Source of the DNA: Candidatus Binatia bacterium
GTDB lineage: Bacteria > Desulfobacterota > Binatia > UBA9968 > JAJDTQ01
Assembly: GCA_951813575.1 (NCBI GenBank)
Contig: OX638375.1
Coordinates: 3,731,330-3,795,329 of the forward strand
Direction of reading: 5' to 3'
Length of the DNA stretch: 64,000 nt
Shown here: positions 1 to 64,000 of the stretch, one piece after another
Numbering within the stretch: position 1 is the first letter of the stretch
Layout: every line of letters begins with the position of its first letter
Program-made: the position numbers and the translations under genes
The notes under the pieces: generated by a model
Database searches by the model: none
Seen by the model: the letters and a program-made list of their open reading frames with translations, nothing else
Told to the model about the DNA's origin: nothing

Positions 1-89
1 ACCTAAACTGTGCGCAAGGAGGTGTCTGAGGTGGTCCTGGTTTCATGGACAGGAAGGCGGCGGAGTTAAGGTGTATTCCGGATGATCGA

Positions 90-1019
90 TCATGCCGCCA
101 GGGTCCTGTTTAACACGTCCTGCTGTTCCGGTTGAGCCGGCAGAGAGGCAGGGGAGCTGCAGCGCTGTGCCGGCCTCTGCGTCAGCATTCCCTTTTCGTA
201 GACCTCGGCCGGGGTGGAGCCCCCCAAGGCGGAGTGGGGGCGCGCCCGGTCATAGAAGGCGAACCACCGAGAGATCAGCCGCTGGGCCTGGAAGCCGTCA
301 GAGATCTCGTGCAGGTAGACGGCCTCATACTTGAGGGAGCGCCACAGGCGCTCGATGAAGATGTTGTCCATGCAGCGGCCCCTGCCGTCCATGGAGATGG
401 CGACGCCGGCGTCCTTGAGCACGGAGGTGAACTCCAGGCTGGTGAACTGGCTGCCCTGGTCGGTGTTGAAGATGTCGGGAGGGCCGTAGCGTTCCAGAGC
501 CTCTGAGAGGGCCTCGACACAGAAGCGGGCATCGAGGGTGTTCGACAGTCTCCAGGAGAGCACCCGGCGGGTGGCCCAGTCCATGACCGCCACCAGGTAC
601 AGAAAGCCCTTCTGAACGGGGATGTACGTCAGGTCCGCGCACCACACGTGATTGGGCCTCTCGATGGCCAATCCCTTGAGCCGATAGGGGTAAACCCGGT
701 GCTGGGGGTGCGGTCGGGTGGTCCGCGGCGCCTGGTAGATGGCCTGTAGCCCCATCAAGCGCATCAGACGCCGCACCCGGTGACGACCCACAAAGACGCC
801 TTCCCGCCACAGATGGCGGGCCATCTGGCGGCTGCCGTAGAAGGGGTACTCCAGGAACAGCTTGTCGATCCGGCGCATCAACGCCAGATTCTCCGCGCTC
901 TCGCCCTTGGGCCTGTGGTACACAGAGGATCGACTCACTCGAAGTAGCCGGCACTGTCGGCTCAAGCTGAGCTTAGGATGGCCGGGCTCGATCATCCCCC
1001 GGCGCTCCTCCCGGTTCAC
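90..1019 (-). CDS. IS3 transposase OrfB (rve/DDE integrase)
   Basis: WCADLTY, NTDQGSQF, DNIFIERLWRSLKYE motifs; GTG start overlaps the orfA stop. Confidence 0.92.
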   Translation of the reverse strand: MNREERRGMIEPGHPKLSLSRQCRLLRVSRSSVYHRPKGESAENLALMRRIDKLFLEYPFYGSRQMARHLWREGVFVGRHRVRRLMRLMGLQAIYQAPRTTRPHPQHRVYPYRLKGLAIERPNHVWCADLTYIPVQKGFLYLVAVMDWATRRVLSWRLSNTLDARFCVEALSEALERYGPPDIFNTDQGSQFTSLEFTSVLKDAGVAISMDGRGRCMDNIFIERLWRSLKYEAVYLHEISDGFQAQRLISRWFAFYDRARPHSALGGSTPAEVYEKGMLTQRPAQRCSSPASLPAQPEQQDVLNRTLAA

Positions 1020-1297
1020 CACTTGAGCCCTTTGGCCAAAAAATCCCGCTCCACCGTCAGCTCCCCGATCTTCGCGTGCAGGTCCCGGATCTCCCCCTCG
1101 TGGTCCCCTCGTGCCCGCTCCGCCCCGTTCGTGAACACCTCCTTCATCCCCTCCACCGCCCGCTGCTTCCAGGTGCTCACTTGGTTCGGGTGGACCTTGT
1201 GCCGCGCCGCGATCTCCTGGATCGTCTTGTCCCCGCGCAGCGCCTCCAGCGCCACCTTCGCCTTGAAGTCTCCGCTGAACCGTCGTCGTGTGCTCAT
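1016..1297 (-). CDS. IS3 transposase OrfA (HTH)
   Basis: RRRFSGDFKAKVALEAL...IAARHKVHPNQVSTWK HTH plus leucine zipper; TTTTTTG slippery run near the 3' end. Confidence 0.9.
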   Translation of the reverse strand: MSTRRRFSGDFKAKVALEALRGDKTIQEIAARHKVHPNQVSTWKQRAVEGMKEVFTNGAERARGDHEGEIRDLHAKIGELTVERDFLAKGLKW

Positions 1298-1370
1298 TGC
1301 GTATCCCTCCCTCAGTCGGTGGAATACACCTTAGCAACCTGTCCGATTTTCCGGGACCACCTCAGTCCGG

Positions 1371-1685
1371 ATGACAAGGGGCAAACCGCCGTATGCGGCG
1401 GAATACCGGCAACAGATGGTGGAACTGGTCCGAGGGGGTCGCGGGCCGAAGGAGCTGGCTCGGGAGTTCGAGTGTTCGGCATCGGCGATACGCAACTGGG
1501 TGCGGCAAGCGGATCGGGACGAGGGAGTGCGTGAGGACGGATTGACGACGGCGGAGCGCGAGGAGTTGGGACGGCTTCGGCGGGAGAATCGCCAGCTTCG
1601 CGAAGAGCGGGAGATCCTAAAAAATGCCGCGGCCTGGTTCGCGCGGGAGACCGGGACGGTACCGGGGAGGTCTTCGAACTCGTGA
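1371..1685 (+). CDS. IS3-family element B OrfA (left end lies before the window start)
   Basis: YAAEYRQQMVELVRGGR...ELAREFECSASAIRNWVRQ HTH; AAAAAA frameshift run; its SD (AAGGAGGT, about 16-23) is separated from the ATG by element A. Confidence 0.85.
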   Translation: MTRGKPPYAAEYRQQMVELVRGGRGPKELAREFECSASAIRNWVRQADRDEGVREDGLTTAEREELGRLRRENRQLREEREILKNAAAWFARETGTVPGRSSNS

Positions 1686-1833
1686 AGGCGAATCAGGCCG
1701 AACATGGTGTGTAGCGGACAACTGTAAATGTCCCATTTGTGTCAATCGAAAATGTCCCACATTGAAGATTGCGAGGACGTGTACGTCGGGCCAGTCTGTT
1801 GGCAAAAGCCAACAGGAATGGAGCGGCGAACCG

Positions 1834-2083
1834 ATGCACGGATGGGAGACAAGGATGCTGTTAAGGCACTATCTGGAACGAGGCGTGACCAGGGCGGAGC
1901 TGTCGCGACGGTTTGGTGTGGATCGACGGACGATCCATCGATGGGTGTCGGGAGGCCAGTTGGAGCGAGACGCTGGAGGGGGGACGCAGTACAGGGCGCG
2001 GCCAGGGGTCGAGCACAAGCTGGATCCGTACAAGGGGATCATCGAGACGCGGCTGGAGGAGTATCCGCGGTTGTCGGCCAGGC
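1834..2083 (+). pseudogene. istA: istA 5' fragment (HTH only)
   Basis: MHGWETRMLLRHYLERG...ELSRRFGVDRRTIHRWV...KLDPYKGIIETRLEEYPRLSA; the DDE domain is absent. Confidence 0.8.
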
Positions 2084-2084
2084 G

Positions 2085-2713
2085 GCAACAACCGCCGCCT
2101 CAACACTGCCATGCGCGCCTCGCGCCTGCCGGCGGTGAAGACCCTGGGGCAGTTCGACTTCGCCTTTCAGCCCAGCATCAAGCGCGAGCAGATCGAAAGC
2201 CTCCACGAGCTCGGCTTCCTGGACCGCCGCGAGAACATCATTTTTCTCGGTCCGCCGGGAGTCGGGAAAACGCACTTGGCCATCAGCTTGGCCATCGCCG
2301 CAGCCGAATCCGGCCGCCGCGTCTACTACGGAACCCTGACGGCGCTTATCGAGTCGCTCGTCGATGCCAAGGCCGCGGGCCAGCTCTCCCGAAGGCTCCG
2401 TGTGCTGACTCATCCTGCCCTGCTCGTGGTGGACGAGATCGGCTACCTGCCCGTCAGCCAGGACGGCGCCGTGCTCTTCTTCCAGCTCATCAACGCCCGC
2501 CACGAGCGCGCCTCCACCGTGCTCACCTCCAACAAGGGCTTCGAGGAATGGGGCGGCGTGCTCGGCGACGAGATCATGGCCACGGCCCTCATCGACCGGC
2601 TGCTGCACCACTGCCACATCGTCAACATCCGCGGCAACAGCTACCGGATGCGGGAGCACCAGAACCTCATGCGGTCCGCCTCCGAACAACGCCACGAGGA
2701 AGCGGTGCTGTGA
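2085..2713 (+). pseudogene. istB: istB AAA+ ATPase lacking its N-terminus
   Basis: KTLGQFDFAFQP, GPPGVGKTHLA Walker A, LLVVDEIGY Walker B, LIDRLLHHCHIVNIRGNSYR. Confidence 0.88.
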
Positions 2714-2896
2714 TGGCCGTGTCCCGCCAGACGCTCCTAGAGGCGAGGAGTTGGACTCCGGTCGCTACGCTCCCTCCGTCCACCCCCTCACCCAGGAGCA
2801 GACCCAACCGGAGGGCGTCTGTCCCGAACCGCCCCCCCATCAGAAGTGGGACATTTTCGATTGACACAAATGGGACATTTTCGACTGACATTGACA

Positions 2897-3441
2897 TGGT
2901 GTGGCCACGATGTGCCGGGTGCTGGGTGTCTCCCCCAGCGGGTACTACGCGTGGCGGAGGCGAGGGCGCTCGGGTCGTAGGCGGCGTGACGAGGAGTTGC
3001 GCGGGACGATCCGGACGATCCACAGGGCTTCCCGGGGCACCTACGGGGTTCCCCGGGTGCATGCGGAACTGGCGCGGGTGGGGTGCGGGTGAGCCGCAAG
3101 CGGGTGGCGCGTCTGATGCGCGAAGCCGGCCTGGCCGGAGTGAGTCGGCGCCGGGGCGTGCGCACCACGCACGCGGATCGCAGCCGCCGAGCAGCTCCGG
3201 ACCGCGTGGAACGCCGGTTCCGAGCCGATGCGCCGGACCGGATCTGGGTGGCTGACATCACCTACGTGCCGACCTGGACGGGGTTCGTGTACCTGGCTGT
3301 GGTGCTCGACGTGTTCAGCCGCAAAGTCGTGGGGTGGGCCATGGCTCATCATCTTCGCACTGAGCTGGTGCTCGCAGCGCTCAACATGGCGCTGGGACAG
3401 CGCCGCCCCCAAGGGGTCGTGCATCACTCTGACCGCGGCAG
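2897..3441 (+). pseudogene. IS3 element B OrfB, split by IS21 and truncated at HHSDRG
   Basis: Removing the IS21 and one TSD copy restores EHGVATMCRVLGVSPSGYY; the frame continues to WVADITY and HHSDRG, then breaks. Confidence 0.88.
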
Positions 3442-3532
3442 ACTCTCGGGTGGAGAACCCCATCCGAAGCCTTCAACGAACTGCTACTCTTATACCAGCG
3501 AGGACGTGTTGCGACGACCCCTTGAAACCGGC
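3441..3532 (+). mobile_element. IS30-family 3' remnant (transposase tail plus right IR)
   Basis: Translates TLGWRTPSEAFNELL...VATTP*, resembling IS30 C-termini; ends GTGTTGCGACGACCCCTTGAAACCGGC. Confidence 0.7.
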
Positions 3533-4470
3533 TTGACTGCCGCGGTCTGAGTGATGCACCAGCAACTCGGGCCGAGGCCGATGGGTCAGAGCCATGCCCA
3601 AGGCGTTCAACGCGAGTTTCCAGGTGATGCGATTCGACATCGCCCATCCGACCACCCGGCGCGAGTACAAGTCGAGCACCACCGCCAGGTACAACCAGCC
3701 ACAGCGCGTCCACACGTAGGTGATGTCCGCTGCCCACTTGCAGTTCTCGGCATCGGCGGTGAAGTCGCGCTCCAGCACGTTGGCTGCCACCGGATGGTGA
3801 TGGTCGGAGCGGGTGGTCACCCGGTAGCGGCGCCGGCGCTTGGAGCGAAGGCCCTCCTGGCGCATCAGACGCGCTACGCGGTGGCGTCCGACTGCCACGC
3901 CGCCCTCGACCAGGTCCCGGTGCACCCGCGGGTTGCCGTAGGTCCCACGCGACGCCGTGTGGCTCGCCTTGATGTTGACCAGCAAGCGGCGGTCCTCGCC
4001 TGCTCGCGTGCTCTCACGACGCCCACGCGAGGCGTAGAAGCCGCTTCGAGAGACCTCAAGCAGCCGGCACATCATGGTCACGGGAAATCTGGCCTTCTCC
4101 GCCTCGATGAACACGAACCTCATATCGATTCCTTGGCGAAGAAGGCCGTCGCTTTTTTTAGGATATCGCGCTCCATCCGTAGCTGCCGGTTCTCCGAGCG
4201 CAGCCGGCGTAGCTCATCGAGTTCGCCCGTGCTCACGCCCTCGCGCACACCAGCGTCCACGTCGAACTGGCGCACCCAATTGCGAACCGCCGATTCCGTC
4301 AAGTCCAGATCACGCGCGACCTCGCCGATCGAGCGTGGTCCCTCCTTGACCAGTTTGACCGTTTCGAGCTTGAACTCCTTCGAAAACCTCCGTCTCGTCC
4401 GACTCATGGTCGTCACCTCCAAGGCCATTATCGCCTCTTATCAGGTGTCCACCAAACCTAGGCAAGACCA
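3533..4470 (-). mobile_element. IS3-family element C, truncated at HHSDRGSQ
   Basis: Left end TGGTCTTGCCTAGGTTTGGTGGACAC at 4470; orfA 4120-4428; A-run frameshift; orfB 3533-4123 with WAADITY and HHSDRGSQ. Confidence 0.88.
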
Positions 4471-4672
4471 ACCCACTTGCGCAACGTCTCCGCCCCGCAG
4501 CCAAGCTTCGACGCCACCGATACGATCGCCGCCCACTCAGAATCGTGCTCCCCTCGGTGCTCCATTACCAGCCGAACCGCTCTCTCCCGTACCTCCCGTG
4601 AGTACCTCGTTGACTTATTCATATCCCTATCCTCTCAAAGAGTTAGGTCTCCGGTAAACCCGGGGCAGTTCA
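4471..4672 (-). mobile_element. IS3-family (IS51/IS629-like) element D, left-end remnant
   Basis: IR TGAACTGCCCCGGGTTTACCGGAGAC at 4672; orfA start [51 protein letters not shown] interrupted by element C. Confidence 0.82.
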
Positions 4673-4785
4673 GTCCGGGGTGACGTTAAGGATGGCCCAG
4701 GGTGAGGTTATAGAGATGGCCGGAGGCGGCGTTGCAGGTGCTCGGAACGATGGTTGGGGTGGAATGACGGTCCGGCGTCGTGTTC

Positions 4786-6189
4786 CTAGCCGGCCGTCTT
4801 CAGCGCCGCGATCATGTCCTCGGTGCGGGTGAGCTTGATCCGCGGCCGTCCGCTTGCCTTGCCGCGTGCGGTCTCGATGTCGTCGAGACGGAGCCAGTCC
4901 TCGTAGGACACGTACCGGGGCTGGCGTTCCCGTACCAGCCGTTCGGCGCCGGCCACCTGGGGATGGGCGGGGTCCCACACCATGCCGGCCCGCAGGTCTT
5001 CCAGCATGCGTTCGACGGTTTCCACGGCATCGGGCTTGTTGGTGCCGATGACGCCGCTGGGGCCGCGCTTGATCCACCCGGACGCGTAGAGGCCGACGAG
5101 GGGCTCCTTGCCTTGCCCGGCCAGCACGCGGCCCCTGTCGTTGGGGATCACGCCTCGCCGCTCGTCGAACGGGACCGCGGGCAGGGCCACGCCGAGGTAG
5201 CCGACGGAACGGAAGACGATGTCCGCCGGGATGGTTTCGGTAACCGCGGTGGCGCGCGGCCGCAAGCCGCCGTTGTCGGCGTAGAGCTCGTTCCGTACCA
5301 GTTGGACGGCGCGTACCCGGCCGTCCGCGTCGCCGATGAGCTCCGTCGGCGACAGCAGGAAGCGGATGCTGAGCCGACGCGATTTGCCGGTGGATGGCCG
5401 GCCGGCGTAGCTCTGGAGGATTTCGAGCTTGCGGACCAGGGCCTTGTCCGGGTGAGCGTCCAGGTACGCCTGACTGAGGTCATCGAGTCGGGCCTCTTCG
5501 GGAAGAACCTCGACATCGGCGTCAGCCAGCTCTCCCATCTCCTTGATCTCGGGATTCGTGAAGGCGGCCTGGGCCGGTCCCCGGCGTCCGATGAGGTAAA
5601 CGTTCCGGATACGGCTGTGCCGGAGCGCTTCCAGCGCATAATCGGCGATATCGGTGACGGCCAGCTCGTCGTGGCACCGGCACAGGATGCGGGCCACGTC
5701 GATGGCTACGTTGCCGACGCCGATGACGGCGGCGTTCTCACCGGACAGGTCGAAGCTGCGGTCGCGGTAGTCGGGGTGTCCATTGTACCATGCCACGAAC
5801 TCGGTGGCGGCGTGGCTGCCGTCAAGGTCTTCCCCGGGGATGCCGAGGTTGCGGTCGGTCTGGGCGCCGGTGGTGAAGCAGACCTGGTGGTAGTGGGCTT
5901 CGAGATCGGCCAAGTGGACGTCCCGGCCGTAACGCACGTTGCCGTAGAAGCGGAAGTTGGGCTTCCGGGCCGCACGGTCGTAGACCCGCACCACCGACTT
6001 GATCTTTTGATGATCGGGAGCGACGCCGCCGCGCACGAGGCCGAACGGGGTCGCCAGCTCGTCGAACATGTCGACCTCGACATTCAAACCCTGCTCTTTG
6101 AACAAGCGTTCGACGACGTAGAAGCCCGCCGGGCCCGAACCTATGATGGCAACTCTGAGAGGATTGTCGTCGGTCCCCGCGTTGGGCAT
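4786..6189 (-). CDS. Ferredoxin--NADP+ reductase (FprA/adrenodoxin reductase-like)
   Basis: VAIIGSGPAG, PFGLVRGGVAPDH, VIGVGNVAIDVAR, GWIKRGPSGVIGTNK. Confidence 0.9.
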   Translation of the reverse strand: MPNAGTDDNPLRVAIIGSGPAGFYVVERLFKEQGLNVEVDMFDELATPFGLVRGGVAPDHQKIKSVVRVYDRAARKPNFRFYGNVRYGRDVHLADLEAHYHQVCFTTGAQTDRNLGIPGEDLDGSHAATEFVAWYNGHPDYRDRSFDLSGENAAVIGVGNVAIDVARILCRCHDELAVTDIADYALEALRHSRIRNVYLIGRRGPAQAAFTNPEIKEMGELADADVEVLPEEARLDDLSQAYLDAHPDKALVRKLEILQSYAGRPSTGKSRRLSIRFLLSPTELIGDADGRVRAVQLVRNELYADNGGLRPRATAVTETIPADIVFRSVGYLGVALPAVPFDERRGVIPNDRGRVLAGQGKEPLVGLYASGWIKRGPSGVIGTNKPDAVETVERMLEDLRAGMVWDPAHPQVAGAERLVRERQPRYVSYEDWLRLDDIETARGKASGRPRIKLTRTEDMIAALKTAG

Positions 6190-6527
6190 GAAGGTCTCCC
6201 GTTATCCCTGCCGCCATGAGAGGCAACGGTCCGGCCCTTCGAACCGTTCCCCTGTTCTCATTGTACGGCATTCGCCGGGTGGTTGCCAGTTTTCTCCGCG
6301 GCCCTTCCGGCAGGGGTTCGGCGGTCCCTCGCCTTGATGGTCCACGGTTTTCATGTTACTGGTTTTCTTCACCTTTTGCGGGTTTTCGCCCGTCAAGACC
6401 GTAGTGCGGCATCACACCAACGCGTGAGACGCCGCACGAAAGCCCCCGGTAGTTCCGTCCATGTACGGCCGCTGGGTTCGGGGCGTCAGGAAAACGCCCG
6501 GTGCGAGCGGCTATTGGGAGCGCCTTC

Positions 6528-7193
6528 ATGCGTATCATCTTGCTGGGTCCGCCTGGAGCGGGCAAGGGAACTCAGGCGGAGTCCATCGTCGGGGCGTTCG
6601 GCATCCCCCAGATTTCCACGGGCGACATGCTTCGGGCGGCGGTCAAGGAAGGCACGGCGTTGGGAGCGCGGGTCAAGTCCGTGATGGAGTCGGGCCGGCT
6701 GGTATCCGACGAGATCATCGTGGAGCTCATCAAGGAGCGCATCCAGGACCCGGATTGCCGCGACGGGTTTCTCTTCGACGGTTTCCCGCGGACGCTGGCC
6801 CAGGCGGAGGCGTTGCGGGACAACGACATCCGGGTCACCCACGTGGTGGAGATCGACGTGCCCGCCGAGGAGGTGGTCACGCGGCTCAGCGGCCGGCGCG
6901 TGCATCCGGCATCGGGGCGCATCTATCACGTGGCGTTCAACCCGCCCAGGACCGAGGGCAGGGACGACGTCACCGGGGAGGAGCTCGTGCAGCGTGACGA
7001 CGACAGGGAGGCAACGGTGCGCCGGCGGCTGGAGGTCTACGGCGAGCAGACCGCACCGCTGGTGGACTACTACGCCCGCTGGCGGGATCGGGGCGACCCG
7101 GCGGCGCCGCGGTACATCAAGGTGTCGGGGGTGGGCCGCGTCGAGGACGTCGGGGACGCCATCCTGATCAGGCTGAAGGAGGAGGCGCCGTGA
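6528..7193 (+). CDS. adk: Adenylate kinase
   Basis: [31 protein letters not shown]; LID lacks Zn-binding cysteines. Confidence 0.96.
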
Positions 7194-7942
7194 GTTCGCA
7201 CCCTCGAGTGACCGCCGAGGACTTCGATGCCGTCCTGTTCGATCTCGACGGCGTGCTGACCTCCACCGCCCGGGTCCACTCCGTGTGCTGGAAGAAGATG
7301 TTCGACGAGTTCCTGCGGCAGCGCGGCGCGGACACCGGCGATGCCTTCGTGCCTTTCGACCCGGACGGTGACTACAAGCGGTACGTGGACGGCAAGCCCC
7401 GCTACGACGGGGTCCGGAGTTTCCTGGAGTCGCGGGGAATCGAGTTGCCCGACGGCGACCCGGACGACCCTCCGTCGGCCTCGAGCGCGTGCGGCCTGGG
7501 CAACCGCAAGGACCGGCTGTTCAACGAGGTGCTGAACGCGGAAGGGGCGGAGACCTACGACGGCACCATCCGCTGGGCCCGGGCACTCCGCGGCCGGGGC
7601 ATGAAGACGGCTGTGGTGTCGTCCAGCAAGAACTGCAAGTCCATCATGGAGGCCGCGGGCATCGAGGATCTGTTCGACGCGCGGATGGACGGCGAGATCG
7701 CCCAGCGGCTCCGGATCCCGGGCAAGCCCGCGCCCGACACCTACCTCAGGGCCGCCGAGGAGCTGGGCGTGCGCCCGGAGAGAGCGGTGGTGGTGGAGGA
7801 TGCCCTTTCCGGCGTTCAGGCCGGCCGCGCGGGCGGCTTCGGCCTGGTCATCGGCGTGGACCGGCACGGCGACGCCGAAGCCCTTCGCGAGAACGGCGCC
7901 GACATCGTGGTGACGGACCTGGCGGAGATGCTGGACGAATAA
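7190..7942 (+). CDS. HAD hydrolase, beta-phosphoglucomutase family
   Basis: [29 protein letters not shown]; GTGA overlap with adk. Confidence 0.88.
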
Positions 7943-7960
7943 CGGCCCGGTTCCGGTCCC

Positions 7961-10948
7961 TCACCCGGCATCAGGAAAGAACCTCTCGTAGCAGGCGCGG
8001 ATACGATCCCGGCGTTTTTCGTAGTCCCGCAGCAAGGCAGCGCCCGGCGACCCGCGCCCCTTCTCCCCGTAGCCGAGGGCCAGGGCCACGGCCCGAAGCC
8101 GGCCCGGCTGGCGTTCCAGAACGTGGGTGTCCTGGTCCCGCTCGAGCCGCAAGCGATGGCCCAGGCGGCGCAGGAAGGTATACCCTTCCACCAGGGTCCG
8201 GTAGTCCCGGGCGCCGAGGAGCCGCAACTCCCGGAGCGCGGCCGCCGCGCCCAGGGTGTCCCGTTGGCGCAACGCGGCGTGTTGGTGCCCGAAACGCAAC
8301 TGCAGCATCTGCACCAGGAACTCCACGTCGACCAACCCGCCGCGCCCGGTCTTGACGTCGAATCGGGAGCCGTCCTCGCGCGCCAGCTCCCGCTCCATAC
8401 GCATGCGCAGCCCGTCGATCTCGTTCAGGTCTTCTCCGCTGAAGTTGTCCTGGTAGGCGAAGCGTTGGGCAATGGCCTCGGCGTCGGCGCCCAGCCCGGG
8501 ATCGCCGGCGACGAAACGGGCCCGGATCAGGGCCTGCCGTTCCCATAGCTGCGAGCTGGTCTCATGGTAGCGGCGGAACGCTTCGAGGGAGGACACCAGC
8601 GGTCCCGACCGTCCGGAAGGCCGCAGCCGCATGTCGAGCTGGTACGCGATCCCTTCGGCCGTCGGCGCGGAGAGGCAGGCGATGAGCCGCTGCCCGAGGT
8701 GTACGTAGTACTCGTGGGCGCCGGCACCGTCGGCGGCCTCGGCGCCGTCGGGGCTGTCGTAGAGAAAGATGAGATCCAGGTCGGAGTTGTACTCGAGCTG
8801 CCGCTCGCCGAGCTTGCCCATGGCCAGCACCGCGAAGCGTCCGTCTTCCGGGGCCTCGTGCCTGCGTTCCATCTCGCTCCGGGCCAGTCCCAGGGCCGCT
8901 TCGAGGCAGGCTTCCGCGAGGTCCGTCAGTTGCGCCACGGTCTCGGCGAAACCCAGCTCCCCGCCGAGATCATGGAGGCCTAGCCGAATGAACTCCTCGA
9001 TGCGGTAGCGTCTCAGGCGGTCGAGGCGCTCCTCGATGTCGCCGGCTTCGTCGATGGCGGCCTCCAGCTCCGCCAGCATTTCCGCGCGGGTCTTGGCCAC
9101 GCGCGTGAGATCCACCCGAATCAGGCTGTCCAGCAGCTCGGGCCGGTTGACGAACAGGACCGACAGGAACTGGCTGTTGGCGAACAGGTCGATGAGCAGG
9201 CGCGTGGTCTTGGGATTCTCCGCCAGCAGGGTGAGGAAGCCGGTGCGGGCGCCGATGCGGCGGCCGAACTCGGCCATGTGGTGCAGCGCCTGCTGTGGTT
9301 CCGCCGAGTCCAGGATGGTCTTCATCAAGGCCGGCATGAGGTCCCGCATGACCTTGCGGCGTTTGGGGCCGGGAGGGGTGGCGCCGCTTCCGTCCCGCAC
9401 CGCCAGCAGGTCCTCGTGGGCCTTGGCGGCGTCGGCGAATCCGCGTTCCTCGAGCTCCCGTACGACTCGTTCCCGTTGCTCCAGGTCCTGCCACACTTCG
9501 GCCTCGGGCCGGCCTCCCTGGGCGGAGATCTCTTTCCGCGCGCCGTAGAAGAGCCGGTCGAAGGCGCCGTGCACCACTCCGGTCTGCTTCCGGTAGTCGT
9601 TCCAGAAGGCATCGGTTTCACCCCCGGGCGGGTCGAGGTAGCCCAGCCGCCGCGCCAGGGCCCGCTGCCGGTCCGCCGCCGCCGGGATCTCATGCGACTG
9701 CTCGTGGGCGAAGATCTGGATCTTGTGCTCCGCGTCCCGGAGGAACCGGTAGGCGGCGCCGAGCGCCTCGCTCTCGGCCGCGGGGAGGTAGCCGCACCGG
9801 GCCAGCGCGGCCAGGGCGTCGAGGGTGCCGCGTTGCCGGATCTGGGGGTCGTACCCGCCGTTCACCAGTTGCAGGGCCTGGGTGAAGAACTCCACTTCCC
9901 GGATGCCGCCGTGCCCAAGCTTGAGATTCCGCTCGCGGCGGTCGCCGTCGGCGAGTTGTTGCCGTTCGATGCGCGCCTTCATGTCGCGCAGTTCCTCCAC
10001 CGTGGAATAGTCCAGGTAACGGCGGTAGACGAACGGCCTGACGTCGTCGAGAAAGGCTTCGCCCAACTCCACGTCCCCGGCCACGGGTCTGGCCTTGATC
10101 AAGGCCGAACGCTCCCAACACAGGCCCCAGGACTCGTAGTAGAGCAGCGCCGCGCCCACGGGTTGCGCGGCGGGTCCCTGGCTGCCCATGGGACGAAGCC
10201 GCAGGTCGGTGCGGAACACCAGGCCGTCCTCGGTAAGCTCGCCCATGGCGCGGGTCAGGCGTTCGGCCAGTTGGCCGAAGAACTCCGGCGGCGAGACCGC
10301 CCGGCGGTTCGCCGGCTCGTCGGTCTCGTACAGGTAGATGAGGTCGATGTCCGAGCTGAAGTTGAGCTCGCCGCCTCCCAGCTTGCCCATGCCCAGTATC
10401 ACGAAGCGGTTGTCCCGGGACGTGCGGGGAAGTTTCACGCGGCCGTGTTGCCGTTCGAGGCCGGCGCGGCAGAACCGGTAGGCGGCGTCCAGCATGACGT
10501 CGGCGAGGGTCGTCAGCTCCGCCATGGTTTCCTCCACCGGCGCCAGCGAGCCGAGGTCGCGGCCGCCGATGCGAAGGAACTCCCGCTGTTTGTGACGCCG
10601 CAACCGGCGGTAGAACCGTTCCGGAGTCTCCTCCCCGGAGGTCCGGCCGAGCTCCGCAGCATGCCGGGCGGACGACTTGGGTCCGGTGCGGATCACCCGG
10701 GTGAACGTCTCGGCCCATGCATCGCCCTCGTTGATGAGGATGTCCGCGAGGTAGGCGCTGCCGCCGAGGATCCGTAGCAGGATCCGCAGATCCGCCGGCG
10801 TCAGGCTTGCCAGCGGCGCGCTGCCGCCGGATTCCACCAGCCGGCCGAGTTGCACCAAGGCCGTGCCGGGGGACGCCGCCGATCGGGCCAGGCGTTGCAG
10901 CCGGCGCCGCTCGGACGGTGAGAGTCCTGTCAGGTTGCGCCTACTCAT
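7961..10948 (-). CDS. glnE: Bifunctional glutamine synthetase adenylyltransferase/deadenylase
   Basis: Two NTase domains: GMGKLGGGELNFSSDIDL and AMGKLGERQLEYNSDLDL; DLRLRP and DMRLRPSG. Confidence 0.93.
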   Translation of the reverse strand: MSRRNLTGLSPSERRRLQRLARSAASPGTALVQLGRLVESGGSAPLASLTPADLRILLRILGGSAYLADILINEGDAWAETFTRVIRTGPKSSARHAAELGRTSGEETPERFYRRLRRHKQREFLRIGGRDLGSLAPVEETMAELTTLADVMLDAAYRFCRAGLERQHGRVKLPRTSRDNRFVILGMGKLGGGELNFSSDIDLIYLYETDEPANRRAVSPPEFFGQLAERLTRAMGELTEDGLVFRTDLRLRPMGSQGPAAQPVGAALLYYESWGLCWERSALIKARPVAGDVELGEAFLDDVRPFVYRRYLDYSTVEELRDMKARIERQQLADGDRRERNLKLGHGGIREVEFFTQALQLVNGGYDPQIRQRGTLDALAALARCGYLPAAESEALGAAYRFLRDAEHKIQIFAHEQSHEIPAAADRQRALARRLGYLDPPGGETDAFWNDYRKQTGVVHGAFDRLFYGARKEISAQGGRPEAEVWQDLEQRERVVRELEERGFADAAKAHEDLLAVRDGSGATPPGPKRRKVMRDLMPALMKTILDSAEPQQALHHMAEFGRRIGARTGFLTLLAENPKTTRLLIDLFANSQFLSVLFVNRPELLDSLIRVDLTRVAKTRAEMLAELEAAIDEAGDIEERLDRLRRYRIEEFIRLGLHDLGGELGFAETVAQLTDLAEACLEAALGLARSEMERRHEAPEDGRFAVLAMGKLGERQLEYNSDLDLIFLYDSPDGAEAADGAGAHEYYVHLGQRLIACLSAPTAEGIAYQLDMRLRPSGRSGPLVSSLEAFRRYHETSSQLWERQALIRARFVAGDPGLGADAEAIAQRFAYQDNFSGEDLNEIDGLRMRMERELAREDGSRFDVKTGRGGLVDVEFLVQMLQLRFGHQHAALRQRDTLGAAAALRELRLLGARDYRTLVEGYTFLRRLGHRLRLERDQDTHVLERQPGRLRAVALALGYGEKGRGSPGAALLRDYEKRRDRIRACYERFFPDAG

Positions 10949-10990
10949 GGAAGTCCCGGCCGCGCGGACGGGGTTTCGTTACCGCGGCAA

Positions 10991-11018
10991 TTGACGCAGT
11001 ATTGCCGAAGAATATAGA
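10991..11018 (+). promoter_or_regulatory. Candidate sigma-70 promoter of the HPF gene
   Basis: TTGACG-N16-TATAGA. Confidence 0.4.
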
Positions 11019-11047
11019 AAGGAGAAGAGACTAGAAGGGAGGGACCG

Positions 11048-11461
11048 ATGAAACTCGAACTGCAAGTGACCTTTCGCGACGTGGAACCCTCTCGCGGTAT
11101 CGAGCAGGCCATCCGCGACAAGGCGGCCAAGCTCGACCAGTTCTATGACCGCATCACGAGCTGCCGGGTCGTGGTGGCCGCGCCACACCGTCACCATCAC
11201 AAGGGCAGGCTCTACAACGTCCGAATCGACCTGACGGTGCCCGGCGGCGAGTTGGTGGTGAACCGCGACAACAGTCACGCGGCAGCGCACCACGACGTCA
11301 ACGTGGCCATTCGGGACGCGTTCGATGCGGCGAGGCGGCAGATACAGGATTTTGCCCGTCGACGGCGCGGTGAGGTGAAGAGCCACTCGGTGACGCCGCC
11401 GGGGCAGGTCACCGAGGAGCCTCTCAGTCCTGAAGGTTCAGTTCTGCTACCGCGGTCCTGA
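11048..11461 (+). CDS. HPF/RaiA-family ribosome-associated protein
   Basis: [48 protein letters not shown]. Confidence 0.82.
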
Positions 11462-12941
11462 GCTTTCTCAGCGCTCGTTGCTCGATCTGGCGAATGCGTT
11501 CCCGCGTCAGCGAGAAACGCTCGCCGAGCTCTTCCAGGGTGTAGTCCCGCACTTCGCCGATGCCGAAGCGGAACCGCAGCACGGCTTCCTCGCGCGGCGG
11601 CAGGGTGGCGAGGACCCGCTTGACCTTGTCGCGCAGGTTGGCGTGAATGGTCTGGTCCAGGGGCTTGGAGATGTGCTTGTCCTCGACGAAGTCGCCGAGC
11701 CGGCTCTCTTCGTCGTCGCCCATGGGCGTCTCCAGCGAAACCGGTTCCTTGACGATGCGCATCAGCCTGCGGATCTCGTCGGTGGTCAGCCCCATCTCGG
11801 TGGCCACTTCATCCGGCTGCGGCTCTCTCCCGAGCTTGCGGTGGAGCGACCGGTGGGCACGGATGAGCTTGTTCCGGGTCTCGATCATGTGAACCGGGAT
11901 GCGGATGGTCGGCGCCGAGTCGATGATGCCGCGGGTGATGCTCTGCCGGATCCACCAGCCCGCGTAGGTCGAGAACCGGTAGCCCAGCCGATAGTCGAAC
12001 TTCTCCGCCGCGCGCATCAGGCCGACGTTGCCCTCCTGAATCAGGTCCAGGAACTGAAGCCCCCGGTTGCCGTATTTCTTCGCCAGACTGACGACGAGTC
12101 TCAGGTTGGCCTCGATGAGCACCTTCTTCGCGGATGAGGCCTTGTACTCGGCGGCGTCGATCGCTTCCACCTGACACGCGATATCGGCCGCCGTAGTTTC
12201 GAGGGCGTCCTCGACGGCCTGTATCTCGGCGGCGATTCGCTTGGCCGCATTGCCTCGCGTATGGGTGCGGGCCTGTTCCCGCAACTCGACGATGGCCCGG
12301 TGCGATTCCTTGAGGGTCTCGCCGACCTCGTCGATCCACTCCTTGGAAAGGCGCAGCCCCTTCACCGAGTCGATGATCCGGTTCTCCTTCTTGCCGAGGT
12401 CGGCTTCCAGCACCACCCGGCGCTTCTGGGAGGTCCGCTTTCGGGCGATCTCTCTCCGGATGCGTCGCTGGTCCTCGACAAGACCGCGGAGCACGTTGAT
12501 TCCCTTGAGAAAGCGGCGGCGCTCGGTGGTCTCGTCGAACGCGGTGCCGTCATCGTCCAGCATCAGCACACGGTCCAGCCCCGTTTCGTTCTTCTTGATC
12601 CGCTCGGCGAGGTCGAGCACGCGACGGACCGTATAGGGCGAGGCGAGGACGCTGGCGATGTACTCGTCCTGCCCCTGCTCCATCTGCATCCCGAGCTGTA
12701 CCTCGCGCTCCCGCGTCAACAGGGGGGTGGAGCCGATGTCCCGCAGATAGAGCGACACCGGATCGGTCTTTTCGTCCACCCGGTCGCTGTCCACCGGAAC
12801 GGGGCTCTGCGGAGACCCCTCCGAAAACGACGCGCTCCGCTCCTCTTCCTCGACTTCTCCTATGGAGATGTCGTCAAGCTCGTCGATTGAGTCGTCCATC
12901 GCCTCCTCGGTGTCTTCGATGTTCAAGGCTCTCTCCATCAT
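11424..12941 (-). CDS. RpoD-like sigma-70 factor lacking region 1.1 (paralogue)
   Basis: Region 1.2 [11 protein letters not shown]; region 2 [13 protein letters not shown]...DLIQEGN; region 4 TRERIRQIE. Confidence 0.9.
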
Positions 12942-13253
12942 CGTTGGCTTCCACCATGATTCATCACGCCGTCGCTCGAAGAGCCCGGCTCCTTCCAGCG
13001 GGCCGGCAATCCGACAATTCGCAGATTAAAAGTGTCCGCAACCATCGCGAAACCTCAATGCTCCGGCTTGACTGGCCGACCGGCGCATGATCAAGGGATC
13101 GGCGGTACAGACACAAATGTGAAATTATGTGTTGGGACAGTCCCTGTGGACCCAACAAGACTAAGTAGCGGTCCTTGAGGAGTATCAGCAACAACCTATG
13201 ATATCATCGAAAATTATCGTTGTCAAGCACCTGGTTAGCGGGTTTCCGGGGCC

Positions 13254-14663
13254 TCACTTGTCGTCCCGGAGACCGTATTTTCGAAGCTTGTATCGGAGCG
13301 CCCGCTCGCTGATGCCGAGATTGTCCGCCGCCTTGGTCTGGACGCCGCCGGCGGCGTCCAGGGCCTCGACGATCATGCGCCGTTCCATCCCTTCCACCAC
13401 CGCCGAAAGATTGGTCTGGTCGTCCGCGCCGGTCCGGGTTTCCTTGATGGTCAGCGGCAGCTCGCCGAGGCTGACGACGTCGTCGCGGGTGAGCACGATG
13501 GCGCGTTCCACCAGGTTCTCCAGCTCGCGAACGTTGCCGGGGTAGTCGTACCGCAGCAGGGCGTCACGGGCGTCGCGGGAGAAACCCTGGATCGGCTTGC
13601 CGTTTTTCTCGGCGAATTTCCGGAGGAAGTGCTCGATGAGCGCGGGGAGGTCCTGGCGGCGCTCACGCAGGGGAGGCAGGATGATGGTCACCACGTTGAG
13701 GCGGTAGTAGAGGTCCTCGCGGAAGCTGCCCTCCCGCATGAGTTGCTCGAGATCCCTGTGCGTCGCCGTGATGATGCGCACGTCGGTGGTAATGGCGCGG
13801 TTCGAGCCCACCCGCTCGAATTCCTTTTCCTGCAGCACACGCAGCAGCTTTGCCTGCAGATGGGCGGGCAGGTCGCCGATCTCGTCCAGAAACAGGGTGC
13901 CCCCGTCGGCGATTTCGAAGCGGCCCTTGCGCATGGCGAACGCGCCGGTGAACGCACCCTTCTCGTGCCCGAACAGCTCCGATTCCAGCAGGGTTTCAGG
14001 CAACGCGGCGCAGTTCACCTTCACCAGGGGTCCGGACCTGCGGTCGCTGGCGTAATGGATGGCCTTGGCGATAAGCTCCTTGCCGGTGCCGCTCTCCCCG
14101 CGAAGCAGGACGGTGGCATCGCTGGGGGCCACCCGCCGCACCAGGTCGAGGACTTCCTGCATCTGGCCGCTCTCCCCGATGATGCCCTCGATGCGATGGC
14201 GTTCCTGGAGCGCTTCCCGGAGTTGGGTGTTCTCCCGCACCAGTTGGTGGCTGCGCTTGACCCGCTCGATGCGCAGCAGCAGCTCCTCCAGGTTCAGCGG
14301 CTTGGTGAGGTAGTCGGTGGCCCCGTCCTGCATGGCGGAGACCGCGGTCTCGATGCTTCCGTATGCCGTCATGATGATGACGGCCACCTCGGGGTCCACC
14401 CCGCGGCACTGCTTCAACAGATCGAGCCCCGACATCTCCGACATCCGCTGATCCGTCAGCACCAGATCGAACGGTTCCTTGCGGAACCTCTCCAGCGCCC
14501 GGCCGGCGCTTTCCATCAGCGCCACCTCGAAACCCGCCTTGCGCAGGAAGCCGCCGACGAACTCGAGTTGCGTGCGCTCATCGTCCACCACCATCACGTG
14601 GAAGCGGTCCCCGTGGCCCGAAACCCGCGATTCGGTGTCTTCTCGATAGGCCTGTTCGGTCAT
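13254..14663 (-). CDS. Sigma-54-dependent response regulator (NtrC/ZraR/AtoC type)
   Basis: Receiver domain, GESGTGKE, GAFTGA, Fis-type HTH; start codon approximate. Confidence 0.92.
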   Translation of the reverse strand: MTEQAYREDTESRVSGHGDRFHVMVVDDERTQLEFVGGFLRKAGFEVALMESAGRALERFRKEPFDLVLTDQRMSEMSGLDLLKQCRGVDPEVAVIIMTAYGSIETAVSAMQDGATDYLTKPLNLEELLLRIERVKRSHQLVRENTQLREALQERHRIEGIIGESGQMQEVLDLVRRVAPSDATVLLRGESGTGKELIAKAIHYASDRRSGPLVKVNCAALPETLLESELFGHEKGAFTGAFAMRKGRFEIADGGTLFLDEIGDLPAHLQAKLLRVLQEKEFERVGSNRAITTDVRIITATHRDLEQLMREGSFREDLYYRLNVVTIILPPLRERRQDLPALIEHFLRKFAEKNGKPIQGFSRDARDALLRYDYPGNVRELENLVERAIVLTRDDVVSLGELPLTIKETRTGADDQTNLSAVVEGMERRMIVEALDAAGGVQTKAADNLGISERALRYKLRKYGLRDDK

Positions 14664-14711
14664 TTCAGTGCCCGTCATCCGCGGTCCGGGCCCCCGCGGC
14701 TCCCCGCCCGC

Positions 14712-16421
14712 TCATGTGAGCGTGTGGTCCAGCGGAAGAACGATCTCGAACCGGCTGCCGCTTCCCGCCGTACTGGTCACGTCAAGCGTTCCGCCATGGC
14801 CTTCGATGATCCGGCGCGCGATGGCCAGGCCCAATCCGGAACCGTCGGTCTTGGTGGTGAAGTAGGGCTCGAAAATCCGCGCCAGGTTCTCCGGCTCGAT
14901 GCCGACGCCGGTGTCGCTGACCGAGAGCCGCATCCGCGAGTCCCGCACGGCCGTCTCGATGGTGAGCTTGCCGCCTTCCGGCATGGCCTGAAGACCGTTG
15001 AGGATGAGATTCAGCAGCACCTGCTTGAGGTAGTCGGGATCGGCCTTGACCACCGGCCGCGGCCCGTGGTTCATCACGGCGATCTCCACCCCGGCCGCGG
15101 CGGCGTCGCTTTGGGTCAACGTGGTCAACTCGTTCAGCAACTGGTCCACCTTGACCAGATCGGTCTTCATGCTCAATGGACGCGCCAGAGACAGGAATTC
15201 CTCGACGATGGCGTTCAACCGGTGGACCTCACCGCGCATCAGCTCGATGAAATGGGTGTACTCGCCCTCGTCCTGGGTGGGCTTGAACTCGGCCCTGAGA
15301 CGTTGCAGCCCCATGGAGATGGCGTTGAGGGGGTTTCGGACCTCGTGAGCCACGGTGGCCGCGAGATTGCCCATCATGGAGAGGTGCTCGCGCCGTTCCA
15401 CCTCGGCCTCCAGGGCCTTGATCTCCTGCATGTGGAACCGCTGGTTGTACAGGATCGCGGCAAACCCCAGCATGCCCAGGGCCAGTATGCCGCAGCCGAG
15501 GCCCACCATGGACCACAGGCTCTGCCACCAGGCCGCGTCCACGGAGTCCATGGAAAGGCCGATCCTCAGGAACCCCATGGGGTCGTCGTCCAGCGTGATG
15601 GGCTTCACCAGCTCGTAACGCCGGCCCCCGCCCTCGGTCTGCGCGATGCGATGGGCCGACCGTTGGCTGGCGCGGGCCCTGGCGGTCAGGTCGTCTCCCA
15701 TCCGGGTCCCCACCAGCGCCGGCTCGGTGTGAGCGAGCACGGTGAAGTCGTTGTCGAGAAGCGCGAGCTGGTGGATTTCGTCTTGCCGTCCCAGGTCCTG
15801 GATCTGGCGCTGCACGCCGATCTCGCGCTGCAGCTTCAGCATGTAGGAGGCGTCGGCGTGGACGGCGATGAAGCCGGGGAAGCTGCGCGCCTCCAGCGCC
15901 ACGCCGAAGACGCTGTCCTCCCAGAACTTGTGCTGGGGAAGGGCGGGCGGCTGCCCCGGGAACCGTGACCACAACCTGCCCCAGATGTGCACCTCTGCCT
16001 TGCGGCCGGCCCATCGCTCCCGAAACCCCGCCAGGAGGTCCCCTATCTGGGGCGGCTCGAAACCGGTGTGCGAGACCCAGGGACGGCCCTGGAGGTCCAG
16101 GAGCTCGACCTTGTAGAGGTCGTTGATGGCGCTGATGCGCTGCACCAGGACCGCGGGCGGATTGGCGGTCAGGAGCCGGTCGATGACGCGCGCGTTGTCC
16201 AGCAGGCGTTTCCTTACCAACTCCTCTATCAGCGCATTGCCCTTGATGGACTTCTTCGCGCTGGTCTCCATGGTCTTGGTCAGGGCCAGGGCCTTGACCT
16301 CCACCTGCCGCACCAGCTCCTCCTCCAGCCAGCGGCTCTCGTAGAAGACGTAGAGCGAGAACAGCACCAGCAGCAGCAGGACGGAGGCGAGAAAATAGGG
16401 GACCAGGGAAGAGCGTTTCAT
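14712..16421 (-). CDS. Membrane sensor histidine kinase (ZraS-like)
   Basis: Two TM segments, H-box VAHEVRNPLN, N box, G1 DTGVG, G2 GSGLGL. Confidence 0.9.
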   Translation of the reverse strand: MKRSSLVPYFLASVLLLLVLFSLYVFYESRWLEEELVRQVEVKALALTKTMETSAKKSIKGNALIEELVRKRLLDNARVIDRLLTANPPAVLVQRISAINDLYKVELLDLQGRPWVSHTGFEPPQIGDLLAGFRERWAGRKAEVHIWGRLWSRFPGQPPALPQHKFWEDSVFGVALEARSFPGFIAVHADASYMLKLQREIGVQRQIQDLGRQDEIHQLALLDNDFTVLAHTEPALVGTRMGDDLTARARASQRSAHRIAQTEGGGRRYELVKPITLDDDPMGFLRIGLSMDSVDAAWWQSLWSMVGLGCGILALGMLGFAAILYNQRFHMQEIKALEAEVERREHLSMMGNLAATVAHEVRNPLNAISMGLQRLRAEFKPTQDEGEYTHFIELMRGEVHRLNAIVEEFLSLARPLSMKTDLVKVDQLLNELTTLTQSDAAAAGVEIAVMNHGPRPVVKADPDYLKQVLLNLILNGLQAMPEGGKLTIETAVRDSRMRLSVSDTGVGIEPENLARIFEPYFTTKTDGSGLGLAIARRIIEGHGGTLDVTSTAGSGSRFEIVLPLDHTLT

Positions 16422-16441
16422 GGTTTTCGCGGGCGTTTCAA

Positions 16442-16473
16442 GTGGCGGGGAAGGGCGCACCCTTCCCCGCCAC
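16442..16473. terminator. Perfect 14-bp hairpin between degQ-like gene and kinase
   Basis: GTGGCGGGGAAGGG-CGCA-CCCTTCCCCGCCAC; no clear U-tract. Confidence 0.5.
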
Positions 16474-16476
16474 TCC

Positions 16477-16504
16477 ATTATACAAACGGACCCCGGCTTG
16501 GCAA
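16477..16504 (-). promoter_or_regulatory. Internal sigma-70-type promoter for HK-RR
   Basis: TTGCCA-N16-TATAAT on the minus strand. Confidence 0.55.
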
Positions 16505-16639
16505 CAACCGACAAACCGGCGCCGGGGTGCCGTCAAGCGCAAAAAGGGGAGGGCCGCGGGACGACGCTCCGCCCCGTGACCCTCCCCCGGATGTGTTCGG
16601 CCGTCCAGGACCGAGACTTCCGAACGCCGGCGCCTGGGC

Positions 16640-18118
16640 TCAGGTCTTGGCGGCGAAGAACCGCGTGACTTCGCCCCGCTTCACCAGGAACAGGGTGCCG
16701 CGGCCCTTGTCCGCCTCCTTCAGAGCCTTGCCGTAGTCCGCCAGCGTCTCCACCGGGGTCCGATTGACCTCAAGGATCACGTCCCCCTGACGCAACCCGG
16801 CCTCATCCGCGGCACTGCCGGGTTTCACCGTGGTGACGACGACTCCTTCGGCACGCTTCATGGACAGTTTCTTGGCGATCTCGGGGGTCACCTCCTGCAC
16901 CGTGAGGCCCAGATCGGAGGCCTGCTGTTCCACCGCCGCGGCGGTCTCCTCTCCCTGCAGCTTGCCGATGCGCACCGTCAGGGTCTCTTCGCCGCCGTCG
17001 CGAAGGACCTTCACCCCCACCTCTTTCCCCACCGGGGTCCTCGCGACGATCAGGGGAAGGTCGCGAGCCTGCTTGACCGGGATGCTGTCGAACTCGACGA
17101 TGACGTCGCCGGCCTTGAATCCCGCCTCCTTCGCCGGAGTGTCAGGCAACACCTTGGACACGAGCGCCCCGCCCGACTCCTTCACGCCCAGGGACTCGGC
17201 CAGCAGCGGCGTCATCCTCTGGAAGCCTATCCCCAGCCACCCGCGGGTCACCTGTCCTTCATTCTGGAGCTGCGGGAGCAGCTCTTTGACGAGGTTGATG
17301 GGGATGGCGAAGCCGATGCCGACGTTGCCGCCGCCACGGCTGTAGATGGCGGTGTTCACGCCCACCACCTCACCCCGGTGATTGACGAGCGGACCGCCGG
17401 AATTGCCCGGGTTGATGGAGGCGTCGGTCTGGATGAAGTTGTCGTAGGGCCCGGACCCGATCCGGCGGCCCTTGGCGCTGACGATACCGGCGGTGACGGT
17501 GCCGTCAAGCCCGAACGGGTTGCCGATGGCCAGCACGCCTTCGCCGATCTCCAGCTTGTCGGAATCGCCCAGCGGCACGGTGGGCAGCTCGTAGCCGGAG
17601 TCGATCCGGATCAGCGCGACATCGGTCTTCTCGTCCGTGCCGATGATCTTCCCTTCGAACTCGTTCCCGTCAGGCAGGGTGACCGTGATGGCGGTGTTCT
17701 TCCGGCCCGCCACCACGTGATGGTTCGTCAGGATCAGCCCTTTGGAGTCGATGATCACGCCGGACCCGAACGCCTCGGTCCTGCGCGGCACCGAGGGCGT
17801 GCCGGGGCTGCCGAAGGGGCTGGGCATATTGAAGGGGGGCGCCTCGAAGAATTTGCGCCACTGCTCGGGCCATTGTTGGCCGAACGGAGACCACTGCGCC
17901 GACTGTGTCTCGCCCTTGGTGGTGATGTTGACCACCGCCGGGCTGGTGGCCTTGACGAGGTCCACGATGCTTTTTTCCGGCCGTTGGTCCGCGGCGGATT
18001 CGGTGGACGCGCGGAGAGGCTGCTGGTTGAAACCCGAGAGAAGGGCGATGACCGCGAGCAAGAGCGCGCCCACGCCCAACGCCTTGATGCATGTTTTACG
18101 ATATTGTTTAGAGAGCAT
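16640..18118 (-). CDS. Do/DegQ-family serine endoprotease with two PDZ domains
   Basis: Signal peptide, GSGVII..TNHHVV, IQTDASINPGNSGGPL. Confidence 0.95.
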   Translation of the reverse strand: MLSKQYRKTCIKALGVGALLLAVIALLSGFNQQPLRASTESAADQRPEKSIVDLVKATSPAVVNITTKGETQSAQWSPFGQQWPEQWRKFFEAPPFNMPSPFGSPGTPSVPRRTEAFGSGVIIDSKGLILTNHHVVAGRKNTAITVTLPDGNEFEGKIIGTDEKTDVALIRIDSGYELPTVPLGDSDKLEIGEGVLAIGNPFGLDGTVTAGIVSAKGRRIGSGPYDNFIQTDASINPGNSGGPLVNHRGEVVGVNTAIYSRGGGNVGIGFAIPINLVKELLPQLQNEGQVTRGWLGIGFQRMTPLLAESLGVKESGGALVSKVLPDTPAKEAGFKAGDVIVEFDSIPVKQARDLPLIVARTPVGKEVGVKVLRDGGEETLTVRIGKLQGEETAAAVEQQASDLGLTVQEVTPEIAKKLSMKRAEGVVVTTVKPGSAADEAGLRQGDVILEVNRTPVETLADYGKALKEADKGRGTLFLVKRGEVTRFFAAKT

Positions 18119-18156
18119 TGAGCTTCCTCCTTGAAGAATGGGTGCCCCTTGTTAAT

Positions 18157-18172
18157 AGCATCTTTCGTGCCA
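18157..18172 (-). promoter_or_regulatory. Sigma-54 -24/-12 promoter
   Basis: TGGCACGAAAGATGCT (GG-N10-GC), about 40 nt upstream of the protease ATG. Confidence 0.75.
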
Positions 18173-18338
18173 GCGGCCGATCCCTGCTAGAATGCAGGTT
18201 TTTCAAGGGGTTGCCCGGGTCCCGGTGCGAGGCGCCGCGCCCAAAGGGTCGAAAATGCTCGACGATTTCGTCGAGGCGGGCCGGACGGATTTCAGCGGGG
18301 AAGAGGTCCGCCGGAGGCCACTGGGGGCCCGCGTCCGG

Positions 18339-18803
18339 TCATTCGACCTCGAAGATGGACTCGATCTCCACGGGTATTCCGTTCGGCAGCGTCGCCATGC
18401 CCACGGCGGAGCGGGCGTGCTTGCCGATGCTCTCGCCGAACACCTCCACCATCAGGTCGGAGAAGCCGTTGATGACCTGCGGCGTTTTCTGGAATTCCGG
18501 GTCGGCGTTCACCATGCCCAGCACCTTGACGATACGCCGGACACGGTCGAGGCTCCCGAGCTCTGCCTGCAAGGTCACCAGGGCGTTCAACGCGGTCTGG
18601 CGCGCCGCCCGATAACCCTCTTCCACGGTGAGGTCGCGGCCCAGCTTGCCGCGCGAGATGGGCTTGCCGTCGTCGCCCAGGGGGCCGTGCCCGGCAAGGT
18701 AGAGCAGCGAGCCGGTCCTGACGGCGCTGACGTAGTTGGCCATGGGCCGGGGCCGGGGCGGCAGGCTCAGGTTCAATTCCTTCAGGCGTTCTTCCGCGCT
18801 CAT
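18339..18803 (-). CDS. RidA/YjgF-family protein
   Basis: ANYVSAVRTG.LLYLAGHGP, HARSAVGMATLP.GIPVEIE. Confidence 0.9.
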   Translation of the reverse strand: MSAEERLKELNLSLPPRPRPMANYVSAVRTGSLLYLAGHGPLGDDGKPISRGKLGRDLTVEEGYRAARQTALNALVTLQAELGSLDRVRRIVKVLGMVNADPEFQKTPQVINGFSDLMVEVFGESIGKHARSAVGMATLPNGIPVEIESIFEVE

Positions 18804-18827
18804 GTGGACCTCCTGGGGTTGCGTCCC

Positions 18828-19871
18828 CTACATTCCCCTGAACCAGACGTTGTTCGGGTCCAGGCTGAGAAGCGCCGGCGTGATGTCCGGGATGGCGGGA
18901 GTGCCGGTCATGATCATAACCCGCTTCAACTCGTCGGTGAGGATGGACAGCACCCGGGCCACGCCTTCCGGACCGGCGGCGCCGAGGCCCCAGCAGACGG
19001 GCCGTCCCAGCAGCACCGCCTGGGCGCCCAGGGCCAGGGCCTTGGCGATGTCGCCGCCCCGGCGGGCGCCGCTGTCGAGCAGCACCGGCACCCGGTCGCG
19101 GGCCGCGTCGACGATTTCCGGCAGGACCTCGATGGCGGCGCGATTGAAGTCGAGGATGCGCCCGCCGTGGTTGGACACCACCAGGCAGTCGGCGCCGGCG
19201 TCGATGGCGATGCGGGCGTCATCGGGATTCATGATCCCCTTCACCACCACGGGCACGGACACCTCGTTCTTGAGCCAGGTGACGTCGTCCGGCGACGACA
19301 GGTGCACCGTGCGGGGTTTTCCGTCCGAAGACATCGGCACCCGGTCTCTCAGCTTGGTGGGTTGCAGGGTGTCCATGGTCAGGCCCACGGCGGCGTAGCC
19401 GATCTCGTCTGCCCTGCGCACCGCGCTGAGCACCTTGTCCCGCCCCTTGCTGAGGTAGGCCATGTATACCAGGGGCGAGGAGATCCCCTCCGCCCACTGG
19501 TCTACGGTGGACTGCGTGGCGCCGCTGATGAACACCATGGTCCCGAACAGGCTGCCGCCTTCCGCCACCTCGTGCTCCCCGTTCTTGCGCAGCAGCCGGA
19601 AGCTGCCCACCGGTCCGATCAGCGCCGGCGACGGCAGCCTGTGGCCGAACAGCTCGATGGACGTATCCGGGTCGGTGACGTCGTGGAAGATCCGTTGCCG
19701 GAAGAGCAGCCGGTCCAACGCGGTCCGGTTCCGCTTCAGGGTGGATTCACTCTCGGCCGCGCCCATGACGTGCTCGATGGCCTCGGGCTTCACCCGGAGG
19801 CGGAACAGCGCATGAAGCTCGTCGAGGCTCAGTTGTTCCAGCGGTTTCTGTTCAAGCTTCTGAAGACTCAT
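18828..19871 (-). CDS. FMN-dependent alpha-hydroxy acid oxidase/dehydrogenase family
   Basis: [33 protein letters not shown]. Confidence 0.88.
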
Positions 19872-19916
19872 GGTTCCTCCCGGGAAAGAATGCAGGAACG
19901 AATCCTGGAATTAACC

Positions 19917-20936
19917 TCAGAATTCATCAATTATCCGGAACTGCAGCAACAGGGTCCTCTGGAACGGCAGGAAGTTGTTGTCGGACACCAGGTAGAGCAG
20001 CCTCCGTCCCGCGCGGTCCCGTCTCAAGGAGAGCCCCTCGAAGTTGTCCACCGGCAACGGATGCGTCAGATCCGCCACGGGCTCTCCGCGGATACGGATC
20101 CCGGCGCGCCGGCGGGCCTCCCGCAGACGGTCTTTCGGCAGCCGGACGATCCGCGCGCGCCTCCCCGACAGGGTGAAGCGGCGTTCGAGCAGCAGCACTC
20201 CCCCGTCGGGCATGGCGGCCAGGTCCGTGGGCTGGAGGCCGCTGGCCGGTACGTAGGCGATCTCATGGGCTCCGCCCGCCCCCATGAGCCAGCCCTTGAG
20301 GCTGCCATCTTCGTTGCCGTGCCGTTCGGTGACGCCAAGGACCGTGCCGTCTGGCAGCGCGGTGATGCCTTCGAGCCCTCCGTTGGCGGGCGCATTCTTG
20401 AGGGCGCGGGGCGTTGCCACCCGCCTGGGAGGCGCATCGAAAGCCGCCGGATATCGCCAGATCCGGTGGCGCCCTTCGAACGAAACCAGGAAGGCGTCGC
20501 CGGCGATTCGCGCCAGCCCTTCGGCGTCCCGCTGGCGGCCTCGGACGGGCTTGCCGGCGGGAGTCAGCATGGGAGCGTCGCGCCACGAAACGGTGCCCAC
20601 CAGACGCCCGGCGTCGTCGTGGACGAGGTCCGCAGTTATCCAGCGGCCGCGGTCGGAGACGGCCCGGAGCCAGCGCCCGTCCGCACTGACGTCCAGACCG
20701 GAAAGCCCGCCGAACCGCGGGTGCTCCGACACCAGTTCGAAGCCGCTCATGAACACCAGCTTGCCGACCGTACTCAGGTCCGGCCGTTCCGGGTCCAGCG
20801 CCACCGGCACCGCCTTCACCGCCATCATCCCGGCGGAAACGCCGCCGGTCAGGGCGAGCAGCAGCGCCAGCGCATGCGCATGCGCCGCCGCGAGCGCCGG
20901 CCCAATCCGCCGCGCGTTCGGGCATCCGCGAATCAC
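19917..20936 (-). CDS. Exported esterase-like/phytase-like beta-propeller protein
   Basis: FGGLSG, DAEGL, NGGLEG, DNFEG, LVSDNNF; GTG start overlaps the folK stop. Confidence 0.8.
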   Translation of the reverse strand: MIRGCPNARRIGPALAAAHAHALALLLALTGGVSAGMMAVKAVPVALDPERPDLSTVGKLVFMSGFELVSEHPRFGGLSGLDVSADGRWLRAVSDRGRWITADLVHDDAGRLVGTVSWRDAPMLTPAGKPVRGRQRDAEGLARIAGDAFLVSFEGRHRIWRYPAAFDAPPRRVATPRALKNAPANGGLEGITALPDGTVLGVTERHGNEDGSLKGWLMGAGGAHEIAYVPASGLQPTDLAAMPDGGVLLLERRFTLSGRRARIVRLPKDRLREARRRAGIRIRGEPVADLTHPLPVDNFEGLSLRRDRAGRRLLYLVSDNNFLPFQRTLLLQFRIIDEF

Positions 20937-21316
20937 AGCTTCAAGTCCGGCAGCACCGCCAGCACGGCGTGGCGCAGATAGTCCCGGGTGTAGAGGTCCG
21001 GATCGATGACCTCGCCGTTCCACACGACGATGTCGAGATCGATGGTCCGTGGCCCGTACCGGTTCAAACCGGGCCGGCGTCCGAGCGTGACCTCGATGGC
21101 CTTGAGGTCGGCTTTCAGCCGTTCGCGGTCCGCGCGGGTCTCCAGCAACAGGGCGCCGTTGGTGAAGTCCGGCTGGTCGGCATGGCCGACGGGGCTTGTC
21201 TCCACCAGGGGCGATTCGGCGAGGATGACGTGACGTTCGGCTATCCGTTCCCGGGCCATGGGCACGTTGACCTGGGGCTCGATGTTGGACCCGACCCCGA
21301 TGACGGCTCGGTTCAT
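20933..21316 (-). CDS. folK: 2-amino-4-hydroxy-6-hydroxymethyldihydropteridine diphosphokinase
   Basis: IGVGSNI, ETSPVG..DQPDFTNG, GPRTIDLDI. Confidence 0.92.
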   Translation of the reverse strand: MNRAVIGVGSNIEPQVNVPMARERIAERHVILAESPLVETSPVGHADQPDFTNGALLLETRADRERLKADLKAIEVTLGRRPGLNRYGPRTIDLDIVVWNGEVIDPDLYTRDYLRHAVLAVLPDLKL

Positions 21317-21696
21317 GCCGCTCCGGCCCCCGCCCTTTCGGCCGAGCATTCCACGGAAACGGAATCGGTGAAGCGGAGGGCCGCCGGCTTGGCCACCCGG
21401 ACCCGTGCGCGCCGGACCCGGTCGTCTTCCATCACCAGCCCCAGCAGGTGGTCGCACAGCTTCTCGAGGAGAAAGAACGACGACCGCTCCACTTCGGCGA
21501 TGAGCCGTTTGTTCAGCCGCTTGTAGTCCACGGTCTCGTCGATGGCGTCGCGGGTGAACACCGTTCCCGGCGCCAGCTCCAGCTCCACGTTGACGACCAC
21601 GTCCTGTCCGGTCTCGCGCTCCCACTCGTTGATGCCGATGATGGTGCGGAGCCGCAGGTTCTCGATGGTGATCTTGACCGGATTTCGCTGGATCAT
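21313..21696 (-). CDS. folX: FolB/FolX-fold protein, FolX-like (dihydroneopterin triphosphate epimerase or aldolase)
   Basis: IENLRLRTIIGINEWE, FLLEKL and ALRFTDSVSV resemble FolX more than FolB. Confidence 0.65.
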   Translation of the reverse strand: MIQRNPVKITIENLRLRTIIGINEWERETGQDVVVNVELELAPGTVFTRDAIDETVDYKRLNKRLIAEVERSSFFLLEKLCDHLLGLVMEDDRVRRARVRVAKPAALRFTDSVSVECSAERAGAGAA

Positions 21697-21712
21697 GAGA
21701 CCCCGGAACGCG

Positions 21713-22444
21713 TTACAGGTGCTCCCCGCCGTCGACGTGGATGCTCTCGCCGGTGACGAAGGGGTTGTTCAACAGGAACCGCACGGCGGCGACCAAGTTA
21801 TCCGTGTCGCCGGTGCGTTTCAAGGGCAGGGCCTGGCTCCGCCGCTCGAGTTCGTCCACCACTCCCCCGGGCGGCGGCAGGATCATGCCCGGTGAGATCC
21901 CGTTGACCCGGATGGCGGGGCCCAGCTCCCGGGCGGCCATCTTCGTCAGCTCGAGGAGCATTTTCTTCGACAGCGTGTAGGCTGCGTGGTGGGGGTCGGA
22001 GCGGCTCACGCGCGTGTCGAGGATATTGATGACCTGGCCCCCGGCGCGGCTTTCGGCGAACGCCTGGATGAGAAAGAAGGGCGCCTTGAGGTTGATGTTG
22101 AAATGCCGCTCGAACAGGTCGCGCCCGGTTTCCCGCAGGGTGCCGCGTTCGAAGATGGAGGCGTTGTTGACCAGCACGTCGAGGTTGGGGAAATGCTCAC
22201 GCACCGCGGGGACCAGGGCGCTCGTCTCCCGGTGATCGTTGAGGTCGCAGCGGAACAGCCGGCACCGGCGCCCCAGCGCCTCGATCTCTCCCGCGACGCG
22301 TTCGGCTGGCTCCGCGGAGCTGAAGTAGTGAAGCGCGACGTCGTATCCGTCCCGGGCCAACGCCCGCGCGACGGCGGCGCCGATGCGCCGGGCTCCGCCG
22401 GTGACGAGGGCGGCCCCCTTCGGCGTGGACATGCCGGTCATCAT
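21713..22444 (-). CDS. folM: SDR pteridine reductase (FolM/PTR1-like)
   Basis: TGGARRIG, NNASIF, YTLSK, VNGISPG. Confidence 0.8.
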   Translation of the reverse strand: MMTGMSTPKGAALVTGGARRIGAAVARALARDGYDVALHYFSSAEPAERVAGEIEALGRRCRLFRCDLNDHRETSALVPAVREHFPNLDVLVNNASIFERGTLRETGRDLFERHFNINLKAPFFLIQAFAESRAGGQVINILDTRVSRSDPHHAAYTLSKKMLLELTKMAARELGPAIRVNGISPGMILPPPGGVVDELERRSQALPLKRTGDTDNLVAAVRFLLNNPFVTGESIHVDGGEHL

Positions 22445-22488
22445 ACCCCGTTCGCGGCGGACCCACCACCGGCCCTGCGCCGCAAACT

Positions 22489-22517
22489 TTGACAGCCGCT
22501 TCGGCGGGTGCTAGCGT
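22489..22517 (+). promoter_or_regulatory. Sigma-70-type promoter, probably leaderless
   Basis: TTGACA-N17-TAGCGT ending 7 nt before the GTG at 22525. Confidence 0.55.
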
Positions 22518-22524
22518 CCGGACC

Positions 22525-23358
22525 GTGACCCCGATACCCGAAATCGAGGAGATCGTCGGGAAGTATCGCGCCGGCGAGGCCGAGGTGGCGCGGCGTTTCT
22601 TCGAGGAGAAGCGGCCGTTGGGCCAGCATCTGGAGTGGCTCCGTTTCCAGGTGGCGCGGGAGGCCAGGAACCTGGAGGAGATCGCCTCCCATCAGCGGTG
22701 CGAGCTGGTGGAGAAGGTGGACCGGTCCGTGTCCCGGGAAACGCTGGTGGACCAGCTCACCGAGGACTATCAGGAGGTCCGCCACTACGGCATGCTCGCC
22801 TACATCTACGAGGGCATCAGCGGCGAGAGGGTGCAGTGGCGCGAGCTTCGGGAAGCCGCGCAACAGGCGCCGTGGTACGAGGCGTCGCGGCGGGAGCACC
22901 GGCGGTGGGCGGAGCTCGAGGCCGGCGGGTCGGAGCTGGAGCTAGCGGCGGCGCTCTTTACCCGCGGCGGGGGCGGCTCGCTGTTCTACGGCATGATCCC
23001 GCTCCGGGGCGGCGACTACGAGGAGGCCCTTTCGCGCGCGTCGAAGACCATCCTGCGGGACGAGATCGAGCACGGCGCCTCGGAAGGGAGGGAGGACCTG
23101 TACCGGCTGATCCGCGGCGGAGACGATGTCGAGACCGCCTCGAGGATCATCGCGGAGATGGGCGCGATCCGGCTGGAGATGCGGAACGAGCAGTACGGCC
23201 GGCCCATGCCGGCGGCGCGCCTGCGGGAGATCCGCGAGGGTGAAATCGAGTCCGTGACCATGGAGGCGATGCTGGCGTCCTGCCCGCGGAACGGCGAGGA
23301 CTGGTTCGAGTGGTATCATCAACGGCCGAAGCCGCTTTCCGCGGCATCGGTACTCTGA
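22525..23358 (+). CDS. Ferritin-like (diiron-type) protein of unknown function
   Basis: All-helical with two ExxH motifs (QEVRH, DEIEH). Confidence 0.6.
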   Translation: MTPIPEIEEIVGKYRAGEAEVARRFFEEKRPLGQHLEWLRFQVAREARNLEEIASHQRCELVEKVDRSVSRETLVDQLTEDYQEVRHYGMLAYIYEGISGERVQWRELREAAQQAPWYEASRREHRRWAELEAGGSELELAAALFTRGGGGSLFYGMIPLRGGDYEEALSRASKTILRDEIEHGASEGREDLYRLIRGGDDVETASRIIAEMGAIRLEMRNEQYGRPMPAARLREIREGEIESVTMEAMLASCPRNGEDWFEWYHQRPKPLSAASVL

Positions 23359-23399
23359 CGCGGCCGGGTTCGACCCACAGCCGCCCAAGGGGAGATGCC

Positions 23400-23780
23400 G
23401 TGGACGCGCTCGAAGTACTGGCGGTCATCTTTGCCGTCATCGTTCTGTTGAAATTCGCCGGGTTGCTGATCTCCCCGGTGTCGTGGATGGATACCGCCGG
23501 GGCCATGCTGAAGCATCCCCGTGCCTGCACGTGGGTCTACGCCGTGCTCGCCGCGGTGGTGGGATACCTGGTCTTTGTCCGCATGGATGTCGTCGAAGTG
23601 GTTTCGGTGATGCTGCTCACTTCCTTGCTGATGGGGGTGGCGCTGGGTCCCTACTCCCGGACCCTCCTCAGGCTCGGCCGGGAGATGGCCGGCGAAGGGT
23701 TCGGCCGGTTGTGGCCGTCCCTGGTCATCTGGACGGTCATCGCCGTTTGGGCGCTCTATGAGGTTCTAGTCTCCGGGTAA
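23400..23780 (+). CDS. Small integral membrane protein (about 4 TM)
   Basis: Four hydrophobic segments; GGAGA SD before the GTG. Confidence 0.7.
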   Translation: MDALEVLAVIFAVIVLLKFAGLLISPVSWMDTAGAMLKHPRACTWVYAVLAAVVGYLVFVRMDVVEVVSVMLLTSLLMGVALGPYSRTLLRLGREMAGEGFGRLWPSLVIWTVIAVWALYEVLVSG

Positions 23781-23797
23781 CAAGGATCGGAGAGCTT

Positions 23798-24643
23798 ATG
23801 CAGATCAAGACAGTCACGCTGTTGCATCCCGGCAACATGGGCGCCACCGTCGGCGCAGCCGTGCAGGGCGCCCGGGTGCTGTGGGTTGCCGCCGGACGGA
23901 GCGAAGGCACCCGACAAAGGGCCTCCAAAGCCGGTCTGGCGGATATGGCGACCCTGGCTGACGCCGTGGGCGAGAGCGATGCGGTGTTGTCCGTGTGCCC
24001 GCCCCATGCGGCCGAGGATGTGGCGGAGAGCGTGGCCGGACTGGGCTTTGGCGGGTTGTACGTGGACGCCAACGCCGTGTCCCGGGCCACCGCTCAAAAG
24101 GTGGGGGGGACCGTCGGCAAGGCCGGGGCGACCTTCGTCGACGGAGCCATCATCGGCCCTCCGGTGACCAAACCGGGAAGGACGCGCCTCTATCTTTCGG
24201 GCGCCGGGGCGGAGGGTGTAGCGAAGCTGTTCTCGGGGAGCATGCTCGATGCCCGGGTCATCGAGGGCGGCCTGGGCGCCGCCTCCGCGCTCAAGATGAC
24301 CTACGCCGCCTGGACCAAGGGCAGCGACGCGCTGATCCTGGCCATCCGCGCGCTGGCGGCGCGGGAAGGGGTGGAGGAGGCCCTGCTCCAGGAATGGGCG
24401 GGGTCCCAGCCCAACCTTCCCGGCAAGAGCGAGCGCGCCGCCTCCGTGGCGGCGCCCAAGGGCTGGCGCTACGTGGGTGAGATGGAGGAGATTGCCGCGA
24501 GCTTCGAAGCGGCCGGGCTCCCCGCTGGCTTCCACAAGGCCGCCGCCGACCTCTACCGCCGGCTGGCCCCGTTCAAGGACCGCGCCGACCCCGGCCCCGA
24601 GGTCAAGGAAGTCCTTGACGCCCTCCAGGATCCAGGCTCCTAG
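23798..24643 (+). CDS. NAD(P)-dependent oxidoreductase (6PGD NAD-binding plus DUF1932)
   Basis: LLHPGNMG, VLSVCPP, YVDANAVS, ASALKMTYAAWTKG, KGWRYVGEMEEIA. Confidence 0.85.
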   Translation: MQIKTVTLLHPGNMGATVGAAVQGARVLWVAAGRSEGTRQRASKAGLADMATLADAVGESDAVLSVCPPHAAEDVAESVAGLGFGGLYVDANAVSRATAQKVGGTVGKAGATFVDGAIIGPPVTKPGRTRLYLSGAGAEGVAKLFSGSMLDARVIEGGLGAASALKMTYAAWTKGSDALILAIRALAAREGVEEALLQEWAGSQPNLPGKSERAASVAAPKGWRYVGEMEEIAASFEAAGLPAGFHKAAADLYRRLAPFKDRADPGPEVKEVLDALQDPGS

Positions 24644-26268
24644 TGGTCCTCTTCTTCGACCTCGCTGGCCTTGACGCGCCGTGACTTGAGTTTCTCGCCG
24701 GTCTCGAAGTAGCGTCCCTCCACCGCCAGCTTGGCTTCCTCGTCCAGCTCGTCGTCCCACTGGCCCAGGGAATAGCCGTACCACGGCATCTTGGGCTTGA
24801 GAGGCGGCAGCATGAACTCCTCCCACAGCTCCCGGGCGTGCTCCATGTACTCCCGCTTGGGCAGCGACACCGGCGGGAAGGGTTCTTTCTGGATGGCATT
24901 GCACAGCATGCCCGACTCGTCCGCCGGCAGGTGGTAGGACACCACGTCCGTGCCCTTGTGATCGTCCTTGTACAGGAACGGCGGGGCGTGGCCCTTTTCC
25001 ATGCCGCCGATGATCTGCACGTCCTGGTGGGGCTTCATGCGGTAGCACATGGCCCAGAACACCGCCGCCTCGTCCGACGGATCGATGTCCTCGTCCACGG
25101 CGATGACGATCTTGCCGACGCCGGGGTGGAACGACGACGCGGCGTGGAGCGCGCGCCACACCTCGGCTTCCTTGGGCTTGCGCATCTGCACGATGACCAG
25201 CTTGTAGGTGTTGGTCAGGGGCTCGTGCATCTCCACCCGGATGACGCTGGTGATGCGGCAGTGGTCTCTCAGGTGCACCAGCATGAGCCGGTCGTAGCCG
25301 ATCTTGCGGATGACCGACGATTCGCTGGGGGTGAGCTGGCTGAGCCATGAGACGTAGATGGCGTTCTTCCGGTGAGTGATGGCGGTGACGTCCATGAACG
25401 GGTTCAACTGCCGCGGGTGCATGTAGCCGTGGGACTCGCCGAACGGTCCCTCGGGCTCCACGAACTCGGTGTTGAGGTGCCCTTCGATGACGATCTCGGA
25501 CTCCGCCGGCACCTGCAGGTCCACGGTCTTGCACTGGGCCATGCGGATGGGCTCGCCCACGAAGCCGCCGGCGATGGCCATCTCGTCCACGCCGTAGTCG
25601 ACCTTCTGCACCGAGACGTAGGAGACCACCGGCGGGGCGCCGATGACCAGGGCCGCCTCCAGCGGCTCGCCGCGCTTCTGGGCGTTCTTCCAGTGCAGGT
25701 AGATGTCCTGCCCCAGTCCGGACGGAAACACGCCCACGCGGGTGTTCGACTTGATCTGGCCCCGGTAGTTGCCGATGTTGCCGATGCCGGTCTCCGGGTC
25801 CTTGGTGATCCAGTGGGAGCAGGTGGTGTAGGGGCCGTTGTCGAACCCGGGGGTGGAGATGGGGACCGGGAACTTGTCCAGCCCTTCGTTCTCCACGGCA
25901 TCGCCCGTCATCACCACTTCATGGCACGCCGGGTCGGCCACCACCTGGGGCTTGATGGGATTGGAGAGGGCATGCTTCCACTTCGCGTCCATCTCGTCGG
26001 CGCTGTTGCAGCCCATGCCCAGGAAGTAGATGGCCCTGCTGCCGGCCAGCGCCCCCACCACCACGGGAAAGTCGAATTTGCGCCCGCGGGCGTCCGTGAC
26101 GTTGGAGAAGTACCACGCCTTGCGGTCCTCGTCGGGGATGCCGCCGCGGTACTGCCAGCGCACCAGCGGATGCAGCTCGGTGTCCTTGTTGATGGTCTGG
26201 TTGATGCGGCGCAGGTGCCCCGCCTCTTCGAGCATCCTCAGATGCTCATGTAGATCTGCATAACCCAT
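24640..26268 (-). CDS. UbiD-family (prFMN-dependent) decarboxylase
   Basis: DLHEHLRMLEEAG, NIGNYRGQ, AESEIVIEG, EPEGPFGESHGY. Confidence 0.9.
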   Translation of the reverse strand: MGYADLHEHLRMLEEAGHLRRINQTINKDTELHPLVRWQYRGGIPDEDRKAWYFSNVTDARGRKFDFPVVVGALAGSRAIYFLGMGCNSADEMDAKWKHALSNPIKPQVVADPACHEVVMTGDAVENEGLDKFPVPISTPGFDNGPYTTCSHWITKDPETGIGNIGNYRGQIKSNTRVGVFPSGLGQDIYLHWKNAQKRGEPLEAALVIGAPPVVSYVSVQKVDYGVDEMAIAGGFVGEPIRMAQCKTVDLQVPAESEIVIEGHLNTEFVEPEGPFGESHGYMHPRQLNPFMDVTAITHRKNAIYVSWLSQLTPSESSVIRKIGYDRLMLVHLRDHCRITSVIRVEMHEPLTNTYKLVIVQMRKPKEAEVWRALHAASSFHPGVGKIVIAVDEDIDPSDEAAVFWAMCYRMKPHQDVQIIGGMEKGHAPPFLYKDDHKGTDVVSYHLPADESGMLCNAIQKEPFPPVSLPKREYMEHARELWEEFMLPPLKPKMPWYGYSLGQWDDELDEEAKLAVEGRYFETGEKLKSRRVKASEVEEEDH

Positions 26269-26517
26269 TAGCTGCCTCCTGTTCGCGTCGATTTCTCGGA
26301 ATGTCGCGGTGAGTTCCCGTAACCCCGTGCGGCACAAGCCCGGATAGCGGGGCTCCAGGCGATCGGCGGAAAGAAACGGATGGCTCTCGTGCGAAGACTG
26401 AAAATAGCCGATGGGGTCGGACCCTGTCAAACCGCGTGCCCCGGCGGTGTCCCCGGGTGCGGAACGGGCCAACAGCGGAGGGTGCAGGCACTGTATTTGC
26501 GTCACCGTTGAAGCGTC

Positions 26518-26546
26518 TTGAGTGAACTTGGGGAAAGCGCTAGGGT
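26518..26546 (+). promoter_or_regulatory. Candidate promoter of the DUF4160 operon
   Basis: TTGAGT-N17-TAGGGT. Confidence 0.4.
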
Positions 26547-26576
26547 GGACAGAGCCGGTCCATCACTCGATGGCGG

Positions 26577-26813
26577 ATGCCTACGATACTGAGGCAGGGG
26601 CCGTACCGGTTCTTCTTCTACTCCAGCGATGGTGAGGAGCCCCGTCATGTGCATGTGGAGCGAGACGACAATGTGGCGAAGTCCTGGCTTGCCCCTGTTC
26701 GTTTGCAGACAATCGGCGGGTTTCGTCCAGCGGAAATCAGGCGTATTGCCGGTATTGTCGAGGACCATCGAAGGGAATTGGTAGAGGCGTGGAATGAGTA
26801 TTTCGGCAGTTGA
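26577..26813 (+). CDS. DUF4160-family protein (predicted toxin)
   Basis: MPTILRQGPYRFFFYSSDGEEPRHVHV...AKSWL...EAWNEYFG. Confidence 0.88.
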   Translation: MPTILRQGPYRFFFYSSDGEEPRHVHVERDDNVAKSWLAPVRLQTIGGFRPAEIRRIAGIVEDHRRELVEAWNEYFGS

Positions 26814-27747
26814 GACGAAAATGCCGAACGCCGTAAGCGTAGAAGTGTCCGGGAATGCGCTGGGCGTCAAGTTGAGCGATGGCAGGACGGTCTCTATTCC
26901 TGTGGACCAGTATCCGAGGCTTGCCTATGCCACGAAGCAAGAGAGGGCCAACTGGCGAATCATCGGTAGAGGTTACGGGATTCACTGGGAAGACCTTGAC
27001 GAAGACATAAGCGTGGAGGGTTTGCAGGCTGGCAATCGATCCGGGGAGAGCAAAACTTCCCTGACGGGCTGGCTAAGGGCGAGGCATCAACCGAAGTTCC
27101 ATCCCTGGCAGGGAGAAGGCTACGGCAGGGTAAATGACTTCGGCCTGCCGGCCAATCTCTTGATCCTCGGAGAATCCCACTACGGGAACCCCAGCGACTG
27201 GGGCCGCTGGCACGGCCAACCCACGGTCGGCGTAGTCCGCGAATACTGTAGAGGCGGCGGTTACTCTTTCTTCACAAAACTCATGCGCACGGTTCTGGGA
27301 CCCGACACTCCCGCGGACACGTCTGAACAGAGGACCGGGTTCTTCGAGTCCGTTGCGTTCTACAACTATGTCCAGTGCAGTGTCGGCAACGCTCCCGACA
27401 TACCTCCGACCCAAGAGGTGTGGGACGAGGCAGCAACTCCGTTTCGCACGACTTTGGAGTCATTGCGCCCAACGCACATCCTGGCGTGTGGAATGAGGTT
27501 GTGGGGCAACATGCCGGGGGCCGAGGAGGTCTGGTCGCCGCCGCCGAAGCCGCTGGTACACTGGTTCGACCCGTTCGACCCCATCGATTTCCCGACACGC
27601 TGGCCGCCTGAGAGTCTTTTGGGTTGTTACCTCCATGCTGAAGGGCAGAGCTTGGTTCTCGCCATCCATCATCCTTCCTGGAAGCGCTATCAACCGAGTG
27701 CCTGGCATCCGGTGGTGAAGCGGTTCCTGGAATACAGTGTCGGATAA
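26794..27747 (+). CDS. DUF2442 domain fused to a uracil-DNA-glycosylase-like domain
   Basis: N-term VKLSDGR...YPRL...GIHWEDLDEDISVEGL; C-term ILGESHY, FYNYVQ, LRPTHILACG, AIHHPS. Confidence 0.7.
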   Translation: MSISAVETKMPNAVSVEVSGNALGVKLSDGRTVSIPVDQYPRLAYATKQERANWRIIGRGYGIHWEDLDEDISVEGLQAGNRSGESKTSLTGWLRARHQPKFHPWQGEGYGRVNDFGLPANLLILGESHYGNPSDWGRWHGQPTVGVVREYCRGGGYSFFTKLMRTVLGPDTPADTSEQRTGFFESVAFYNYVQCSVGNAPDIPPTQEVWDEAATPFRTTLESLRPTHILACGMRLWGNMPGAEEVWSPPPKPLVHWFDPFDPIDFPTRWPPESLLGCYLHAEGQSLVLAIHHPSWKRYQPSAWHPVVKRFLEYSVG

Positions 27748-27791
27748 GCTCCCAGACGGGCGGTTCTCAGTTACACACACGGAGTTCACCC

Positions 27792-29084
27792 ATGCAAACC
27801 GATGAAGCCACGTTGCAGAAGGTCTTTTCCCACATCGACCGGGAGGAGCTGGCCCAGTTGGCCATGGACGTCGTCAACTTTCCCACGCCCACCGGGAGCG
27901 AGGAGGAGGTGGCGCGGTTCATCCACGACTGGCTCCAGAAGCAGGGCATCGAGACCTTCCTTCAGCACACCGAGCCCGGTCGCGCCAACGTGGTGGGGGT
28001 GATCCCGGGAACGGGCGGCGGTCCGACGCTGCTCTTCAACGGGCACATGGACACGGCCCTGTCGGGCGGGCAGGAGGATCTCTGGATCACCGGCAGCACC
28101 CGGCCCGAGTGGCAGGCGCTGGCCCGGCGGGAGGACGACGTCATCTACGGCAGCGGCATCGTCAACGACAAGGGGCCGCTCACCTGCACCTTGGCCATGG
28201 CCAAGGCGCTCAAGGAGAGCGGCGTCCGGCTCAAGGGCGATGTCATCGTCACCGGCGTGGCGGGCGAGATCGGGCGCTCGCCGGTGGACCACTACCAGGG
28301 CCCCGCCTACCGCGGCAAGGGGCACGGCGCGCGCTACCTGGTGACCCACGGCGTGGTGGGGGACTACTGCATCGTGGTGGAGCCCTCCCAGTTCCGCATC
28401 ACCTGGGCCCAGTGCGGCGCCGTGTTCATCAAGATCACCACCTACGGCGAGCCCATGTACGGGCCCTTCGTGGACCATCCGGTGGCGGCGAAGGACAGCA
28501 AGAACGCGGTGGTGCGCATGGCCTCCATCATCCCGGCGCTGGAGGAATGGGCGCGGCGCTACGAGCAGGAGCACCGCTACGAGTTCGGCGCCGGCACCAT
28601 GGTCCCCAAGGTCAACATCGGTTCGATCTTCGGCGGCGCGCCGTTCAAGCCCAACTTCTCCCCGGCCATCTGCAACCTCTACGTCGAGGCCTTCATGAAC
28701 CCGGAGCAACGCGCCGTCGACGTGCTGCGGGAGGTGCGGGCGGTCCTCGCGGACACGGACATCGAGGCCAAGTCCTCGCTCTTTCTGTCGGTCAACGGCT
28801 ACGAGTCCAAGGGCGCCGAGCCGTTGGTGTCGACCATGGAGGAAGCCCACGAGTACGTCCGCGGCCGCAAGGTGGAGCCCATCCGCAGCGCCTTCACCAG
28901 CACCTACGCGGACCTCACCGTGTTCGCGGAGGTGGGCATTCCGGCCATCAAGTGCGGCCCGGCGCCGGAAGCCGCCGACGCCAAGCCGGCCACCAGCGAG
29001 ATGCAGAAGGTGGAGGATCTCGAGGCCGCCGCGCGGATGTACGCGTTCGCCGCCCTGGAGATCGCCAACCGGGACCGGGCGTGA
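27792..29084 (+). CDS. M20-family metallo-amidase (ArgE/DapE-like, atypical ligands)
   Basis: FNGHMDT, NDKG, VVEP, dimerisation domain. Confidence 0.85.
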   Translation: MQTDEATLQKVFSHIDREELAQLAMDVVNFPTPTGSEEEVARFIHDWLQKQGIETFLQHTEPGRANVVGVIPGTGGGPTLLFNGHMDTALSGGQEDLWITGSTRPEWQALARREDDVIYGSGIVNDKGPLTCTLAMAKALKESGVRLKGDVIVTGVAGEIGRSPVDHYQGPAYRGKGHGARYLVTHGVVGDYCIVVEPSQFRITWAQCGAVFIKITTYGEPMYGPFVDHPVAAKDSKNAVVRMASIIPALEEWARRYEQEHRYEFGAGTMVPKVNIGSIFGGAPFKPNFSPAICNLYVEAFMNPEQRAVDVLREVRAVLADTDIEAKSSLFLSVNGYESKGAEPLVSTMEEAHEYVRGRKVEPIRSAFTSTYADLTVFAEVGIPAIKCGPAPEAADAKPATSEMQKVEDLEAAARMYAFAALEIANRDRA

Positions 29085-29155
29085 AGAGGTGGTGGCGGCG
29101 CTAGGCAGTTTGGCATAAGATTTCGTATTCAAGACGCTACGGAAAGGAGCCTTCC

Positions 29156-30250
29156 ATGAGCATCGATACGGGCCTTTACCGCCGGACCTTCAGGGGCACC
29201 GGCGGGGTCGCCACCGACGAGATTCTGTTCTCATCCGATTCCCATGTGATGGAGCCCGCGGACACGTTGGTGAGCCGGGTTCCGCAAGCCATGCGCGATG
29301 CCGCGCCGCGTTTTCCCGAGCTGAAAGTGGGGGAGGGGTTCCAGACCCATCCCGGAGGGTCGGACCCCAAGGCCCGGCTCAAGGAGATGGCGGTGGACGG
29401 GGTCAGCGCCGAGGTGCTGTATCCCACCTACTCGCTGAGCCTGTTCTCGCAGGAAGATGTCGCGCTCCACGAGGCGTCCTGCCGGGCCTATAACGACTGG
29501 CTCATCGAATACTGCCAGGTGGATCTGGACCGGCTCGTGGGCGTGCCGATGATCGCCACCTTCAACATCGACCATGCGGTGGCGGAGCTGGAGCGCTGCA
29601 AGAGGGCGGGGCTCCGGGGAGCGCTGATATGGCAAGTGCCGCCGACGGAGTTGTCCTTTGCAACGGACCACTACGAGCGCTTCTGGGCCGCCGCCCAGGA
29701 GATGGAGATGCCCGTCAGCGTGCACATCCTCACGGGCTTCGGCTACGTCAAGACGCGTTATGACCGCAAGGGCCTGGAACGCTACCGGGGCAGCGTCAAC
29801 CTCAAGCTGGCGGAAATCATCGACAGCCTGATGGACATCATCTTCTCGGGCGTGCTGGAACGCTACCCGCGCCTCAAGATCGTGCTGGTGGAGAACGAGA
29901 TCGGCTGGCTGCCGTACGTGCTGGAGCAGTGGGACTACTACTTCGACCGCCACCGCCCCACGGACCCGTTGACCATCGACAAGCTGCCCACCGAGTACTT
30001 CAACCGGCAGGTCTTCGCCACCTTCTTCAACGACGCCGTGGGCGCCCGCAACCTGGTCTGGTGGGGGCATGACAACTGCATGTGGTCCAACGACTTCCCC
30101 CACGCCAACTCCACCTGGCCGCACTCGCGGGACGTGGTGGCGCGGGACCTGGGTCATCTGCCCGACGACGTGCGCGCCAAGCTGCTGCGAGACAACGTGG
30201 CCCGGCTGTACAACATGCCGGTGCCCGCGGCCATGGCCGTGGAGGCCTAG
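29156..30250 (+). CDS. Amidohydrolase_2-family protein
   Basis: SSDSHV, VLYPT, PVSVHI, VENEIGW, WSNDFPH. Confidence 0.88.
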   Translation: MSIDTGLYRRTFRGTGGVATDEILFSSDSHVMEPADTLVSRVPQAMRDAAPRFPELKVGEGFQTHPGGSDPKARLKEMAVDGVSAEVLYPTYSLSLFSQEDVALHEASCRAYNDWLIEYCQVDLDRLVGVPMIATFNIDHAVAELERCKRAGLRGALIWQVPPTELSFATDHYERFWAAAQEMEMPVSVHILTGFGYVKTRYDRKGLERYRGSVNLKLAEIIDSLMDIIFSGVLERYPRLKIVLVENEIGWLPYVLEQWDYYFDRHRPTDPLTIDKLPTEYFNRQVFATFFNDAVGARNLVWWGHDNCMWSNDFPHANSTWPHSRDVVARDLGHLPDDVRAKLLRDNVARLYNMPVPAAMAVEA

Positions 30251-30257
30251 CTAGCGT

Positions 30258-30323
30258 CCTTCGACTTCGCTTCGCTGGCGCTCAGGACGAACGGCTCAAT
30301 TGTTCTCAGGACCGTTCGTCCTG
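30258..30323. repeat. REP-like inverted pair
   Basis: CCTTCGACTTCG...CTCAGGACGAACGG; CAGGACGAACGG (30283-30294) is inverted against CCGTTCGTCCTG (30312-30323). Confidence 0.5.
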
Positions 30324-31795
30324 GGCCCTTCGGCCGTGTCCGGTTCCTTCCCCAGCGCCAGCGAGAACCCGGGTTTGCGGATGTACACTTGGGTGTACTC
30401 CTGCTGCTTGGTGAGTTCGTTGATGAGGCGCACCAGCGGCTGGCTCGCGCTCAGGTATTCCCGGGGCCGGCCCGCGTTCTGCAACTCCTCTACCGCCTCA
30501 TCCCCCGCGAACACGCGTAGTATTAGTTCTTCATCGGAAATGGAGGAGTTGCCGAGTTGCGTCCGGACCTCCTTCAGCGACGGGTCCGGTTGCTCCCATC
30601 CCTCCCACGCCTTGGCCCGGGGCCGCCCGAGGATGCGGTCCTTGACGTCGGGGTCCATGAGCTCGGCGCCTTCCCGGCCCCAGATGCCCAGGGCGTACTG
30701 GATGGACTGGTCCGAGACCTGCTTGTAGCGTTCCCCGAGGATGATGTTGAAGGCGGCCTGGGTCCCCACGAACTGGGACAGGGGCGTCACCATGATGGGA
30801 TAGCCCCACTCCGCGCGTATCCGCGCGGCCTCCTCCAGCGCCGCCGGCAGCTTGTCCTCCATGCCCACGAGACGGAGCTGGTGCACGAAATTGGAGATCA
30901 TGCCGCCGGGCACCTGGTGGGCGTAGACGGACTGGTCGAAGGCCGCGGGCGCACCCATCGGCAGCCGGTCCCGTTTGGCCACGAAGGTGAAGTGCTCCTG
31001 TACGGGCTTCAGCACCTCCTCGTCCACCGGCACCTTGTAACCCAGGGTCCGGAGGTTCTGCGCCATGTTGAAGACCGACGGCTGGGCCGACCCGTTGGCC
31101 AGGGGCGGCACGCCGGTGTGGATGGTGGTCATGCCGAGCTTGATGGCCTCGATATAGTTGAGCGGCGCCAGTCCGTTGTTGCAGTGGGCGTGGAATTCCA
31201 CCGGCGTGTCGCCGACGTTGTCCAGCACGATGGGCACCAGCGTCCGTGTCCGCTCGGGAGTGAGCAGGCCGCCCACGTCCTTGAAGCAGATGCGGTAGGG
31301 CTTCATGGCCGCGGCCTCACGGGTCTTGCGTGCGTAGTATTCGTCGGTGTGTCGCGGCGACTCCGAGTAGATCAGGTTCACGACGGCGTCCACGCCCAGC
31401 CTGCCCAGTTCGTCCACGTCGTCCTTGAACACGGTGTAGTCGTTCCAGGGGTTCGATGTGCGGGTGAGCCGGATGCCGCTGTCGACGACATGCTGGACCA
31501 CGAGCCGGGCCACCGCCGTCGGCTTCTTCTCCAGCCCGCCCTTCACGCCCCCGTGGAGCCGGAGCGGGGTGTTGCGCGCGCGCCGGGCGCCCTCCCGCAA
31601 CCAGTGCCAGGGGTCCTCCTTGTGCTCGCGCACGTACTTCTTGATCATCGTGGCGCTGAAGAACTCCATGGACTCGAAGCCCGCCTGGTCCATGCGCTCG
31701 ATGGCCTCGAGCATGGCCGCGGTCTTCATGTTGAAGGCCCACAGGCTCTGGTTACCGTCGCGCAGGGTGGTGTCGACAAATTTTACGTCGCTCAT
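30296..31795 (-). CDS. Stand-alone pyruvate-carboxylase/OadA-type carboxyltransferase, copy 1
   Basis: DTTLRDGNQS, ICFKDVGG, FHAHCNNG, HQVPGG, MVTPLSQ; no biotinyl domain. Confidence 0.85.
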   Translation of the reverse strand: MSDVKFVDTTLRDGNQSLWAFNMKTAAMLEAIERMDQAGFESMEFFSATMIKKYVREHKEDPWHWLREGARRARNTPLRLHGGVKGGLEKKPTAVARLVVQHVVDSGIRLTRTSNPWNDYTVFKDDVDELGRLGVDAVVNLIYSESPRHTDEYYARKTREAAAMKPYRICFKDVGGLLTPERTRTLVPIVLDNVGDTPVEFHAHCNNGLAPLNYIEAIKLGMTTIHTGVPPLANGSAQPSVFNMAQNLRTLGYKVPVDEEVLKPVQEHFTFVAKRDRLPMGAPAAFDQSVYAHQVPGGMISNFVHQLRLVGMEDKLPAALEEAARIRAEWGYPIMVTPLSQFVGTQAAFNIILGERYKQVSDQSIQYALGIWGREGAELMDPDVKDRILGRPRAKAWEGWEQPDPSLKEVRTQLGNSSISDEELILRVFAGDEAVEELQNAGRPREYLSASQPLVRLINELTKQQEYTQVYIRKPGFSLALGKEPDTAEGPRTNGPENN

Positions 31796-31803
31796 CGGTC
31801 TCC

Positions 31804-33288
31804 TCAGGTCGCGGCCTCGTCCGCCACGTCTCCGTTGTCGTTCCGCCCCAGGGTGAGGGAGAAGTCCGGCTTGCGGATGTAGACCTGGGTATATTCCTGC
31901 TGCCGCGTGAGCTCGTTGATGAGCCGCACCAGCGGCTGGCTGGCGCTCAGGTACTCCCGGGGCCGGCCAGCGTTCTGCAGCGCCTCCACCGCCTCGTCCC
32001 CCGCGTACACCCGCATGATCAACTCCTCGTCCGACAACGACGACCCGATCTGCGCCCGGACCTCCTTGAGCGACGGGTCCGGCTGCTCCCAATTCTCCCA
32101 GGCCTTGGCCCGCGGCCGTCCCAGGATGCGATCCTTCACGTCCGGGTCCATGTACTCGGCGCCCTGCCGCCCCCAGATGCCCAGGGCGTACTGGATGGAC
32201 TGGTCGGTGACCTGCTTGTAGCGTTCTCCCATGATGACGTTGATGGCCGCCTGGGTACCCACGAACTGGGACAACGGCGTGACCATGATGGGATAGCCCC
32301 ACTCTTCGCGCACCCGCGCGGCCTCCTCCAGCGCCGCCGGCAGCTTGTCCTCCATGCCCACGAGCTTGAGCTGGTGCACGAAGTTGGAGATCATGCCGCC
32401 GGGCACCTGGTGGCCGTAGACGGACTGGTCGAAGGCTCGGGGCGCCCCTATGGGCAGCCCGTCCCGCTTGGCCACGAAGGTGAAATGCTCCCGCACCGGC
32501 TCCAGCGCCTTCTCGTCCACCGACGCTGTGTGGCCCATGGCGCGCACGTTCCTGAGCATGTTGAAGATCGAGGGCTGGGCCGAACCGTTGGCCAGGGGCG
32601 GCACGCTGGTGTGGATGGTGGTCATGCCGAGCTTGATGGCTTCCAGGTAGTTGAGCGGCGCCAGGCCGTTGTTGCAGTGGGCGTGGAACTCCACGGGGAT
32701 GTCGCCGATGTTCTCCAGCACGATGGGCACCAGCGTGCGGGTGCGCTCCGGAGTCAGCATTCCGCCCACGTCCTTGAAGCAGATGCGGTAGGGCTTCAGG
32801 GCCGCGGCTTCCCGGGCCTTCTGGGCGTAGTACTCGTCGGTGTGCCGTGGCGATACCGAGTAGATGATGTTTGCCACGGCATCCATGCCCAGCTCGCGCA
32901 GGTCGTCCACCTCCTGCTTGAACACCGAGTAGTCGTTCCACGGGTTGGAGTTGCGCGTCAGGCGGATGCCGTTGTCCACCAGGTGACTGACCACCAGCTT
33001 GGCTACCGACGTGGGCTTCTTCTCCAGCCCGCCCCGGATGCTGCCGTGCATCCGCAGGGAGGTGTTGCGGGCGCGCTTGGTGCCTTCGCGGATCCAGCGC
33101 CACGGGTTCTCCTTGTGCTCGCGCACGTACTTCTTGATCATGGTGGCGCTGAAGAACTCCATGGACTCGAAGCCCGCCCGGTCCATGCCTTCTATGGCCT
33201 CCAGCATGGCCGCGGTCCTCATGTTGTAGGCCCACAGGCTCTGGTTGCCGTCCCGCAGCGTGGTGTCCACGAATGTGACGTCGCTCAT
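31804..33288 (-). CDS. Stand-alone carboxyltransferase, copy 2
   Basis: Same motifs; GGAG SD. Confidence 0.85.
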   Translation of the reverse strand: MSDVTFVDTTLRDGNQSLWAYNMRTAAMLEAIEGMDRAGFESMEFFSATMIKKYVREHKENPWRWIREGTKRARNTSLRMHGSIRGGLEKKPTSVAKLVVSHLVDNGIRLTRNSNPWNDYSVFKQEVDDLRELGMDAVANIIYSVSPRHTDEYYAQKAREAAALKPYRICFKDVGGMLTPERTRTLVPIVLENIGDIPVEFHAHCNNGLAPLNYLEAIKLGMTTIHTSVPPLANGSAQPSIFNMLRNVRAMGHTASVDEKALEPVREHFTFVAKRDGLPIGAPRAFDQSVYGHQVPGGMISNFVHQLKLVGMEDKLPAALEEAARVREEWGYPIMVTPLSQFVGTQAAINVIMGERYKQVTDQSIQYALGIWGRQGAEYMDPDVKDRILGRPRAKAWENWEQPDPSLKEVRAQIGSSLSDEELIMRVYAGDEAVEALQNAGRPREYLSASQPLVRLINELTRQQEYTQVYIRKPDFSLTLGRNDNGDVADEAAT

Positions 33289-33295
33289 GGTTTCC

Positions 33296-34783
33296 TCAGT
33301 CGGCGGCCGTCTCGGCCCCGTCTCCGTCGGCGCTCCGCCCCAGGGTCAGAGAGAAGCCCGGCTTGCGGATGTACACCTGGGTGTATTCTTTCTGTTTGGT
33401 CAGCTCGTTGATGAGCCGCACCAGGGGCTGGCGCGCGCTCAGGTACTCGCGCGGGCGGCCGGACTCCATCATGGTCTTGACCTCGTCCACGCCGGCGTAA
33501 ACCCGCAGCACCAGTTCCTCGTCGGAAATCGACTGCCCGCCCAACTGGGACCGGAGCTCGGCCAGCGACGGCTCCGGCTGCTCCCAGTCGGTCCACGCCT
33601 TGGCCCGGGGCCGGCCGAGGATCTTGTCCTTGACGTCGGGGTCCATGAGCTCCGCGCCCTCGCGGCCCCAGATGCCCAAGGCGTACTGGATGGACTGGTC
33701 CGCCACCTCCTTGTAGCGCTCTCCCAGGATGACGTTGAAAGCCGCCTGGGTGCCGACGAACTGGGACAGCGGCGTCACCATGATGGGGTAGCCCCACTCG
33801 CCGCGCACCCGCGCGGCCTCCTCCAGCGCCGCCGGCAGCTTGTCCTCCATGCCCACGAGCTTGAGCTGGTGCACGAAGTTGGAGATCATGCCGCCGGGGA
33901 CCTGGTGCAGGTACTGGCCGTGGTTGTATTCCACGGGCTTGCCGATGGGGAGGCCGTCGCGCCGGGCCACGTAGGTGAAGTGCTCCTCCACCGGCCGCAG
34001 CACCTCCTCGTCCACCAGTGGCGTATGGCCCGTGGCGCGGATGTTCCGCACCATGTTGAAAATGGAGGGCTGCGCCGAGGCGTTGGCCAGCGGCGGCACG
34101 CTGGTGTGGATGGTGGTCATGCCGAGCTCGATGGCTTCGAGGTAGTTGAGCGGCGCCAGCCCGTTGTTGCAGTGGGCGTGGAACTCCACCGGGGTGTCGC
34201 CGATGTTCTCCAGCACCAGCGGCACCAGCGTCCGGGTGCGCTCGGGCGTGAGCAGGCCGCCCACGTCCTTGAAGCAGATGCCGTAGGGCTTGATGGCCGC
34301 GGCTTCCCGGGCCTTTTGGGCATAGTACTCGTCGGTGTGCCTGGGCGACACCGAGTAGATCAGGTTGACGACGCACTCCATGCCCAGCTCACGCAGCCCC
34401 TTCACCTCCTCGCCGAAGACGTCGTAGTCGTTCCAGGAGTTGGACGTGCGCGTGAGCGTGATGCCACTGTCCACCACCTTCTGGATGATGAGCCGAAGTA
34501 TCGACGACGGCTTCTTCTCAAGCCCTCCCTTCAGGCCGCCGTGGAGGCGCAACTCGGTCTTGCGGAGCCGCTTGGTGCCCTCCCGGAGCCAGTCCCACGG
34601 GTTCTCCTTGTGCTCCCGCACGTACTTCTTGAACATGTTGGTGACGAAGAACTCCATGGACTCGAAGCCCGCCTGGTCCATCTGCTCGGCGGTCTCCACC
34701 ATGGCCGCGGTCTTCATGTTGAGCGCCCAAAGGCTCTGGTTGCCGTCCCGCAGGGTCGTGTCGATGAATCGGATATCGCTCAT
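33296..34783 (-). CDS. Stand-alone carboxyltransferase, copy 3
   Basis: Same motifs; GGGAG SD. Confidence 0.85.
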   Translation of the reverse strand: MSDIRFIDTTLRDGNQSLWALNMKTAAMVETAEQMDQAGFESMEFFVTNMFKKYVREHKENPWDWLREGTKRLRKTELRLHGGLKGGLEKKPSSILRLIIQKVVDSGITLTRTSNSWNDYDVFGEEVKGLRELGMECVVNLIYSVSPRHTDEYYAQKAREAAAIKPYGICFKDVGGLLTPERTRTLVPLVLENIGDTPVEFHAHCNNGLAPLNYLEAIELGMTTIHTSVPPLANASAQPSIFNMVRNIRATGHTPLVDEEVLRPVEEHFTYVARRDGLPIGKPVEYNHGQYLHQVPGGMISNFVHQLKLVGMEDKLPAALEEAARVRGEWGYPIMVTPLSQFVGTQAAFNVILGERYKEVADQSIQYALGIWGREGAELMDPDVKDKILGRPRAKAWTDWEQPEPSLAELRSQLGGQSISDEELVLRVYAGVDEVKTMMESGRPREYLSARQPLVRLINELTKQKEYTQVYIRKPGFSLTLGRSADGDGAETAAD

Positions 34784-34956
34784 GTCGTCTCCCGAAAGAA
34801 GCGTTGGTGCAGACTGCTCATAGTGGCTTGAATGCAAAGACGGGTCAAGGCGAGCCCCATGAAGGAGGGGAGGGGCGAGGAGGATCGTTACATGGTAGAT
34901 ATGCTGTCCAATTCATCCGACTATCCCAAGCCGGACACGTTCAAGGGAGGAAAGTA

Positions 34957-36267
34957 GTGACGGAACAGCAATCTCAACCGGTGGAGGAACGCATCCTCCG
35001 ACTCCTCCGACGTCTCGGTATCGACAGGGCCCACATGGCCGCCTACCTCCCGGGCGACTGGGGCGGGTTGCTGGAGCGCTACCCGTCCGCGGTGGCGTCG
35101 CTGAACCTCATCTGCCCCCGGGGGGTCAAGACCGAGGTGCTCCGTCCCCATGCCCGCAGGGTGCTGATCGTGTCCGGCGACGGCGGCAATGGCGTGGCCG
35201 ATCTGATGCGCGCGGTCGATGACCTCCCGGGCGTCACCCTGACCATGCTGCGCGACTACTTCAGCCGCATGTGGGCGGATATCATGGTGGACCGCAGGGG
35301 CGAGGTACGGTCGGCAATGCTGGAGTTTCTGGCGCTTCGAGACGATGAGAATCCGCTTCCGTCCGTTCAGTTGCCGGAAGGGGAGGGGGAGGAGGCCGGC
35401 ATCTCGTACACGGTGAAGGGCACGGGGCCGCCGCTGCTGCTGTTCCCGCTGGGGCTGGCGGCGTCGCAGTGGGACCCTCTGCTGCCCGCTCTCGCCGAAC
35501 GCTACACCACCATCACGGTGGGAGGCCGCTACGTCGGCATGGTGGCGTTTCTGGAGACCCGCGGTCCCGGCTACCTCCGCGCGGTGCGGACCGTGGTGGA
35601 CGAAGTAGGGCTCGAGCCCGGCCAGACGGTGCTGGAGGTGGGCTGCGGCGCCGGCACGGTGGCCCGCTGGCTGGCTCGCTACACGGAGAAACGGAATCCC
35701 GTCGTGGGGGCGGACATCAACGCCTATCTTCTCCGCGAGGCCTCGAAGCTGGCCGCCGCCGAAGGGCTCGATGAAGTCATCGAATGGCGGAGCGCCAACG
35801 GCGAGGGGCTGCCGTTCGCGGACGGACGCTTCGACGCCACCATGGCGTTCACGGTCATGGAGGAAGGGGACGCCGACGCCATGCTGGCCCAGCTTGTCCG
35901 GGTCACCCGGCCCGGCGGCAAGGTGGCGGCGATCGTCCGTTCCCTGGACATGCCCTGGTGGGTCAACCTGCCGCTGCCGCCGGATCTCAGGCACAAGGCC
36001 CAGACCGGTATGGGCGACGTGGTGGAGGGCGGGTGCGCGGACGCGAGCCTGTACGGGCGCATGGAGCGGGCCGGACTCAAGGACGTGGTCATGCTGCCGC
36101 AGTACGCCACGTACGCGTCGGGAGAGCGCCTGCAACAGCAGCAGGAACGCATGGCTTCCCGGCTCACGCCGAAGGAAGCCGAGGAATGGCGTCAGGCCAT
36201 CGCCGCCGCCGGCAATCAGTTCTTCATCTCACAGCCGTTCCACTCGGCCGTGGGCACCAGGCCGTGA
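34957..36267 (+). CDS. Alpha/beta-hydrolase-like domain fused to a class I SAM methyltransferase
   Basis: VLEVGCGAG, GADIN, LPFADGRFD, RVTRPGG; GGGAGG SD before the GTG. Confidence 0.82.
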   Translation: MTEQQSQPVEERILRLLRRLGIDRAHMAAYLPGDWGGLLERYPSAVASLNLICPRGVKTEVLRPHARRVLIVSGDGGNGVADLMRAVDDLPGVTLTMLRDYFSRMWADIMVDRRGEVRSAMLEFLALRDDENPLPSVQLPEGEGEEAGISYTVKGTGPPLLLFPLGLAASQWDPLLPALAERYTTITVGGRYVGMVAFLETRGPGYLRAVRTVVDEVGLEPGQTVLEVGCGAGTVARWLARYTEKRNPVVGADINAYLLREASKLAAAEGLDEVIEWRSANGEGLPFADGRFDATMAFTVMEEGDADAMLAQLVRVTRPGGKVAAIVRSLDMPWWVNLPLPPDLRHKAQTGMGDVVEGGCADASLYGRMERAGLKDVVMLPQYATYASGERLQQQQERMASRLTPKEAEEWRQAIAAAGNQFFISQPFHSAVGTRP

Positions 36268-36289
36268 TCCGGCAAGGGTCGCCCGCTTC

Positions 36290-36319
36290 TTGACATCTGC
36301 CCCGAACACACCATATGTT
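36290..36319 (+). promoter_or_regulatory. Sigma-70-type promoter, probably leaderless
   Basis: TTGACA-N18-TATGTT ending 6 nt before the GTG at 36326. Confidence 0.5.
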
Positions 36320-36325
36320 GTGGTG

Positions 36326-37189
36326 GTGTCACGCATCGGTACTACAGGGAGGACATGGTGGTCGGTGCGGGCGACCGTTTGCCTGGCGGTCCTGTTCGTG
36401 TTGCTGCCGTCGGGCCCGACGCAATCGGCGGAGCCGACCGTTCATCTCGAGGGTCCACGAGTGCAGGGCGGCCTGCTGCGCGGACGCGTGGTTCCGGGTT
36501 CCACCGTGAAATTCGAGGGCGAACGGGTGCGGGTCTCGAAGGACGGCTGGTTCCTCATCGGGTTCGGGCGCGAGGCGTCGCCGAAAGCCGTTCTGTCGGT
36601 GGTTTTTCCGGACGGCCGGCGCCAGCGGTTCGGGCTGTCGGTGAAGTCCCGCAAGTACCGCATCCAGCGCATCGACGGGTTGCCGCCCGGCAAGGTAACG
36701 CCCAGCAAGGAGGAGCTCAAGCGCATCCGCAGGGAAGTCGCCCTGGTGAAGCGGGCGCGCAAGATCGATGACCCGCGCACCGACTTCCTCGGAGGTTTCC
36801 GCTGGCCGGTGAAGGGCATCATCAGCGGCGTCTACGGCTCCCAGCGTATCCTGAACGGCCAGCCGCGGCAGCCCCACTACGGCATCGACATCGCCGCGCC
36901 CAGGGGCACCCGTGTGGTGGCCCCCGCCGCCGGCGTGGTTACCCTGGCCCACCCCGACATGTACTTTTCCGGCGGTACCATGATGGTCGACCACGGCCAC
37001 GGCCTGCAGTCGGCTTTCCTCCACCTGTCCCGTTTCCTGGTCAAGAAGGGCCAGCGGGTAAAGCAGGGACAACCCATCGCCGAGGTCGGCTCCACCGGCC
37101 GGTCGACGGGACCTCACCTCGATTGGCGCGTCAACCTGTTCAGCCGCCGTCTGGACGCCGCGCTGCTGGTGGGGCCGATGCCGAAGTAG
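36326..37189 (+). CDS. Exported M23-family metallopeptidase
   Basis: HYGID, HGHGLQSAFLH, STGPHLDW; signal peptide. Confidence 0.9.
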   Translation: MSRIGTTGRTWWSVRATVCLAVLFVLLPSGPTQSAEPTVHLEGPRVQGGLLRGRVVPGSTVKFEGERVRVSKDGWFLIGFGREASPKAVLSVVFPDGRRQRFGLSVKSRKYRIQRIDGLPPGKVTPSKEELKRIRREVALVKRARKIDDPRTDFLGGFRWPVKGIISGVYGSQRILNGQPRQPHYGIDIAAPRGTRVVAPAAGVVTLAHPDMYFSGGTMMVDHGHGLQSAFLHLSRFLVKKGQRVKQGQPIAEVGSTGRSTGPHLDWRVNLFSRRLDAALLVGPMPK

Positions 37190-37244
37190 AACCGCGCTCG
37201 GCTTCTTCTCTCCGGAACGCACGCCGGGTCGCGCGCTTCGCCCC

Positions 37245-37874
37245 TTATCGGTCCGTGCCGCAGTCCTCGTGGCGCCAATGCCAGGGTTCCCAGGAAAAAC
37301 CGCCGGCCCGTGTTTCCGGGTAGCTCTCGCCGAAACAGAAAAAACTCGCGTTTGCACGCAGCCATGCATAAGCGGCCGTCCTGCTGAAGGTCAGATCACT
37401 GGGACTGAAATCAACGACCCGGCCTGTGATGTGCTCGGAGTATCCCGGCGGCGCTATCCACCGGACGGCAACATCGAAGCTCACGCCGTCGGCCATGGCC
37501 TTTTCAAGGACCTGTTTCTGGTAGCGGTAGCTTCTGAAACCCGAATCCACTTCCAGGTGCACGCCTGCTTTCAGAGCTTCGGACGCCATGGCTGCGAAAG
37601 CGTCCCGCGCTTCTGCCGTGACATAAATTCTGCGTTCTCGGGTAAAGCGTGTGGGGAGGGGTACCAGGGCGGACGGATCGACGGACGGCTGAACGCGCCT
37701 TCCTCGCCAGGGTGGCGGCACATCGTACAACACCCCGAGCAGTTCAACACGTTCCGGTTCGGGTGGCCTTGTCTCCTGTCCCTGGACACAAGTGCATCCG
37801 CACCACCAGAGGGACAAGCCGGCGAGCAGGCCCGCGGTCACACGCGGCAAGCGATTCCGTGCTCTTCGTCTCAC
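37245..37874 (-). CDS. M15B D-Ala-D-Ala carboxypeptidase (VanY-like)
   Basis: SGFRSY, PPGYSEH.TG..VD, EPWHW; start approximate. Confidence 0.85.
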   Translation of the reverse strand: MRRRARNRLPRVTAGLLAGLSLWWCGCTCVQGQETRPPEPERVELLGVLYDVPPPWRGRRVQPSVDPSALVPLPTRFTRERRIYVTAEARDAFAAMASEALKAGVHLEVDSGFRSYRYQKQVLEKAMADGVSFDVAVRWIAPPGYSEHITGRVVDFSPSDLTFSRTAAYAWLRANASFFCFGESYPETRAGGFSWEPWHWRHEDCGTDR

Positions 37875-37912
37875 GCCCTTCGATTTCGCGCAGGACGGCC
37901 GGCCGGAACTCC

Positions 37913-39145
37913 TTATCCGGTAGCCTGCCGCTTCTGGTCCGCCTCGGCGGCGGCCTGGGCCTTCCGGAAGTCTTCCTCGTCGAACTTGTAGAGTCCGGCG
38001 CCGCCCATGAAGATGGCGGCGGCCGTCTCCCGTGACACGTTGCTCAGCAGGTTGCTGGAGACGTTGGGGAAGTTCGAGTCGAAGTGCGGGTAGTCCGTGG
38101 AGATGCACATGCGGTCCGCGCCGATGAGCTCGGCGGTGCCGGCGATCTCGGGCTCGCTCCCTTCCACCGCGGCCCAGCAGTTCCGCTGGAAGTACTCCTT
38201 GGGCGTCAGCGACAGGTACGGCGCGTGGGAGTCGCGATAGTTGGCGTAGTCCCACTCGATGCGCGTCAGTATGCCCGGCACCCATGAGTTCTGGGCTTCC
38301 AGGTAGCCGACCCGCAGCTTGGGATGGAACTCGTACACGCCGCCGATGATCATGGCGATGAGGGCCTGCTGCATCTCGATCCAGTGGCTGGCCACGTGGC
38401 GGTAGAAGCGGTTCTCGCCGTACAGCGCGTTCATGTGGGAGTTCCACGCGCCGGTGCCCTCGTGGAAGCACCAGGACACGTCCAGTTCCTCGTGCAGGCT
38501 GTAGAGAGGGTCCCAGTAGTTGGAGTGCCAGAAGTGACCGTTGACCATGTTGGGCCGGATGAACGAGGCCACCGCCCCGAGCTCCTCCACCGCCCGCTTG
38601 AGCTCGTGGCACGCCAGGTTGACGTCGTGCAGCGGTAGCATGGCGGCGAACTTCATACGCTCCGGGCGGTGCTGGCAGAAGTCGTGGATCCAGTCGTTGT
38701 AGGCGCGGCTCAGGGCGTGCGAGAGATGCGGGTCCATGTTGTCCCGCGCCAGCAGCCCCAGCCCGCCGGTGGGGAAGAGCACGCCGATGTCGATGCCCTC
38801 CATCTCCATGCCCATGATCTGGGCTTCCTCGTCGTATCCCCGCTCGATGGCGAAGTCGAGGCGCCCCGTGTCGGCGATGCGGGAGGCGGACAACACCCCG
38901 GTGGCGGCCCCCATGATGGGCCCCGTGGCCTTGGATGAGGCGGCCTTCTTGCGGTGCTGCTGCAGTTCCGAGTCCGCGCCGGTGGGCAGGCCGTCAATGG
39001 TCCAGGTGCGGCGGCTGATCTTGCCCTTGCCGTCCACCGCCCAGGTGACCCGGTGCTTGAAGTCGGGATCCAGGTATTTCTCCAGCAGGTCGCCGGGTTC
39101 CTGAATGTGCATGTCGCTGTCCACGAAACGCAGGCCGTCTTTCAT
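37913..39145 (-). CDS. Amidohydrolase_2-family protein
   Basis: DSDMH, VLFPT, AYNDW, FHEG, STDYPH. Confidence 0.88.
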   Translation of the reverse strand: MKDGLRFVDSDMHIQEPGDLLEKYLDPDFKHRVTWAVDGKGKISRRTWTIDGLPTGADSELQQHRKKAASSKATGPIMGAATGVLSASRIADTGRLDFAIERGYDEEAQIMGMEMEGIDIGVLFPTGGLGLLARDNMDPHLSHALSRAYNDWIHDFCQHRPERMKFAAMLPLHDVNLACHELKRAVEELGAVASFIRPNMVNGHFWHSNYWDPLYSLHEELDVSWCFHEGTGAWNSHMNALYGENRFYRHVASHWIEMQQALIAMIIGGVYEFHPKLRVGYLEAQNSWVPGILTRIEWDYANYRDSHAPYLSLTPKEYFQRNCWAAVEGSEPEIAGTAELIGADRMCISTDYPHFDSNFPNVSSNLLSNVSRETAAAIFMGGAGLYKFDEEDFRKAQAAAEADQKRQATG

Positions 39146-39245
39146 TTCGTTCCTCCTTGTCCGGGCGAACTCCGAGCCTCGCGTGTCCACGAGTCCCTTG
39201 CGCCGCATCCTTACCGACGACACTACAGGAAGTGGCGGCTCGCGG

Positions 39246-40157
39246 TCAACGACAGCCGGGCGCGGCGATCTCTCCGTTGGCCACGCGTATGTCACGGTAG
39301 CAGACCGTGGCTACGACTGCCCAGCATGCTCTGATCGATCCCTTCAACAAGAGGATCGCCACTGCCACCAACACGGTAAGGTCGTGCTCTCGAAGGTAGC
39401 CTGACACGCCCTTGAGCAGGGTGGTCGATGAATGATTCAGCGACTCGGTAAAGCACCCGACCAACACGAGCACGGCGAGCACTCGGGGCCAATGACGCGA
39501 GGTTAGACGGCAGGATCGTTTGAAGCTGTCCAGGACTCCCGTGCGTTCGATGGCCGCCACCGGCAAAAGCAGGAGCAGCCGGCTGTCGACAAGACCGTTG
39601 AATACGGTGCCTGCCACCGACAGGGCAAGGAGTACCCCTGTCGGTGGCAGTTCCAGCTCCGAAGTGACGACCAGGACAACCGCCGCCTGTTGCGGAAGGT
39701 AGAGAAGGGCGCGCAGCATTGCGACCGCGGACACTCTTGAGACGAACAGGTAGAACGGACGATGCCGGATACCCGGTATCGCTCTTGCGACGGTGATCAG
39801 GGAGTCCTTCAACCTCAACCGACGACCGCTCAGAACGCGCCAGACCGCCATGGCGATCACGGCCTCCGCCGCAACTCTCGACGCGGCATGCAAGGTGACG
39901 GAAGCGATCTGTCTGTAAAACAAGGTGGCAAAACCAAGGGTTCCCCGGACAAGGTTTCCCAGGACAAGAAAGGGGGCAAGCCCGGTGAGGAACAACACGA
40001 ACCCCACCGTCCATGCGACAACGGACACCAAAACGACGAACGGCGCCACCTGTCGGCAGAGCACCGAAATGGACAGGCGCACGACGGGCCAGACCGCGAT
40101 CTTGTGGTCGTGGACAGGCGTGTTGAGTGAGCTTCGCTCGAACGGGTCAGGTTCCAT
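39246..40157 (-). CDS. Multi-pass membrane protein, lower GC
   Basis: About 6 TM segments; LLPVAAIERTGVLDSFKRSCRLT pattern. Confidence 0.65.
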   Translation of the reverse strand: MEPDPFERSSLNTPVHDHKIAVWPVVRLSISVLCRQVAPFVVLVSVVAWTVGFVLFLTGLAPFLVLGNLVRGTLGFATLFYRQIASVTLHAASRVAAEAVIAMAVWRVLSGRRLRLKDSLITVARAIPGIRHRPFYLFVSRVSAVAMLRALLYLPQQAAVVLVVTSELELPPTGVLLALSVAGTVFNGLVDSRLLLLLPVAAIERTGVLDSFKRSCRLTSRHWPRVLAVLVLVGCFTESLNHSSTTLLKGVSGYLREHDLTVLVAVAILLLKGSIRACWAVVATVCYRDIRVANGEIAAPGCR

Positions 40158-40303
40158 GGTTGGTTCTCCGGATCCTTGCAACCCTTAGACTTTCCGACCG
40201 CACCATGCAATAAGGAACGATCGGTTCACCTTCCGAGGGGCGGTGGCCCGGCACGGCCTTCGCCGCCGGTCGCCGTTGCGATTCCACGTATGCGAGGGAC
40301 CTC

Positions 40304-41236
40304 ATGATGAAAAATTGGGCTTTGCGAGCCTTTCAGCTTCACGCCCGTCACATCCGCCTGCTGCCGGCGTTAATCCTGGGAATCGCGGCCGCGGGCTGCG
40401 CCTCGTCCACGGATACAGCCCGCCTCGACGAGGTCGCCGAAGCGGGCATCGCTTATGCCGACAAGGTGCCGCGGTTGCTCGATCGGGCATTCGAGCTGGC
40501 GGCGTCGGTGGATTCGGGCGCGTTGGTGCAGGCGCGGCCTGGGCTTTCGGCGGAGCAACGCCGGAAGGCTCTGCGGGAGTTCGACGCGGCCATGGCCGAA
40601 CGCCTGGAGGGATACGTAGCGGCCAAGGGCCACAACGACTTGTTGAAATCCTACTTCGTTGCGTTGCAGACCCTTGTCGAGCCCGAAGGACGGAAGGGCT
40701 TCGGCGATGCCGCGAAACGGCTCACCGCGGAGTTGGGCAAGTTGTCGCCAAGGATCAGGAAGGCCCGCATGGGCGATGTGTCGGTGGGCGGTCTCGTCGA
40801 GCCGGCGGCGGAGATCGCGGTGGCTTCATTCCGTTCCGCGGCGCTGCGGCGTGAGCTCGAAGCCCGCGGCGCAACCATCGAACGCGAGCTGGCCCTGCAG
40901 CAAGCCCTGGTGAGCGCCCTGGCGCGGCAGGTGCGCGCGGACCGGGAGGTCCTGTCGACGCGCTTTCGCGATGACGAGGTGTTGGAGCCGTATGTGAGCG
41001 CGGCGCGGCTGCCCAAAACCTGGCCGGCGCGGCGGCTCCGGAGCCTGCGGGGCGCCGGTGACGTGGAAGCGGCGCGGGCCGCGGAACGGGCCATTGGTTC
41101 GTTGCGGCAGGCATACGTGGCCGCGCTGGAGGGACGCCTGGATTCCACCCGGGCAGCCGAGCTGGCCACCACCGTCGAGGGTTTCGTCGAGCTGGTGTCG
41201 CGACTCGGCGCCGGGGCCAAGGAGGCCGTTCGATGA
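40304..41236 (+). CDS. Hypothetical all-helical lipoprotein
   Basis: Lipobox-like IAAAGC; helical heptad character. Confidence 0.65.
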   Translation: MMKNWALRAFQLHARHIRLLPALILGIAAAGCASSTDTARLDEVAEAGIAYADKVPRLLDRAFELAASVDSGALVQARPGLSAEQRRKALREFDAAMAERLEGYVAAKGHNDLLKSYFVALQTLVEPEGRKGFGDAAKRLTAELGKLSPRIRKARMGDVSVGGLVEPAAEIAVASFRSAALRRELEARGATIERELALQQALVSALARQVRADREVLSTRFRDDEVLEPYVSAARLPKTWPARRLRSLRGAGDVEAARAAERAIGSLRQAYVAALEGRLDSTRAAELATTVEGFVELVSRLGAGAKEAVR

Positions 41237-41568
41237 TGTCGGGAGAGATTCGAGGCAAGACGCTGTCGGAGTTGCGCCGGGCGCGAAAAAACATGATGTC
41301 GGCGGAATGGCTTGCGGGATTGGAGGGTGTGTCCGCGGCCGAGCGCACGGTGGCGGCAACCACGCTGCTGGACGTCTGCATGGCCATCCGGCGGCTCGAG
41401 AACGTCGGCGTCGTGGCCATCCGGCGGCAACTGGCCGATAACGAAAATGAGCTTGAACGGGGTATCCGCGGTCTTCAGCGGGCTTCGGAGCGGCTCCACC
41501 GGGTGAAGACGTACCTCAGGGCCGCCGCCGTGCTCGCGGCGACCGTGGGCAAAGTGGTCAAGCCTTGA
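41233..41568 (+). CDS. Hypothetical small helical protein coupled to the lipoprotein
   Basis: ATGA overlap with the upstream stop; GGAGG SD. Confidence 0.65.
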   Translation: MMSGEIRGKTLSELRRARKNMMSAEWLAGLEGVSAAERTVAATTLLDVCMAIRRLENVGVVAIRRQLADNENELERGIRGLQRASERLHRVKTYLRAAAVLAATVGKVVKP

Positions 41569-41614
41569 TCCACGTCGTCGGAGGATCGGGCGTAGCCGGC
41601 CTAGAGGCCGGGCC

Positions 41615-42094
41615 TTGGCGCCGCCCTATCGCAAGCAGACGCCGCACCCCTTTCTCGTCGCCAACCGCCTTGTGCAAGGGTCCTACGTAAGCGGCCTTTC
41701 GGCGCTGGCGCACGCGCACTGCATTCCCGAATACGTTCCCGAGACCACAAGCGTGGGACCCGGACGGCCTCAACTCCGGCAGACCGCGCTGGGCCGCTTT
41801 TCTTTCCGTCATATCAAGGTCGATCTGCTTTACGGCTACCGGCAGGTCGATTTAGGCCGGGGACAGACGGCGTTCGTGGCCGTGCCGGAGAAGGCGCTGC
41901 TCGATCTCGTCCATCTGTGCCCCGGCGGCGACGAACCCGCCTACATCGAGGAGTTGCGGTTGGATCTGGAGACTCTGGACCTGGACCGGCTGGACGCGCT
42001 GGTTCACGCCGCGGCCAGGCCCAAGCTGTTGCGAGCCACCCGGTATATTCGTTCCCTGGCCGAGGATCGCACTCCGTCCTACGAGCCACTGTGA
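41615..42094 (+). pseudogene. AbiEi-type antitoxin, apparently missing its N-terminal wHTH
   Basis: LAPPYRK..PHPFLVANRL...SYVS..SAL, PEKALLD; no upstream HTH-coding sequence or SD. Confidence 0.7.
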
Positions 42095-42900
42095 AAGCCC
42101 ATCTGATCGATCTCGTGCGGGCGGCGGCGGCGTTGCAGGGCCGCAACATCGCCCGCGAGTACCTTCAGGCGCGAATCCTGGGCGTGCTGCAACGGGAGGG
42201 GGCGATGGTGTCGCTCGCGTTCCGGGGCGGCACTTGCCTGCGCTTCCTCTTCGCCCTCCCGCGCTACTCGGAAGACCTGGTTTTCGCCCTTGAAAGCGAT
42301 ACGGACCGCTATGATCTGCGTGCTTGGCTGAAGGCCATTCGCGCGGAGTTGTCCCGCGAAGGCTACAGCGTCGGTCTCGCGGTTCGGGACCACAACCCGG
42401 TTCATAGCGCGTTCGTGCGCTTCCGAGGGCTTTTTTGCGACGCGGGCCTCTCACCCCATCGAGAAGAAAGCCTTGCCGTCAGGATCGAGGTCGATACCCG
42501 CGCTCCGGCCGGGGCCGTCCTGGAGACCCACCTCGTGCGGCGCCACGTGACGCTACGGCTGCGTCACCACGACCGCGCGTCGCTGCTCGCCGGCAAGCTG
42601 CACGCGATCTTGCAGCGTCCCTACACCAAGGGAAGGGATCTGTACGACCTGATCTGGTACATGAGCGATCCGACCTGGCCCGCGCCCAATCTCAGGCTGC
42701 TCAACGCGGCCTTGCGCCAGACTCATTGGTCGGGCGGAGTGCTGCGGGACAACACCTGGCGGGAGACGATCATCCAGCGTCTCGACGCCTTGGCGTGGAA
42801 CCGGGCGACCGCGGATGCGCGACCGTTCCTGGAGCGGGAAGAGGATGTGGAGTTGCTGACTCGGGAGAACGCCGTACGGCTTTTGACCGAGCACCCGTGA
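42091..42900 (+). CDS. AbiEii nucleotidyltransferase toxin (D-to-V at the DxD motif)
   Basis: EYLQARIL, FRGGTCLR, YSEDLVF, KGRDLYDL; GTGA overlap. Confidence 0.85.
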   Translation: MKAHLIDLVRAAAALQGRNIAREYLQARILGVLQREGAMVSLAFRGGTCLRFLFALPRYSEDLVFALESDTDRYDLRAWLKAIRAELSREGYSVGLAVRDHNPVHSAFVRFRGLFCDAGLSPHREESLAVRIEVDTRAPAGAVLETHLVRRHVTLRLRHHDRASLLAGKLHAILQRPYTKGRDLYDLIWYMSDPTWPAPNLRLLNAALRQTHWSGGVLRDNTWRETIIQRLDALAWNRATADARPFLEREEDVELLTRENAVRLLTEHP

Positions 42901-43135
42901 TAGTGGGTAGCGTGCGAGCAGCCTTGCTACCTAGTCGCCTGGTCGGTCGTCTCCTTGGTCGCTCGCTGTCAGAATCGGTCATATGGCAGGATACGAACCG
43001 AACTCAGCTATGTCCGGAACGGCAAGCGCGGCCTGTCAAGGGAAGGTGAATTATATCCACCGCTATTGTATGATGACTTGTCCCGACGGCGGCCGACGCT
43101 CCGGCGGGACGGTCTGACATGGAAGCAGGTTCCTC

Positions 43136-43753
43136 ATGAGCGTTGCCGATTCAGACGCTGTCCTTTCACAACACGAGCGCGCTACCATCGAGGCGGCGGC
43201 CGCGCGCATCGTCCCCTCGGACAAGGATCCGGGCGCGCGGGAGGCCGGGGTGATCGACTACATCGAGGGGCTGCTGGCCACGGATGACGACGTCGACACG
43301 GACATCAGCCCCCGGGAGAAGAAGGAGTACGCCAACTTCCTCCTCGGGAGCATGGGGGGCCGCACCGAGGAGCAGCAGGCGACTCTGTTCAAGCTCAACG
43401 GCCTGGGCAGCCGCCACCGGCAGGCCTACCGGGACGGGGTGGCGGAGCTGGACCGGCTGGCCGCGGAGCTGGAGTCGGGCAAAGACTTCCACGGGCTGGA
43501 CGAGGCCGGGCAGGACCGGGTCCTGACCCTCCTGGACGAGTGCAAGGATCCGTTCTTCACGCTCCTCCTCACCCACACCATGGAGGGTTTCTACGGCCAT
43601 CCCCGGCACGGCGGCAACAGGGACCAGACAGGGTGGCAGGTCTTGGGGTATCCCGGCCCGAGCTTCCCCCACGGCAACGAAACCCCCTACGGCTGGTACG
43701 ACGCCAACGAGCCCGACGAGTTCCCTCACGCCAAGAAGGACCGCTCGTCCTAG
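43136..43753 (+). CDS. Gluconate 2-dehydrogenase subunit 3-family protein
   Basis: PGAREAGVIDYI, TMEGFYGHP.HGGN, GWQVLGYPG. Confidence 0.85.
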   Translation: MSVADSDAVLSQHERATIEAAAARIVPSDKDPGAREAGVIDYIEGLLATDDDVDTDISPREKKEYANFLLGSMGGRTEEQQATLFKLNGLGSRHRQAYRDGVAELDRLAAELESGKDFHGLDEAGQDRVLTLLDECKDPFFTLLLTHTMEGFYGHPRHGGNRDQTGWQVLGYPGPSFPHGNETPYGWYDANEPDEFPHAKKDRSS

Positions 43754-43782
43754 GCCGGCACCCGGAGACACAGAGGAAACAG

Positions 43783-45438
43783 ATGGCAAAGCGCGAAACA
43801 GTCGATGTCTGCATCGTGGGAGGGGGAGCATCGGGTCTGGTGGCGGCCAAGGAGCTCACCGAGGCGGGCATGACCGTGTGCGTGCTGGAGCGGGGCCCCT
43901 GGTACAAGCGCGAGGACTTCGCCCTGGGCGATGAGTTGATGTACAAGCGGCGCAACTTCTTCTGGCCCACGGTGGAGTTGGAGCCGCGCACCTGGCGGCC
44001 CGACGCGGACAGCCCCACCGAGCTCCTGTCCACCAAGACCCAGACCTTCTCCAACGCCATGTGCGTGGGCGGTGGCACCATCCACTACAGCGGGCTTTCC
44101 TGGCGTTTCCACGAGTCGGACTTTCGGGTGAAGTCCGAGGACGGCCCGGTGGCGGGCACCACCATCGAGGACTGGCCTATATCGTACGACGACATGGAGC
44201 CCTTCTACGAGAAGGCGGAATGGACCGTCGGCGTCTCGGGCCAGGGCTGGTCGAGCCCCTTCGACCCGCCCCGCAAGCACGACTATCCGGTGGGGCCGGC
44301 GGCGCGCAACAGCCCGGGAGCGGCCCTGGAGAAGGGCGCCCGCAAGCTCGGCCTGCACCCGTTCCCCACCCCTCTGGCCATCCTCACCGGCGACTACGAC
44401 GGCCGCCCCGGCTGCATCGGCAAGGGCATGTGCTCGTCCTACGGCTGTCCGGTGGGGGCCAAGTCCAGCACCCTGGAGTCGCTGCTGCCCAAGGCCCTGG
44501 CCACCGGCCGGCTGGAGATCCGGCCCCTTTGCCTGGCCCGGGAGATCACCCTGGACCGGGACGGCAAGGCTTCCGGCGTGACCTATTTCAACGGCGAGGG
44601 CGAGGAGGAGCACCAGCCGGCGCGCCTGGTGGTGATGGCGGCGGGCGGCGTGGAGACGGCGCGGCTGCTGCTCATGTCCGAATCCGCGCGGTTCCCCCAG
44701 GGATTGGCCAACCGAAGCGGACTGGTGGGCAAGAACCTCATGTTCCATTCCCCGGGCGTGACCCTGGTGGTGACCTTCCCCGAGCCGCTGGACGGCCACA
44801 AGGGAACTTCCAGCACCCGGGTGCTCCATGACTTCTACAAGACCGACACGAAACGGGGTTTCATACGGGGCGGCTTCATGCACCCCCGGGCCCACGGCGG
44901 CGACCCCATCGAGCTGGCGCTGAGGCCCATCCACGGCAAGCGCTGGGGCAAGGAGCACAAGGACTCCATGCGCGAGACCTGGAGCCACTACCTGCACAGC
45001 CACTGCACCGGCGAGAGCCTTCCGGTGGAGAGCAACGCGGTGGACCTCGACCCGGAGGTGACCGACTGCTACGGCCTGCCGGTGGCCCGCATCACCTACA
45101 CCAGCCACGAGAACGACGTGCGGCTGGCCGCCTACCTGGGAGAACGCTCCCGGGAGATCTACGAGGCCGCGGGAGCCACCCGGATCATCGTGCCCAAGCC
45201 CGAGACCCGCAAGCTCCACAACCACCAGATGGGCTCCTGCCGCATGGGCAACGATCCCGAGTCGTCGGTGGTGGACAAGTGGTGCCGTTCCCACGACGTG
45301 TCCAACCTCTTCATCGTCGACGCCAGCGTGTTCGTGACCGCCGCCGGCCTCAACCCCACCCTCACCATCGAGGCCAACGCCTTCCGCGTGTGCGACTACA
45401 TGGTGGGCGAGGCGCGCAAGGGCGACCTCATCCACTGA
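43783..45438 (+). CDS. GMC-family flavoprotein oxidoreductase
   Basis: IVGGGASG, VGGGTIHY, NHQMGSCRMG, NPTLTI. Confidence 0.92.
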   Translation: MAKRETVDVCIVGGGASGLVAAKELTEAGMTVCVLERGPWYKREDFALGDELMYKRRNFFWPTVELEPRTWRPDADSPTELLSTKTQTFSNAMCVGGGTIHYSGLSWRFHESDFRVKSEDGPVAGTTIEDWPISYDDMEPFYEKAEWTVGVSGQGWSSPFDPPRKHDYPVGPAARNSPGAALEKGARKLGLHPFPTPLAILTGDYDGRPGCIGKGMCSSYGCPVGAKSSTLESLLPKALATGRLEIRPLCLAREITLDRDGKASGVTYFNGEGEEEHQPARLVVMAAGGVETARLLLMSESARFPQGLANRSGLVGKNLMFHSPGVTLVVTFPEPLDGHKGTSSTRVLHDFYKTDTKRGFIRGGFMHPRAHGGDPIELALRPIHGKRWGKEHKDSMRETWSHYLHSHCTGESLPVESNAVDLDPEVTDCYGLPVARITYTSHENDVRLAAYLGERSREIYEAAGATRIIVPKPETRKLHNHQMGSCRMGNDPESSVVDKWCRSHDVSNLFIVDASVFVTAAGLNPTLTIEANAFRVCDYMVGEARKGDLIH

Positions 45439-45540
45439 AGCGCTTCCCGGCGCGGTGGCTCTCTTTTTGCGTGTTGATCCTGGTGGGCGTTTGGCCCGGC
45501 GCCGCGACCTCCGGTCGGCGGCGTGGCCGGCAGGGGACCC

Positions 45541-47370
<1,830 letters not shown>

Positions 47371-47473
47371 TCGCGTGGATTGGGCCGACTCCCGGACACG
47401 GGAGGTCGCTGTCGTCCGCCCCGCCTCAGGCAATCTTGAATGTCGGATTTGAGATGACGCCGTCCCCGCGGCC

Positions 47474-47806
47474 ATGGCGGATACGGACGCGTACATGCGG
47501 TGGTGGAATACGTTGAGCCCGGAACAGATGGTGAAGGCGCTGCACGGAGACAAGGCCACCGAGGCGCAGGCCAAGGCGGCCAAGAAGCCCTACGCCAAGC
47601 TGGACGCCGGCACCAAGAAGCTCGTGGACGCGGCGGCCGAGTCCATCTACGGGGACGGCGGCTTCGACAGCGTGGGGCAGTGGTGGGAAACCCTCGGCTG
47701 CCGGCTGATGCGGGTGGCCGCGGGTGACGGCATCGCCGCGGACCCGTCCAGCCCGTTCTGCGCGCACTATCCCGGTTCGGGCAAGGCCAACATCATGGAC
47801 GAGGCA
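47474..47806 (+). pseudogene. Orphan fragment (about 110 aa) of an unidentified protein domain
   Basis: Host-like codon usage and protein-like sequence up to a hairpin; no SD; the frame then runs antisense into the ABC permease. Confidence 0.4.
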
Positions 47807-47841
47807 AACCCATCTCCCTCGGTTGGAGAGGGGTTTGCCTC
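47801..47841. terminator. 17-bp imperfect hairpin just downstream of the permease stop
   Basis: GAGGCAAACCCATCTCC-CTCGGTT-GGAGAGGGGTTTGCCTC. Confidence 0.55.
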
Positions 47842-47848
47842 GTTTCTC

Positions 47849-48684
47849 TTACCGGCTGCGCGTGAGCTTCGGATCGATGATGTCGCGCAGTCCGTCGCCC
47901 AGCAGGTTGATGCCGAGGACGGTGATGAAGATGGCGATGCCGGGGAAGATGGTGAGCCAGGGGGCGCGGTACATGTAGCTGCGGCCCTCGCTCAACATGG
48001 AGCCCCAGGTGGGGATGCTGGGCGGAACGCCGAGCCCCAGGAAGCTCAGGCTCGCCTCGGTGATGATGACGATGGCCATGGCGAAGGTGGCGATGACCAT
48101 GACGCTTGGCAGCGTGTTGGGAATCACGTGGCGCAGGATGATGTAGGGGCTGCTGGCCCCCAGCGCCCGTGCGGCCTGGACGAACTCGCGTTCCTTGAGC
48201 GACAGCACTTCCCCCCGGACCACCCGGCAGTACTGCACCCAACGGCTGAGCACCAGCGCGATGATGAGATTCACCAGACCCTGTCCGAGGAAGGCCATGA
48301 TGGCGATGGCCAGCAGCAGGAACGGGAAGGCGAGAAAGATCTCCGTGGTTTTGTTGATGACCTCGTCGATCATCTCGCCGAAGTATCCCGCCACCGCTCC
48401 GAGAAAGCAGCCCAGGAGGCCGGCCAGGAACACGGTGGCGGCTCCCACCATCAGCGAGATGCGCGAGCCGTAGATGACCCGGCTCAAGAGGTCCCTGCCG
48501 AGGTTGTCGGTGCCCATGAGGTGGGGGTTCTCGGTCAGGTCCATGGAGGGCGGGCGGAGCCGCTGCTCCAGGGCCTGCTCCTGGGGATCGAAGGGCGCCA
48601 GCAAGGGGGCCCCCAGCCCGCAGACGCACAGCACGAGCACGATGACCCCGCCGGTAATGACCTTCGCGTAGCGACGCCAGCCGA

Positions 48685-48712
<28 letters not shown>
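47849..48712 (-). CDS. Peptide/nickel ABC permease (DppC-like)
   Basis: MGTDNLGRD, EFVQAARALGAS EAA motif. Confidence 0.92.
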
Positions 48713-49677
<965 letters not shown>

Positions 49678-49681
49678 GAAG

Positions 49682-50974
49682 CTACAGTCCCATCTGCGCC
49701 AGCGACCGGTCAAGCCGCTCCAGCGCTTCGTCCACGTGGTTCCTGGTGACGGTGAGCGCCGGCGTGATGCGGATCACGTTGCCCATGAGCCCGCCCTTGC
49801 CGATCAACAAGCCGTTCCGCCGGGTCAGCTCGAAAAGCCTCAGCACCGCTTCCGGGCTCGGGGTCTTGTCCGGCCCCACCATCTCGACGGCCTGCATGAG
49901 ACCCATGCCGCGGATGTCGCCCATGAGGGGGTACTTCTCCCGGAGCCCTTCCAATCCCTCCCGTAGCTGCCGTCCGCGATCGGCGGCGTTGGCCACGAGC
50001 CCTTCGTCCTCGATGACTTCGATGGTGGCCAGAGCCGCGGCGCTGGTCACCGGGTTGCCGCCGAAGGTCGACAGGGACAGCCCCTTGATGCTGTCGGCGA
50101 TCTCCGGCCGCGTGATGGTGCCGCCGATGGGGACGCCGTTGGCCATGCCCTTGGCGAAGGTCATGATGTCCGGTTCGACATCCCACTGCTCGATGCCGAA
50201 CATCTTGCCGCCGGTCCGGCCCCATCCCGTCTGCACCTCGTCGCAGATGAACAGGCCGCCGTACTTGTGCACGATGTCGGCGACCTCCCGGAAGTACTCC
50301 TTGGGCGGGGTGATGAACCCGCCGACGCCCTGGATGGGCTCGGCGATGAACGCCGCCACCTTGCCGGACGTGGCGGTCTGGATGGCGCCTTCCAGGTCCT
50401 TGGCGCACTTGAGGTCGCAGCTCGGATAGGTGAGCCCGAACGGGCAGCGGTAGCAGTAGGCATTCGGAATGTGATGGACGTTGGGGCTCGCGGTGGGATT
50501 GAGCCGCCACGTGTAGTGCCCGGTGAGGCTCATGGCGAGCTGGGAGCGCCCGCTGTAGCCGTGGCGCAGGGCGATGACGTCCTGGGAACGGGTGTAGAGC
50601 TGGGCCACCAGCACCGCCGTCTCGTTGGCCTCGGTGCCGCTGTTGGTGAAGAAGGACTGCTTCAGCGCCCCGGGTGTGACGGCGGCGAGCTTCTCGGCCA
50701 GGCGGACGTGGGGCTCGTTGGGGTAGAGGGTCGAGGTGTGCTGGACCTTGCGGATCTGCTCCTGGATCGCGTCCACCACCTTGTCGTTGCAGTGGCCGAC
50801 GCTGATGGTCACGATGCCGCCGAAGAAGTCCAGGTACTCCCGGCCCTCCACGTCGTAGACCAGGGAGTCCTTGGCCCGCTCCACCACCAGGGGCTCTTCG
50901 TAATAGTTGGCGACGCAGGAGAACAGGTACTCCTTGTGCTTGGCCAGTATCTCCTGCTGTCTGTTCGTTTCCAT
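49682..50974 (-). CDS. Class III PLP aminotransferase (AGXT2/GabT-like)
   Basis: FIAEPIQG, DEVQTGWGRTG, FAKGMANG, STFGGNP. Confidence 0.9.
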   Translation of the reverse strand: METNRQQEILAKHKEYLFSCVANYYEEPLVVERAKDSLVYDVEGREYLDFFGGIVTISVGHCNDKVVDAIQEQIRKVQHTSTLYPNEPHVRLAEKLAAVTPGALKQSFFTNSGTEANETAVLVAQLYTRSQDVIALRHGYSGRSQLAMSLTGHYTWRLNPTASPNVHHIPNAYCYRCPFGLTYPSCDLKCAKDLEGAIQTATSGKVAAFIAEPIQGVGGFITPPKEYFREVADIVHKYGGLFICDEVQTGWGRTGGKMFGIEQWDVEPDIMTFAKGMANGVPIGGTITRPEIADSIKGLSLSTFGGNPVTSAAALATIEVIEDEGLVANAADRGRQLREGLEGLREKYPLMGDIRGMGLMQAVEMVGPDKTPSPEAVLRLFELTRRNGLLIGKGGLMGNVIRITPALTVTRNHVDEALERLDRSLAQMGL

Positions 50975-51083
50975 GCGATCCATCGGGAACGCCAACCTAA
51001 CACAAAGCCCGCGAAACGGTCAAAGTTGGGCGCCTCCGTTCAAGGACTTTTGCGCGGGTCCGGTGCGAGGGTGTGCGAGGGTC

Positions 51084-51761
51084 CTAGCGGGCCTCGCTGT
51101 AGAGCCGCTTCAAGGTAGCCGGCGGCACGCCGGCGAGGTAGAGGAGCTTCAGCGTCCACATGAGCAGGATGGTCCGGATCGGGCCGTTCTGCTCCCACCG
51201 CCGGGCCGAACTCACCACGCGAGACCGGAGACAGGCGATGCGGCCTTGCTTCTTGAGGGCGCGCGAGAACGCCACGTCCTCCATGAAAGGGATGTCGGGG
51301 AAACCGCCGAGGCGTTGGAAGACGGAGCGCCGGACGAAGAGGGCCTGGTCCCCCGTGGCCACCCGCGTCAGGCGTGAACGAAAGCTGATCATGCGGCCCA
51401 CCAGCCGGAGCAGCGGGCGCGCGCTGTCCAGGCGGATGTCGAACCGGCCGCCCACGCACTCCGGGTCGGCCATGCAGCCTTCGACGTCGATCCTCGCGGT
51501 GGACGGAAGGGTGGTGTCGGCGTGGAGGAACAGCAGCGCGTCGCCGCCGGCGTGCCGTGCGCCCTCGTTCATCTGCGCGGCGCGCCCCCGGGTGGAGGAA
51601 ACCAGCCGGGCGCCGCGGCCGCGCACGATGTCCGGCGTGCGGTCCGCGCTGCCGCCGTCGACGACGATGATCTCGTAAGGTTCGATGCCGCCCAGGTCCT
51701 CGAGGGTGGCGCCGATGGTGCGTTCTTCGTTCAGGACGGGAATGATGACGGAGAGCCGCAT
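51084..51761 (-). CDS. GT2 glycosyltransferase, TIGR04283 (arsenosugar-associated) type
   Basis: SVIIPVLNE, LFLHADT, TGDQALF, SSARRWE. Confidence 0.85.
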   Translation of the reverse strand: MRLSVIIPVLNEERTIGATLEDLGGIEPYEIIVVDGGSADRTPDIVRGRGARLVSSTRGRAAQMNEGARHAGGDALLFLHADTTLPSTARIDVEGCMADPECVGGRFDIRLDSARPLLRLVGRMISFRSRLTRVATGDQALFVRRSVFQRLGGFPDIPFMEDVAFSRALKKQGRIACLRSRVVSSARRWEQNGPIRTILLMWTLKLLYLAGVPPATLKRLYSEAR

Positions 51762-51811
51762 GGACGGGTCGTCCGCGGGCCGGTGAGACGGGGACTCCGC
51801 GCCCCGTCCGG

Positions 51812-52768
51812 TCAGATCAACGCGCCGCCGCAACTGCTGCCGGTGCCGGCGGTGCAGGCGAAGCAATGGTTCGCCGTGAGAATGGGCTGGTCCTCGAAGT
51901 CCGCCGCCGAGAAGTCCCGGATTTGCGGCCGGCTGCCGTTCACCCGGCCCAGGGGCATGTCGAGCATCTGGTTGAAGTCGCAGTCATACACCGAGCCGTC
52001 CCATGCCACGCTCAGGAGGTCGCGGCACATGACCTTCTCCACCGTCTCCGCGTTGAAGTTGTCTTCCAGGAGCTGCAGGTAGTCGTCGTACTGGCCCCGC
52101 TGCTTGAGAAACTTCTTGAAGCGGGTGATGGGCATGTTGGTCAGGCAATAGAGGTGGTTGAAGACGATGCCGAAGTCGTCGCCCAGCATGCGCCGGTAGT
52201 CGCCCTCGAGCTGTTCCTGCGGCGGCGGCAGGTAGTTGCCCATGGGGTTGTAGACCAGGTTGAGATCCAGCCCCGAATCGGGCTGGCCGTAGCCGAGCCG
52301 GTTCAGCTCCTGGAGCCCGCGCACGCTCAGCTCGAAGGTGCCGTTGCCGCGCTGGCTGTCGACGTTCTCCCTGGTGTAGCAGGGCAGGGAGCATATCACC
52401 TCGACCCGGTGTTGCTGGAAGAACTCGGGCAGGTACTCCTTGCCCTCCTCGTAGAACACCGTCAGGTTGCAACGGTCCATCACGTGGCGTCCCATGCCCT
52501 TGCAGGACTCCACCAGGTGGTCGAAGTGGGGGTTCAGTTCCGGCGCGCCGCCGGTGATGTCGACGGTGGGGATGTCGGAGTTTTCAAGAAACCGGAGCAC
52601 GTCGTCCACCGTGTTCCGGTCCATCATCTCCTTGCGGCCCGGCCCGGCCTCCACATGGCAGTGGAAGCATGACTGGTTGCAGTACTTCCCCATGTTGACC
52701 TGGAGCACCTGCAGCTTCTGCTTGCTCAGGCTCCGGCCGCTCGTCGCGACCTTGTCGTCGAAGTTTAC
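51812..52768 (-). CDS. arsS: Arsenosugar-biosynthesis radical SAM protein ArsS-like
   Basis: CNQSCFHC, DITGGAPELNP, VMCRDLLSV, C-terminal HCFACTAG.GSSCGG; start uncertain (52768 or 52831). Confidence 0.82.
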   Translation of the reverse strand, partial: VNFDDKVATSGRSLSKQKLQVLQVNMGKYCNQSCFHCHVEAGPGRKEMMDRNTVDDVLRFLENSDIPTVDITGGAPELNPHFDHLVESCKGMGRHVMDRCNLTVFYEEGKEYLPEFFQQHRVEVICSLPCYTRENVDSQRGNGTFELSVRGLQELNRLGYGQPDSGLDLNLVYNPMGNYLPPPQEQLEGDYRRMLGDDFGIVFNHLYCLTNMPITRFKKFLKQRGQYDDYLQLLEDNFNAETVEKVMCRDLLSVAWDGSVYDCDFNQMLDMPLGRVNGSRPQIRDFSAADFEDQPILTANHCFACTAGTGSSCGGALI

Positions 52769-52945
52769 CGTAACAACCTCCCGGGCACCGGATTGACCGC
52801 GCGCCGTCGGCGCTTCGGCGCAGTGTTGCAATTGGGCCTGTCTTGGTCAAGACTTGCATCGATTTTTCTTAGCATCCGGCACCGCTGAAACGCTGTATCA
52901 CGGAGGCTTCGGGGCCTTCGTGACAGCCTGACGAACGGAGGCCTC

Positions 52946-53569
52946 GTGGATCCCCTTTCGAGAGAAATTCTGACCTTTTGGTTCGGCACCCTGGACCTGA
53001 GCGACGAGATGGAGAGACGCCAGGTATGGTTTCGGGCGACTCCGGAGTTCGACCGGTATCTCGTCGAACATTACACCGAAGTCCACGAACGGGCGGCCGC
53101 CGGCGAATTGGACCACTTCAAACGGACGCGGGAAGATTGCCTGACCCTGATCATGGCCCTGGATCAGTTCCCTCGGAACATCTACCGCGGTACTCCCCGC
53201 GCCTTCGCCACCGATGCCAAGGCCCGGGAGGTCGCCGGGTACGCTCTGGAGCAGGGTTACGACCAAGGTCTCGCCCGCTGGCCCCGGACCTTCTTCTACC
53301 TGCCGTTCGAGCATAGCGAGCGGCTGACCGACCAGGAGCGGGCGCTGGTGCTCTACGGCAGTCTCGGCAACGAGGATTCCATGCGCGCCGCCGTCGGGCA
53401 CCATGCCGCCATCAAGCGCTTCGGCCGCTTCCCGCACCGCAACGTGGTGCTGGGACGCCCCAACACCCCGGAAGAGGAAGAGTATCTCAAGGACCCGCCC
53501 CTTTGGGGCAAGACGGCGGCCGAGGCAGCGGAGCTCGAGGCGCGGAAGGCGGCGGCCCAAGGGGATTGA
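52946..53569 (+). CDS. DUF924-family protein
   Basis: LDQFPRNIYRG, FFYLPFEHSE, FGRFPHRN..LGR.NTPEE. Confidence 0.88.
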   Translation: MDPLSREILTFWFGTLDLSDEMERRQVWFRATPEFDRYLVEHYTEVHERAAAGELDHFKRTREDCLTLIMALDQFPRNIYRGTPRAFATDAKAREVAGYALEQGYDQGLARWPRTFFYLPFEHSERLTDQERALVLYGSLGNEDSMRAAVGHHAAIKRFGRFPHRNVVLGRPNTPEEEEYLKDPPLWGKTAAEAAELEARKAAAQGD

Positions 53570-53595
53570 GGCCTGCGCGCCGCGGAAACCGGCGT

Positions 53596-53620
53596 GTAGG
53601 GGAGGGTTTCAAATCCGCCC
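53596..53620 (+). repeat. Degenerate GTAG-type REP
   Basis: GTAGGGGAGGGTTTCAAATCCGCCC between convergent genes. Confidence 0.4.
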
Positions 53621-53644
53621 GCGTCCGCGCGTGTTCGCGCCCCC

Positions 53645-54727
53645 TCAACCGGGCAGTATCTGCACGTGTTTCATGTCGACGTTGACGGTCACCTTGTCGC
53701 CGACGGAGAAGGCCCGGCGGCCGGGCTGGTGCGTGTCGTCGACCATCAAGGACGTGTCTTTGTCGACCGCGACGGTATATCGGATCAGGTTGCCGAGGAA
53801 CTCGCGATGCCCGACACGGCCGGCGAAGGCCGTGGCCGTGGCAGGGCCCGCCGCGGAGATGCTCGCATCCTGGGGACGGAACATCGCGATCCGCCCGTCT
53901 CCGGGCGCATGGCCCTCGCCGCCCAGCGGCAGGATCAGGCCGCCGGCGGCGACGAAGCGTGTGCCTTCACCGGCAACTTCCACGCCTCCGTCCAGGAGGT
54001 TGGCGGTGCCCAGGAAGTCGGCAACGAAACGGTTGACGGGCCGGTCGTAGAGGTCCATGGGCGATCCCACCTGCTGCAGAATGCCCTCGTCGAGCACGGC
54101 GATCCGATCCGAGATGGTGTTGGCTTCCTCCTGGTCGTGGGTCACGAAGATGGTGGTGAGCTTCAGCTTCCGCTGCAGCTCCAGAATCTCACGCCGCATC
54201 TGCACGCGCAGGTTGGCGTCCAGGTTGGACAGCGGCTCGTCCAGCAGCAGGACCCGGGGTTCGACGATGATGGTGCGGGCAAGGGCCACTCGCTGTTGCT
54301 GGCCGCCGGAAAGCTGTGAGGGCCGCCGATCCGCCAACTCCCAGAGTCCCACCATGTCCAACGCGGCCTCCACCCGTTTCGGGATCTCGGCCGACGGCAC
54401 CCTGCGTTCCTCGAGCCCGAAGGCGACGTTCCGGTACACGGTCATGTGGGGCCACAGCGCGTAGGACTGAAACACCATGCCGACGTTTCGCCGCCACGGC
54501 GGCAGATGCGTCACTTCCTGGCCGCCGATGAGAATGCGTCCGCGGGGCCTCGGGCCGAAACCGGCAACGCAGCGCAACAGCGTCGACTTGCCCGACCCCG
54601 ACGGCCCCAGGAAGGTGAAAAATTCCCCCGGCTCGATGCGCAGGTCGACGCCTTTCAAGACGTCGGCGGTATCGTAGGCCAGGCTCAGTCCCTCGATGAC
54701 CACGCCGGCGGCGTTTTCCGATTCCAT
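53645..54727 (-). CDS. ABC ATP-binding protein (FbpC/PotA-like)
   Basis: GPSGSGKS, LSGGQQQR, LLDEP, TOBE domain. Confidence 0.92.
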   Translation of the reverse strand: MESENAAGVVIEGLSLAYDTADVLKGVDLRIEPGEFFTFLGPSGSGKSTLLRCVAGFGPRPRGRILIGGQEVTHLPPWRRNVGMVFQSYALWPHMTVYRNVAFGLEERRVPSAEIPKRVEAALDMVGLWELADRRPSQLSGGQQQRVALARTIIVEPRVLLLDEPLSNLDANLRVQMRREILELQRKLKLTTIFVTHDQEEANTISDRIAVLDEGILQQVGSPMDLYDRPVNRFVADFLGTANLLDGGVEVAGEGTRFVAAGGLILPLGGEGHAPGDGRIAMFRPQDASISAAGPATATAFAGRVGHREFLGNLIRYTVAVDKDTSLMVDDTHQPGRRAFSVGDKVTVNVDMKHVQILPG

Positions 54728-54729
54728 GC

Positions 54730-56439
54730 TCACACTCCCGGGACCACCGTCACGGCGGGCGCCCGCTGGGTTGCCTTCCGTTGGATGAACCGGTGCGAGA
54801 CGTAGGTCGTGATTCCGACGATCACCACGGCGACGATGCCGAGGGCCGCTCCGGGGCCCCGGCCCGCCGCCGACTGCATGAACTCGTAGATGCCGAACGC
54901 CAGCGGCGCATCGGATTCCTGCGACACCAGCATGATGGTCGTCGACAGCTCCACCGCGGCTGTGGCGAAGCTGGTGACGAAGCCGGCGACGATGCCCCCC
55001 GCCATGAGCGGGATCACCACGCGGCGGACCGTACGTGCCTTGGTGGCGCCGAGATTTTCCGCCGCCTCTTCGAGCATGACGCTGATCTGCTGCAGCGCCG
55101 CGGTGCAGGCGCGCAGCGCGTAGGGCATCCTGCGTATGGCCAGGGCGACGACGATGATGACCCACCAGGATGCCAGCGGCTTGTCGATGATGGGCACGTT
55201 GAACTCGTAGAAGGTGCGCAGGTAGCCGATCCCCAACACCACGCCCGGAATGGCAACGGCCCCCATGGCGATGTAGTCCAGCCATTGCCGGCCGATCAGC
55301 TTGGTGCGCCAGACCACGTACGCGATGGCGGTGCCGAAGCAGACGTCGATGGCGGCGGCGAGTCCGGCGTAGAGCAGCGTGTTGCTGACGAACTGGAACG
55401 AAGAAGAGACCACCTGCAGGTAGTGCGCGGTGGTATAGCCGTCCGGCAGCACGCTGAACGACCAGATGGTGCCGAAGGACAGGAGCATGAGCCCGAAGTG
55501 CGGCGACAGCACGAGCAGCAGGATAAAGATCACCACGCCGTAGCAGGCGGCCTTTTCCCACGGCCGGAGGTCCCGTTTCATCAGGCCGCCGCCGCCCTTC
55601 TGCAAGGTGGCGTAGTCCTTGCCGCGCAGCGCCAGAAAGGAGGTCCACAGCGCCAGCAGCGAGAAGATCACCAGGATCACCGAGATCACGTAGCCCATGG
55701 GGTCGGCGATGCCGATGGAGGAGATGCGCAGGTAGGCCTGGGGCGCCAGCATGTTGTTGACGTTCAGCAGCAGCGGCGTGCCGATGTCGTCGAACACCTT
55801 CAGGAACACCAGCGACGCGCCGGCCACGTACCCGGGCATGGCCAGCGGGAACACGATGCGGCGAAACAGCCGCAGGCCGCTGGCGCCGAGGTTCTGCGCC
55901 GATTCCTCCATGGAACGGTCGATGTTGTTGAGCGCGGCCGAGAGGTTGATGAGGATGAACGGGAAGTAGTGGATGCTCTCCACCAGGATCACGCCGTTGA
56001 GCCCCTCCATGAACGGAACGGTGAAGCCGAACCACTCATCCAGCAGCAGGTTGATGGAGCCGTTCTCTCCGAGCAGCAGCAACATCGCCACCGCGCCCAC
56101 GAACGGGGGCATGATCAGCGGAATGATGCCCAGGGTCTGGATCAGGATGGCGCCCTTGAAGTTGAAGCGGGTGGTGAAATAGGCCAGCGGCAGGGCGAAG
56201 CACGACGACACCACCACCGCCATCGCCGCGACGTAGAGCGAGTTGATGGAGGATTCCCGGAACAGGCTGGTGCGGAAGAAGTCGACGAAGTTGATCAGGG
56301 TCAGCGCGCCCGTGTTGGGGTCCTGGAACGCCACGTAGATCACGTTCACCACGGGCAGCACCAGGAACACCAACAGGAACAGGCCGACGACGGCCACCAC
56401 CGCCGCCGGCCCCCACTGGCCGCGTATTGCCGCGTACAC
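54730..56439 (-). CDS. FbpB/AfuB-like ABC permease
   Basis: Two EAA repeats (EESAQNLGAS, EEAAENLGAT). Confidence 0.9.
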   Translation of the reverse strand: MYAAIRGQWGPAAVVAVVGLFLLVFLVLPVVNVIYVAFQDPNTGALTLINFVDFFRTSLFRESSINSLYVAAMAVVVSSCFALPLAYFTTRFNFKGAILIQTLGIIPLIMPPFVGAVAMLLLLGENGSINLLLDEWFGFTVPFMEGLNGVILVESIHYFPFILINLSAALNNIDRSMEESAQNLGASGLRLFRRIVFPLAMPGYVAGASLVFLKVFDDIGTPLLLNVNNMLAPQAYLRISSIGIADPMGYVISVILVIFSLLALWTSFLALRGKDYATLQKGGGGLMKRDLRPWEKAACYGVVIFILLLVLSPHFGLMLLSFGTIWSFSVLPDGYTTAHYLQVVSSSFQFVSNTLLYAGLAAAIDVCFGTAIAYVVWRTKLIGRQWLDYIAMGAVAIPGVVLGIGYLRTFYEFNVPIIDKPLASWWVIIVVALAIRRMPYALRACTAALQQISVMLEEAAENLGATKARTVRRVVIPLMAGGIVAGFVTSFATAAVELSTTIMLVSQESDAPLAFGIYEFMQSAAGRGPGAALGIVAVVIVGITTYVSHRFIQRKATQRAPAVTVVPGV

Positions 56440-56490
56440 GGACGTTGTTACCTGTCCGGCTCCACCGCCGAGACCACGCTCACGGGACGG

Positions 56491-57840
56491 TTACATCATG
56501 GACGCGGCCTTCTCGGCCAGGTTCTTGGCCTTGGCGTAGTTCGCCTTGACCTTGGCGTCCCACGCCTGTTCGATCTCGGCCTGGCGGCCGGTCACCTTGG
56601 TGGTGGCCTTCTTCCGCTTCTTCTTGAAGATGTTGTTGAAGTCCGCCTGACCCGCCTGGGCGGCCTCGATGGGCACCGCGGCCACCAGCGCCTTGGCTTC
56701 ATCGATCAGCTTCCGGGCGCCGGCGTTGGCCTTGCCGACCATGGTCGCCTCGGCGTTCTGGATCGCCTTGGTGGCCGCGCGCAAGTCGTCGAGCCGGTAG
56801 GTGACCATGACGTCGAAGAGCGAGTTGATCACGTTGTAACGGTTCTTCGAGAGCTCCAGGTCGAACTTGACCGCGGCGCCGATGGACTTGTCCTTGAACG
56901 GGTTGGGGAAGCCGGCGGGCGCCTTGGCATAGGTCGCCGGGTTCACCGGCAGCCGCCGGATCTTCGGGTCGAGCAGCACCTCCTGGCCATCGGCTGAAAG
57001 GAGGAACTCGATGAAAGCCGCCGCGGCTTTCGGATGCGGTGCGCTCTTGACGATGGCGATGTTCGCCGGCACCAGGGTCGTTACCTGCGGGTAGAGGAAC
57101 TTGACCGGGAAGCCCGAGGCCTCCGACGATAGCCCGAAGAAGTCGATCACGATGCCGATGCCGAACTGGCCGGAGTTGACCCCGTCGGGCACGCCGAAGC
57201 TGCGCTCGGTGACGGTCTTGAAGTTGCCCGCGATGGCCTTCCACGTGGCCCAACCCTCGGCCCAGCCCATACCCTGGAGCAGGGTCTCCACGGTCAGGTG
57301 GGTGGTGCCGGAGCGCGACGGCGCGCTCATGCCCACATGGCCGTGGTAGACGGGCTTGGCCAGGTCAGCCCAGGTCTTCGGCACCGGCAGCTTCTTGGCC
57401 TTGAGGTAGCGGGTGTTCCACATGAAGCCGTAGCCGGACGCGGCGAACCCCTTGTAGTAGCCCTCGGGATCGTTGATGGGGAAGGCGCCTACCTTCTGGG
57501 GAATGCCCTTGACCTTGACCTCGTACTTCTGCAGCAGGCCGTCCCCCTTCAACACCTCGAACGCGTCGGGGGCGGATGCCCAGAACATGTCGGAGCGGTT
57601 GTTTCCGGCGGTCTCCTGAAGGTACTTGATGCCGGCGGTGGTCTTTTTCCGCAGCATCTCGACCTTGACCCCGGGGTTCTTCTTTTCGAACGCCGCCTTG
57701 ACGGTGTTGGTGGTGTCCGGCGGATAGGACGTGACGATGACCAGCTTGTTTTCCACTGCGCCGGCGCTGAACGGCACCGCCGCGACGGCCAACGCCAGCG
57801 CCGCTACCAGGATGCCGGATACGTTTCTCACGATAGTCAT
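56491..57840 (-). CDS. ABC substrate-binding protein, PgtC/AfuA-like
   Basis: Signal peptide, WASAPDAF, APSRSGTTH; a phosphorylated substrate is plausible (inference). Confidence 0.8.
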   Translation of the reverse strand: MTIVRNVSGILVAALALAVAAVPFSAGAVENKLVIVTSYPPDTTNTVKAAFEKKNPGVKVEMLRKKTTAGIKYLQETAGNNRSDMFWASAPDAFEVLKGDGLLQKYEVKVKGIPQKVGAFPINDPEGYYKGFAASGYGFMWNTRYLKAKKLPVPKTWADLAKPVYHGHVGMSAPSRSGTTHLTVETLLQGMGWAEGWATWKAIAGNFKTVTERSFGVPDGVNSGQFGIGIVIDFFGLSSEASGFPVKFLYPQVTTLVPANIAIVKSAPHPKAAAAFIEFLLSADGQEVLLDPKIRRLPVNPATYAKAPAGFPNPFKDKSIGAAVKFDLELSKNRYNVINSLFDVMVTYRLDDLRAATKAIQNAEATMVGKANAGARKLIDEAKALVAAVPIEAAQAGQADFNNIFKKKRKKATTKVTGRQAEIEQAWDAKVKANYAKAKNLAEKAASMM

Positions 57841-58058
57841 GGTTTGGTTCCTCCTCGGTCCATTTTGCAAGCTTGTAGTTGCGGGCGCGCCCGGGATAAG
57901 GGCATCGATGGGACGGGACACTCACCATTGCGCCCAACCTGCACGGATTATGTTGTGGAAATGTTACACTGTCAATCTCGCGTCATGGTTCAGCGGGCCT
58001 TTTCCGAACCGGACAGAGTGTGTAGAACTACTTGGCTGAACAAAGGTCTCTTACTACC

Positions 58059-59156
58059 ATGGAACTTGAGCTTCCGGTCACGCGCGTCCCGCAGCCAAGG
58101 GCCAGGCCACGGGACGATCAACTCGGCTTCGGCCAAGTGTTCACCGATCACATGTTCCTCATGGACTGGGCCGTGGACACGGGTTGGACCAGCCCGCGTA
58201 TCGTGCCCTACGGCCCGCTGGCGCTGGAACCGGCCACGGTCACGCTGCACTACGCCCAGAGCGTTTTCGAAGGACTCAAGGCCTACCGCGGGCACGATGA
58301 CGCCATCCGGCTGTTCCGGCCCGAGCGGAACATCGCCCGATTCAACCGCTCGGCGGAACGGTTATGCGTGCCGCCCGTCGATCCGGAGCTGTTCCTGGCG
58401 GCGCTCAAGCAGCTCGTGGCCGTGGACCGCGACTGGGTTCCGCGCGCGCCGGGGACTTCGCTGTACATCCGTCCGGTGGCGTTCGCGAGCGACCCCGACC
58501 TTCACGTGCGGCCGTCTCGCACGTACGTGTTCTTCATCATCCTCTCCCCGGTGGCCGCGTACTATGCCGAGGGCTTCAACCCGCTGCGGATTCGCGTGGA
58601 GGACCGCTATGCCCGGTCGGTGCGGGGCGGCACCGGCGCGGCCAAGACCGCCGGCAACTATGCCGGCAGCCTGCTGGCGGGAGAAGAAGCCCAGGAGGCC
58701 GGCTTCGCCCAGGTGCTGTGGCTGGACGGCATCAACCAGGAGTACATCGAGGAAGTCGGCTCGATGAACATCGCGTTCGTGATCGGCGACGAGCTGGTGA
58801 CGCCGCCGCTTACCGGCACCCTGCTGGAAGGCGTGACCCGCGACTCGGTGCTGCAGCTTGCCCGGGACGAGGGCATGCAGGTCGCCGAGCGGCCGGTGGG
58901 CATTGCGGAAGTCATGGCGGCGGCGCGGGACGGGACGTTGCGCGAGGTCTTCGGCACCGGCACCGCGGCGGTCATCTCGCCGGTGGGCGAGCTGGCCTAC
59001 AGGGGCGAGCGGATCCGTGTCCATGACGGCCAGGTGGGTCCGGTGGCCCGGCGCCTTTACGGCATTCTATCGGACATCCAGCGCGGCCGCCTGCCGGACC
59101 GGCACGGCTGGATGGTGGCGGTCGAGGACGGACACGCAGACGGGGGGAGTGAATGA
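58059..59156 (+). CDS. ilvE: Branched-chain amino acid aminotransferase
   Basis: FGQVFTDHM, HYAQSVFEGLKA, KTAGNY, EEVGSMN, EVFGTGTAA. Confidence 0.93.
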   Translation: MELELPVTRVPQPRARPRDDQLGFGQVFTDHMFLMDWAVDTGWTSPRIVPYGPLALEPATVTLHYAQSVFEGLKAYRGHDDAIRLFRPERNIARFNRSAERLCVPPVDPELFLAALKQLVAVDRDWVPRAPGTSLYIRPVAFASDPDLHVRPSRTYVFFIILSPVAAYYAEGFNPLRIRVEDRYARSVRGGTGAAKTAGNYAGSLLAGEEAQEAGFAQVLWLDGINQEYIEEVGSMNIAFVIGDELVTPPLTGTLLEGVTRDSVLQLARDEGMQVAERPVGIAEVMAAARDGTLREVFGTGTAAVISPVGELAYRGERIRVHDGQVGPVARRLYGILSDIQRGRLPDRHGWMVAVEDGHADGGSE

Positions 59157-59716
59157 ACTACGATTGGATGGAAAGCCCGGTGGGAGATCTCCTGATCGTG
59201 GCGGACGACGCCGCGCTGAGGATGATCAGCTTCCGAGGGGGCCGCTATCCCGGCAAGGTGCCGGAGGGCTGGCGCCGCGGCGGCGCGGTGGTGGCGGATG
59301 CGACCGGGCAGCTCGGCGAGTACTTCGAGGGGCGCCGGCAACGGTTCGACCTGCCGCTGGCTCCTTCGGGGACACCGTTTCAGTTGCGCGTCTGGCAGGC
59401 GCTTCGGGAGATTCCCTACGGCGTCACCTGTTCCTACGGCGAGCAGGCCCGGGCCATGGGACAGCCCCGGGCGGTCCGCGCGGTGGGAGCGGCCAACGGG
59501 CGCAATCCGCTTCCCATCGTCGTCCCCTGTCATCGGGTGATCGGCAACGACGGGAGATTGACCGGCTATGCCGGCGGTCTCCAGATCAAGAGGTTCCTGC
59601 TCGAACTGGAGAGCCGGCACACGGGCGCCGTCAGGCGGGCAGTCCCCCCGCCGGCTGGGTCGCGGCGCCCGGTGGTTGCGGACCCGTTCAGCCGGGAAAA
59701 CGGAGCGCAACCATGA
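59153..59716 (+). CDS. ogt: Methylated-DNA--protein-cysteine methyltransferase
   Basis: GTPFQLRVW, RAVGAANGRNP, PCHRV. Confidence 0.93.
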   Translation: MNYDWMESPVGDLLIVADDAALRMISFRGGRYPGKVPEGWRRGGAVVADATGQLGEYFEGRRQRFDLPLAPSGTPFQLRVWQALREIPYGVTCSYGEQARAMGQPRAVRAVGAANGRNPLPIVVPCHRVIGNDGRLTGYAGGLQIKRFLLELESRHTGAVRRAVPPPAGSRRPVVADPFSRENGAQP

Positions 59717-60468
59717 GACTCGAGAATCGAGTGGCCCTGGTCACGGGCGCGGCCACCGGCCTCGGCCGGGCGTACGCGGTGAGGCTGGCGGCGGAGGGCG
59801 CCCACGTCTGCGCCGCCGACGTGAACTTCGCTGGCGTCCAGGAGACCGCCCGGCTGGTGGCGGCGGAGGGGCGCAAAGCGCTGGCGGTGGAGATGGACGT
59901 AGCATCGGAAGAGCAGACCCTGGACGGAGCGAAGAAGGCCTTCGACCACTTCGGAGCCATCGACATCCTGGTGAACAACGCCGGCATCGTGCGCAACACG
60001 CCGCGGGTCCCCATCGAGGAGACCGACGTGGCCGACTGGCACCGGATCATCGCGGTCAACCTCACCGGAACGTTTCTGGCTTCGCGGGCCGTGGTGCCCT
60101 ACATGAAGCGGTCGAGCAAGGGCAAGATCATCAACATCAGCTCCAGCGTGGCGCTTCACGGCCGCACCCTGAGCCATCAGTACGCGGCGTCGAAGATGGG
60201 GGTCATCGGCCTGACCCGCGCGCTGGCTGCGGACCTCGGCCCCTTCAACATCAACGTCAACGCCATCGCGCCGGGAGGGGTCGACACCTCGCAGGCGCGG
60301 GAGGTGCCGGAGACGCCGTCCGAGCACATGCTGCGGCAGCGCTGCATCGAGCGGCATCTGTTGCCCGCGGACCTTGACGGCGTGGTGGTGTTCCTGGCCT
60401 CGGACGACAGCGACATGATCAGCGGGCAACTGATCAACGTCGACGGCGGAAGGGTGTTCATCGCCTGA
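59713..60468 (+). CDS. Classical SDR oxidoreductase
   Basis: TGAATGLG, NNAG, YAASK. Confidence 0.9.
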   Translation: MRLENRVALVTGAATGLGRAYAVRLAAEGAHVCAADVNFAGVQETARLVAAEGRKALAVEMDVASEEQTLDGAKKAFDHFGAIDILVNNAGIVRNTPRVPIEETDVADWHRIIAVNLTGTFLASRAVVPYMKRSSKGKIINISSSVALHGRTLSHQYAASKMGVIGLTRALAADLGPFNINVNAIAPGGVDTSQAREVPETPSEHMLRQRCIERHLLPADLDGVVVFLASDDSDMISGQLINVDGGRVFIA

Positions 60469-60482
60469 CCGCCGGCGGAGGC

Positions 60483-61874
60483 CTATCCGGGGTACCGGGC
60501 CTTCGCCTGGCGGCCGTGGCCCTTCTTTCCCACCACCTTGCCGTCGCGGTACACGGTGGTGCCGCGCACGAAGGTGCGCACGGGCCAGCCCTTCAGCGTG
60601 CGGCCGGCGTACGGGCTCCAGCCGATGAGGCTCAGCACGTCCTCGTCGCGGATCTCCTTCTCGGCGTTGAGATCCACCAGCACCAGGTCGGCGTCGTAGC
60701 CCACTTCGATGCGGCCCTTGTTGTGGACGCCGAAGATCTGCGCGGGTCTGGTGGAGGTGGCCTCCACCACGCGTTCCTGGGAGATCTTGCCCTTGGACGC
60801 GGCATCGAACAGAAGGCTCATGTAGTACTGCGCGGACGGCGTGCCGGTGTGGGCCTTCCAGCCGTCCTCCCAGCCGATCTCCTTCTCCTCGCGCGTGTGC
60901 GGCGCGTGATCGGTGGCGACGATGTCGATGGTGCCGTCGCACAGGCCGCCCCACAGGGCCGGGGAGTTCTCCTCCGGCACCCAGTAGGAGAGGGCGTAGG
61001 AGCCCAGGCGCTCGATCTCGCTCCAGTCCGATCCCAGGAAGATCGCCCAGGGGTTGACCTCGGCGGTCACCCGCTGGCCGGCGTCCTTGGCGCGCCGGAT
61101 CATGTCCACGGTGCCCGCGGTCTGGACGTGCAGCAGGTGCAGGTGCACGCCGGTGGCCGCCTGCAGGCGGATGAGGAACTGGATGGCGGTCTCCCAGATG
61201 ACGCCGTCATTGGCGGCGTAGGCCTTGGCGTAGGCCAGGCAGTCGCGCTCCCCACGGTCCCAGAACTTCTTCTCGATGTAGTCCATGAGGGGCTGGTCGT
61301 GGGGGTGCACCATGAGCGGCACGTTGGCCGCGGCGCACGCCTCCATGATCTCCATCAGCTTGCCGTGGTCGTGCACGCCGATGCCCGGCATGTGCGGGTA
61401 GTCCCGTCCCGTGTCCACCACCATGAACACCTTGAACGCGCCGATGCCGTGCTGCGCCAGGTTGGGGATCTCCTCCGGGATGGTGCCGGCGGGATTGACG
61501 TTGAAGTCGATGATGGATTCACGTTCGTAGACCCCGAACAACTGCTCGAGGCGCGGCACCGTGTTGGGCGGCGGCGTCACGTTGGGCATGGCCACGGAGG
61601 TGGTGACCCCGCCGGCCGCGCACTGCATGGTGGCGGTGTGGATGTTCTCCTTGTAGGCGTAGCCGCCGGGCTCGCCGCCCTCGCGGTGATGCGAATGCAT
61701 GTCCACCGCGCCCGGGATCAGCGCCAGGTTCGAGGCGTCCACCACCTCGCCGGCCTCGGGCTCGGCGCCGGGCTGGTAAATGCCCGCGATGACGCCGTCC
61801 TGGACGCCGACGGAGGCCTTGTAACGATTGTTGGCGTAAATAATCTCTGCATTGGATATCAGCACGTCGAGCAT
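60483..61874 (-). CDS. Dihydroorotase/allantoinase-like cyclic amidohydrolase
   Basis: DMHSHHR, MPN, AFKVF, ATDHAPH. Confidence 0.82.
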   Translation of the reverse strand: MLDVLISNAEIIYANNRYKASVGVQDGVIAGIYQPGAEPEAGEVVDASNLALIPGAVDMHSHHREGGEPGGYAYKENIHTATMQCAAGGVTTSVAMPNVTPPPNTVPRLEQLFGVYERESIIDFNVNPAGTIPEEIPNLAQHGIGAFKVFMVVDTGRDYPHMPGIGVHDHGKLMEIMEACAAANVPLMVHPHDQPLMDYIEKKFWDRGERDCLAYAKAYAANDGVIWETAIQFLIRLQAATGVHLHLLHVQTAGTVDMIRRAKDAGQRVTAEVNPWAIFLGSDWSEIERLGSYALSYWVPEENSPALWGGLCDGTIDIVATDHAPHTREEKEIGWEDGWKAHTGTPSAQYYMSLLFDAASKGKISQERVVEATSTRPAQIFGVHNKGRIEVGYDADLVLVDLNAEKEIRDEDVLSLIGWSPYAGRTLKGWPVRTFVRGTTVYRDGKVVGKKGHGRQAKARYPG

Positions 61875-61889
61875 GGAAGGTCTCCTTGG

Positions 61890-62486
61890 TTATTGTTTCA
61901 GCAGCCGTGCCAGCGTCGGGTAGTCCCGCGCCACCGGAAAGGCGGGGCAGCGTTCGGCGATGGCGTCGGGCGGATTGAACAGCACGCCGCGGTCCGCGGT
62001 GCGCAGCATGCTCAGGTCATTGTAGGAATCCCCCGCCGCCACCACGCCGAAGCCGATTCCCTTGAACGCCTTGACCGCCTTGCGCTTGCCGTCCTTCTGG
62101 CGCAGCACGTACCCCGAGATGTACCCGGACCGGCTCACCGTGAGCCAGTTGCACAGCAGGGTCGGGTTCTCGAGCTTGCGGATCAGCGGCATGGCGAACT
62201 CGTAGTAGGTGTCCGACAGCAGCACCACCACCGGAAAGTCCCGCCGGAGGTCGTCCAGGAAGCCCTTGGCGCCGGGCAGCGGCTTCATGCCCTCGATGAC
62301 GCCCTGGATGTCGGCGAGCCGGATCCGGTTCTTCCTGAGGATCTTCAGTCGGTACTGCATGAGCTGGTCGTAGTCGGAGATGTCCCGGGTGGTCAGCCTG
62401 AGGTCGTCGTTGTGGAAGTGGTCGGCGACGGCGATCCAGATTTCCGGCAGGAGGACTCCCTCCAGGTCTAGGCAGCAGATTCGCAT
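61890..62486 (-). CDS. thrH: Phosphoserine phosphatase/homoserine phosphotransferase
   Basis: CLDLEGVLLPEIW, LRLTTRDISDYD, LSDTYYEF, AAGDSYND. Confidence 0.9.
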   Translation of the reverse strand: MRICCLDLEGVLLPEIWIAVADHFHNDDLRLTTRDISDYDQLMQYRLKILRKNRIRLADIQGVIEGMKPLPGAKGFLDDLRRDFPVVVLLSDTYYEFAMPLIRKLENPTLLCNWLTVSRSGYISGYVLRQKDGKRKAVKAFKGIGFGVVAAGDSYNDLSMLRTADRGVLFNPPDAIAERCPAFPVARDYPTLARLLKQ

Positions 62487-62636
62487 GGTTCGGTACGTCC
62501 GGGTTTGGTGTAGGTGCTGGCCAACGCGTTTCTAGCATATGAGAGAACGGGAGCAAAACATGGCGTCCTTGACAGCTTCGGGAACCCCGTGTCAATGAGA
62601 ACACTTAACCGACCCACACGAAACAGGAGGAAAGTG

Positions 62637-63377
62637 ATGAGCATCCATACCGGAACGGTGGATATCGCCGCCGAAGACGGCAAGTCCATGGGCCTTTACG
62701 TGGCCGCGCCCGACGGCGGCGGCAAGAAGCCGGCGCTGCTGGTGATCATGGAGATCTTCGGCGTGAACGCCCACATGAAGGACGTCACCGAGCGTTTCGC
62801 GGGCGAGGGCTACGTGGCCATCTCCCCGGATCTTTACTATCGGCTGGACGAGCGGATCATTCCCAACACCGACCGGGACGGCGCCTTTGCCGCCCGCGGC
62901 ACCCTCTACGACACCAAGGTCATCGAGGACCTGAACCGCGCCATCGCCTACGCCAAGGGACGCGACGACGTGGACCCGGAGCGGGTGGGGATCATCGGCT
63001 ACTGCTTCGGGGGCAGGGTGTCGTGGATGGCGGCGTGCAATTGCCCGGGCCTGGCGGCCAGCAGCCTGTACTACGGCGGCCAGATCGCCGGCGGCCAGCG
63101 GGGCGAGAAGAGCCCGGTGGAGCCGGTGACCCAGGGGAACAACATCAAGATACCGATGCAGTGCGTCTGGGGCGGACAGGACCAGGGCATTCCGCAGGAG
63201 GCGCGCGACAGCATCGAGGGGACGCTGAAAGCCAACGGCGTGGACTACGAGTGGCATCTGTACGAGGACGCGGGCCACGCGTTCTTCTGCGACGACCGCC
63301 CGAGCTATCACGAGGCGTCGGCCGAGGATGTCTGGCCCAAGACGCTGGCATTCCTGGGCAGGCACCTCAAGGGGTAA
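62637..63377 (+). CDS. Dienelactone hydrolase-family protein
   Basis: MEIFGVN, GYCFGG, YEDAGHAF. Confidence 0.9.
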   Translation: MSIHTGTVDIAAEDGKSMGLYVAAPDGGGKKPALLVIMEIFGVNAHMKDVTERFAGEGYVAISPDLYYRLDERIIPNTDRDGAFAARGTLYDTKVIEDLNRAIAYAKGRDDVDPERVGIIGYCFGGRVSWMAACNCPGLAASSLYYGGQIAGGQRGEKSPVEPVTQGNNIKIPMQCVWGGQDQGIPQEARDSIEGTLKANGVDYEWHLYEDAGHAFFCDDRPSYHEASAEDVWPKTLAFLGRHLKG

Positions 63378-63434
63378 GGAACCATCGAGCCGGCGGGACT
63401 GCCGGCCATGCAGGCGTTTCAAGGAGGTACACCA

Positions 63435-64000
63435 ATGGCAACCAAAGAATACCAGACGGTCCTGGTGGAGAAGGAGGACGGCATCACCTGGGTGATCCTG
63501 AACCGTCCGGAGAAGCGGAACGCCATGAGCCCGCAGCTCCACTTCGACATGTACGACGCGGTGACCGAAGCCGAGGGAGATCCCGAGACCCAGGTGATGG
63601 TCATCACCGGCGCAGGCAATAGCTGGTGCGCCGGCATGGATCTCAAGGAATTCTTCCGCGAGGGGGACAAGAACCCCGAGTTTCAGCGGAAGGTGGGCTG
63701 GGCCAGCCAGGAGTGGCGCTGGCGCAAACTCTTCACGTTCCCCAAGCCCACCATCGCCATGGTGAACGGCTTCTGCTTCGGCGGCGCCTTCACCCCGATG
63801 ATCGCCTGTGACTTCGCCATCGCGTCGGAGGATGCACTCTTCGGGCTGTCCGAGGTGAACTGGGGCATCCTGCCCGGTGGCCTGGTGAGCCGGGTGGTGA
63901 CCGACATGATGACGCTCCGCGACGGCCTGTACCATGCCATGACCGGCGATCCCTTCGACGGCAAGAAGGCCGCGGAGATGAGGCTCGTGACCTACGCGGT
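63435..64000 (+). CDS. Hydroxycinnamoyl-CoA hydratase/lyase-like crotonase (runs off the window)
   Basis: NRPEKRNAMSP, WCAGMDLKEFFRE, GLSEVNWGILPGG; absent from the supplied ORF track because it has no stop in the window. Confidence 0.85.
   Translation, partial: MATKEYQTVLVEKEDGITWVILNRPEKRNAMSPQLHFDMYDAVTEAEGDPETQVMVITGAGNSWCAGMDLKEFFREGDKNPEFQRKVGWASQEWRWRKLFTFPKPTIAMVNGFCFGGAFTPMIACDFAIASEDALFGLSEVNWGILPGGLVSRVVTDMMTLRDGLYHAMTGDPFDGKKAAEMRLVTYA

Follow-up and report, generated by a model that had tools for sequence, protein, structure and literature searches.

The window analysed here is a stretch of 64,000 nucleotides from a Candidatus Binatia bacterium (contig OX638375.1, positions 3,731,330 to 3,795,329, forward strand), and between two divergent catabolic genes it carries a small toxin-antitoxin (TA) cassette, in which a DhiT-like toxin gene is followed by a DhiA-like antitoxin that runs on in the same frame into a domain with, very probably, the fold of the UDG superfamily. 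The features are listed below in window coordinates, with their basis in brackets.

24640-26505, minus strand: divergent UbiD-family decarboxylase gene (Pfam UbiD, UbiD_C, UbiD_N)
26518-26546, plus strand: putative weak sigma-70-type promoter, TTGAGT, 17 nt, TAGGGT (inferred from conservation)
26577-26813, plus strand: dhiT-like toxin gene, DUF4160, 78 aa, HVHV motif (ORF, Pfam PF13711)
26794-27747, plus strand: fusion gene, 317 aa, DhiA-like antitoxin and UDG-like domain (single open frame)
26794-27084, plus strand: DUF2442 (DhiA-type antitoxin) domain, aa 1-97, including the terminal helix ...SLTGWLRAR (Pfam PF10387)
27085-27744, plus strand: predicted UDG-superfamily-fold domain, aa 98-317, of an uncharacterised family (AlphaFold2, Foldseek, hmmsearch, hhalign)
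27160-27183, plus strand: LILGESHY, aa 123-130, counterpart of UDG motif A, with Glu127 at 27172-27174 (alignment, hhalign)
27355-27375, plus strand: AFYNYVQ, aa 188-194, with Asn191 corresponding to the Asn that recognises the base, where strand beta-2 ends (alignment, hhalign)
27667-27678, plus strand: HHPS, aa 292-295, counterpart of UDG motif B, with His293-Pro294 (alignment, hmmsearch, hhalign)
27792-29084, plus strand: M20 peptidase/amidohydrolase gene, 45 nt past the cassette (Pfam Peptidase_M20)

The two ORFs overlap by 20 nt (26794-26813) with the toxin first, and the first-pass annotation, which had described a DUF4160/DUF2442 pair of lower GC between divergent catabolic genes, was right on each count: both ORFs are present and matched by the two Pfam domains, the GC content of the cassette is 0.56-0.60 compared with 0.65-0.70 in the flanks, and the neighbours are the UbiD-family gene on the minus strand and the M20 peptidase gene on the plus strand. 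It had also given the cassette its own promoter, a claim that stood as far as conservation goes and failed in the consensus scan. The TTGAGT/TAGGGT block is kept in the five closest loci (the window, L001, L002, L005 and L010), whose sequences part further upstream, but the candidate agrees with the consensus at 7 of 12 positions, which is under the scan threshold, and the scan of the cassette called no plus-strand promoter and no intrinsic terminator. In the flanks, the true start of the UbiD-family gene probably lies near 26269 (MGYADLHEHL...), the alignments of its orthologues in L003, L004 and L008 beginning at about residue 69-70 of the ORF, and the M20 peptidase gene shows 94-99.5% identity across 11 loci (L001-L010 and the window).

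The toxin and the antitoxin half

The toxin contains a complete PF13711 domain (E 4.2e-17, profile positions 2-65 of 65) and scored 21.3 bits (E 3e-4) against the NCBIfam model toxin_DhiT (NF048015), whose cut-off of 100 bits it does not reach; by its sequence it is a distant member of the superfamily and not a DhiT equivalog. The antitoxin half matches PF10387 at aa 13-81 (E 1.8e-20) and, by Foldseek, the DUF2442 structures 3k8r and 2x8n. Other Binatia genomes encode short canonical DUF2442 antitoxins whose alignment covers residues 1-98/99 and goes no further, which places the domain boundary near aa 97-99 (nt ~27085), where it had been drawn before. The reversed gene order with overlapping ORFs and the same junction are found in the toxin-intact syntenic loci, and the AlphaFold2 model of the full-length fusion has a pLDDT of 88.4 and a pTM of 0.79. 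A second, canonical DUF4160/DUF2442 pair is encoded in the same genome, and its DhiA has a basic C-terminal tail in the place of the UDG-like domain.

DhiT/DhiA of Dickeya dadantii 3937 is an experimentally validated type II TA system with co-repression by the toxin, and in the same study dhiTA was not outstanding as a plasmid stabiliser (PMC8198452). As regards anatomy, the cassette is almost certainly a chromosomal TA operon of the DhiT/DhiA type, the antitoxin of which is joined at its C-terminus to a divergent domain of the UDG superfamily.

Fold and active-site motifs of the C-terminal domain

The C-terminal domain (aa 98-317) was modelled by AlphaFold2 with a pLDDT of 94.4 and a pTM of 0.92, and all 50 matches listed by Foldseek against the PDB were UDG, TDG, MUG or UdgX proteins; among these the best was 4zby (E 3.8e-4, with E-values ranging to 7e-2), the probability was up to 1.00 and the TM-score was 0.41-0.61. 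The best matches in a viral structure library were also UDG domains. A profile hmmsearch of the PDB reached 4zbx at E 8e-5, and hhalign against family-4/5 UDGs gave a probability of 93.3% (E 2.7e-7), while a single-sequence search of the PDB found nothing significant, UDGs being reached only by profile. Neither Pfam, NCBIfam nor PADLOC matched aa 98-317, and the whole fusion was matched by none of NCBIfam, PADLOC and PHROGs. The gathering score of Pfam PF03167 was not reached by the window protein, which gave no match, or by its relatives P0161 and P0129, which stayed below threshold at 18-19 bits; the assignment to the UDG superfamily is therefore based on the fold and on profile-profile comparison. 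On this, Foldseek, hmmsearch and hhalign agree, so that the C-terminus does have the fold which the first-pass annotation had proposed from its motifs.

The motifs quoted in that annotation are indeed present and coincide with nearly invariant positions of an alignment of 89 family sequences, namely PWxG, LILGESHY, NYVQ (N and Q) and HP(S). In the hhalign pairing, LILGESHY lies opposite MFVGEGPG of family-4 UDG, with G126-E127 nearly invariant, and FYNYVQ lies opposite IANVVKC, with N191 paired to its Asn; H293-P294 is aligned with HPAA/HPAY of family-4 UDG by both hmmsearch and hhalign. The active-site motifs are conserved in nearly all fusions too, the motif-degenerate variants being P0024, P0037 and P0046. 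Thus we are largely confident that aa 98-317 has the UDG-superfamily fold, with the three hallmark active-site positions aligned. By its sequence the domain is not a member of family 4 (UDGa), as conservation does not extend to the Cys positions and the motif is GESHY in place of GE(A/G)PG. Housekeeping family-4 and family-5 UDGs are encoded elsewhere in the same genome, and the fused domain is thus not needed for ordinary uracil repair.

The conservation of these positions bears on the idea that the UDG-like domain is a non-catalytic module, that is, the part by which the antitoxin binds DNA or oligomerises, serving autoregulation or nucleoid tethering without base excision. Type II antitoxins usually pair a DNA-binding with a toxin-binding part, the other DhiA of this genome has its basic tail at the corresponding place, and relatives carry wHTH and Zn-ribbon domains, which bind DNA, as fusion partners, all of which would suit such a role. 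However, the catalytic-position Glu, Asn and His-Pro are nearly invariant in fusions and standalone proteins, no operator-like inverted repeats were found upstream of the toxin gene, and an enzyme fold of 220 aa would be costly as a DNA-binding domain, so we regard this role as improbable.

Conservation and selection at the Binatia site

The fusion occupies one syntenic site in 13 Binatia loci (the window and 12 others). A lost stop codon or an assembly artefact, under which the fusion would be unique to this assembly, is ruled out, because the same in-frame junction recurs in the 12 further syntenic loci, many of them on closed long-read chromosomes, and the architecture is shared by about 45 homologous protein clusters of ~310 aa. 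The toxin is intact in 9 of the 13 loci and deleted or truncated in the other four (L003, L004, L008 and L011), which keep the fusion ORF; this ORF is intact in 12 loci and frameshifted in L011.

The dN/dS values are well below 1 in all parts of the cassette, with a median of 0.19 for nine toxin genes and, among 11 fusion ORFs, 0.07-0.35 for the N-domain (one pair, L007-L010, at 0.49) and 0.13-0.45 for the C-domain, which indicates that the toxin and both halves of the fusion are under purifying selection. In three of the four toxin-less loci (L003, L004 and L008, the ones tested) the N-domain omega was 0.07-0.19, and low values after the loss of the toxin imply a toxin-independent role of the fusion; the C-domain omega climbs to ~0.4 in toxin-less genomes. 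Evolution of the cassette is several times faster than that of its flanks, with mosaicism between the domains, and the cassette is vertically inherited at one constant site that has strongly conserved catabolic genes on either side. UbiD dN/dS values above 2 were alignment-frame artefacts and were ignored.

Such values weigh against a decaying selfish remnant, in which an old insertion would be on its way out and the fusion would have no current function. The toxin deletions at four loci, the frameshift in L011, the near-complete deletion of the cassette in G074 and the motif-degenerate variants are what such decay would leave, but the fusion ORF is open at nearly every locus, almost every fusion keeps its active-site motifs and the selection acts on the toxin as well as on both domains; we therefore hold decay to be very improbable.

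Several candidates at this site were rejected. P0032, a supposed standalone C-domain at the syntenic site, was a gene-calling artefact, L114 encoding an intact toxin and the full fusion. The same-genus genomes G039 and G082 do not offer a clean empty site, since they are without the whole gene cluster, and G074 is not a naive empty site, its deletion having left a 3' scar.

A second fusion and the wider family

P0059 is a second fusion of DUF2442 and the C-domain, at an unrelated locus and with its own overlapping upstream DUF4160 gene. Its TA part is not detectable by BLAST, and its C-domain falls into a remote clade, with a standalone protein as sister; the three-part architecture thus arose at least twice independently, with the toxin kept each time. 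A search for a duplicated tsf end around the P0059 cassette was negative. L015, L052 and L062, considered as further DUF2442 fusions, are standalone genes, the tblastn extension into the N-domain being spurious.

The C-domain family comprises at least 4,652 clusters at 50% identity, mostly standalone, and constitutes a very large branch of the UDG superfamily, as yet without a name, in which the active-site positions are conserved. Members are widespread on chromosomes and are found on 108 plasmids, including the leading region of an IncF conjugative plasmid, an IncN plasmid and tiny ColE1-type plasmids on which they are the sole cargo, and in none of 50,697 phage records. The small plasmids with such a sole cargo are from Enterobacteriaceae. 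Relatives are fused to an AAA_15/AAA_21 ATPase (one relative), to FtsK-gamma wHTH, to VWA and to Zn-ribbon domains, and the standalone relatives lie in mixed neighbourhoods, mostly with no DhiT nearby. A PADLOC-matched neighbour was seen at ~8-10 of 69 standalone-relative loci, a count without a matched control. Searches of the literature for the family motifs, or for an antitoxin fused to a UDG, came back empty, and the fusion of a DhiA-type antitoxin with a UDG-like domain is undescribed.

Possible role of the fusion

As the fusion is genuine, undescribed and of at least two independent origins, it may tie a toxin that arrests growth to the condition of the DNA. To our knowledge, the only job of the UDG fold is flipping and inspecting DNA bases. 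Brig1 and Brig2 are anti-phage defence glycosylases of UDG fold that work as single genes (PMC11078745; bioRxiv 10.1101/2025.10.29.685425). The first-pass annotation had proposed a candidate defence system, in which the glycosylase-like domain would sense modified or uracil-containing phage DNA, or a phage UDG inhibitor, and release the toxin; of this, the TA pair, its fusion to a UDG-like domain and the conservation of the fusion are supported, whereas the sensing, the release and the defence role are hypothetical, and the evidence on defence is divided. At the Binatia locus, which has catabolic flanks and no PADLOC match, there is no defence island, and this fixed catabolic site, the vertical inheritance and the loss of the toxin at four of the 13 loci weaken a simple defence reading; the two toxin-retaining fusions, the spread on plasmids and not in phages, the ATPase-fused relative and the Brig precedent keep a role in conflict or defence plausible, and a plasmid leading-region context would fit anti-defence as well as defence. 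On balance we think it rather likely that the C-domain acts on DNA in some genetic-conflict role.

As the best explanation of the whole we tentatively propose a TA module coupled to the state of DNA and resembling abortive infection, a reading that we put at somewhat short of even. The DUF2442 half would bind and neutralise DhiT and co-repress the operon, as in Dickeya DhiTA, and the UDG-like half would be a base-flipping reader or a glycosylase for a non-canonical, probably pyrimidine-type, DNA base that is not handled by the cell's own family-4 and family-5 UDGs. Through the covalent link, how much antitoxin is available would depend on the state of DNA: once the glycosylase half is occupied by, or caught on, target or abasic DNA, or is inhibited or degraded, DhiT would escape neutralisation and arrest the cell, as a conflict module against invading DNA. 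Tight binding of the product is typical of MUG, TDG and UdgX. The specific coupling of a sensor to toxin release is a possibility that we hold with some doubt. In its favour are the TA identity, the fold with its nearly invariant motifs, the housekeeping UDGs elsewhere in the genome, the purifying selection on the toxin and both halves, the independent second fusion and the rapid, mosaic evolution of the cassette. Against the proposal as a whole stand the absence of reported filamentation on DhiT overexpression, the loci that lost the toxin and kept the fusion, the low TM-scores to known UDGs, the few defence genes beside standalone relatives, the blank PADLOC and PHROGs searches and the vertically inherited position between conserved catabolic genes. 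It is rather unlikely, though worth stating, that the GESHY/NYVQ/HPS proteins as a whole make up a functional family, new to the UDG superfamily, which reads or excises a non-canonical base of foreign DNA and, in the DhiA fusions, acts as the sensor releasing DhiT.

Alternatively, the UDG-like domain could be an autonomous payload, a Brig-like glycosylase acting directly in defence or one specialised in repair, with DhiT/DhiA providing addiction or stabilisation only, the fusion just attaching the payload to the selfish cassette and no signal passing between the halves. The overwhelmingly standalone family, the purifying selection on the fusion after toxin loss (L003, L004 and L008), the plasmids with a standalone relative as sole cargo and the single-gene function of Brig1 and Brig2 all argue in this direction, but two independent toxin-retaining fusions are not obviously expected of non-interacting parts, dhiTA was no standout stabiliser in the Dickeya study and the C-domain omega is raised in toxin-less genomes, and we find the payload reading doubtful. 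A reading modelled on DarG, in which DhiT modifies DNA bases, the UDG-like domain removes the adduct and DUF2442 binds the toxin (neutralisation in two modes), can call on the DarTG precedent of an enzymatic reversal domain and a toxin-binding domain within one antitoxin (see PMC11825919) and on the recurrence of the antitoxin-enzyme fusion. However, nearly all DhiA antitoxins do without such a domain, the missing report of filamentation counts here as well, base excision leaves an abasic site, which is damage and not reversal, and the C-domain family is mostly standalone without DhiT nearby, so that we consider two-mode neutralisation quite improbable.

How type II TA systems sense their triggers is a long-standing question, and the fusion offers a testable hypothesis on the trigger, namely DNA chemistry. 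If the sensor reading of the DNA-state-coupled module is true, this would be the first TA system to have a DNA glycosylase domain as its trigger, and one with two or more independent origins; the substrate of the C-domain could be a new modified base, and its role could be defence or anti-defence. Even if the domain were merely a stabilised payload, the cassette would be a useful example of TA cassettes capturing enzymes.

Comparison with known systems

At the level of its genes the cassette shares with DhiT/DhiA the same two Pfam domains, the toxin-first order, the overlapping ORFs and a toxin of ~80 aa; it differs in that the window antitoxin has 317 aa and carries the appended 220-aa UDG-fold domain, and in that the toxin scores 21 bits against the NCBIfam cut-off of 100. 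With UDGa, MUG/TDG and UdgX the C-domain has in common the fold and the order of its elements, and alignment pairs the Gly-Glu of motif A, the Asn of beta-2 and the His-Pro of motif B, whereas the identity is 12-16% to the family-4 UDG, TDG and UdgX matches and 8-9% to MUG, at the TM-scores of 0.41-0.61 given above. Compared with UDGa, the window domain is without the Fe-S cysteines and has GESHY instead of GE(A/G)PG in motif A; compared with known UDGs in general, the window family adds a conserved N-terminal F-x-PW-x-G-x-x-Y element, and the window subclade an insertion of ~40 aa between beta-3 and beta-4.

Brig1 and Brig2, compared here by fold and description, likewise have a divergent fold of the UDG superfamily and give no Pfam UDG match, have the same best structural match, the S. 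tokodaii family-4 UDG 4ZBY, and are accessory genes that move horizontally and lie in lower-GC regions. They are single genes, whereas the window domain is welded to a TA antitoxin outside a defence island, and the window-family motifs are absent from the examined part of the Brig supplementary tables.

DarG combines a macrodomain with a toxin-binding domain, and CapRel(SJ46) is a fused sensor-type TA defence protein. Although their folds and toxins are unrelated to those of the window module, and the second activity of the latter is putative, the likeness lies in the design: in each case one polypeptide joins toxin neutralisation to a second activity or sensing surface, an arrangement that can couple toxin release to a cue of infection.

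Organization of the cassette and its chromosomal site

The cassette consists of two overlapping plus-strand ORFs, and their Pfam matches bear out the DUF4160/DUF2442 toxin-antitoxin-like pair proposed in the first-pass annotation:

26577-26813, plus strand: toxin ORF, 78 aa, complete DUF4160 domain (PF13711, E 4.2e-17)
26794-27747, plus strand: fusion ORF, 317 aa, DUF2442 at aa 13-81 (PF10387, E 1.8e-20)

The 220 residues of the fusion past DUF2442 had no match in Pfam, NCBIfam, PADLOC or PHROGs. The cassette is flanked by a UbiD-family gene, in divergent orientation, and a gene for an M20 peptidase (both identified by Pfam), and its GC content was lower, as had been noticed, at 0.56-0.60 versus 0.65-0.70 in both flanks. 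The proposal that it has its own promoter stood in part: the five closest loci conserve a TTGAGT-17 nt-TAGGGT block (26518-26546) that is under the threshold of the consensus scan, and the scan of the cassette region found neither a plus-strand promoter nor a terminator. An operator-like palindrome was sought upstream of the toxin and none was found.

The UbiD ORF (24640-26505, minus strand) as listed probably begins too far upstream: alignments with its orthologs in three loci start at about residue 69-70, and MGYADLHEHL... near 26269 would make a plausible start. The UbiD gene and the cassette would then share an intergenic region of ~300 nt, which holds a minus-strand promoter-like site at 26430-26401. 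In a Stellaceae MAG (L052, ~7600-8830) a standalone relative of the C-domain also follows a UbiD-family gene directly, in the same orientation; this shared adjacency, one case in 69 loci, is probably a coincidence.

DUF4160/DUF2442 corresponds to DhiT/DhiA, a system validated in Dickeya dadantii (PMC8198452; see also PMC12065111). There the genes overlap with the toxin gene first, DhiA neutralises the growth-inhibiting DhiT, and as a complex the two repress the promoter (PMC8198452); no filamentation upon DhiT overexpression is reported. The window toxin scores 21 bits against the NCBIfam model toxin_DhiT, whose cut-off is 100 bits, and is therefore a distant member. By analogy, we infer that DUF2442 neutralises DhiT here. 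One other DhiTA-like pair, of canonical form, is present in the same genome (L112 425-1079; C1:896724-897378), where an 82-aa DUF4160 protein has a 14-nt overlap with a 139-aa DUF2442 protein carrying a basic, Lys/Arg-rich C-terminal tail. Short DUF2442 proteins of other Binatia genomes match fusion residues 1-98/99 and end there, so the junction after ~97 aa had been placed correctly.

The C-domain belongs to the UDG superfamily

AlphaFold2 gave a pLDDT of 88.4 for the full-length fusion, and 94.4 with pTM 0.92 for the C-domain alone. Against the PDB, Foldseek matched the N-domain to DUF2442 structures (3k8r, 2x8n) and, in all 50 matches listed, the C-domain to UDG-superfamily enzymes (best E 3.8e-4, TM 0.41-0.61), including family-4 UDG of S. 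tokodaii and T. thermophilus, TDG, MUG, UdgX, SMUG1 and UNG; its best matches in a viral structure library were likewise UDG domains. Independently of structure, an HMM from 89 family members found family-4 UDG 4zbx (E 8e-5), and a profile-profile comparison, run against genuine family-4 and family-5 UDGs of this genome and of related ones, gave a probability of 93.3% (E 2.7e-7, 178 columns). In that alignment motif A is LILG-E-SHY opposite MFVG-E-GPG, the base-reading Asn lies in FY-N-YVQ opposite IA-N-VVKC, and motif B is HP-S opposite HP-A. These positions and a PWxG element in the N-terminal part are the columns that hardly vary across the family. Unlike family-4 UDGs, the family lacks the Fe-S cysteines. 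The UDG-like C-terminus read from motifs is thus upheld by structure models and profiles, which identify it as a UDG-superfamily domain. We infer that it flips a non-canonical base, and it probably excises the base too. The genome also encodes one family-4 and one family-5-type UDG.

Distribution and two origins of the fusion

A domain-architecture check found that the fusion is genuine, old and not unique: the same architecture (~310 aa) occurs in about 45 protein clusters, and in 13 loci (11 species-representative Binatia-type genomes, metagenome contig L114 and the window) it occupies one site, flanked by the same pair of UbiD and M20/amidohydrolase genes. Among the 81 genomes of a class-wide sample this genome was the only carrier, so the fusion is restricted to a narrow clade. 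An unrelated organism has a second fusion, P0059 (262 aa), on the 3' side of rpsB-tsf, again with an overlapping DUF4160 gene ahead of it; by BLAST, its toxin and DUF2442 parts had no detectable similarity to those of the window. In the family tree, P0041 and P0044, both standalone, are the sister group of the Binatia fusion clade (support 96), and the C-domain of P0059 groups with another standalone protein (SH-aLRT 97) far from that clade. This placement indicates two independent fusions with the toxin kept in each, the strongest argument for parts that work together.

Public gene calls for L114 (2175-3624, carrying P0032) omit the toxin and the DUF2442 half and call a 231-aa reverse-strand shadow ORF instead, so that the C-domain appears standalone; architecture counts from such calls will underestimate fusions. 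Another Binatia genome has a standalone UDG-like paralog (33% identity) elsewhere on the chromosome (L014 7989-8648, OY282432.1), and cluster P0036 suggests that it has a fusion copy as well.

Selection, divergence and decay at the Binatia locus

Purifying selection acts on the toxin (median omega 0.19), the N-domain (0.07-0.35, one pair 0.49) and the C-domain (0.13-0.45) alike, and a functionless remnant is one of the less likely readings of the module. Across L001-L010, divergence of the cassette (26577-27747) was several-fold above that of the flank (27792-30250), with dN <=0.05 and dS 0.1-0.46 in flanks and up to dN 0.41 and dS 1.6 in the C-domain. Between L003 and L004 the cassette is mosaic (dS 0.06 in the N-domain, 0.68 in the C-domain), which suggests that alleles have been exchanged while the chromosomal site stayed fixed.

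Decay is common at this locus. Internal or N-terminal deletions of the toxin are present in L003, L004, L008 and L011; the last (8001-8953, Binatia-type MAG) combines an N-terminally truncated toxin with a mid-ORF frameshift in the fusion, which makes it a pseudogene or else an error of short-read assembly. In G074, a genome of the same genus, nearly the whole cassette is gone: about 200 nt (L119, G074:C1:2356000-2366500, ~7840-8041) replace window 26419-27786, and a 22-nt stretch similar to the final codons of the fusion ORF is likely a remnant of the cassette 3' end, a deletion scar. The same genome has an internal deletion in its M20 gene (window 28018-28486) and an inversion of the gene at 23798-24643.

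In the toxin-less L003, L004 and L008 the fusion ORF is intact, with omega of 0.07-0.19 in the N-domain and about 0.4 in the C-domain, from which it follows that the fusion has a role independent of the toxin, with constraint on the enzyme half somewhat relaxed. This persistence fits well with the main rival reading, a payload held by addiction with no signalling between the fusion halves, which we rate only a little below our preferred model; the double origin of the fusion with its toxin speaks for parts that work together.

The C-domain family at large

A profile search over 1.84 billion representatives returned 4,652 clusters at E <=1e-3, 1,156 of them at E <=1e-30, mostly standalone proteins of about 200 aa. 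Relatives are fused to AAA_15/AAA_21 ATPase, FtsK-gamma winged helix, DUF6530, VWA, DnaJ-type zinc fingers or unknown N-terminal extensions. The neighbourhoods of 69 standalone genes were heterogeneous, with defence-type neighbours (PDC-S01, WYL, LeoA/BC, IetA, PDC-S45) at a handful of loci by raw tally. In five Flavobacteriia loci a DUF6140 gene (71-73 aa) adjoins the UDG-like gene, abutting it in three, and the two may form a two-gene unit.

DUF6140 genes beside standalone UDG-like genes
L034: 639-857
L038: 4674-4892
L046: 7729-7947
L035: 8625-8837
L057: 8804-9019

The family is present on 108 plasmids, of which 81 are conjugative. An IncF member lies in the leading region beside an orphan methylase, ArdA and SSB, an IncN member beside a methyltransferase-helicase pair, and on ColE1-type plasmids of 2-3.7 kb the family gene is the sole cargo.

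Short-form plasmid members (Enterobacteriaceae)
L109: 7001-7417, CP057089.1
L110: 2398-2928, NZ_CP069652.1
L111: 6992-7531, AP028958.1

Three different queries found the family in none of 50,697 phage records. Such a distribution is the signature of a host-mobile element conflict gene, and it fits defence and anti-defence alike. The ColE1-type members have GLSHY as motif A, with Leu for Glu, and a few metagenomic variants have lost catalytic-position residues. A purely DNA-binding role for the C-domain is judged less likely. Automated UniRef names for some of the plasmid members read 'Uracil-DNA glycosylase-like domain-containing protein'; our literature search found no described function and no paper. 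The module thus leads to a large uncharacterised UDG branch.

Proposed mechanism and comparison with known systems

The observation of the first-pass annotation is confirmed and its interpretation supported in part, for the DhiTA pair and the UDG-like fusion. In our preferred model, held tentatively, the fusion would tie the availability of the antitoxin to the state of the DNA: a C-domain engaged or trapped on target or abasic DNA, inhibited, or degraded would free the toxin. The fusion offers a hypothesis, open to test, on what triggers this TA family. An enzymatic antitoxin resembling DarG is less likely. The module is a DhiTA toxin-antitoxin with a predicted UDG-fold accessory glycosylase, and each kind is already known.

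Follow-up and report, generated by a model that had tools for sequence, protein, structure and literature searches.

To our knowledge, biotin carboxylases with a transferase of the pyruvate carboxylase type were long held to have essentially three substrates, pyruvate, oxaloacetate and 2-oxoglutarate; the aryl-ketone carboxylases of 2022 reportedly show that the same scaffold takes other ketones too. HpeCBA (PMC9618137) of Rhodococcus rhodochrous GD02 and AcvCDE of Sphingobium sp. SYK-6 are proven ATP- and biotin-dependent carboxylases. Their carboxyltransferase (CT) subunits HpeB and AcvE, and likewise XccC of Aromatoleum aromaticum EbN1, are stand-alone proteins made of an HMGL-like and a PYC_OADA domain, without a biotinyl domain. 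They have a catabolic role and work with a separate AccB-like biotin carrier (BCCP) and AccC-like biotin carboxylase (BC), both encoded in the CT operon. The Hpe and Acv operons also carry a kinase and a phosphatase (HpeHI/HpeD and AcvAB/AcvF, respectively), the acetophenones being phosphorylated (PMC9618137). The three proteins described here have the same domain composition, and a similar catabolic role with a separate carrier and BC is proposed for them.

The canonical transferases PycB (PDB code 5ks8), OadA (2nx9) and transcarboxylase 5S (1rqb) share with these proteins the two-domain fold (TM-score about 0.77), the metal ligands, the Thr proton shuttle and the QVPGGM and VTP.SQ.VG.QA funnel motifs, at 26-31% identity, and 5S is also without a carrier of its own. 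In contrast, the biotin-independent enzymes DmpG, HMG-CoA lyase and IPMS lack the PYC_OADA funnel and have C-terminal domains of their own (communication domain in DmpG, LeuA dimerisation domain).

The tandem array and its recurrence in the genus

The window, a stretch of 64,000 nucleotides, contains three minus-strand open reading frames which occupy exactly the span, 30296-34783, where an initial annotation had placed three tandem stand-alone CT paralogues. The array and its upstream region are laid out as follows.

34784..35034, no strand assigned: divergent intergenic region of about 250 bp between CT-A and a plus-strand gene with a methyltransferase domain; presumed promoter region of the array
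33296..34783, minus strand: CT-A, array gene 1, 495 aa, HMGL-like + PYC_OADA (open reading frame and Pfam)
33289..33295, minus strand: A-B spacer, 7 nt, with the TGA of A inside the GAGGA ribosome-binding site of B
31804..33288, minus strand: CT-B, array gene 2, 494 aa, HMGL-like + PYC_OADA (open reading frame and Pfam)
31796..31803, minus strand: B-C spacer, 8 nt, with the TGA of B inside the GAGGAG ribosome-binding site of C
30296..31795, minus strand: CT-C, array gene 3, 499 aa, HMGL-like + PYC_OADA (open reading frame and Pfam)

In all three, Pfam places PF00682 (HMGL-like) ahead of PF02436 (PYC_OADA, 84-92 bits) and finds the biotinyl domain PF00364 in none. As the initial annotation had also stated, the window contains no gene for a biotin carrier, a BC or Oad beta/gamma subunits; nor does it contain a crotonase-type transferase or 12S/1.3S genes, so that the canonical partners do not adjoin the array. 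Its neighbours are UbiD, M20, Amidohydro_2 and methyltransferase genes, and among them there is no PPDK-like or HAD gene that might supply a substrate kinase or phosphatase, a difference from the Hpe and Acv operons. The A-B junction reads …GACTGAGGAAACC immediately before the ATG of B, and the B-C junction …CCTGAGGAGACCG immediately before the ATG of C; the embedding of the stop codon of A in the ribosome-binding site of B suggests that translation of the array may be coupled. No sigma-70 consensus was found in 34784..35034, and a promoter and terminator scan was negative or at chance level.

Pairwise identity is 78% for A/B, 77% for A/C and 82% for B/C, with dS of about 0.46-0.51 and dN/dS of 0.22-0.34; all three copies are under purifying selection. 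The near-identity initially claimed for the C-terminal halves holds for residues 301-400, and also for residues 151-250 (both 82-96% identical among the copies), but not for residues 251-300 and 401-450, which are as variable as the N-terminal loops. The array recurs within the genus, in 10 further genomes that were assembled independently, with the Leu/Tyr/Phe signature described below fixed in each orthologue. This recurrence, the dS values and the lack of any gene-conversion tract seen among A, B and C exclude an assembly artefact, which had already been considered unlikely. The copies branch as ((B,C),A), with p4174 as next relative.

Counting the window, the order A-B-C is kept in 8 of 11 genus loci. 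CT-A is present in all 11 and is the only copy found in every examined species of the genus; it stands alone in genome G010, with B in G005 and with C in G011, CT-C being missing from the first two. These distributions bear on the proposal, also made initially, that the three proteins form a hetero-oligomer. An obligate mixed CT complex acting on a single substrate, with catalytic and structural copies, would fit the tight, probably coupled operon with its 7-8 nt spacers and conserved order, as well as the dimeric nature of canonical CT domains (PMC5059739; PDB 2nx9, 1rqb), for which the conserved blocks could maintain a common interface. However, all three copies have the full catalytic set and are under purifying selection, and their fixed differences are concentrated in the substrate loops, not in a single decayed copy. 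Because the array varies from one to three copies across species, we consider the obligate form very unlikely.

Catalytic residues, substrate loops and phylogenetic position

Every metal, catalytic and loop motif quoted in the initial annotation is present. RDGNQS, FKDVGG, HAH, HQVPGG and VTPLSQ are common to A, B and C, and each copy has its own signature: WAL / FFVTNM / RLHGGLK in CT-A, WAY / FFSATM / RMHGSIR in CT-B and WAF / FFSATM / RLHGGVK in CT-C. Asp13, Lys172, His202, His204 and Thr337, present in all three, are invariant in 129 family sequences, while the biotin-contacting Ser340 is retained in 105 of the 129 (Ala in 19%) and a hydrophobic residue takes the place of Gln16 in about 20% of members. 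In over 120 diverse family sequences, PIMVTP..Q..G.QA and HQVPGGM are invariant and Thr337 is kept. Roles for these residues, as metal ligands and Thr shuttle, are taken from LlPC (PMC9581989). The AF2 model of CT-B (pLDDT 80.8) finds its best Foldseek matches in 5ks8, 1rqh and 2nx9 (E = 1e-26 to 1e-28).

The substrate side departs from this canonical picture. Where PycB, OadA and 5S have WGGATFD, A, B and C have FF(V/S)(T/A)(N/T)M(F/I)K, and LQMLLRGQNLLGY is replaced by LR(L/M)HG...GGL with a deletion of 2-3 residues; WGGATFD and MLLRGQN are both present in the genome's own canonical paralogue, as in 5ks8 and 2nx9. In alignment with these two structures, His81 stands in place of the Arg of the MLLRGQN loop (R606 in LlPC), where 2 residues are also deleted; Lys52 stands in place of the Asp of WGGATFD, and Leu88 in place of the canonical pocket Tyr (LLGY). 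The pyruvate-binding Arg is thereby lost, and Arg79, His81 and Lys52/53 are new. Tyr628 and Asp590 (R. etli numbering), which we take to build the substrate-induced biotin pocket of pyruvate carboxylase, align to Leu88 and Lys52.

Among the copies, 31 sites are fixed per orthologue; they cluster at residues 4-116 and 266-290, and some of them align with the canonical GGATF and R606/608-618 substrate loops. For example, the Leu21 of CT-A is the commonest state in the family (100 of 129 sequences), and Tyr21, Ser83, Arg85 and Asn113 are derived residues of CT-B, fixed in its orthologues. Since the copies differ at fixed positions of loops which bind pyruvate in the canonical enzymes, A, B and C probably each take a different but related substrate, presumably a keto compound. 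The narrower proposal of 2-oxo acids was not established: the pyruvate-binding Arg, the Tyr and the Asp have given way to other residues, and among characterised enzymes the closest relatives use aryl methyl ketones as carboxylation substrates (PMC9618137).

The array had first been described as an isolated triplet, but its genes are three of ten stand-alone CT copies in the genome, which also has one canonical 5S/OadA-like gene of 456 aa, and they belong to a very large and widespread family whose metagenomic members number in the thousands and of which a Binatia genome has roughly 5-11 copies. Against NCBIfam, A, B and C score at best 307-321 bits, with a domain model whose cut-off is 402; the PycB model gives 285-299 bits against a cut-off of 734, and the OadA and 5S equivalog cut-offs are likewise missed, the shortfall reaching a factor of 2-3. 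Aldolase and synthase models yield only 15-54 bits, figures that may be compared to cut-offs of at least 229 bits.

The phylogeny suggested at the outset was run with plasmid homologues of the same operon structure standing in for the characterised HpeB, AcvE and XccC. The family sub-clade (support 98/99) joins the CTs of the Rhodococcus and Sphingobium BCCP-BC-CT operons (100/100, 27 rows), and a branch 2.3 substitutions per site long (100/100) sets the canonical 5S/OadA/PycB clade apart. By sequence, then, the family is placed with the three-component carboxylases of Hpe/Acv type and outside the canonical enzymes, and A, B and C appear to be transferase subunits from an undescribed branch of three-part biotin carboxylases. 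The plasmid homologues align over residues 1-480, tail included, but are only 34-39% identical to A, B and C and form a separate clade; the Rhodococcus homologue has, moreover, lost the carbamyl-Lys (ELEDAAG), whereas A, B and C keep the canonical metal set.

Candidate partners and the C-terminal tail

No BC or BCCP gene was found less than 1 Mb from the array or adjoining any of the ten genome copies. A search for these partners elsewhere, as had been recommended, led to an accB-accC pair at 2.669 Mb, about 1.1 Mb from the array: one pair for ten CTs, whereas Hpe, Acv and Xcc have BC and BCCP in the CT operon. AccA was found nowhere in the genome, nor was AccD or a free crotonase-type transferase, and the only two crotonase-type CTs each adjoin their own biotin carrier, one of them also its own BC; the accB-accC pair is therefore left without another transferase partner. 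It is accompanied by DLH, Amidohydro_2, HpcH aldolase and TctC genes, of which all but the HpcH aldolase gene are also found beside family CTs at other loci. Each genome has one AccC-type BC for as many as 11-12 CT-family matches. The phyletic co-occurrence of this BC with the canonical 456-aa CT is almost as good as with the family, and that CT could be its true or an additional partner.

Direct linkage is seen in relatives. On a Sulfitobacter faviae plasmid, accB, accC and a CT follow one another with gaps of 0 and 11 nt, the CT being 54.7% identical to B and having the same LRLH.G / EFF / SLWA motifs; three genomes of the Binatia order (G020, G026, G030) have accB-accC-CT-Amidohydro_2; and in Marinobacter azerbaijanicus an extra BCCP-BC pair is surrounded by three family CTs, all within 50 kb. 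Of 80 family loci (1.2 Mb), only two, both in Marinobacter, have BC/BCCP genes within 10 kb. These arrangements, with the partnerless pair, support the expectation of diverged-loop CTs whose carrier is encoded elsewhere. The partner would, however, probably be more than the carrier first proposed: a full BC and BCCP pair, making an ATP-dependent carboxylase.

The same genome offers partners for the opposite direction. A, B and C might be alternative alpha subunits which decarboxylate or transcarboxylate without ATP, passing CO2 from a beta-keto acid to the 71-aa carrier of an OadB-like Na+ pump cluster (2.460 Mb) or to 12S-type transferases. The genome does encode a 71-aa biotin protein, an OadB-like membrane subunit and a 12S-type CT, as well as a set of BC, 167-aa BCCP and 12S-type CT; the closest relatives of solved structure are OadA and 5S, and the catabolic context would energetically favour decarboxylation. 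Yet linked partners are always an AccB-type carrier and an ATP-grasp AccC-type BC, never an OadB pump or 12S CT, the canonical 456-aa paralogue is a more obvious partner for those clusters, and the OadA association domain was undetected in the family. We regard this direction as unlikely.

Beyond the canonical domains, A, B and C carry an additional C-terminal element.

30311..30439, minus strand: helix and beta-hairpin tail (CT-C example), approximately residues 452-494, QPLVRLINELTKQQEYTQVYIRKPGFSLxLG

Its AF2 secondary structure comprises a helix (452-462) and two strands (468-472 and 477-481). According to the alignment, all of the stand-alone CT clade carries it, the Rhodococcus and Sphingobium enzymes among them, and canonical 5S/OadA, including the genome's canonical paralogue, lacks it; it is conserved also in copies unlinked to BC/BCCP. 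The tail lies where MfPC has its CT-BCCP linker sheet, which binds the BC subunit (PMC5059739), and has a weak likeness to the N-terminal module of AccB by hhalign (P = 1.8e-4, probability 49%), where HMM search and BLAST gave nothing. It is probably a docking element onto the shared BC/BCCP module.

Such a tail in unlinked copies argues against a biotin-independent role, in which A, B and C would need no partner and would function as metal-dependent decarboxylases of beta-keto acids or as enzymes of the aldolase/lyase type, using the barrel as DmpG and HMG-CoA lyase do, on keto acids derived from ring cleavage or lactones. That role would agree with the scarcity of linked BC/BCCP, with neighbours from catabolic decarboxylase and hydrolase families (UbiD, Amidohydro_2, M20), with the replaced pyruvate-site Arg and biotin-pocket Tyr/Asp and with the variation at Gln16 and Ser340. 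However, the funnel domain and its motifs are kept throughout the family, members with identical motif sets lie directly behind accB-accC, and in the tree the family sits within a group of biotin enzymes that are proven or operon-linked. A biotin-independent role is accordingly judged improbable.

Proposed carboxylation and its significance

We put at roughly 55% the reading that A, B and C are the subunits that confer specificity on an ATP- and biotin-dependent carboxylase, with the accB-accC pair serving them in trans. It draws on the fold, the invariant catalytic set and the AF2 match to PC-beta, 5S and OadA, on the grouping with BCCP-BC-CT operon enzymes and the accB-accC-CT operons inside the family, and on the partnerless accBC, the clade-wide tail and the loop sites fixed per orthologue. 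Set against it are the lack of BC/BCCP by the array and by most family members, the replacement of the biotin-pocket Tyr/Asp by Leu88/Lys52, the Ala at position 340 in some members, the weakness of the tail-AccB likeness and the nearly equal co-occurrence of accBC with the canonical CT.

In the proposed carboxylase, accB-accC would provide the BC and the biotinylated BCCP; the BC would carboxylate biotin using ATP and bicarbonate, and the carrier would swing carboxybiotin into the funnel of a CT dimer. A divalent metal on Asp13, (carbamyl-)Lys172, His202 and His204 would polarise the carbonyl of the bound keto compound and, with Thr337 as proton shuttle, the carboxyl would move to the alpha-carbon; the resulting beta-keto acid would then be broken down further. 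The same pair would serve the seven other family copies of the genome. Both the sharing in trans and the carboxylating direction are what we infer from these comparisons.

A wider scheme is more tentative and, in our estimate, somewhat doubtful: that one AccB/AccC module, in a genome with no acetyl-CoA carboxylase transferase, drives ATP-dependent carboxylation through up to a dozen interchangeable HMGL-type CTs docking by an AccB-like tail, A, B and C being three recent specificities. Mixed A/B/C dimers are possible within this scheme. In actinobacterial acyl-CoA carboxylases, one BC-BCCP alpha subunit (AccA3) serves the CT beta subunits AccD4, AccD5 and AccD6. The hub-and-spoke logic is the same, but the AccD transferases have a crotonase fold and act on acyl-CoAs, whereas A, B and C are HMGL-type TIM barrels with a separate carrier and BC whose sharing is proposed rather than established.

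The locus belongs to a much larger sister family of the aryl-ketone carboxylases, one which appears to run many specificity subunits on one ATP-using module. If so, proteins whose present annotation ('oxaloacetate decarboxylase alpha', 'biotin carboxyl carrier protein' or 'hypothetical') is wrong would gain a function, and abundant uncultured soil and ocean bacteria would share a common carboxylation strategy for recalcitrant carbon. The family would also offer a range of C-C bond-forming (CO2-fixing) catalysts, diversified in nature, on one energy module, a module which, in the distant-pair layout, would serve many breakdown reactions. Should the hub-and-spoke scheme be true, Binatia and apparently SAR202, Dehalococcoidia, Marinobacter and roseobacters would have a general, ATP-driven means of carboxylating otherwise unreactive ketones and keto acids that come from recalcitrant organic matter, a question that cultured Marinobacter and Sulfitobacter members make directly testable.

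The tandem array and its neighbourhood in the genus

The three stand-alone carboxyltransferase (CT) genes of the window lie in tandem on one strand, as follows.

33296-34783, minus strand: CT-A, 495 amino acids
31804-33288, minus strand: CT-B, 494 amino acids
30296-31795, minus strand: CT-C, 499 amino acids

The A-B and B-C spacers are 7 and 8 nt, and each time the GAGGA-type ribosome-binding site contains the TGA stop of the upstream gene; a scan for promoters and terminators of the array gave nothing above chance. The GC3 of the three genes (0.91-0.93) is like that of other genes of this genome (66% GC). According to Pfam, each protein comprises an HMGL-like barrel and a PYC_OADA funnel, with no biotinyl domain in any of the three, and all the motifs quoted in the initial annotation are present. 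Pairwise protein identities are 77-82%, with dS between copies of 0.46-0.51 and dN/dS of 0.22-0.34. Variation falls into residues 51-150, 251-300 and 401-450, while residues 151-250 and 301-400 form conserved blocks. The C-terminal halves, initially described as near-identical, are thus only partly so: the description holds for the 301-400 block and fails for the variable blocks at 251-300 and 401-450. Gene conversion was rejected as the origin of the conserved blocks, since pS lies between 0.18 and 0.57 in all 50-codon windows, without identical tracts.

The array is syntenic across the genus, in the order UbiD, M20, Amidohydro_2, C, B, A and then a methyltransferase gene, and residue 21 is fixed by orthologue as Leu (A), Tyr (B) or Phe (C). 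Three copies are present in eight of the 11 genus loci, the window included. The remainder have A and C (genome G011), A and B (G005) or, with UbiD directly next, A alone (G010). An assembly artefact is therefore ruled out. The same variation in copy number argues against an obligate hetero-oligomer of A, B and C, an arrangement raised initially and one we now consider quite improbable.

Several neighbouring genes merit description. The UbiD-family decarboxylase (24640-26505, minus strand), which is extended by about 85 amino acids at its N-terminus, scores 244.3 bits against TIGR00148, narrowly under the cut-off of 244.85. Its gene accompanies the CT array genus-wide. In G010 it comes immediately after CT-A, both being on one strand, and the M20 and Amidohydro_2 genes standing between the two in the window may therefore have been inserted later. 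Between UbiD and M20, where GC content is lowered (0.60 versus 0.66), lies a 317-amino-acid ORF (26794-27747, plus strand) with a DUF2442 domain at its N-terminus. BLAST gave no match to this ORF at the genus loci compared, but the gene calls there had been filtered by GC3, which by itself would remove an ORF of low GC; the ORF is for that reason only possibly a small inserted element. Divergent from CT-A, and adjoining the array at every genus locus compared, is a gene (34804-36267, plus strand) for a protein of about 440-490 amino acids, in which a UbiE-like SAM methyltransferase domain is confined to residues 260-380, the N-terminal half being without assignment.

A divergent CT family and its substrate side

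The closed host genome (4.21 Mb) encodes 11 PYC_OADA proteins. One is canonical: a 456-residue, 5S/OadA-like protein bearing WGGATFD and MLLRGQN and 31% identical to CT-B. The other ten are divergent, with 483-501 residues and mutual identities of 50-82%. Matches per genome number 6-12 in species of this genus and 0-10 in other genera of the order. A protein search for the family returned more than 6,000 clusters, named 'oxaloacetate decarboxylase alpha', 'biotin carboxyl carrier protein' or 'hypothetical', and genome matches include Binatia, SAR202 and other Dehalococcoidia, Udaeobacter and cultured Marinobacter. A full-text literature search found no description of the family. On three long contigs from other phyla the genes are monocistronic and their contexts unrelated, and in neighbour clustering over 57 loci Amidohydro_2, NMT1/TRAP/TTT binding proteins, UbiD, LLM and MmgE/PrpD recur, though not universally; a conserved operon partner was accordingly rejected. 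No substrate could be deduced from the neighbours clustered in these 57 loci, and NCBIfam offers no specific name for any Amidohydro_2 partner.

Against the PycB, OadA and 5S models CT-A, CT-B and CT-C score 285-321 bits, where the cut-offs are 402-1182 bits. An AF2 model (pLDDT 80.8) nevertheless superposes on the two-subunit PC beta subunit (5ks8), 5S (1rqh) and OadA (2nx9) with TM-scores of about 0.77, and sequence alignment with solved enzymes served to map the type-specific residues. Comparison with 5ks8 and 2nx9 in this way shows that Arg12, Asp13, Gln16, Lys172, His202, His204, Thr337 and Ser340 are retained; in L. lactis PC the proton shuttle is Thr867 and the biotin contact Ser870 (PMC9581989). 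On the substrate side, His81 aligns, after a two-residue deletion, with the Arg that binds pyruvate in MLLRGQN (Arg606 of LlPC, required for activity), Lys52 with the Asp of WGGATFD and Leu88 with the loop Tyr. Trp19, Lys53, Arg79 and Trp117 are invariant in the family and new relative to canonical enzymes. Sites at which A, B and C have differing fixed residues number 31 (including 21, 48, 49, 77, 83, 85, 94-96, 102, 113, 116 and 282-290), and some of them fall within positions 47-51 and 84-91, where within-family variability is highest. These losses and gains, with the variability of the substrate loops, indicate from the alignments that the substrate side was first rebuilt and later diversified, with the biotin side retained.

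Relatives with linked carrier and carboxylase genes

A search of plasmid proteins produced two kinds of match. The first is a family member in Sulfitobacter faviae, 54.7% identical to CT-B and with the same motif set, whose gene stands behind accB and accC in one operon (accB-accC-CT, intergenic gaps 0 and 11 nt), next to genes for a TRAP transporter, a CoA-transferase and a citryl-CoA lyase. The second is a group at 34-39% identity from Rhodococcus, Sphingobium, Novosphingobium and Pseudomonas, found in operons for biotin carrier (BCCP), biotin carboxylase (BC) and CT. Both operons examined, from Rhodococcus and Sphingobium, also contain kinase and phosphatase genes, the same architecture as HpeCBA and AcvCDE, shown biochemically to carboxylate phosphorylated acetophenones in an ATP- and biotin-dependent manner (PMC9618137; bioRxiv 10.1101/2022.04.28.489975).

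Linkage recurs elsewhere in the family. Three genomes belonging to other genera of the Binatia order (G020, G026 and G030; loci L120, L121 and L122) each have a single AccC-type BC gene, which directly precedes a family CT gene with an Amidohydro_2 gene after it, giving a conserved four-gene operon, accB-accC-CT-Amidohydro_2, whose last product has 283-284 residues. The orthologue of this CT in the host genome (2710908-2712413) has moved 40 kb away from accBC, to a site beside pgi and an amidase gene. Marinobacter azerbaijanicus carries an extra BCCP-BC pair with three family CTs around it, all inside 50 kb: one in a co-directional cluster of CT, citryl-CoA lyase, TRAP-PQM, SDR, BCCP and BC, another followed by Amidohydro_2 and the third by enoyl-CoA hydratase and dienelactone hydrolase.

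In a maximum-likelihood tree, where the characterised HpeB, AcvE and XccC are represented by plasmid homologues rather than by their own sequences, a long branch parts canonical 5S, OadA and PycB from a clade (100/100) uniting the Rhodococcus and Sphingobium three-component CTs with the family (98/99). The phylogeny proposed initially thus places A, B and C outside the canonical enzymes. The basal positions in the family are held by the Binatia type found in operons, along with four other copies from the host genome; the subgroup containing A, B and C (100/100) also holds the operon-linked Sulfitobacter and Marinobacter CTs and SAR202 members. Locally, B and C are sisters with A outside them, ((B,C),A), and the host copy at 4.175 Mb is the next relative. 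Since BC/BCCP linkage occurs on both sides of A, B and C in this tree, a biotin-dependent ancestry appears the parsimonious reading. That the three proteins are instead biotin-independent decarboxylases or lyases seems to us unlikely.

The whole stand-alone clade, the Rhodococcus and Sphingobium enzymes included, further shares a C-terminal tail missing from the canonical paralogue, modelled by AF2 with moderate confidence as a helix and β-hairpin (residues 452-481). It occupies the position of the CT-BCCP linker, which in two-subunit pyruvate carboxylase forms a β-sheet binding the C-terminal helix of the BC subunit and in archaeal PycB is cut down to two strands (PMC5059739). The tail may dock the CT onto the BC/BCCP module. 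Its pattern resembles the N-terminal helix-hairpin of AccB proteins, and hhalign aligns the two in register but weakly (P = 1.8e-4, probability 49%). BLAST of the tail against the AccB of the genome gave no match, and an HMM of 108 tails, run against the proteome and two AccB sequences, matched only family members; homology to the BCCP N-terminus is thus not established and serves as a lead only.

A candidate partner and its implications

The host genome encodes two biotin carboxylases and three biotin carriers, distributed over three loci.

3.06 Mb: BC, 167-residue BCCP and 12S-type CT, an archaeal-style acyl-CoA carboxylase
2.46 Mb: 71-residue biotin protein, OadB-like membrane subunit and 12S-type CT
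2668.7-2670.6 kb (2.669 Mb): accB-accC pair, outside the window

The last of these is a candidate answer to the initial suggestion that BC and BCCP partners be sought elsewhere in the genome. Neither AccA nor AccD is present, and the only two crotonase-type CTs are those at 3.06 and 2.46 Mb, so the accB-accC pair is without a conventional transferase. For the same reasons malonyl-CoA for lipid synthesis probably comes from the archaeal-style acyl-CoA carboxylase and not from a bacterial heteromeric ACC. The pair is flanked by genes for a dienelactone hydrolase (DLH), two Amidohydro_2 proteins, an HpcH-type aldolase, an alpha/beta hydrolase and a TctC-like binding protein; DLH, Amidohydro_2 and TctC also flank family CTs at other loci, and orthologues of this BC are those preceding family CTs in G020, G026 and G030. 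That A, B and C instead decarboxylate or transcarboxylate by way of a carrier, together with the pump or 12S clusters, is in our judgement improbable.

Of 31 related genomes, 27 have family CTs, and 25 of these have this AccC-type BC (the two exceptions being 76% and 81% complete); none of the four genomes without family CTs has it. However, the canonical 456-residue CT has nearly the same distribution in the order, so that co-occurrence does not discriminate and was rejected as proof of a link between accBC and the family; the argument rests instead on operon linkage in relatives. That canonical protein (1168618-1169988), likewise without a biotinyl domain, may also be served by accB-accC, or by the 71-residue carrier with the pump.

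The reading we favour, as somewhat more likely than not, is that A, B and C are specificity subunits of an ATP- and biotin-dependent carboxylase and are served in trans by the accB-accC pair. In the mechanism proposed, AccC would carboxylate AccB-borne biotin using ATP and bicarbonate, and the carrier would visit any CT dimer present. The metal on Asp13, Lys172, His202 and His204 would polarise the substrate carbonyl, Thr337 would relay a proton and the alpha-carbon would receive CO2, with A, B and C differing in the keto compound accepted. The family-wide gene context, which includes Amidohydro_2, DLH, CoA-transferase III, citryl-CoA lyase and TRAP/TTT carboxylate transporters, suggests as substrates keto-carboxylates derived from lactones or ring-cleavage products, with CoA activation and cleavage afterwards.

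For finding such substrates the catabolic island of the cultured Marinobacter azerbaijanicus TBZ242 (NZ_JASSVS010000012.1, ~47-117 kb; loci L108, L102 and L115, ~50 kb) is a tractable system: each CT there is accompanied by a TRAP/TAXI transporter of its own and by a helper enzyme that differs from CT to CT, and the extra BCCP-BC pair is single. Enzymes in which BC and BCCP are proteins separate from an HMGL-type CT became known in 2022, and in actinobacterial acyl-CoA carboxylases the same logic, one BC-BCCP for several CTs, is already familiar. What is new is a large sister family with the canonical metal site intact and the substrate pocket rebuilt, its expansion to some ten copies per genome, tandem arrays of presumed specificity subunits, and the apparent use of a single BC/BCCP pair in common by many CTs.
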